IMG/VR virus record: IMGVR_UViG_2700989509_000013
Length of the DNA stretch: 9,417 nucleotides
Source: a virus
Taxonomy: Duplodnaviria; Heunggongvirae; Uroviricota; Caudoviricetes
Reading direction: 5' to 3' (one strand)
The notes below the pieces were generated by a model, which did not search any database, was not told the DNA's origin, and saw only the letters and a program-made list of their open reading frames with translations. The stretch's first letter is position 1, and every line of letters starts with the position of its first letter. Below are positions 1 through 9,417 of this stretch, one piece after another. The position numbers and the translations under genes are program-made.

Positions 1-142
1 CCACCGCCTGCATCAGTGTGTACGGCGTAATGGCAACCGGTCCGCCGTATGGCTGCCAGCCCTCTTTCAGTTTGTGTGTCAGCTTTTCCGCAAGGTCTGA
101 CGGCGACGCCGCCCTGACAACATCATAATGTTTAATCGACAT
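1..142 (-). CDS. DUF1737-like small phage protein, 5' portion only (start at 142, continues past window start)
   Basis: Minus-strand ATG at 140-142 preceded by GGGAGA about 6 nt upstream; translation MSIKHYDVVRAASPSDLAEKLTHKLKEGWQPYGGPVAITPYTLMQAV matches the remembered DUF1737 pattern (…GWQ.YGGP……QAV). Open to the window edge. Confidence 0.55.
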   Translation of the reverse strand, partial: MSIKHYDVVRAASPSDLAEKLTHKLKEGWQPYGGPVAITPYTLMQAV

Positions 143-228
143 CGAATTTCTCCCGTGTAGAGGAACAGAGTTAAAAAGCCGGAAGCGGAATCAAATCACA
201 GGATGACCATCTGCCAGTGGCTGGTCGT

Positions 229-255
229 AAAAAAAAGGCCGCGCCATGCGCAGCC
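229..255 (-). terminator. Rho-independent terminator (minus strand)
   Basis: Read on the minus strand: 8-bp GC-rich stem (237-244 with 248-255, one G-U pair), 3-nt loop, then a U8 tract (plus A-run 229-236). Lies between the 55-aa membrane ORF and the DUF1737-like start. Confidence 0.55.
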
Positions 256-456
256 GAAAATAAAGGGATAACGATGATAGTTTGAGAAAAACAGAAATAA
301 CACTTTTGTGGCAAAGCATGGTGCCGGGTGCCTCCCGGTGAATTCAGTATCAGCACCTGAATCCGCGATTACCCCATATTCCTTCTTGCTGATTGCCCCA
401 CCGCACAGGGGGATTCACCATGCAGAAGTGTTTTTAATAAACAGCAAACAAAAAAA

Positions 457-624
457 TCAAGCATTATGCAGGCTGTTTCTTTTTATCACCGGCCACAGCA
501 ATACCATAATGCCGCAGACCAGCACCCCATCCGCCAGCACCGACATGATTCTGCTGGTGAAATCCACCATCACCACCAGAAACAGCAGGAGTGCAGCCAC
601 AGTCAGGCGCAGTTTTACCGTCAC
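457..624 (-). CDS. Hypothetical small membrane protein, 55 aa, two predicted TM helices (not in the supplied ORF track)
   Basis: GTG start at 622-624 overlaps the TerB-like TGA stop (GTGA); GGAG lies 8 nt upstream. Translation MTVKLRLTVAALLLFLVVMVDFTSRIMSVLADGVLVCGIMVLLWPVIKRNSLHNA has two hydrophobic stretches and a short basic tail. Internal ATGs would give 37- or 29-aa products. Confidence 0.35.
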   Translation of the reverse strand: MTVKLRLTVAALLLFLVVMVDFTSRIMSVLADGVLVCGIMVLLWPVIKRNSLHNA

Positions 625-1053
625 AGGTGATTCTCCAGACGAAGACCCAGAACACCGGCAATCTCTTCCAGCACCTTGCGCTCTTCCGGCTCAATTTCGC
701 CGTCTGCCTCCGCAATGGCCACCGCCACATCCAGCACATCTTCCGCTTCACGCGTATCGTGTTTCACATCCTCGATCTCACGTAACGCCGCACGACGACC
801 AGTTTTAAAGTTCGTATCCAGCTGACCGATAATGGTTGCGCTAATCGCATTAATTTCTGACGTAAACGCGTACAGCGCAGGCTGATTACGCAGTACCTGT
901 TCGATCTTCGCTTTCTAGGAAGCCTCACATTCACCATCTGCATAGGCCACCAGGTATGCGGCGTTAATCACCACCTGTGCCAAATCGCGTTTTTCAAACT
1001 TTTTAATTTCCGTTGCCGCTCTGCGGGCTTTTTTTACCAAAAATACCAAACAT
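621..1053 (-). pseudogene. TerB-like (tellurite-resistance TerB family) gene, disrupted by a frameshift and an in-frame amber stop
   Basis: ATG at 1051-1053 reads MFGIFGKKSPQSGNGN then stops. The main frame (…EIKKFEKRDLAQVVINAAYLVAYADGECEAS*KAKIEQVLRNQPALYAFTSEINAISATIIGQLDTNFKTGRRAALREIEDVKHDTREAEDVLDVAVAIAEADGEIEPEERKVLEEIAGVLGLRLENHL) is offset by one base at the T7 run 1029-1035 and contains TAG at 915-917 (plus-strand cta). Span 433 nt is not a multiple of 3. Confidence 0.6.
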
Positions 1054-1185
1054 CGTGACGTTCCTTTGGGTGGGTGAGCCAACGCCCGGGAGCGATCTGC
1101 CCACAGAGAAAGTCACACTGACCACTCCGTAAGCTCCCCCCCGAAAGGCTCTGTGGTTGGTATGCGCCGGGCGTGGCGCAGATAC

Positions 1186-1209
1186 AAAAAAGGCCCGCAA
1201 AAGCGAGCC
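1186..1209 (-). terminator. Rho-independent terminator downstream of the tRNA cluster (minus strand)
   Basis: Minus-strand hairpin: 7-bp stem (1192-1198 with 1203-1209, one G-U), UUUU loop, followed by a U6 tract (plus A-run 1186-1191). Confidence 0.5.
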
Positions 1210-1225
1210 GGGAAAATAAGTGTAG

Positions 1226-1299
1226 CGCGTTGTACTGGAGTCGAACCAGTGACCGATTGCTTAGAAGGCAATTGCTCTGTCCTGCTGAGCTAACAACGC
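1226..1299 (-). tRNA. tRNA-Arg (anticodon UCU)
   Basis: Clean cloverleaf on the minus strand: acceptor GCGTTGT/ACAACGC, D-arm GCTC/GAGC, anticodon stem ATTGC/GCAAT with loop CTTCTAA, T-arm ACTGG-TTCGACT-CCAGT. CCA not encoded. Confidence 0.9.
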
Positions 1300-1312
1300 A
1301 GAATACCGATAA

Positions 1313-1388
1313 TGGACCACCACCGGGGACTCGAACCTCGCACACTCAACTTAAAGGGTTGACGCTCTTTCCTGATGGCTAGTGGCGG
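1313..1388 (-). tRNA. tRNA-like gene, structurally degenerate (possible pseudo-tRNA; anticodon loop CCUUUAA would read UUU)
   Basis: Acceptor CCGCCAC/GTGGTGG pairs (one G-U) and CCA is encoded; anticodon stem TCAAC/GTTGA is perfect. D-stem has only 2 pairs (GCCA vs GAGC), T-stem has an A-C mismatch, position 33 is C not U, discriminator is U. Confidence 0.45.
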
Positions 1389-1389
1389 T

Positions 1390-1465
1390 TGGTGGCCCTT
1401 GCTGGATTTGAACCAGCGACCTGGCGATTATGAGTCGCTCGCTCTCACCACTGAGCTAAAGGGCC
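1390..1465 (-). tRNA. tRNA with anticodon CAU (Ile2/Met type, ileX/ileZ-like), CCA encoded
   Basis: GGCCCTTTAGCTCAGTGGTGAGAGCGAGCGACTCATAATCGCCAGGTCGCTGGTTCAAATCCAGCAAGGGCCACCA: 7-bp acceptor, GCTC/GAGC D-stem, loop CTCATAA, T-arm GCTGG-TTCAAAT-CCAGC. Closely resembles remembered E. coli ileX. Confidence 0.9.
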
Positions 1466-1474
1466 GGGCGCAGG

Positions 1475-1503
1475 ATAATAACGTTACGAAATCAATGTTG
1501 CAA
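1475..1503 (-). promoter_or_regulatory. Candidate sigma70 promoter for the tRNA cluster (possible late promoter)
   Basis: Minus strand: -35 TTGCAA (plus 1498-1503), 17-bp spacer, -10 TATTAT (plus 1475-1480), ending about 8 nt upstream of the tRNA 5' end at 1465. Confidence 0.4.
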
Positions 1504-1570
1504 GCATACAAAAATCACCCTTATCTCCTCCACCAGCGCATTCACCATGTCTATCCGAGATAAGTGGCAC

Positions 1571-1600
1571 AAAAAAACCCGCTTGTGGGCGGGTTTTGTT
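1571..1600. terminator. Bidirectional rho-independent terminator between Q-like gene and tRNA cluster
   Basis: Hairpin CCCGC-TTGTGG-GCGGG (1578-1593) flanked by A7 (1571-1577) and TTTTGTTT (1594-1601); gives a U-tract on either strand. Confidence 0.55.
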
Positions 1601-1660
1601 TGCTTTTGCCATCACGTACAAAATCGGCAAAATATCAGATTTGCATGAAATATATGCCTT

Positions 1661-2350
1661 TCAATCTACTTTTGCAACACTTTGCTTTGAAAATGCCGCC
1701 TTTTGTTTTGAACGTGTTCTCATTACAAACAATAAAGCCTCACTATCCAGTCGGTGAAAAATGTGTTTCATTGCAACCCAGTGACGAGTAAATGTTTTGG
1801 ACCAGTTTTTAGTTGTCACTCCCGCCAGTAATGCCAGCTCCTGATATTCATAACCTTCCCCACCAAAAAGTTCTGCTTTTACTGCCTGCGCCGCCAGCCA
1901 GATTAATTTTTTCAGGCGTTCCTGCGTTTTCCCAGCAATTTTTCTGGTACCGGATTGAGTATTAAATTCATTCCACGCCCACTGTGTTATCGCGATCTGA
2001 TATTCCCAACAAATACTCCCGCTGTAACACCACAACAACCAGGCTTTATGATGTTCTTCAAGAGACAGAACAGCCCGCCGCCACGATGATGTCGAAAACT
2101 CAACCGGACTGACCAGAGGAATTGACGTCACCTTCGCCAGCGATTGCTTTCCCGGGATTGGTGGATTATCCCGCGTTATCATTTTTCCAGTCACTTCATC
2201 GCGGTACCGGATTTTTTTTCGCCTGTAACGCCCTGTATCGAACATGGCATTCTCCTGCCAGGCTTCAAGCTGACCTTTTGTTGCCCCACTCAAATCAGCG
2301 GTGGCGATAATGAGCTGCTCACGCACAAACTGTAAATAGTGGTTATTCAT
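1661..2350 (-). CDS. Putative late antiterminator Q-like protein (229 aa from ATG 2350)
   Basis: Intact ORF directly downstream of rusA with ATGA stop/start overlap at 2347-2350, followed by terminator and tRNAs as in lambdoid Q regions. Assignment rests mainly on synteny; family not confirmed by motif. Track start at 2356 is GTG. Confidence 0.5.
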   Translation of the reverse strand: MNNHYLQFVREQLIIATADLSGATKGQLEAWQENAMFDTGRYRRKKIRYRDEVTGKMITRDNPPIPGKQSLAKVTSIPLVSPVEFSTSSWRRAVLSLEEHHKAWLLWCYSGSICWEYQIAITQWAWNEFNTQSGTRKIAGKTQERLKKLIWLAAQAVKAELFGGEGYEYQELALLAGVTTKNWSKTFTRHWVAMKHIFHRLDSEALLFVMRTRSKQKAAFSKQSVAKVD

Positions 2351-2712
2351 GCGCACTCCAGTTCTGTGATTTTTATCCCCAGCCGCCCACCAGGAACGAG
2401 CTGACCGCGCACAATATTGATTTCATCAAACTGCTCGTCGTCTATGAGAAGTCCGGCATGCGTCAGCACATCCAGTGGTGCTTTCAGGATATTGTCCAGG
2501 TCACGACGGCGCTTATCCGGTGGCTCTGCAATAATCTTTATCACCAGCCTTCCGGACAGGTTTAATTTCAGCCGCTGCTGGCGAACAATTAGCGCCACAT
2601 CACGGCGATAACGCTTTCCGGCTTCCGAGATGAAATACGTATTGCCATGACGTCGCCAGTAGGTATTCACCGTCGGCGGGTAAGGCAAAACAAATTCTAT
2701 CCGTTCAGTCAT
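2347..2712 (-). CDS. rusA: Crossover junction endodeoxyribonuclease RusA (Holliday junction resolvase)
   Basis: 121-aa product MTERIEFVLPYPPTVNTYWRRHG…DKRRRDLDNILKAPLDVLTHAGLLIDDEQ… matches remembered RusA (acidic catalytic motif, size). ATG at 2712 abuts the DUF968 stop at 2713-2715. Confidence 0.9.
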   Translation of the reverse strand: MTERIEFVLPYPPTVNTYWRRHGNTYFISEAGKRYRRDVALIVRQQRLKLNLSGRLVIKIIAEPPDKRRRDLDNILKAPLDVLTHAGLLIDDEQFDEINIVRGQLVPGGRLGIKITELECA

Positions 2713-3768
2713 TCATGCTTTCCACTTCAGGACACCCGAATTTCTCGCGTGCATTAAAAAACGAATCAGCAACAACAACTGACTACCGTGTTTTTCTTCA
2801 AAATCTTTTACCCCGGCGTGTAGTTCGTTATGGCATTTACGACACAGCGGAATAACAAACAAATCGTCAGCCTTTGTTCCCATCCCTCCCAGTCCATGAC
2901 CAATGATGTGATGCGGATCATCTGCCTGATTACCGCACGTCATGCATTTCTGCGTTTTTACCCAGCGCGTGTATACAGGCATCTCTTCCCGTTGTGGTTT
3001 CTGGCGCTGGAGATACTGAGCCGGTGACTCCGGATCAACGGCAATGCTGACCACCGTCTTTTCCTGTGGCGGGTTTTGCTGGTGGGCGTGAGGCAGCGGC
3101 GCAAGATTTTTTGTGCGCTGCTTCAGTATGCTGGTGGCGGTCTGCTCTCCCGGTACGATGTCGCTTTCACGGTACATTGAGCGGATTTTTTCCGCCGGTA
3201 ATCCCAGAGAACGACGCGATACTGCCTCAGGTAATGCGTCCACCACCTGATTGCAGACTGCCCACCAGGATAATTCAGCCAGCGATAATTCCCGTTCCTG
3301 TGTGCTATTCATTGCGTGGCGGATGACGTCAATCATCCATGCTGACAGATTTTGATGAGCAAGTTGCCCGAGTGATTCGGATGTCTGGTCACGCAGCTGG
3401 TTGTCGCAGTGCCAGCACAACACCATTGCGCCGGTACCATAACGGTGAATGACGGTTTCGCTGTGATGATAATCGCCGTGTGGCCACTGGCAGGATTTAA
3501 TATGGCGCAACAGCCAGTCAGACAATGCACCAGCACCACCAGCAGCACGAATCACACGCTCATTGCTGAAAAATGGCAGTAATGATTTATCTTCCGCCAG
3601 CGGCTGGCGAACGGCAGGAACGACCCCGGACGGCAGATTACGCATGCTTTTCGGTTCAGACTCCACCAGCACCCTGCCGCCATGAAATACCCGCATGGAT
3701 TCACGGCCTGGCTTAACGATAACCACCCCGAGTTCCGGTACCAGAACAGGTCGAAGTAATACCCGCAC
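2713..3768 (-). CDS. DUF968 (YdfU-like) protein with C-terminal Cys/His HNH-like motif
   Basis: 351-codon ORF; C-terminus CMTCGNQADDPHHIIGHGLGGMGTKADDLFVIPLCRKCHNELH is the characteristic motif. Codon at 3766-3768 is GTG; first ATG is at 3694-3696 (MRVFHGG…), so the start is ambiguous. Confidence 0.85.
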   Translation of the reverse strand: MRVLLRPVLVPELGVVIVKPGRESMRVFHGGRVLVESEPKSMRNLPSGVVPAVRQPLAEDKSLLPFFSNERVIRAAGGAGALSDWLLRHIKSCQWPHGDYHHSETVIHRYGTGAMVLCWHCDNQLRDQTSESLGQLAHQNLSAWMIDVIRHAMNSTQERELSLAELSWWAVCNQVVDALPEAVSRRSLGLPAEKIRSMYRESDIVPGEQTATSILKQRTKNLAPLPHAHQQNPPQEKTVVSIAVDPESPAQYLQRQKPQREEMPVYTRWVKTQKCMTCGNQADDPHHIIGHGLGGMGTKADDLFVIPLCRKCHNELHAGVKDFEEKHGSQLLLLIRFLMHARNSGVLKWKA

Positions 3769-3769
3769 G

Positions 3770-4048
3770 TTACCTCCAGATGCGCTGGCAATAACTGACT
3801 GGTGTACGTGGCTGATGATTTGATACAGGTAATGTCACCGAAACAAACCACGTCCTGCCGTCAGGGTTGAGTTGCTTTATTATTGTGTATCCGCGACGAC
3901 CGTATAACTCTTCAAGTTCCCCGAGTTCATGCGTCGTACAGTCCGGATAGTAGAAAGGGGGTTTTTCAGATACGGAAAATCGCCGTCCGTGCCTGCTTGC
4001 AGGGTCGACTGAATTATTGGGATTATGACGTTTGGTATAATGCACCAC
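3770..4048 (-). CDS. Hypothetical protein, 92 aa, GTG start (possibly Rem-like by position only)
   Basis: ORF bounded by stops at 4085-4087 and 3770-3772; no ATG in frame, tandem GTG at 4043-4048 preceded by GAGGG with 5-nt spacer. No recognisable motif. Confidence 0.4.
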   Translation of the reverse strand: MVHYTKRHNPNNSVDPASRHGRRFSVSEKPPFYYPDCTTHELGELEELYGRRGYTIIKQLNPDGRTWFVSVTLPVSNHQPRTPVSYCQRIWR

Positions 4049-4108
4049 TACAACCCTCGTAATGGTGCGACAGGAGCCAGTTGTTCAGGCTGGCTTCACC
4101 AGTATAAT

Positions 4109-4276
4109 TTAGTCTTCTTTAATACAGAAGTGGCTGACAGAATCCATGTGAGATTCTTTAGTGATCAGAATGGCGTCGGGTGGTAACGGCATTACAATAA
4201 ACTCTCCATTTGCAAGGGTTATCACCTCATAACTACCCGGTACAGAAAGCGCAGCAATTAATTCCTTATCATTCAT
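4109..4276 (-). CDS. Hypothetical small protein, 55 aa (not in ORF track)
   Basis: ATG 4274-4276 to TAA 4109-4111: MNDKELIAALSVPGSYEVITLANGEFIVMPLPPDAILITKESHMDSVSHFCIKED. Weak RBS. Candidate promoter upstream on minus strand (TTGAGC-18-TAGAAT) and a 12-bp palindrome about 30 nt before the start. Confidence 0.3.
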   Translation of the reverse strand: MNDKELIAALSVPGSYEVITLANGEFIVMPLPPDAILITKESHMDSVSHFCIKED

Positions 4277-4304
4277 AACAAAACCCTATGAACTTTTAAC
4301 ATTT

Positions 4305-4316
4305 CCCCTTAAGGGG
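4305..4316. promoter_or_regulatory. Perfect 12-bp palindrome CCCCTTAAGGGG (operator or 5'-UTR hairpin)
   Basis: Exact palindrome read directly, sitting between the candidate promoter and the start of the 55-aa ORF. Confidence 0.3.
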
Positions 4317-4400
4317 TCCATCCCTCTTCTCCCTGCGCGCTACTTAAGTATTTTTGATTCTATTCCGGCACCTTCAAAAAGCTCAAACGTCTTGAAAATA

Positions 4401-4428
4401 AACAACAAAAAACCCGCCGAAGCGGGTT
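4401..4428 (-). terminator. Rho-independent terminator at the 3' end of the hok transcript
   Basis: Minus-strand hairpin AACCCGC-TTCG-GCGGGTT (4411-4428) followed by UUUUGUUGUU; about 70 nt past the hok stop. Confidence 0.5.
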
Positions 4429-4496
4429 AAGTGCGGGTGCGTTGAGGATGCCTGACACATCAGAGGTGGCGAGGGATTTCTCCCCCGCCGGGTCTC

Positions 4497-4652
4497 TTAC
4501 TCCTCAGGTTCGTAAACTGTGAAGACAGCGACCTCCGTCTGGCCGGTTCGGATTCGTACCTCGCAGAGGTCTTTCCTCGTTACCAGTGCCGTCACTATGA
4601 CGGTTAAACAGATGACGATCAGGGCGATTAACATCGCCTTTTGCTGCTTCAT
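4497..4652 (-). CDS. hok: Hok-family type I toxin (HokD/RelF-like), 51 aa
   Basis: MKQQKAMLIALIVICLTVIVTALVTRKDLCEVRIRTGQTEVAVFTVYEPEE is a near-exact match to remembered HokD. ATG at 4650-4652 with AAGGAG 9 nt upstream; an in-frame upstream ATG at 4709 gives the 70-aa track ORF. Confidence 0.9.
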   Translation of the reverse strand: MKQQKAMLIALIVICLTVIVTALVTRKDLCEVRIRTGQTEVAVFTVYEPEE

Positions 4653-4830
4653 AGCCTGCTTCTCCTTGCCTTTCGGCACGTAAGAGGCTAACCTACATTT
4701 GTGAGACATAGATTGGGCCTCAGATTAATGTTAAGCGTCTTGCAGGACGCCGAATGTTAACTGGGGCTTTTCTCTATCTGCCTTTGGTGTTCATGCCTGA
4801 GACAGATAGCCTCAAGCACCCGCAGCCATT
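4653..4830 (-). promoter_or_regulatory. hok mRNA leader region (expected site of mok-like overlap, fold-back elements and antisense Sok-like RNA; not resolved)
   Basis: Position relative to hok plus inverted repeat CTATCTG/CAGATAG at about 4769-4808. Sok promoter could not be pinned down by eye. Confidence 0.3.
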
Positions 4831-5114
4831 CTACTTAACTCCCGTTACCTCGCCAATATGAAATCAATCAGAAAGGTGCTCCATAAGAACAATAACAAGA
4901 CAATAAATTGCCATTACAGCCGCAATAGCCAGCGCACATTTCAGAACCAGCACGATGACCTCCCATATTTGACGTACACGCGCATGATTCAATATGTAGC
5001 AACCTATTTCTTGCTTCAATATAAAATCAGGTATTGTTGCATAACTATTTAACTGACTCCCTATCCCCACATCTCAGGCGCTCAACTTCTGTGTGCGGGG
5101 CGTTTTTTAATACC

Positions 5115-5198
5115 TTACCCCCAGCGGCAAATCGAATACACCACCAGCGCCACCGCTATCGCAATTCCTACCGTTGTAAATGCTTCAGGCCAGGTCAT
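5115..5198 (-). CDS. 27-aa hydrophobic peptide (single predicted TM helix), translationally coupled to upstream gene
   Basis: ATG 5196-5198 overlaps the TGA of the 187-aa gene (ATGA); GAGGA lies 9 nt upstream. Translation MTWPEAFTTVGIAIAVALVVYSICRWG, stop TAA at 5115-5117. Not in ORF track. Confidence 0.4.
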   Translation of the reverse strand: MTWPEAFTTVGIAIAVALVVYSICRWG

Positions 5199-5758
5199 CG
5201 CAAAATATCCTCCGCGCTTATCAGTCCGTTTCGCTTCAGGTAGTCCATCGCCTTCTCCGGTAATTTGCAGTCCGGCTTAGCTTTTTTCAGTTGGCTGACC
5301 AGTCGCTTAACCCACATTGTTAATTCGCTAACCTGATTGCCGGATGCTGGGGGATTGTCGGCTTTACCCAGAATGGCAGCACAGCAGGCCTCTTTGAGTA
5401 CCCAATCAACAGCGTCTTTCCATGCTCCTGTTTCGACTGGAGGATTCTCACGCCGTACCTGTTCATAAAAGCGCACAGCTTTAACCAGTCCTTCAGGCAC
5501 TACCGGCACAGGTGGAGCGACGAATAGTGGTTTAGGTGATATCTCCGCACGTTTTGCGTATGCTTCAACTATATCAGGATTAAACAGGATTATGTTTTCG
5601 CCGCATTCCCACGCTATCGGTTCTGCTTCCAGCGATGCCAATGCAATTTTGAATAACTCACCCTCTACTCGTGCCATCCCTGAATTGGGATGGCATTTCG
5701 CAATCGCTATTTTTAATTTAGCTTCTTCGATTAATTGCTCTTTGGTTAATTCAGTCAT
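5195..5758 (-). CDS. Hypothetical protein, 187 aa, no recognised domain
   Basis: Intact ORF MTELTKEQLIEEAKLKIAIAKCHPNSG…AEDILR. Start ATG at 5756-5758 lies inside a 4-codon uORF (ATG 5763-5765, MKND*) and downstream of a hairpin; coding-like composition. Confidence 0.6.
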   Translation of the reverse strand: MTELTKEQLIEEAKLKIAIAKCHPNSGMARVEGELFKIALASLEAEPIAWECGENIILFNPDIVEAYAKRAEISPKPLFVAPPVPVVPEGLVKAVRFYEQVRRENPPVETGAWKDAVDWVLKEACCAAILGKADNPPASGNQVSELTMWVKRLVSQLKKAKPDCKLPEKAMDYLKRNGLISAEDILR

Positions 5759-5767
5759 TTTTCATTA

Positions 5768-5789
5768 CCGCCCTTTCAGGCGGTCTCCT
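5768..5789 (-). promoter_or_regulatory. Hairpin between Shine-Dalgarno and start codon of the 187-aa gene
   Basis: Minus strand reads AGGAGA (plus 5784-5789), then stem CCGCC/GGCGG (5768-5772 with 5779-5783) with 6-nt loop, then UA-AUG. Folded, the SD-to-AUG spacing drops from about 19 nt to about 3. Confidence 0.3.
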
Positions 5790-5853
5790 GATGTTCTGAG
5801 GGTGCAGAAATCCCTCCGGTTAAGGATTAAATTTTTAACAGTGCTAAATTTAA

Positions 5854-6210
5854 TTATTCAGTTCTTGATTTTGCCGCCCTGCGTATACGTGCTTTCGCGT
5901 TACGCTCAATCTGAATTAGCTTTTCTATATTTCTCCGCCTTTCCCGTTCCTCCTGGCGCAAGAGCCTTACATCATCTGCCAGTCTGGTTTCTCTTTTCGC
6001 CATAGAGAGCATCCAGTCAAATGGCTCCACAACTGCACCGCAGATTTTACAGCGGACCTGACGCACTTTTTCGTCAACCCGGACAGAAGCGTGATGGCAA
6101 TATGGTCTTTCCGATGGCTCATAAAGAAAATTAACCTGATTACGTGGGTCATCCTCTTTTACCGGAAATAAAACAATATTACTTAACTCATCTTCTGGTT
6201 TTATTTCCAT
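5854..6210 (-). CDS. Hypothetical protein, 118 aa, possible zinc-ribbon (C-HH…C-x2-C) with basic C-terminal tail
   Basis: ATG 6208-6210 with AGGAGAGG 6 nt upstream. Contains YCHHASVRVDEKVRQVRCKICG and an Arg/Lys/Glu-rich C-terminal third. Overlaps the upstream gene by 23 nt. Confidence 0.6.
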   Translation of the reverse strand: MEIKPEDELSNIVLFPVKEDDPRNQVNFLYEPSERPYCHHASVRVDEKVRQVRCKICGAVVEPFDWMLSMAKRETRLADDVRLLRQEERERRRNIEKLIQIERNAKARIRRAAKSRTE

Positions 6211-6688
6211 GGTCCTCTCCTTTGATGCGAATGCCAGCGATAATTGAAGCCTGATAGCTAATTTTACTCACAGCCCCCCCCTGATAATTTCCCTGATAAA
6301 ACGCCAGCACTCGCTGCATAACTTCGCTCTTCCGGCACTCGCGACAGATTATATTCAGGCGCCTGTCGTAGCGACGTATTTCTCCGTCTGGTAATGACCA
6401 TATAAGGTCAGGATCAACCACAACCGGTTTCTTCAGCTTTGCCCTCGATAATTTTTTGCGGGCGTTTTGCCAGTCCTTACGCGCCTGTTCAGACGGGAAT
6501 AATCCGTAGCCTGAATTGTAAACATCACCACTGGCGACCAGTTCTCTGGCGAGAGTGCTTATGTAATACCTTGATGCACCGGTTTTAGCCTCCAGAGCCC
6601 GTAACGTCTCGCGACCGCTCAGACGTACAAGTTCAATAACCTGCCCTTTAATTTTTTCTCGCTCTTCTTGTGTAAAAACTTTTGCCAC
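6188..6688 (-). CDS. Hypothetical protein, 166 aa, GTG start, possible N-terminal HTH; occupies the position of a helicase loader but has no Walker motif
   Basis: GTG 6686-6688 preceded by AGGAGG with 4-nt spacer. N-terminal RETLRALEAKTGASRYYISTLAREL is HTH-like. No GxxGxGK[ST]. Confidence 0.6.
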   Translation of the reverse strand: MAKVFTQEEREKIKGQVIELVRLSGRETLRALEAKTGASRYYISTLARELVASGDVYNSGYGLFPSEQARKDWQNARKKLSRAKLKKPVVVDPDLIWSLPDGEIRRYDRRLNIICRECRKSEVMQRVLAFYQGNYQGGAVSKISYQASIIAGIRIKGEDHGNKTRR

Positions 6689-6728
6689 AAGTCCTCCTGA
6701 AAATTACCTCGTGACCTGAAATAAACAC

Positions 6729-7811
6729 TTACCCCCTGAAGCCCGGTGGAATTTCGGTATCCGGTTCAGAAATATGATTCACACAACGCTGGTTGTTCGT
6801 GCCGCTTACCGGGAGCAACCAGGGGTTTTCAAAATTTCGGTCCGGTCCAAAAAACGTCGTCGCTCGCTGAACAAATTCCGTTCCAGTTTTCCCGGTAACC
6901 GCCAGATATCTTGCGTAACGCCTCACGCCATCCAGCATGGCCTCTGGTGGCACCCCCTCGCGTAATCTGGCCTTCCAGGCACTGAAAGCGGATTTCTTCG
7001 GGTTTGCCCCGGCACGCAACGGGTACTCCCGCCAGACCTGTTCGAACACATCCGGATAATCCACTCGTCCCACAGACTGCCCGGTGTTTTCCGGGACTAC
7101 CCGATCGGCTTCCCACTGAATGGCGGAATCGGCTTCAGGCTGCTGCAGTTGGAGTGATTGCTCCGGCCTTGCGGTCATCACCTGCTGCACAGCGCCCGAA
7201 TCGGCTTTCAGCGCATACGCTGAATCGGCTTCCGGTGTCGTGCCTGCTGGCTGACCAGGATTGACGGTCTGAACATCCCCTGCCTGGTTCGTGGCGTTTT
7301 TTACGCCATGGACCATAGTGTTTTGATCTTCTTTATCTGTATCTTTATCTGTATCTTTATCTGTATCTTTATCTGTCGTGACTTGCCGTGACATGTGCGT
7401 GACATTTCGTGACGCGCCGTGACAATCGCCATTTTGTTCCCGCTTTCTTTCCCTCTCTCGCTGCGCCCTCTTGCGCTCTGCAGGAGATTTTGCGGTTTGC
7501 GAAATATTGCCGTTGTCCTCTTTCAGCACCTGGCGTTTTTCCCATCCAGTGATTAAATCACCATCAAGTACCCGCCCCTGCATCGTCTGCAAAATTGAAT
7601 CAATTACCTCTTCTGTCACGTCGAGCGCACTTGCCAAATCTTCTGTCGTGACATCAATGTGACCTCGCGTGACATTTCGTGACGCGCTCACCAGGAGGTG
7701 GATATACACTGCCATCACTGTTGCAATTGGCTGCCCTGACACCCTGGCAATTGTTCGCCACTTAGGGTCATTTGGCATGTCATGCCATAATCTGAGCCAG
7801 GCGTTGGCCAT
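6729..7811 (-). CDS. Phage replication initiator (lambda O-like replisome organiser) with iterons inside the coding sequence
   Basis: 360-aa ORF from ATG 7809-7811 (GAGGTGA just upstream; track start at 7817 is GTG). N-terminal MANAWLRLWHDMPNDPKWRTIA…, central DKDT x4 linker, C-terminal …FEQVWREYPLRAGANPKKSAFSAWKARL… resembling remembered phage replication-protein C-terminal domains. Sits directly downstream of the cro-like/YdaT-like genes. Confidence 0.7.
   Translation of the reverse strand: MANAWLRLWHDMPNDPKWRTIARVSGQPIATVMAVYIHLLVSASRNVTRGHIDVTTEDLASALDVTEEVIDSILQTMQGRVLDGDLITGWEKRQVLKEDNGNISQTAKSPAERKRAQRERERKREQNGDCHGASRNVTHMSRQVTTDKDTDKDTDKDTDKEDQNTMVHGVKNATNQAGDVQTVNPGQPAGTTPEADSAYALKADSGAVQQVMTARPEQSLQLQQPEADSAIQWEADRVVPENTGQSVGRVDYPDVFEQVWREYPLRAGANPKKSAFSAWKARLREGVPPEAMLDGVRRYARYLAVTGKTGTEFVQRATTFFGPDRNFENPWLLPVSGTNNQRCVNHISEPDTEIPPGFRG
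7329..7376. repeat. Tandem 12-bp repeat, about 4 copies (CTTTATCTGTAT; 6-bp periodicity TATCTK), AT-rich
   Basis: Read directly at 7331-7376; encodes the DKDTDKDTDKDTDK linker on the minus strand. Immediately adjacent to iteron array A. Confidence 0.9.
7375..7425. repeat. Iteron array A: five direct CGTGAC repeats at about 10.5-bp spacing (probable origin of replication)
   Basis: CGTGAC begins at 7377, 7387, 7398, 7408 and 7418 (spacings 10, 11, 10, 10), in phase with the DNA helix and flanked by the AT-rich tandem repeat. Confidence 0.7.
7645..7687. repeat. Iteron array B: four GTGAC repeats at about 10-bp spacing
   Basis: GTGAC begins at 7648, 7659, 7668 and 7678. A 21-bp stretch GCGTGACATTTCGTGACGCGC (7667-7687) is repeated exactly at 7397-7417 in array A. 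Confidence 0.6.
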
Positions 7812-7882
7812 ACTCACCTCTTTTGATACCGAATCTTTTTACTCACAAATTGCCGGAAGTGATCCGGTATGAATATTGCGAG

Positions 7883-8308
7883 TCAATGCACAGCCACAAT
7901 ATTTCCTGCAGGGCCACCTCGATTTATCTGGTTGAAACCAGCGATCGCCACTGCGACAAAATCATCAGCGTCTCTCACCAGTCGCTCCCGCGTCTCCACC
8001 AGCTCCCGAAAATAAGCTGAACTGTGGCTGCGCATTCTGGCCACCAGCAAAGGTGGCATTGCCTTTTCGATCGCTGGTAACAGCGCCTGAATTTTTTTAA
8101 CCGCATCAGGAGTATCTTTCTCCACCCAGCGGAAAATTTTCTGAGTATTGCGAGCCAGGGCTTCCGGATGGCTGTCGTCATACAGTTCAGGAAACGTCAT
8201 ACCCAACTCAAAATAAGCCTGGGTTATTCCAGCTGCTGGAACTTTTTCGCCATCAGGACGCGCCCAGGCATTCATCGCCATGCGGATGTGTTCATGCTTG
8301 ATTTTCAT
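7883..8308 (-). CDS. YdaT-like prophage regulatory protein
   Basis: 141-aa product begins MKIKHEHI…, matching the remembered N-terminus of Rac prophage YdaT. ATG at 8306-8308, GGAG 8 nt upstream; overlaps the cro-like gene end by 17 nt. Confidence 0.7.
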   Translation of the reverse strand: MKIKHEHIRMAMNAWARPDGEKVPAAGITQAYFELGMTFPELYDDSHPEALARNTQKIFRWVEKDTPDAVKKIQALLPAIEKAMPPLLVARMRSHSSAYFRELVETRERLVRDADDFVAVAIAGFNQINRGGPAGNIVAVH

Positions 8309-8567
8309 GAATCAACTCCGGTGTATTTGGTGTGTTAGCCTTATCTCCAGCAGGCAACCCGTCAGTTGGATTCGGGTATAAATCTGGTCGCAATTCATGA
8401 GGAGTAACCCCAGTTGCAATATAAATTTGACGAACCCGTTCTCCCGTCGGCACTCGACCATTGTATTCATTTGCCCATTTGTGTATTTGAGATGGCCAAG
8501 CCCCTATTGCACGCCCTAGCGGACGAATACCACCAGCAATCTTTATTGCTTTGTCCAATGCTGTCAT
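8292..8567 (-). CDS. Cro-like HTH regulator of the YdaS/DicC family
   Basis: 91-aa product with …LGRAIGAWPSQIHKWANEYNGRVPTGERVRQIYIATGVTPHELRPDLY…, the YdaS/DicC-type pattern (…HELRPD). ATG 8565-8567 with GGAGG 4-5 nt upstream; divergent from the repressor gene. Confidence 0.75.
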   Translation of the reverse strand: MTALDKAIKIAGGIRPLGRAIGAWPSQIHKWANEYNGRVPTGERVRQIYIATGVTPHELRPDLYPNPTDGLPAGDKANTPNTPELIHENQA

Positions 8568-8595
8568 ACAACCTCCAGTTCAACTAACCACAACG

Positions 8596-8624
8596 ATTGT
8601 TCACTTAAAACGAACATAAGTCAA
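8596..8624 (-). promoter_or_regulatory. PR-like promoter with overlapping operator (drives cro-like operon)
   Basis: Minus strand: -35 TTGACT (plus 8619-8624), 17-bp spacer, -10 AACAAT (plus 8596-8601). Spacer and -10 contain the inverted repeat TTGTTC-N9-GAACA (plus 8597-8617). Confidence 0.5.
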
Positions 8625-8636
8625 CACCTCGAGGAA

Positions 8637-8664
8637 TTGTTAGTGTTCACTGAACGGTTATAAT
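8637..8664 (+). promoter_or_regulatory. PRM-like promoter for the repressor gene, giving a leaderless mRNA
   Basis: -35 TTGTTA (8637-8642), 16-bp spacer, perfect -10 TATAAT (8659-8664), 6 nt before the ATG at 8671 with no Shine-Dalgarno. Spacer carries the GTTCAcTGAAC palindrome (8645-8655). Confidence 0.5.
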
Positions 8665-8670
8665 TGCCAA

Positions 8671-9060
8671 ATGGACATGAGAAAAAAGCAATACGACACC
8701 CCGCTAGCAGAAAGGTTAGATACGATCTCTCAACAGCATCATTTAAGTGGTTCAGATTTAGCGCGTATCGCTGGTGTAGGTCGTTCATCAGTCAACGCAT
8801 GGAAAAAAAGAGGAACAATCAGTAAAGATTCCGCAGCCAAAATTGCAGAAGCCACAAACGTTTCCCTTTCTTGGCTACTGACAGGGAAAGAAGAGACAAA
8901 TAGAGAGGCGCTTGATGATGACGAGAAGGCCCTGCTTGATGTTTACAGAAACCTGCCACCTGTAGAACGTAGAAATATGCTGGCAGCTTTTCAAATGCGA
9001 CTCCAAAAACTGACCGAATTTTACTCAGAATACGTCGACCCAATAACACGACAAAAATAA
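8671..9060 (+). CDS. DicA/CI-like phage repressor (XRE-family HTH, no peptidase domain)
   Basis: 129-aa product with N-terminal HTH (…LSGSDLARIAGVGRSSVNAWKKRGTIS…) and C-terminal helical region …LLDVYRNLPPVERRNMLAAFQMRL… resembling remembered DicA. Divergent from the cro-like gene. Confidence 0.8.
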   Translation: MDMRKKQYDTPLAERLDTISQQHHLSGSDLARIAGVGRSSVNAWKKRGTISKDSAAKIAEATNVSLSWLLTGKEETNREALDDDEKALLDVYRNLPPVERRNMLAAFQMRLQKLTEFYSEYVDPITRQK

Positions 9061-9081
9061 TTCTTTATTTTACAGAATCAT

Positions 9082-9112
9082 ACCGCCACAAGGCGGTTTT
9101 TTTTTGTTTTTT
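9082..9112 (+). terminator. Rho-independent terminator after the repressor gene
   Basis: Hairpin CCGCC-ACAA-GGCGG (9083-9096) followed by T9, G, T6. Confidence 0.6.
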
Positions 9113-9126
9113 ACGTATTCATCATG

Positions 9127-9155
9127 TTGACTTTTGTTCACCTAGAGAGAACAAT
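9127..9155 (+). promoter_or_regulatory. PL-like promoter with overlapping operator
   Basis: -35 TTGACT (9127-9132), 17-bp spacer, -10 AACAAT (9150-9155); perfect inverted repeat TTGTTC-N9-GAACAA at 9134-9154. Same design as the PR-like promoter. Confidence 0.45.
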
Positions 9156-9233
9156 GTATTCCATCAAAGCACAACGGTGCGACAGGTCTTAGTTCCGCTA
9201 CCCCGGCGTTAAGGGGAAACAGAGGATTTCTCA

Positions 9234-9417
9234 GTGGGCGAAGTCAAACATCAGAATGGAAGGCATCAAGGGATCAGCAAAGAAACAGCGATGGCGCTTT
9301 ATATTGACATCAGCGCCATTGCCGGACAGGTAAGAGTTATCAGAGCGGTAACTAAGCGGTATGCGCCTTTACTTCAGAAAGTCTCTGGTGAGTGCACCGA
9401 AGATATTGTCAACGATT
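9234..9417 (+). CDS. Partial ORF of the PL-like operon (5' end only; start uncertain, GTG 9234 or ATG 9290)
   Basis: Open to the window edge: (V)GEVKHQNGRHQGISKETAMALYIDISAIAGQVRVIRAVTKRYAPLLQKVSGECTEDIVND. AGAGGA lies 7 nt upstream of the GTG. No family recognised. Confidence 0.25.
   Translation, partial: MGEVKHQNGRHQGISKETAMALYIDISAIAGQVRVIRAVTKRYAPLLQKVSGECTEDIVND

Follow-up and report, generated by a model that had tools for sequence, protein, structure and literature searches.

Within the 9,417-nucleotide stretch of viral DNA analyzed here (the window), two divergent open reading frames, one for a repressor and one for a Cro-like protein of the YdaS family, are separated by a 103-bp intergenic region (Table 1). 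Scanning positions 8200-9417 for consensus promoters returned exactly three sites. Two of them, a PR-like promoter oriented toward the cro-like gene and a promoter oriented toward the repressor gene (PRM-like; TTGTTA-N16-TATAAT), lie inside the intergenic region. The third, PL-like, points away from the repressor gene. Behind the repressor stop codon (9060) comes first an intrinsic terminator, which sets the repressor transcript apart from PL, and then the PL-like promoter itself; no toxin-antitoxin pair is found at this place. The terminator stem is conserved in relatives, with variation in the loop and at apical stem positions. On the other side, the cro-like gene is preceded by a GGAGG ribosome-binding site 7 nt before its ATG.

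The order of parts (cro-like gene, PR, PRM, repressor, terminator, PL) is identical in relatives, in which the PL-like promoter stands at the head of the "left" operon ydfA-dicF-dicB-kil-recE (DUF1391-dicB-kil-recE). A sequence-only reading of the window had proposed that the two promoters flank the repressor gene as OR and OL flank cI of phage lambda; the order of reading frames and promoters fits this proposal, in the window as in its relatives. Very likely, this region of a lambdoid Escherichia coli prophage, of the Qin / CP-933P type, serves as its immunity (lysis/lysogeny) switch.

Table 1. Position and main characteristics of the features of the immunity region.
Feature	Position	Strand	Characteristics
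YdaT (CII-like)	7883..8308	-	141 aa; Pfam PF06254, 39.1 bits
Cro-like protein, YdaS family	8292..8567	-	91 aa; first gene of the PR-like operon; Pfam PF15943, 39 bits
YdaT box	8298..8315		TTGATT-N6-AATCAA, exact; ydaT start codon within the spacer
PR-like promoter	8596..8624	-	-35 TTGACT (8624-8619), 17-bp spacer, -10 AACAAT (8601-8596)
Operator O_R (candidate)	8598..8616		TGTTCAC-TTAAA-ACGAACA; 19-bp 7-5-7 inverted repeat in the PR spacer
Repressor (PRM-like) promoter	8637..8664	+	TTGTTA-N16-TATAAT
Third operator (candidate, weak)	8644..8662		TGTTCAC-TGAAC-GGTTATA in PRM, positioned as at PR and PL
Repressor	8671..9060	+	129 aa; N-terminal five-helix helix-turn-helix domain and C-terminal helical hairpin (83-121)
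Intrinsic terminator	9082..9105	+	ACCGCC-ACAA-GGCGGT (9082-9097) and T run
PL-like promoter	9127..9155	+	-35 TTGACT (9127-9132), 17-bp spacer, -10 AACAAT (9150-9155)
Operator O_L (candidate)	9135..9153		TGTTCAC-CTAGA-GAGAACA; layout and position as O_R

One inverted repeat in both early promoters

The PR-like promoter, predicted to drive the cro-like gene, ydaT and the replication genes, shares its whole design with the PL-like promoter. The sequence-only reading had described the same hexamers at the same spacing in both, with an inverted repeat TTGTTC-N9-GAACA inside each; all of these elements were recovered exactly, the repeat at 8597-8616 and 9134-9153. The motif TTGACT-N17-AACAAT occurs twice with 0 mismatches, against 0.04 occurrences expected, and none of 200 shuffled sequences contained two. 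Allowing up to one mismatch, the core TGTTC-N9-GAACA is found in the 9.4-kb window only at O_R and O_L (0.23 expected). The motif search that had been suggested was also extended to the 49 kb surrounding an E. coli prophage of 99% identity, where the two operators are the only exact sites; thus, neither the window nor, for exact copies, this larger segment holds a further operator. A literature search with the operator strings, covering 8 million papers, gave no relevant match.

The operator consensus for the two promoters is TGTTCAC-N5-GNGAACA. On the PR strand, the PR -10 begins with the final 4 nt of O_R; this hexamer matches the -10 consensus at 4 of 6 positions. The PR and PL copies agree at the -35, in both half-sites and at the -10, and differ in both flanks and in the central 5 nt (TTTAA vs CTAGA, promoter strands); as judged from these sequences, they are not a recent duplication.

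One full palindrome per promoter is recognizable at PR and PL. The tripartite arrangement, with three sites each at OR and OL, was not found: OR consists of a palindrome and a half-conserved site, and OL of one palindrome. Nor was an OR2-like site found between the two OR sites. A palindrome located midway between them, CCTCGAGG (8627-8634), was considered and rejected, being unlike the half-site and varying freely among close relatives (CTACGAGG, CCCTGAGG and others). A second OL site lying over the -35, as in the immunity classes L047-L051, was likewise discarded, since the equivalent stretch in the window's class agrees at no more than 3-4 of 7 positions in each half. Upstream of the PL -35, a conserved TTCA(C/T) is present at 9119-9123, at a position different from that of the -35-overlapping site of L047-L051.

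A third, half-conserved site in the repressor promoter

Between the end of the PRM-like -10 and the ATG (8671) lie 6 nt, and no Shine-Dalgarno sequence is present. With so short a gap and no ribosome-binding site, the repressor mRNA is probably leaderless. A comparable distance, 5-8 nt and mostly 6-7, separates the -10 from the ATG in the immunity classes in which a -10 could be called.

The spacer of this promoter carries a perfect left half-site (TGTTCAC, 8644-8650), followed by a right half-site whose second role as TATAAT makes it degenerate. Having one good half-site, the third site is expected to be weak and is probably OR3-like. The sequence GTGTTCACTG in PRM is unchanged across 17 relatives, and most other immunity classes have their own class-specific operator-like repeat at the same PRM position. 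The sequence-only reading had noticed a different element here, a half-site pair GTTCAcTGAAC. The string is indeed present (8646-8656), yet relatives do not keep its right arm: TGAAC is changed to TGAGA or TGCGA in L046 and L004, which belong to the same operator class and keep TGTTCAC. The pair was thus rejected as a functional unit.

A short repressor devoid of a peptidase domain

Pfam searches assigned the repressor to helix-turn-helix families only (PF07022 Phage_CI_repr, 47.9 bits with a cut-off of 22, and HTH_3) and found no S24 peptidase domain. The attributes of lambda CI / LexA-type self-cleavage (S24 domain, Ala-Gly site, Ser/Lys dyad) are missing from the 129-aa sequence. The protein has instead the build of short non-cleavable repressors of ~125-160 aa, with a CI/Cro-type helix-turn-helix and a short helical C-terminal part. 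The recognition helix spans approximately residues 38-47 (RSSVNAWKKR). An AlphaFold2 model (pLDDT 81.5) places a helical hairpin after the helix-turn-helix domain, and the modeled fold resembles SinR, the best match, which has the same two-part build, as well as the N-terminal domains of the 434 and P22 repressors. In a pairwise comparison, DicA of E. coli K-12 aligned at 25% identity along 110 residues, the C-terminal part among them (E=3e-6). The repressor belongs with DicA, PaaR2 and GfoR-GtgR, a placement made by sequence comparison for DicA and by description for PaaR2 and the Gifsy proteins. Among named phages, the nearest homologues are in unannotated Klebsiella phages (60%) and in mEp237 and SEN34 (~42%).

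On the Cro side, the YdaS-family protein is similar to the solved all-alpha Cro proteins 5w8y and 3bd1. It is followed by a YdaT-family protein, so that the locus has the YdaS-YdaT early-right module. YdaT matches PDB entry 3c4r (E=2e-88) and the YdaT of CP-933P (8bt1; E=2.7e-77); though unrelated to lambda CII, it is predicted from sequence to be its functional equivalent. The proteins of CP-933P (PMC9986795) and of Rac (PMC11879457) have both been footprinted on the motif of the YdaT box, at the same place.

Conservation and co-variation of the candidate operators

The class to which the window belongs comprises 17 distinct sequences, with repressor identities of 77-100%. The PR -35 and -10 region is unchanged in all 17. 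Within the class, the TGTTC/GAACA arms and the promoter hexamers are almost invariant, and the operator center and flanks vary, the center in 6-8 of the 17 relatives. Around 12 related immunity types have a 19-bp 7-5-7 inverted repeat at the same position in their PR-like and PL-like promoters, overlapping the start of the -10 by 4 nt. The half-sites differ between these classes, the operator being specific to the immunity type. A prophage's own PR and PL match at 11.8 of 14 half-site positions, as compared to 8.1 of 14 between classes, a value not reached in any of 20,000 label permutations; the result also holds for the 8 inner positions outside the -10. What the analysis shows directly is that these features are present, that they occur non-randomly, that their position is kept and that they co-vary with the repressor/Cro module.

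Across the ~12 classes the half-site changes together with the helix-turn-helix of the repressor and with that of Cro. In the repressor, V-G-RSSVNAW pairs with TGTTCAC and V-S-RSSVN(A/G)W with TGTTAGC. The position of the site has an exception in classes L047-L051, where the PL spacer has a degenerate site or one of a different type, and where a better site lies over the -35. The operator-in-spacer design is thus not universal.

The wider search for the full pattern, in 2.9 million viral contigs, yielded 32 stretches, 26 of which lie beside this repressor. Twenty-one of these 26 are divergent pairs ~530 bp apart; in the window, O_R and O_L are separated by 537 bp. The other six stretches are single chance matches in unrelated contigs; the four examined sit inside unrelated open reading frames. 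The immunity type was found in at least 72 of 5,426 complete E. coli genomes at 93-99% identity, O157:H7 strains included, and the repressor protein on more than 1,000 contigs.

Relationship to known switches

A duplicated operator-in-promoter design is real at this locus, yet ordinary, having precedents in phage lambda and in the Qin and CP-933P prophages. As in lambda, PR and PL flank the repressor gene and are overlapped by sites of a single sequence family, and a further site, predicted here to be weaker, lies in the repressor promoter, ~46 bp from the PR site in the window. The distance from OR1 to OR3 in lambda is ~47 bp. A further likeness is the arrangement of terminator and promoters around the repressor gene, and the leaderless repressor mRNA of lambda would have its counterpart in the one predicted here. 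The two systems differ in the repressor, which here counts 129 aa and has neither S24 peptidase domain nor cleavage site; in the number of operators per promoter, three in lambda against one recognizable full operator here; and in the role of CII, which would fall to YdaT. Qin and CP-933P too are described with three or more operators, as opposed to the one full palindrome per promoter seen here.

The immunity region of CP-933P in E. coli O157:H7, with PaaR2, YdaS and YdaT (PMC8630535, PMC9986795), resembles the present one in the divergent arrangement of a short helix-turn-helix repressor and a YdaS-type Cro (97 bp apart there, 103 bp here). Its paaR2 mRNA was found experimentally to be leaderless (PMC8630535), a property that we predict here from spacing. 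PaaR2 and YdaS leave footprints over PR/PRM in that prophage, and its PL has a -35 and -10 identical to those of PR933P along with similar operators (PMC8630535); in the window, PL likewise lies beyond the repressor operon and repeats the PR hexamers and operator. YdaT is nearly identical, and the YdaT box at the ydaS/ydaT junction is identical. In contrast, the half-site consensus of CP-933P is GTTTAGTAA, in four 18-bp palindromes, and its repressor is followed by paaA2-parE2 toxin-antitoxin cargo where the window has the terminator directly.

Qin (PMC3441716, PMC10448788) shares the gene order and, with relatives of the window, a downstream operon of ydfA/DUF1391, dicF and dicB. Its repressor DicA (135 aa) also combines a helix-turn-helix with a short C-terminal helical part and no cleavage site. 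DicA binds Oc, TTGTTAGTCATAACTAACAA, in vivo (PMC3441716); Oc has the outer TTGTT...AACAA in common with O_R and O_L, and the dicBp operator is again placed between -35 and -10. The differences lie in the low identity of DicA (25%), in the inner half-site (TTGTTAG vs TTGTTCA here) with an arm spacing one base longer here, and in the DicC-YdfX-YdfW genes that stand in place of the YdaS-type Cro and YdaT. Finally, the Gifsy-type repressors GfoR, GfhR and GtgR of Salmonella, which are inactivated by antirepressors, have been grouped with DicA and RacR, with homologues noted in most E. coli genomes (PMC3121763). Compared by description, these proteins of ~130-150 aa, essentially a CI-like N-terminal domain, resemble the 129-aa repressor; antirepressors are known for them, whereas neither an antirepressor gene nor a LexA box was found in the window.

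Discussion

The lambda-like reading is supported in that every prediction it makes at the sequence level was borne out. Because repressor and Cro both co-vary with the operator, co-variation cannot tell which of them is the binder. It might be that the inverted repeats serve mainly or only the Cro-like YdaS and that the 129-aa protein recognizes something else, or works chiefly through the half-site of PRM. The helix-turn-helix of Cro follows the operator class as does that of the repressor, and in CP-933P the YdaS and PaaR2 footprints overlap, with exact recognition sequences left unassigned by the authors (PMC8630535). Nonetheless, the two proteins share operators in every lambdoid switch studied, and DicA, only 25% identical to the repressor, binds the homologous palindrome in vivo (PMC3441716). 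Moreover, a lysogen must silence PR and PL through its repressor, and these promoters hold no other shared repeats. We find use mainly or only by YdaS distinctly unlikely.

The likeness of PR and PL could also stem from shared ancestry or recombination, with the palindrome carried along as a passenger devoid of regulatory role. Lambdoid genomes are indeed mosaic, a breakpoint lies ~65 bp downstream of PL, and in L049 a PL with the window-type half-site coexists with an OR of another type. Against this, the arms are the same in copies that differ in the center of the repeat and in both flanks, and they stay almost fixed as neighboring positions drift; furthermore, the arrangement recurs with other arms in ~12 classes and tracks the DNA-binding helices. 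A passenger origin thus appears highly improbable. Scarcely credible is the idea that a host regulator binds the repeat, or that the palindrome arose by chance in AT-rich promoter DNA. Six single matches to the full pattern did arise by chance in unrelated viral contigs, but the paired divergent arrangement occurs only around this repressor gene (21 of 21 pairs), a host-factor site would not vary with the phage immunity type, and the sequence is no LexA box.

Taking the repressor as the protein that binds the repeats, we infer from sequence how binding, repression, a leaderless start, autoregulation and induction may work in this switch. The 129-aa repressor, probably a dimer or higher oligomer formed via its C-terminal hairpin, would bind the 19-bp TGTTCAC-N5-GNGAACA between the -35 and -10 of both early promoters. 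Each operator shares its outer 4 nt with the start of the -10 hexamer, so that repressor bound there should keep RNA polymerase off the two promoters simultaneously. Occupancy of O_R would turn the PR-like promoter off, silencing YdaS (Cro-like), YdaT (CII-like) and the replication genes, and occupancy of O_L would turn off the PL-like promoter. At PRM, the promoter-proximal half-site would have been given over to a consensus TATAAT, leaving one good half-site; such a weak site may be filled only at high repressor levels, or preferentially by the Cro-like protein, and its occupancy would exert negative control on repressor synthesis. YdaT acting on its box would probably promote establishment-type transcription toward the repressor gene.

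Given that the repressor has no S24 peptidase domain, induction probably occurs through an antirepressor rather than through RecA-stimulated cleavage. No LexA box and no antirepressor gene were identified in the window or in 49 kb of related prophage, and the induction route is for this reason drawn purely by analogy. The Gifsy system offers a plausible model for it.

Two further readings, both unlikely in our judgment, may be mentioned. One regards the repressor family as a naturally occurring "specificity series" built on one fixed scaffold. Because the outer TGTT/AACA of the operator doubles as the -10 it would be locked, and immunity specificity would then evolve only at inner half-site positions 4-7. 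The N-cap residue of the recognition helix, position 37, is Gly in all three TGTTCAC lineages and Ser in every other class, those of the TGTTAGC type included, and this one position may decide which operator is recognized. In the other reading, the PL leader would act in cis on the early-left transcript, as an element not described before, and could for example affect elongation, stability or processing. The PL-like promoter is homologous to Qin dicBp, transcribed leader included, and ~60 nt from the predicted PL transcription start (9162-9219) are conserved across immunity classes and dicBp in surroundings that are mosaic. RNAalifold returned only a 4-bp hairpin in the leader, with no covariation, and an Rfam search of 9050-9417 gave chance-level matches only.

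The locus leaves the concept of the immunity switch unchanged, its design being the textbook lambdoid one. What appears new, on the sequence comparisons made here, is the operator specificity within the DicA / PaaR2 / Gifsy class of short non-cleavable repressors. The ~12 operators paired with helix-turn-helix sequences on one scaffold make a small but useful data set on the evolution of repressor specificity, and the operator sequences, now defined, can be used for building reporters. The immunity type is common in E. coli, and in relatives the switch controls prophage operons with the cell-division inhibitors dicB, dicF and kil. Together, the sequence TGTTCAC-N5-GNGAACA and its three positions may serve to predict superinfection immunity, as well as cross-talk between the many lambdoid prophages that reside together in pathogenic E. 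coli.

Matching promoters with predicted operators flank a repressor gene without peptidase domain

A consensus promoter scan over positions 8200-9417 yielded exactly three promoter-like sites. Two of them share the form TTGACT-N17-AACAAT (against 0.04 expected) and carry the inverted repeat TTGTTC-N9-GAACA in the spacer without mismatch; no further copy of the TGTTC-N9-GAACA core was found in the window with up to one mismatch allowed. The sequence-only reading, which had described two identical promoters containing this repeat on either side of the repressor gene, is thus accurate to the base. The copies at the PR-like promoter (driving the cro-like gene) and at the PL-like promoter (directed away from the repressor gene) are alike in the −35 motif, both arms and the −10 motif, and unlike in the central five bases and both flanks. 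Such a pattern is better explained by constrained arms than by a recent duplication.

Features of the window, with positions and strands
Feature	Position	Strand	Remarks
STnc100 sRNA homologue; tRNA cluster (Arg-TCT, Lys-TTT, Met-CAT)	280-452 and 1225-1465	-	STnc100, 100.8 bits; three tRNAs
231-aa ORF	1661-2356		where the related EC12 prophage has its annotated antitermination gene
hok/sok-type toxin-antitoxin locus	4497-4821	-	Rfam sok, 116.9 bits, at 4647-4821
Hok-like ORF, 70 aa	4497-4709	-	in hok/sok-type locus
Cro-like ORF, 91 aa	8292-8567	-	divergent, left flank of repressor ORF
YdaT box TTGATT-N6-AATCAA, TTGATTTTCATGAATCAA	8298-8315		exact match; ydaT start codon (CAT on + strand) in spacer
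PR-like promoter TTGACT-N17-AACAAT	8624..8596	-	consensus scan
Palindrome CCTCGAGG	8627-8634		perfect; midway between PR and PRM operators
Repressor promoter (PRM) TTGTTA-N16-TATAAT	8637-8664	+	consensus scan
Third predicted operator TGTTCAC-TGAAC-GGTTATA	8644-8662		read in the family's layout
Repressor ORF, 129 aa	8671-9060	+	within region 8568-9155
Codon of repressor residue 37	8779-8781		recognition-helix N-cap
Weaker YdaT-box-like repeat TTTATTTTACAGAATCAT	9064-9081		2 mismatches; directly after repressor stop, before terminator
Intrinsic terminator	9082-9097 plus T run		right flank of repressor ORF
PL-like promoter TTGACT-N17-AACAAT	9127-9155	+	consensus scan
PL leader, ~60 nt	9156-9219		CATCAAAGCACAACGGTGCGACAGGT...GTTCCGC...CCCCGGCGTTAAGGGG; from predicted PL start

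A Pfam search of the 129-aa protein gave matches to Phage_CI_repr (PF07022, 47.9 bits) and HTH_3 and detected no peptidase domain in it, excluding membership of the self-cleaving CI/LexA family. An AlphaFold2 model (pLDDT 81.5) comprises a five-helix helix-turn-helix domain (residues 11-71, recognition helix ~38-47) and a C-terminal helical hairpin (83-121). Among solved structures its top match is SinR, likewise built from two such parts; the 434 and P22 repressors follow with their N-terminal domains. The divergent 91-aa ORF encodes a YdaS-family protein similar to all-alpha Cro proteins of solved structure. Next comes the gene for a YdaT that is almost identical to PDB 3c4r and highly similar to CP-933P YdaT (PDB 8bt1), followed by genes for a replisome organiser and a DUF977 protein. 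DNA spanning 8200-9219 occurs at 93-99% identity in at least 72 complete E. coli genomes, O157:H7 strains among them, where the right-hand promoter heads a DUF1391(ydfA)-dicB-kil-recE operon laid out like dicBp of the K-12 Qin prophage. This homology and operon structure identify the window as a lambdoid prophage immunity region of the kind seen in Qin, Rac and CP-933P.

Elsewhere in the window, the STnc100 homologue and tRNA cluster lie downstream of the 231-aa ORF, a placement typical of lambdoid and Stx-type prophages. A hok/sok-type locus is also present.

Predicted operator half-sites co-vary with the repressor and the Cro-like protein

Repressor homologues of 26-100% identity were collected with their flanking DNA, and the PR-strand and PL-strand sequences of each were examined. 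The classes comprised that of the window (its own lineage, L046 and L004), L047-51, L054, L058, L063, L060/61, L079, L006 and L011. Lelliottia, Raoultella, Erwinia and Serratia are among the named hosts of the genome-derived loci, and there are further records of homologous proteins from Salmonella, Klebsiella, Enterobacter and Cronobacter. One layout is common to every class examined: a −35 motif, ~2 nt, a 7-nt half-site, 5 nt and a second half-site of 7 nt, its final four bases doubling as the first four of the −10 motif. Read in this way, the window operator appears best written as TGTTCAC-N5-GNGAACA (19 bp). Other classes have TGTTAGC, TGTTGCC, TGTCAGG, (A/T)TTTAGC, TTAAGC or ATAAAC. PR and PL sites of the same prophage match at a mean of 11.8 of 14 half-site positions, as against 8.1 of 14 between classes; none of 20,000 label permutations reached the observed match sum, and the agreement also holds over the eight inner positions outside the −10 motif.

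The type of half-site changes in step with the helix-turn-helix sequence in the repressor and in the Cro-like protein alike: V-G-RSSVNAW occurs in all three TGTTCAC lineages and V-S-RSSVN(A/G)W in the TGTTAGC classes. Residue 37 of the repressor is Gly in the three TGTTCAC lineages and Ser in all other classes compared, TGTTAGC ones included, and is a candidate specificity determinant.

Across the 17 distinct sequences of the window class, arms and hexamers hardly vary; 6-8 of the sequences have a different operator centre, and drift is seen in the flanks. Some prophages that are otherwise almost the same carry natural variants of the operator: in L022 the right arm of the PL operator reads GAGAGCAAT, a change affecting both the GAAC arm and the PL −10, and in L024 and L041 the first arm base is changed from T to C. 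A reverse scan of 2.9 million viral contigs with TTGAC-N3-TGTTC-N9-GAACAAT returned 32 stretches. Twenty-six directly adjoin a window-class repressor gene, 21 of these being divergent pairs ~530 bp apart. The remaining six are single matches without a repressor homologue; of these, four, representing two distinct sequences, were examined and fall inside unrelated coding sequences.

The repeat might be a palindrome arisen by chance, or the product of a duplication devoid of function; co-variation, within-class conservation and the contig scan rule out both, nor can a binding site for a host factor explain these same observations. Together, the PR-PL match, the helix co-variation and the repressor-adjoining matches support, with one correction, the earlier proposal that the repeats are operators.

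A predicted third site in the repressor promoter

The half-site pair GTTCAcTGAAC had also been noted in the repressor promoter. Its left half-site stands: GTGTTCACTG is invariant there. The right arm does not, reading TGAGA or TGCGA in L046 and L004, which belong to the same operator class. In the family's layout, a canonical half-site begins 1 nt past the PRM −35 and its partner is degenerate because it overlaps TATAAT. Most other classes have their class-specific repeat at the identical position, suggesting three uses of the design instead of two, with the third copy apparently weakened to allow a consensus −10. The centres of this copy and of the PR operator are 46 bp apart; no conserved middle site between them was found among the close relatives compared. 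The CCTCGAGG palindrome varies freely in these relatives and is thus probably fortuitous.

TATAAT ends 6 nt before the repressor ATG (8671), the corresponding gap being 5-8 nt, mostly 6-7, in classes with a called −10, and a Shine-Dalgarno sequence is lacking upstream of both nearby ATGs at the repressor start. From these features a leaderless repressor mRNA is predicted, like the one demonstrated by experiment for paaR2 and the one known for lambda cI (PMC8630535). The first 18 bases past the repressor stop are conserved in close relatives.

A conserved leader and mosaic PL regions

Conservation of the PL leader extends across immunity classes and to Qin dicBp, despite differing promoters, operators and downstream genes; the leader recurs at L099:1930-2000 and after PL in L004, L046, L047, L050, L058, L060 and L063. 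It is immediately followed by a mosaic breakpoint at ~9219. The leader had no Rfam match, and RNAalifold gave just a 4-bp hairpin with no covariation. In L047-L051, PL has an extra operator-like repeat, TGATAGC-N5-GTTGACA, over the −35 and a degenerate spacer site; L049 combines a window-type TGTTCAC half-site in PL with an OR of TGTTAG type. This suggests recombination between heteroimmune PL regions.

Model and related systems

Since the spacer and part of the −10 lie within each operator, repressor bound at both in a lysogen would block RNA polymerase at both early promoters. The weak PRM site may mediate negative feedback at high repressor concentration or be a preferred Cro target. YdaT would aid establishment; a box of identical motif and position, serving a PRE-like promoter, was footprinted in CP-933P and Rac (PMC9986795, PMC11879457). 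As the repressor has no S24 domain, induction probably proceeds through an antirepressor, as shown for DicA/Rem and the Gifsy repressors (PMC10448788, PMC3121763).

The closest systems are CP-933P (PaaR2/YdaS/YdaT) and Qin (DicA/DicC/dicBp). In CP-933P, PL933P is reported to have −35 and −10 motifs identical to those of PR933P and similar operators, paralleling the matching pair of the window. The experimentally bound Qin operator Oc, TTGTTAGTCATAACTAACAA, shares the outer TTGTT...AACAA, and the similarity of DicA to the window repressor spans both domains, at 25% identity. The tripartite operators of lambda, in contrast, have no counterpart here. The window operator sequence was not found in the literature searched, nor a close repressor homologue among the named phages searched. 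The switch is of an ordinary, already understood kind, and its repressor and operator, judged by sequence, represent a new specificity within the class of short non-cleavable repressors. It is of value because it provides a defined operator for an immunity type widespread among E. coli prophages, together with a tidy series of co-variation.

What the first reader, a model, noticed from the sequence alone, without database searches (positions are those of the whole stretch)
8637..8671. Repressor gene appears to be expressed from a leaderless mRNA
A perfect TATAAT ends 6 nt before the repressor ATG, and there is no Shine-Dalgarno sequence. Transcription would therefore start at or within a base of the start codon, as for lambda cI from PRM. 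This suggests the repressor's maintenance expression follows the same leaderless logic despite a different repressor family.
Basis: inference. Interest (0 to 1): 0.35.

Follow-up and report, generated by a model that had tools for sequence, protein, structure and literature searches.

The report
Leaderless prophage repressor gene, known type
The repressor gene of this E. coli lambda-like prophage has its promoter placed so that the mRNA should begin at the start codon; this is real and conserved, but the trick is already known from lambda cI and several other prophage repressors.

Summary
TATAAT lies at 8659-8664, followed by six bases (TGCCAA) and then ATG at 8671. A -35 TTGTTA sits at 8637-8642 with a 16-bp spacer, and there is no Shine-Dalgarno sequence. 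The gene (8671-9060, 129 aa) encodes a short repressor with a Cro/CI-type HTH and no protease domain, distantly related to DicA. It lies divergent to a cro-like gene and a YdaT-type (cII-like) gene.

In 25 homologous loci from about a dozen enterobacterial genera, 22 carry a TAnnnT hexamer ending 6-7 nt before the first ATG. The background is 2% of all ATGs. The spacer sequence and the length of the protein's N-terminus both vary. Most of the divergent cro-like genes for which the script picked the family-typical start have a canonical ribosome-binding site.

The same geometry occurs in lambda PRM (my recollection) and in PaaR2 of CP-933P, whose start was mapped experimentally. Published dRNA-seq gives leaders of 0, 0 and 3 nt for racR, ymfK and dicA.

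It is a new member of a known kind. Caveats: the start could lie 1-2 nt upstream; a second ATG at 8677 is sometimes annotated as the start; a YdaT-activated upstream promoter probably also gives a leadered transcript.

The parts
8637..8642 (+). -35 hexamer TTGTTA of the repressor (PRM-like) promoter
   Evidence: 4/6 match to TTGACA, 16-bp spacer to TATAAT. The TTG is conserved in relatives.
8644..8656 (.). Operator-like palindrome TGTTCA-C-TGAACG inside the promoter spacer (predicted autoregulation or Cro-like repression site)
   Evidence: D9: 8644-8654 is a 91% copy of 8598-8608, the PR operator half-site. In Salmonella and Enterobacter relatives both this site and the PR site change together to TTAGC-type half-sites. 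The function is inferred.
8659..8664 (+). -10 hexamer, perfect TATAAT
   Evidence: A TAnnnT at this distance is present in 22 of 25 homologous loci.
8665..8670 (+). Six-base spacer TGCCAA between the -10 and the start codon
   Evidence: The sequence is not conserved among relatives but the length (6-7 nt) is.
8671..8673 (+). ATG1: predicted transcription start (A at 8671) and translation start
   Evidence: It is the 7th base after the -10, the usual sigma-70 start position (general knowledge). The same geometry holds in paaR2, whose start was mapped.
8677..8679 (+). ATG2: alternative start used in some NCBI annotations (127-aa form)
   Evidence: More distant relatives begin at the aligned position, but in them the -10 hexamer sits 6-7 nt before that single ATG.
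8671..9060 (+). Repressor gene, 129 aa: Cro/CI-type HTH plus a DicA-like C-terminal helical domain, no S24 peptidase
   Evidence: Pfam PF07022 47.9 bits and PF01381 34.2 bits. hhalign against DicA: 97% probability, E 8.6e-11 over 111 columns. PHROG transcriptional regulator and repressor families.
9082..9107 (+). Intrinsic terminator after the repressor gene, predicting a monocistronic mRNA of about 435 nt
   Evidence: a 6-bp stem with 5 G-C pairs followed by a T9 run.
8596..8624 (-). PR-like promoter (TTGACT, 17 bp, AACAAT) for the cro-like operon, overlapping operator TTGTTCACTTAAAACGAACA (8597-8616)
   Evidence: (D1, I1). The predicted start near 8589 lies about 82 bp from 8671.
8572..8576 (-). 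Canonical Shine-Dalgarno GGAGG of the divergent cro-like gene, in contrast to the repressor gene
   Evidence: Most relatives' cro-like genes for which the script found the family-typical start also have GGAG, AAGG or GAGG.
8292..8567 (-). cro-like gene (YdaS family, 91 aa)
   Evidence: Pfam PF15943 39 bits. PHROG 35 transcriptional repressor, E 5.8e-25.
7883..8308 (-). cII-like gene (YdaT family, 141 aa)
   Evidence: Pfam PF06254. 82% identical to CP-933P YdaT.
8298..8315 (.). YdaT binding site TTGATT-N6-AATCAA, marking a probable PRE-like promoter region that would give a leadered repressor transcript
   Evidence: Identical to the sequence in CP-933P. The site was defined by footprinting in PMC9986795. 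YdaT-dependent PRE activity is shown in PMC8630535. I could not locate the promoter hexamers in the window.
9127..9155 (+). PL-like promoter (TTGACT, 17 bp, AACAAT) with operator TTGTTCACCTAGAGAGAACA (9134-9153), a mirror copy of PR
   Evidence: (D1 80% identity, I1 31-nt arms).

Best explanation
This is the maintenance (PRM-type) promoter of a lambda-like prophage immunity region. RNA polymerase uses TTGTTA (8637-8642) and TATAAT (8659-8664). It starts transcription at or within 1-2 bases of the A of ATG at 8671. The repressor mRNA therefore has no 5' leader and no ribosome-binding site. Ribosomes are expected to bind the 5'-terminal AUG directly, as shown for lambda cI mRNA, and to make the 129-aa MDMRKK... 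protein. Transcription then stops at the terminator at 9082-9107. An operator-like palindrome sits between the -35 and the -10, so the promoter is probably shut down by the repressor itself and/or by the cro-like protein. The promoter is near-consensus, so it probably does not need activation the way lambda PRM does. A second, YdaT-activated promoter further upstream probably gives a leadered transcript during establishment of lysogeny. What is shown here: the sequence geometry, the absence of a Shine-Dalgarno, the conservation across relatives, and the gene context. What is inferred: the start site, the leaderless translation, the autoregulation and the second promoter.
For: - Geometry: TATAAT + 6 nt + ATG, a promoter scoring 10/12, and no Shine-Dalgarno.
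- Conservation: 22 of 25 homologous loci (31-100% protein identity to the query by tblastn or BLASTP) have TAnnnT ending 6-7 nt before the first ATG. These come from Escherichia, Lelliottia, Salmonella, Enterobacter, Cronobacter, Raoultella, Erwinia, Sodalis, Chimaeribacter, Serratia, Xenorhabdus and Phlomobacter.
- Redundancy control: after clustering the upstream 45 nt at 70% identity, 19 of 22 clusters keep the feature.
- Background: 2.1% of all ATGs in the same loci, and 1 of 205 first ATGs of ORFs of 60 aa or more.
- The spacer bases differ between loci (tgccaa, tccgtt, tattga, ttgagt, cgaagc, cacagc, cgatcg, taggga, gtcaag...). The N-terminus also varies in length (MDMRKK, MKKK, MSKNTQTT, MKTETQHE). 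The hexamer nevertheless tracks the first ATG.
- Sequenced phages show the same layout: PHB10 TACAAT+6, SEN34 TATTCT+6, mEp237 GATACT+7, Kp4882-1 TACAAT+7.
- Most divergent cro-like genes for which the script picked the family-typical start (MTxLDKAI-type) carry GGAG, AAGG or GAGG.
- Published experimental precedents in the same kind of module: paaR2 of CP-933P (GATAAT+6+ATG) has its start at the A of ATG by 5' RACE and an N-terminus of MQKKE by Edman sequencing. dRNA-seq gives leader lengths of 0 for racR, 0 for ymfK and 3 for dicA.
- The window's YdaT is 82% identical to CP-933P YdaT, so this is the same module type with a swapped immunity cassette.
- The first 80 nt of the predicted mRNA fold weakly (-7.1 kcal/mol, z = +1.39) and the centroid structure leaves the AUG unpaired.
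Against: - No transcript mapping exists for this locus, and I did not look for transcriptome data for its close alleles.
- The base before the predicted start is A, not a pyrimidine. Starts at 8669 or 8670 are therefore plausible, and dicA has a 3-nt leader.
- A second ATG at 8677 aligns with the single start of more distant relatives and is the annotated start in many genomes.
- Three of 25 loci lack the geometry: L032, L015 and L016.
- The loci are related by descent, so the binomial P values overstate independence.
- The window's repressor and cro-like protein have no detectable sequence similarity to PaaR2 and its YdaS. The best experimental precedent is therefore an analogue, not a homologue.
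Confidence: 0.78

Rival explanations
1. The mRNA has a very short leader rather than none. Transcription starts 1-3 nt upstream (8668-8670), as at dicA, and translation still starts at ATG1 without a Shine-Dalgarno.
For: The bases at 8669-8671 are AAA, so several purine starts are available, and C-A at 8668/8669 is a pyrimidine-purine step. The dicA start lies 3 nt upstream of its ATG in dRNA-seq. Some relatives have 7 rather than 6 nt between the hexamer and the ATG.
Against: The favoured sigma-70 start position, the 7th base after the -10, is exactly the A of ATG1. racR, ymfK and paaR2 have 0-nt leaders. The dominant spacing in the family is 6 nt.
Confidence: 0.13
2. ATG2 (8677) is the real start codon. 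The protein is 127 aa and the mRNA carries a 6-nt leader (AUGGAC).
For: NCBI annotates the 127-aa form in many genomes that have the same DNA. More distant relatives start at the aligned position, with MKKK or MKEE.
Against: In relatives with a single ATG, the -10 hexamer lies 6-7 nt before that ATG (L024, L026, L028-L030). In the MDM clade (window, Lelliottia L003, Salmonella L034) the hexamer lies 6 nt before ATG1 instead. The promoter thus follows the first ATG. ATG1 and the Asp codon are kept in all three genera, with a synonymous GAC/GAT change. There is no Shine-Dalgarno before ATG2. From the literature on E. coli leaderless mRNAs, as I recall it, ribosomes prefer a 5'-terminal AUG.
Confidence: 0.06
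3. The TATAAT is not the working promoter. The repressor is made from a long transcript that starts at a YdaT-activated PRE-like promoter or elsewhere upstream, and is translated from an internal ATG without a Shine-Dalgarno.
For: The exact YdaT site TTGATTTTCATGAATCAA is present at 8298-8315. YdaT activates a PRE promoter in CP-933P.
Against: In CP-933P both promoters exist, and PRM933P has basal activity with its start at the ATG. YdaT comes from the operon that the repressor is predicted to silence (shown for PaaR2 in CP-933P), so this route should not sustain maintenance in a lysogen. Family-wide conservation of a -10 hexamer at a fixed distance has no explanation under this model. As an additional establishment route it is likely. 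As the sole route it is unlikely.
Confidence: 0.03

Closest known systems
Lambda cI expressed from PRM (the classic leaderless mRNA)
   Same: The repressor gene is divergent from cro, and a -10 hexamer is followed by 6 nt and then ATG (lambda TAGATT-TAACGT-ATG, from memory). There is no Shine-Dalgarno. The coding start is A-rich and lysine-rich. Operators overlap both divergent promoters. A cII-type activated upstream promoter is likely.
   Different: The protein here has 129 aa and no S24 self-cleavage domain. The promoter is near-consensus (10/12) rather than weak and activator-dependent. I found only two clear operator copies in the divergent region rather than three.
PaaR2 / PRM933P of cryptic prophage CP-933P, E. 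coli O157:H7 (Jurenas et al. 2021, PMC8630535)
   Same: The module layout is the same: repressor, then divergent ydaS-like and ydaT genes. YdaT is 82% identical and its binding site is identical. The geometry is GATAAT + 6 nt + ATG. Leaderless expression was shown there by 5' RACE, Edman sequencing and mass spectrometry.
   Different: The window's repressor and cro-like protein show no detectable similarity to PaaR2 and its YdaS, and the operators differ (GTTTAGTAA versus TGTTCA). No paaA2-parE2 toxin-antitoxin genes follow the repressor here; a terminator does.
DicA (Qin), RacR (Rac) and YmfK (e14) of E. coli K-12
   Same: These are prophage repressors whose mRNAs have leaders of 3, 0 and 0 nt by dRNA-seq (Romero et al. 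2014, PMC4681348). The window's protein is a full-length distant homologue of DicA (hhalign 97%). DicA and RacR are, like it, short repressors without a protease domain.
   Different: Identity to DicA is only about 22-25%, and the score is below NCBI's DicA subfamily cut-off (37 versus 101 bits). Similarity to RacR is limited to the HTH. The dicA -10 geometry is less clean.
Gifsy-type repressors (GfoR/GtgR) controlled by antirepressors (Lemire et al. 2011, PMC3121763)
   Same: They are short repressors without a self-cleavage domain that the authors group with DicA and RacR. A 74%-identical homologue of the window's protein is widespread in Salmonella enterica (P0050).
   Different: I did not test whether P0050 or the window's protein is a GfoR/GtgR orthologue. 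I did not look for an antirepressor gene. That paper does not mention transcription start sites or start codons (none of those search terms occurs in its text).

Membership tests
Leaderless mRNAs of prophage or mobile-element repressors (lambda cI type) | The primary transcript's 5' end coincides with the A of the start codon (or the leader is only a few nt) | not testable with these tools
   Only predicted: the -10 hexamer ends 6 nt before ATG1. This needs 5' RACE or dRNA-seq.
Leaderless mRNAs of prophage or mobile-element repressors (lambda cI type) | No Shine-Dalgarno sequence at functional distance from the start codon | tested here: met
   No GGAG, GAGG, AGGA or AAGG in -18..-4; that stretch is occupied by the -10 hexamer. 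The divergent cro-like gene has GGAGG.
Leaderless mRNAs of prophage or mobile-element repressors (lambda cI type) | The start codon is AUG | tested here: met
   ATG at 8671. The chosen start (the first in-frame ATG of the family alignment) is ATG in all 25 homologous loci.
Leaderless mRNAs of prophage or mobile-element repressors (lambda cI type) | A promoter -10 element at the distance that puts +1 on the start codon, conserved among relatives | tested here: met
   22 of 25 loci and 19 of 22 de-replicated upstream clusters, against a 2.1% background. Four sequenced phages show the same.
Leaderless mRNAs of prophage or mobile-element repressors (lambda cI type) | The protein's N-terminus corresponds to the 5'-terminal AUG | not testable with these tools
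   ATG1 versus ATG2 is unresolved by annotation. Comparative geometry favours ATG1.
Lambdoid immunity module (repressor / cro / cII with OR and OL operators) | A repressor gene divergent from a cro-like plus cII-like operon, with repeated operators at PR and PL | tested here: met
   YdaS-family and YdaT-family genes lie on the opposite strand. The PR-like and PL-like promoters are mirror copies that share TTGTTCAC...GAACA.
Pfam PF07022 Phage_CI_repr (CI-type HTH domain) | Score above the Pfam gathering threshold | tested here: met
   47.9 bits against a cut-off of 22. The closest solved structure by sequence is the phage 186 CI HTH, 2fjr.
Lambda CI / LexA-type self-cleaving repressors | A C-terminal S24 peptidase domain | tested here: not met
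   Only HTH families are found in the 129 aa. The C-terminal half aligns with the DicA helical domain.
DicA subfamily (NCBIfam NF007257) | Score above NCBI's curated cut-off | tested here: not met
   37.2 bits against a cut-off of 101, although the alignment is full-length. hhalign gives 97% probability. It is a distant relative, not a subfamily member.
PaaR2 family | Detectable sequence similarity to PaaR2 | tested here: not met
   BLASTP E = 10.

The most novel reading that the evidence does not exclude
The fixed '-10 hexamer, 6-7 nt, first AUG' layout is actively maintained by selection across a whole family of short repressors without a protease domain in Enterobacterales. The promoter follows the first AUG even when the protein's N-terminus grows or shrinks and when operator specificity is swapped. 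That would mean leaderless translation is a required property of lysogenic maintenance, for example by keeping repressor synthesis low, noise-tuned or resistant to stress, and not a lambda-specific accident.
Probability: 0.45. Interest if true: 0.45.

Novelty: new member of a known kind. Interest (0 to 1): 0.22.

Why it matters
[quoted passage not shown] Another repressor lineage with the same layout, conserved in many genera and in sequenced temperate phages, strengthens the view that this is a general design rule of lambda-like immunity switches.

There is also a practical gain. The result argues for the 129-aa start (ATG1) over the 127-aa start used in many genome annotations. It also gives a simple sequence rule (TAnnnT, 6-7 nt, ATG, no Shine-Dalgarno) for calling starts of such repressor genes.

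It does not open a new mechanism.

Tried and rejected
- **Phage DNA search.** A nucleotide search of the immunity region against sequenced phages gave only two short partial hits, so it was no use for comparison. The protein-level search worked instead.
- **Solved structures.** Sequence searches found only HTH-domain matches (186 CI, 434, P22 C2) and nothing for the C-terminal half. I did not predict a structure, because it would not bear on the leaderless question.
- **PaaR2 homology.** I expected PaaR2 to be a homologue. I rebuilt its 5' end from the paper's primers and fetched the locus. There is no sequence similarity, so it serves only as an analogue in a shared module.
- **PRE-like promoter hexamers.** I read the sequence downstream of the YdaT site. 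No convincing -10 or -35 emerged, so I report only the binding site.
- **A third (OR2-like) operator.** I looked for one between 8617 and 8637 and found none.
- **Operator spacing.** The palindrome in the PRM spacer has different half-site spacing from the PR and PL operators. I cannot say which protein binds it.
- **Rfam.** The scan found no known RNA in 8560-9417.
- **Whole junction in E. coli genomes.** No complete E. coli genome in the collection spans window position 9219/9220, so the exact source prophage was not identified.
- **Chance.** I considered a chance TATAAT and rejected it because of the family-wide conservation.

Full report
**1. What is in the sequence**

On the + strand the window reads ...ATTGTTAGTGTTCACTGAACGGTTATAATTGCCAAATGGACATGAGAAAAAAG....
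- TATAAT occupies 8659-8664.
- TGCCAA occupies 8665-8670.
- ATG at 8671 opens a 129-aa ORF that ends at 9060.

The consensus scan finds TTGTTA (8637-8642), a 16-bp spacer and TATAAT. This scores 10 of 12 and is the best promoter-like site in 8200-9417. No Shine-Dalgarno-like tetramer lies within 18 nt of the ATG. TATAAT-N6-ATG occurs once in the window, against 0.06 expected. TATAAT alone is not enriched.

NCBI annotates near-identical alleles from either ATG, giving 129 aa in L001 and 127 aa in L002.

**2. What the gene and its surroundings are**

The ORF carries a Cro/CI-type HTH: Pfam Phage_CI_repr at 47.9 bits and HTH_3 at 34.2 bits. It has no S24 peptidase domain.

It is a distant, full-length relative of DicA.
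- hhalign gives 97% probability and E 8.6e-11 over 111 columns covering both halves.
- BLASTP identity is 25%.
- It scores below NCBI's DicA subfamily cut-off, 37 bits against 101.

On the opposite strand lie a YdaS-family cro-like gene (8567-8292) and a YdaT-family cII-like gene (8308-7883).

A PR-like promoter on the - strand (8624-8596) and a PL-like promoter on the + strand (9127-9155) are mirror copies. They share the operator TTGTTCAC...GAACA. A terminator at 9082-9107 follows the repressor gene.

The region matches E. coli prophages at up to 99% identity. There the neighbours are DUF1391, dicB and kil genes. This is therefore the immunity region of a Rac/Qin/CP-933P-type lambdoid prophage.

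**3. Comparative test**

I collected homologous loci from one-genome-per-species contigs, from contigs encoding database homologues, and from sequenced phages.

Of 25 loci spanning 31-100% protein identity and about a dozen genera, 22 have a TAnnnT hexamer ending 6 or 7 nt before the first ATG of the repressor. After clustering the upstream 45 nt at 70% identity, 19 of 22 clusters keep the feature. The background in the same loci is 2.1% of all ATGs, and 1 of 205 first ATGs of ORFs of 60 aa or more. The loci share ancestry, so the tiny P values are not literal.

Two points show that the spacing, and not merely inherited sequence, is kept.
- The six spacer bases are essentially unconserved between clusters.
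- The N-terminus varies in length (MDMRKK, MKKK, MSKNTQTT, MKTETQHE...) while the hexamer follows the first ATG.

Phages PHB10, SEN34, mEp237 and Kp4882-1 show the same layout.

Most divergent cro-like genes for which the script picked the family-typical start have GGAG, AAGG or GAGG at normal distance; here it is GGAGG at 8576-8572.

An alignment of the intergenic region from five genera is also informative. The promoter hexamers are conserved. The operator half-sites switch together from TGTTCA-type to TTAGC-type, both at PR and inside the PRM-like spacer. This marks the palindrome at 8644-8656 as a real operator and the promoter as regulated.

**4. Experimental precedents**

- Jurenas et al. 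2021 (PMC8630535) mapped the paaR2 start in CP-933P by 5' RACE to the A of the ATG. They confirmed the N-terminus MQKKE by Edman sequencing and the mass by spectrometry.
- I rebuilt the paaR2 5' end from their primers and fetched the locus. It reads GATAAT-TACCAC-ATG, the same 6-nt geometry.
- The window's YdaT is 82% identical to the CP-933P protein. The repressor and cro-like proteins are unrelated in sequence. This is the classic lambdoid swap of an immunity cassette.
- Romero et al. 2014 (PMC4681348) found only five mRNAs with leaders under 10 nt in E. coli K-12. Three encode prophage regulators: racR (0 nt), ymfK (0 nt) and dicA (3 nt).
- The K-12 sequences fit this: racR reads GAATAT-TAAGCA-ATG, and dicA reads TAGCAT followed by 9 nt.
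- Lambda PRM has TAGATT-TAACGT-ATG. This is from my own knowledge and was not checked here.

**5. Mechanism proposed**

Shown here: the geometry, the missing Shine-Dalgarno, the conservation and the module context.

Inferred:
- Sigma-70 RNA polymerase starts at 8671, the 7th base after the -10.
- The mRNA of about 435 nt begins with AUG.
- It is translated without a leader to give the 129-aa protein.
- The promoter is repressed through the spacer operator.

The first 80 nt fold weakly (z = +1.39), and the centroid structure leaves the AUG free. This suits leaderless initiation.

The promoter is near-consensus, so unlike lambda PRM it probably does not need activation. In CP-933P the equivalent promoter has basal activity and is repressed by PaaR2 and YdaS.

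**6. Second route**

The window contains TTGATTTTCATGAATCAA at 8298-8315. This is identical to the YdaT primary site footprinted in CP-933P, where YdaT switches on a PRE promoter reading towards the repressor gene. A leadered transcript during establishment is therefore likely here too. Finding it would not refute the leaderless maintenance transcript. I could not place its hexamers.

**7. Uncertainties**

- The start may fall at 8669 or 8670, because the sequence there is AAA and the base before the predicted start is a purine.
- ATG2 is a minor alternative. The geometry argument favours ATG1: in relatives with one ATG the hexamer sits 6-7 nt before it, and in the MDM clade it sits 6 nt before ATG1.
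- Three loci are exceptions. L032 is a 1.4-kb metagenome contig whose TACAAT lies about 30 nt upstream. The two Pantoea loci have TAATAA and TAATTA instead.

**8. Verdict**

However, leaderless expression of prophage repressors, including ones outside the lambda CI family, is already published. This is a new member of a known kind. Its modest added value is the family-wide conservation and the correction of the start codon. Interest: 0.22.

Noticed in passing
window 8671 vs 8677; L001 3472, L002 3477: NCBI annotation is inconsistent for the same DNA. Some genomes call the repressor from ATG1 (129 aa) and others from ATG2 (127 aa); both forms are abundant in the protein database. The promoter geometry favours ATG1.
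   Followed up: yes
window 8298-8315: A perfect TTGATT-N6-AATCAA inverted repeat spans the cro-like stop and the ydaT start. It is identical to the footprinted YdaT (cII-like) site of CP-933P. Sequence downstream of it diverges completely from CP-933P.
   Followed up: partly
window 8596-8626 and 9125-9155: The PR-like and PL-like promoters with their operators are 31-nt mirror copies (77% complementary). Relatives in Salmonella and Enterobacter keep the promoter hexamers but swap the operator half-sites to TTAGC-type at all sites, indicating a different immunity specificity on the same scaffold.
   Followed up: partly
window 9219/9220 and ORF from 9234 (or ATG 9291) to the window end: Similarity to all complete E. 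coli genomes in the collection stops at about 9219. Beyond it an ORF runs off the window end and matches PHROG 21318 (unknown function, E 8.8e-24) from its internal Met. This is probably a mosaic junction just after PL.
   Followed up: partly
window 4497-4821 (- strand): A hok/sok-type toxin-antitoxin locus. The Rfam sok RNA scores 116.9 bits at 4647-4821, and a 70-aa Hok-like ORF lies at 4497-4709.
   Followed up: no
window 1225-1465 (- strand): Three clustered tRNA genes: Arg (TCT), Lys (TTT) and Met (CAT). They lie next to ORF 1661-2356, which from its position next to a RusA-like ORF I take to be a Q-type antiterminator (not tested). I recall similar tRNA clusters in some lambdoid prophages.
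   Followed up: no
window 280-452 (- strand): Rfam match to the sRNA STnc100, 100.8 bits.
   Followed up: no
window 7330-7424, inside the 362-aa ORF 6729-7817 (- strand): 3.9 perfect copies of a 12-nt unit (TCTTTATCTGTA) encode a TDKD repeat, followed by a looser 10-nt repeat. The near-identical gene in L001 is annotated as a phage replisome organizer. These may be origin iterons inside an O-like replication gene.
   Followed up: no
L036 (phage mEp237) 214-1093; L037 (phage SEN34) 704-1516: In both phages the homologue sits in tandem with a second HTH gene; tblastn found two matching places in each record. Both SEN34 genes, and mEp237 gp38 (the second gene of its pair), are preceded by a -10-like hexamer 6-7 nt before the ATG (TATTCT+6, TAAATT+7, GATACT+7). 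mEp237 gp39 is not. This hints at separately transcribed leaderless genes in a row.
   Followed up: partly
L032 500-534: An exception to the rule. TACAAT is followed after 9 nt by a short dead-end ATG (ATGAATAACCGTAGATAA), and the repressor ATG lies about 30 nt downstream of the hexamer with no Shine-Dalgarno. It may be a decayed or rearranged copy. It is a single 1.4-kb contig.
   Followed up: no
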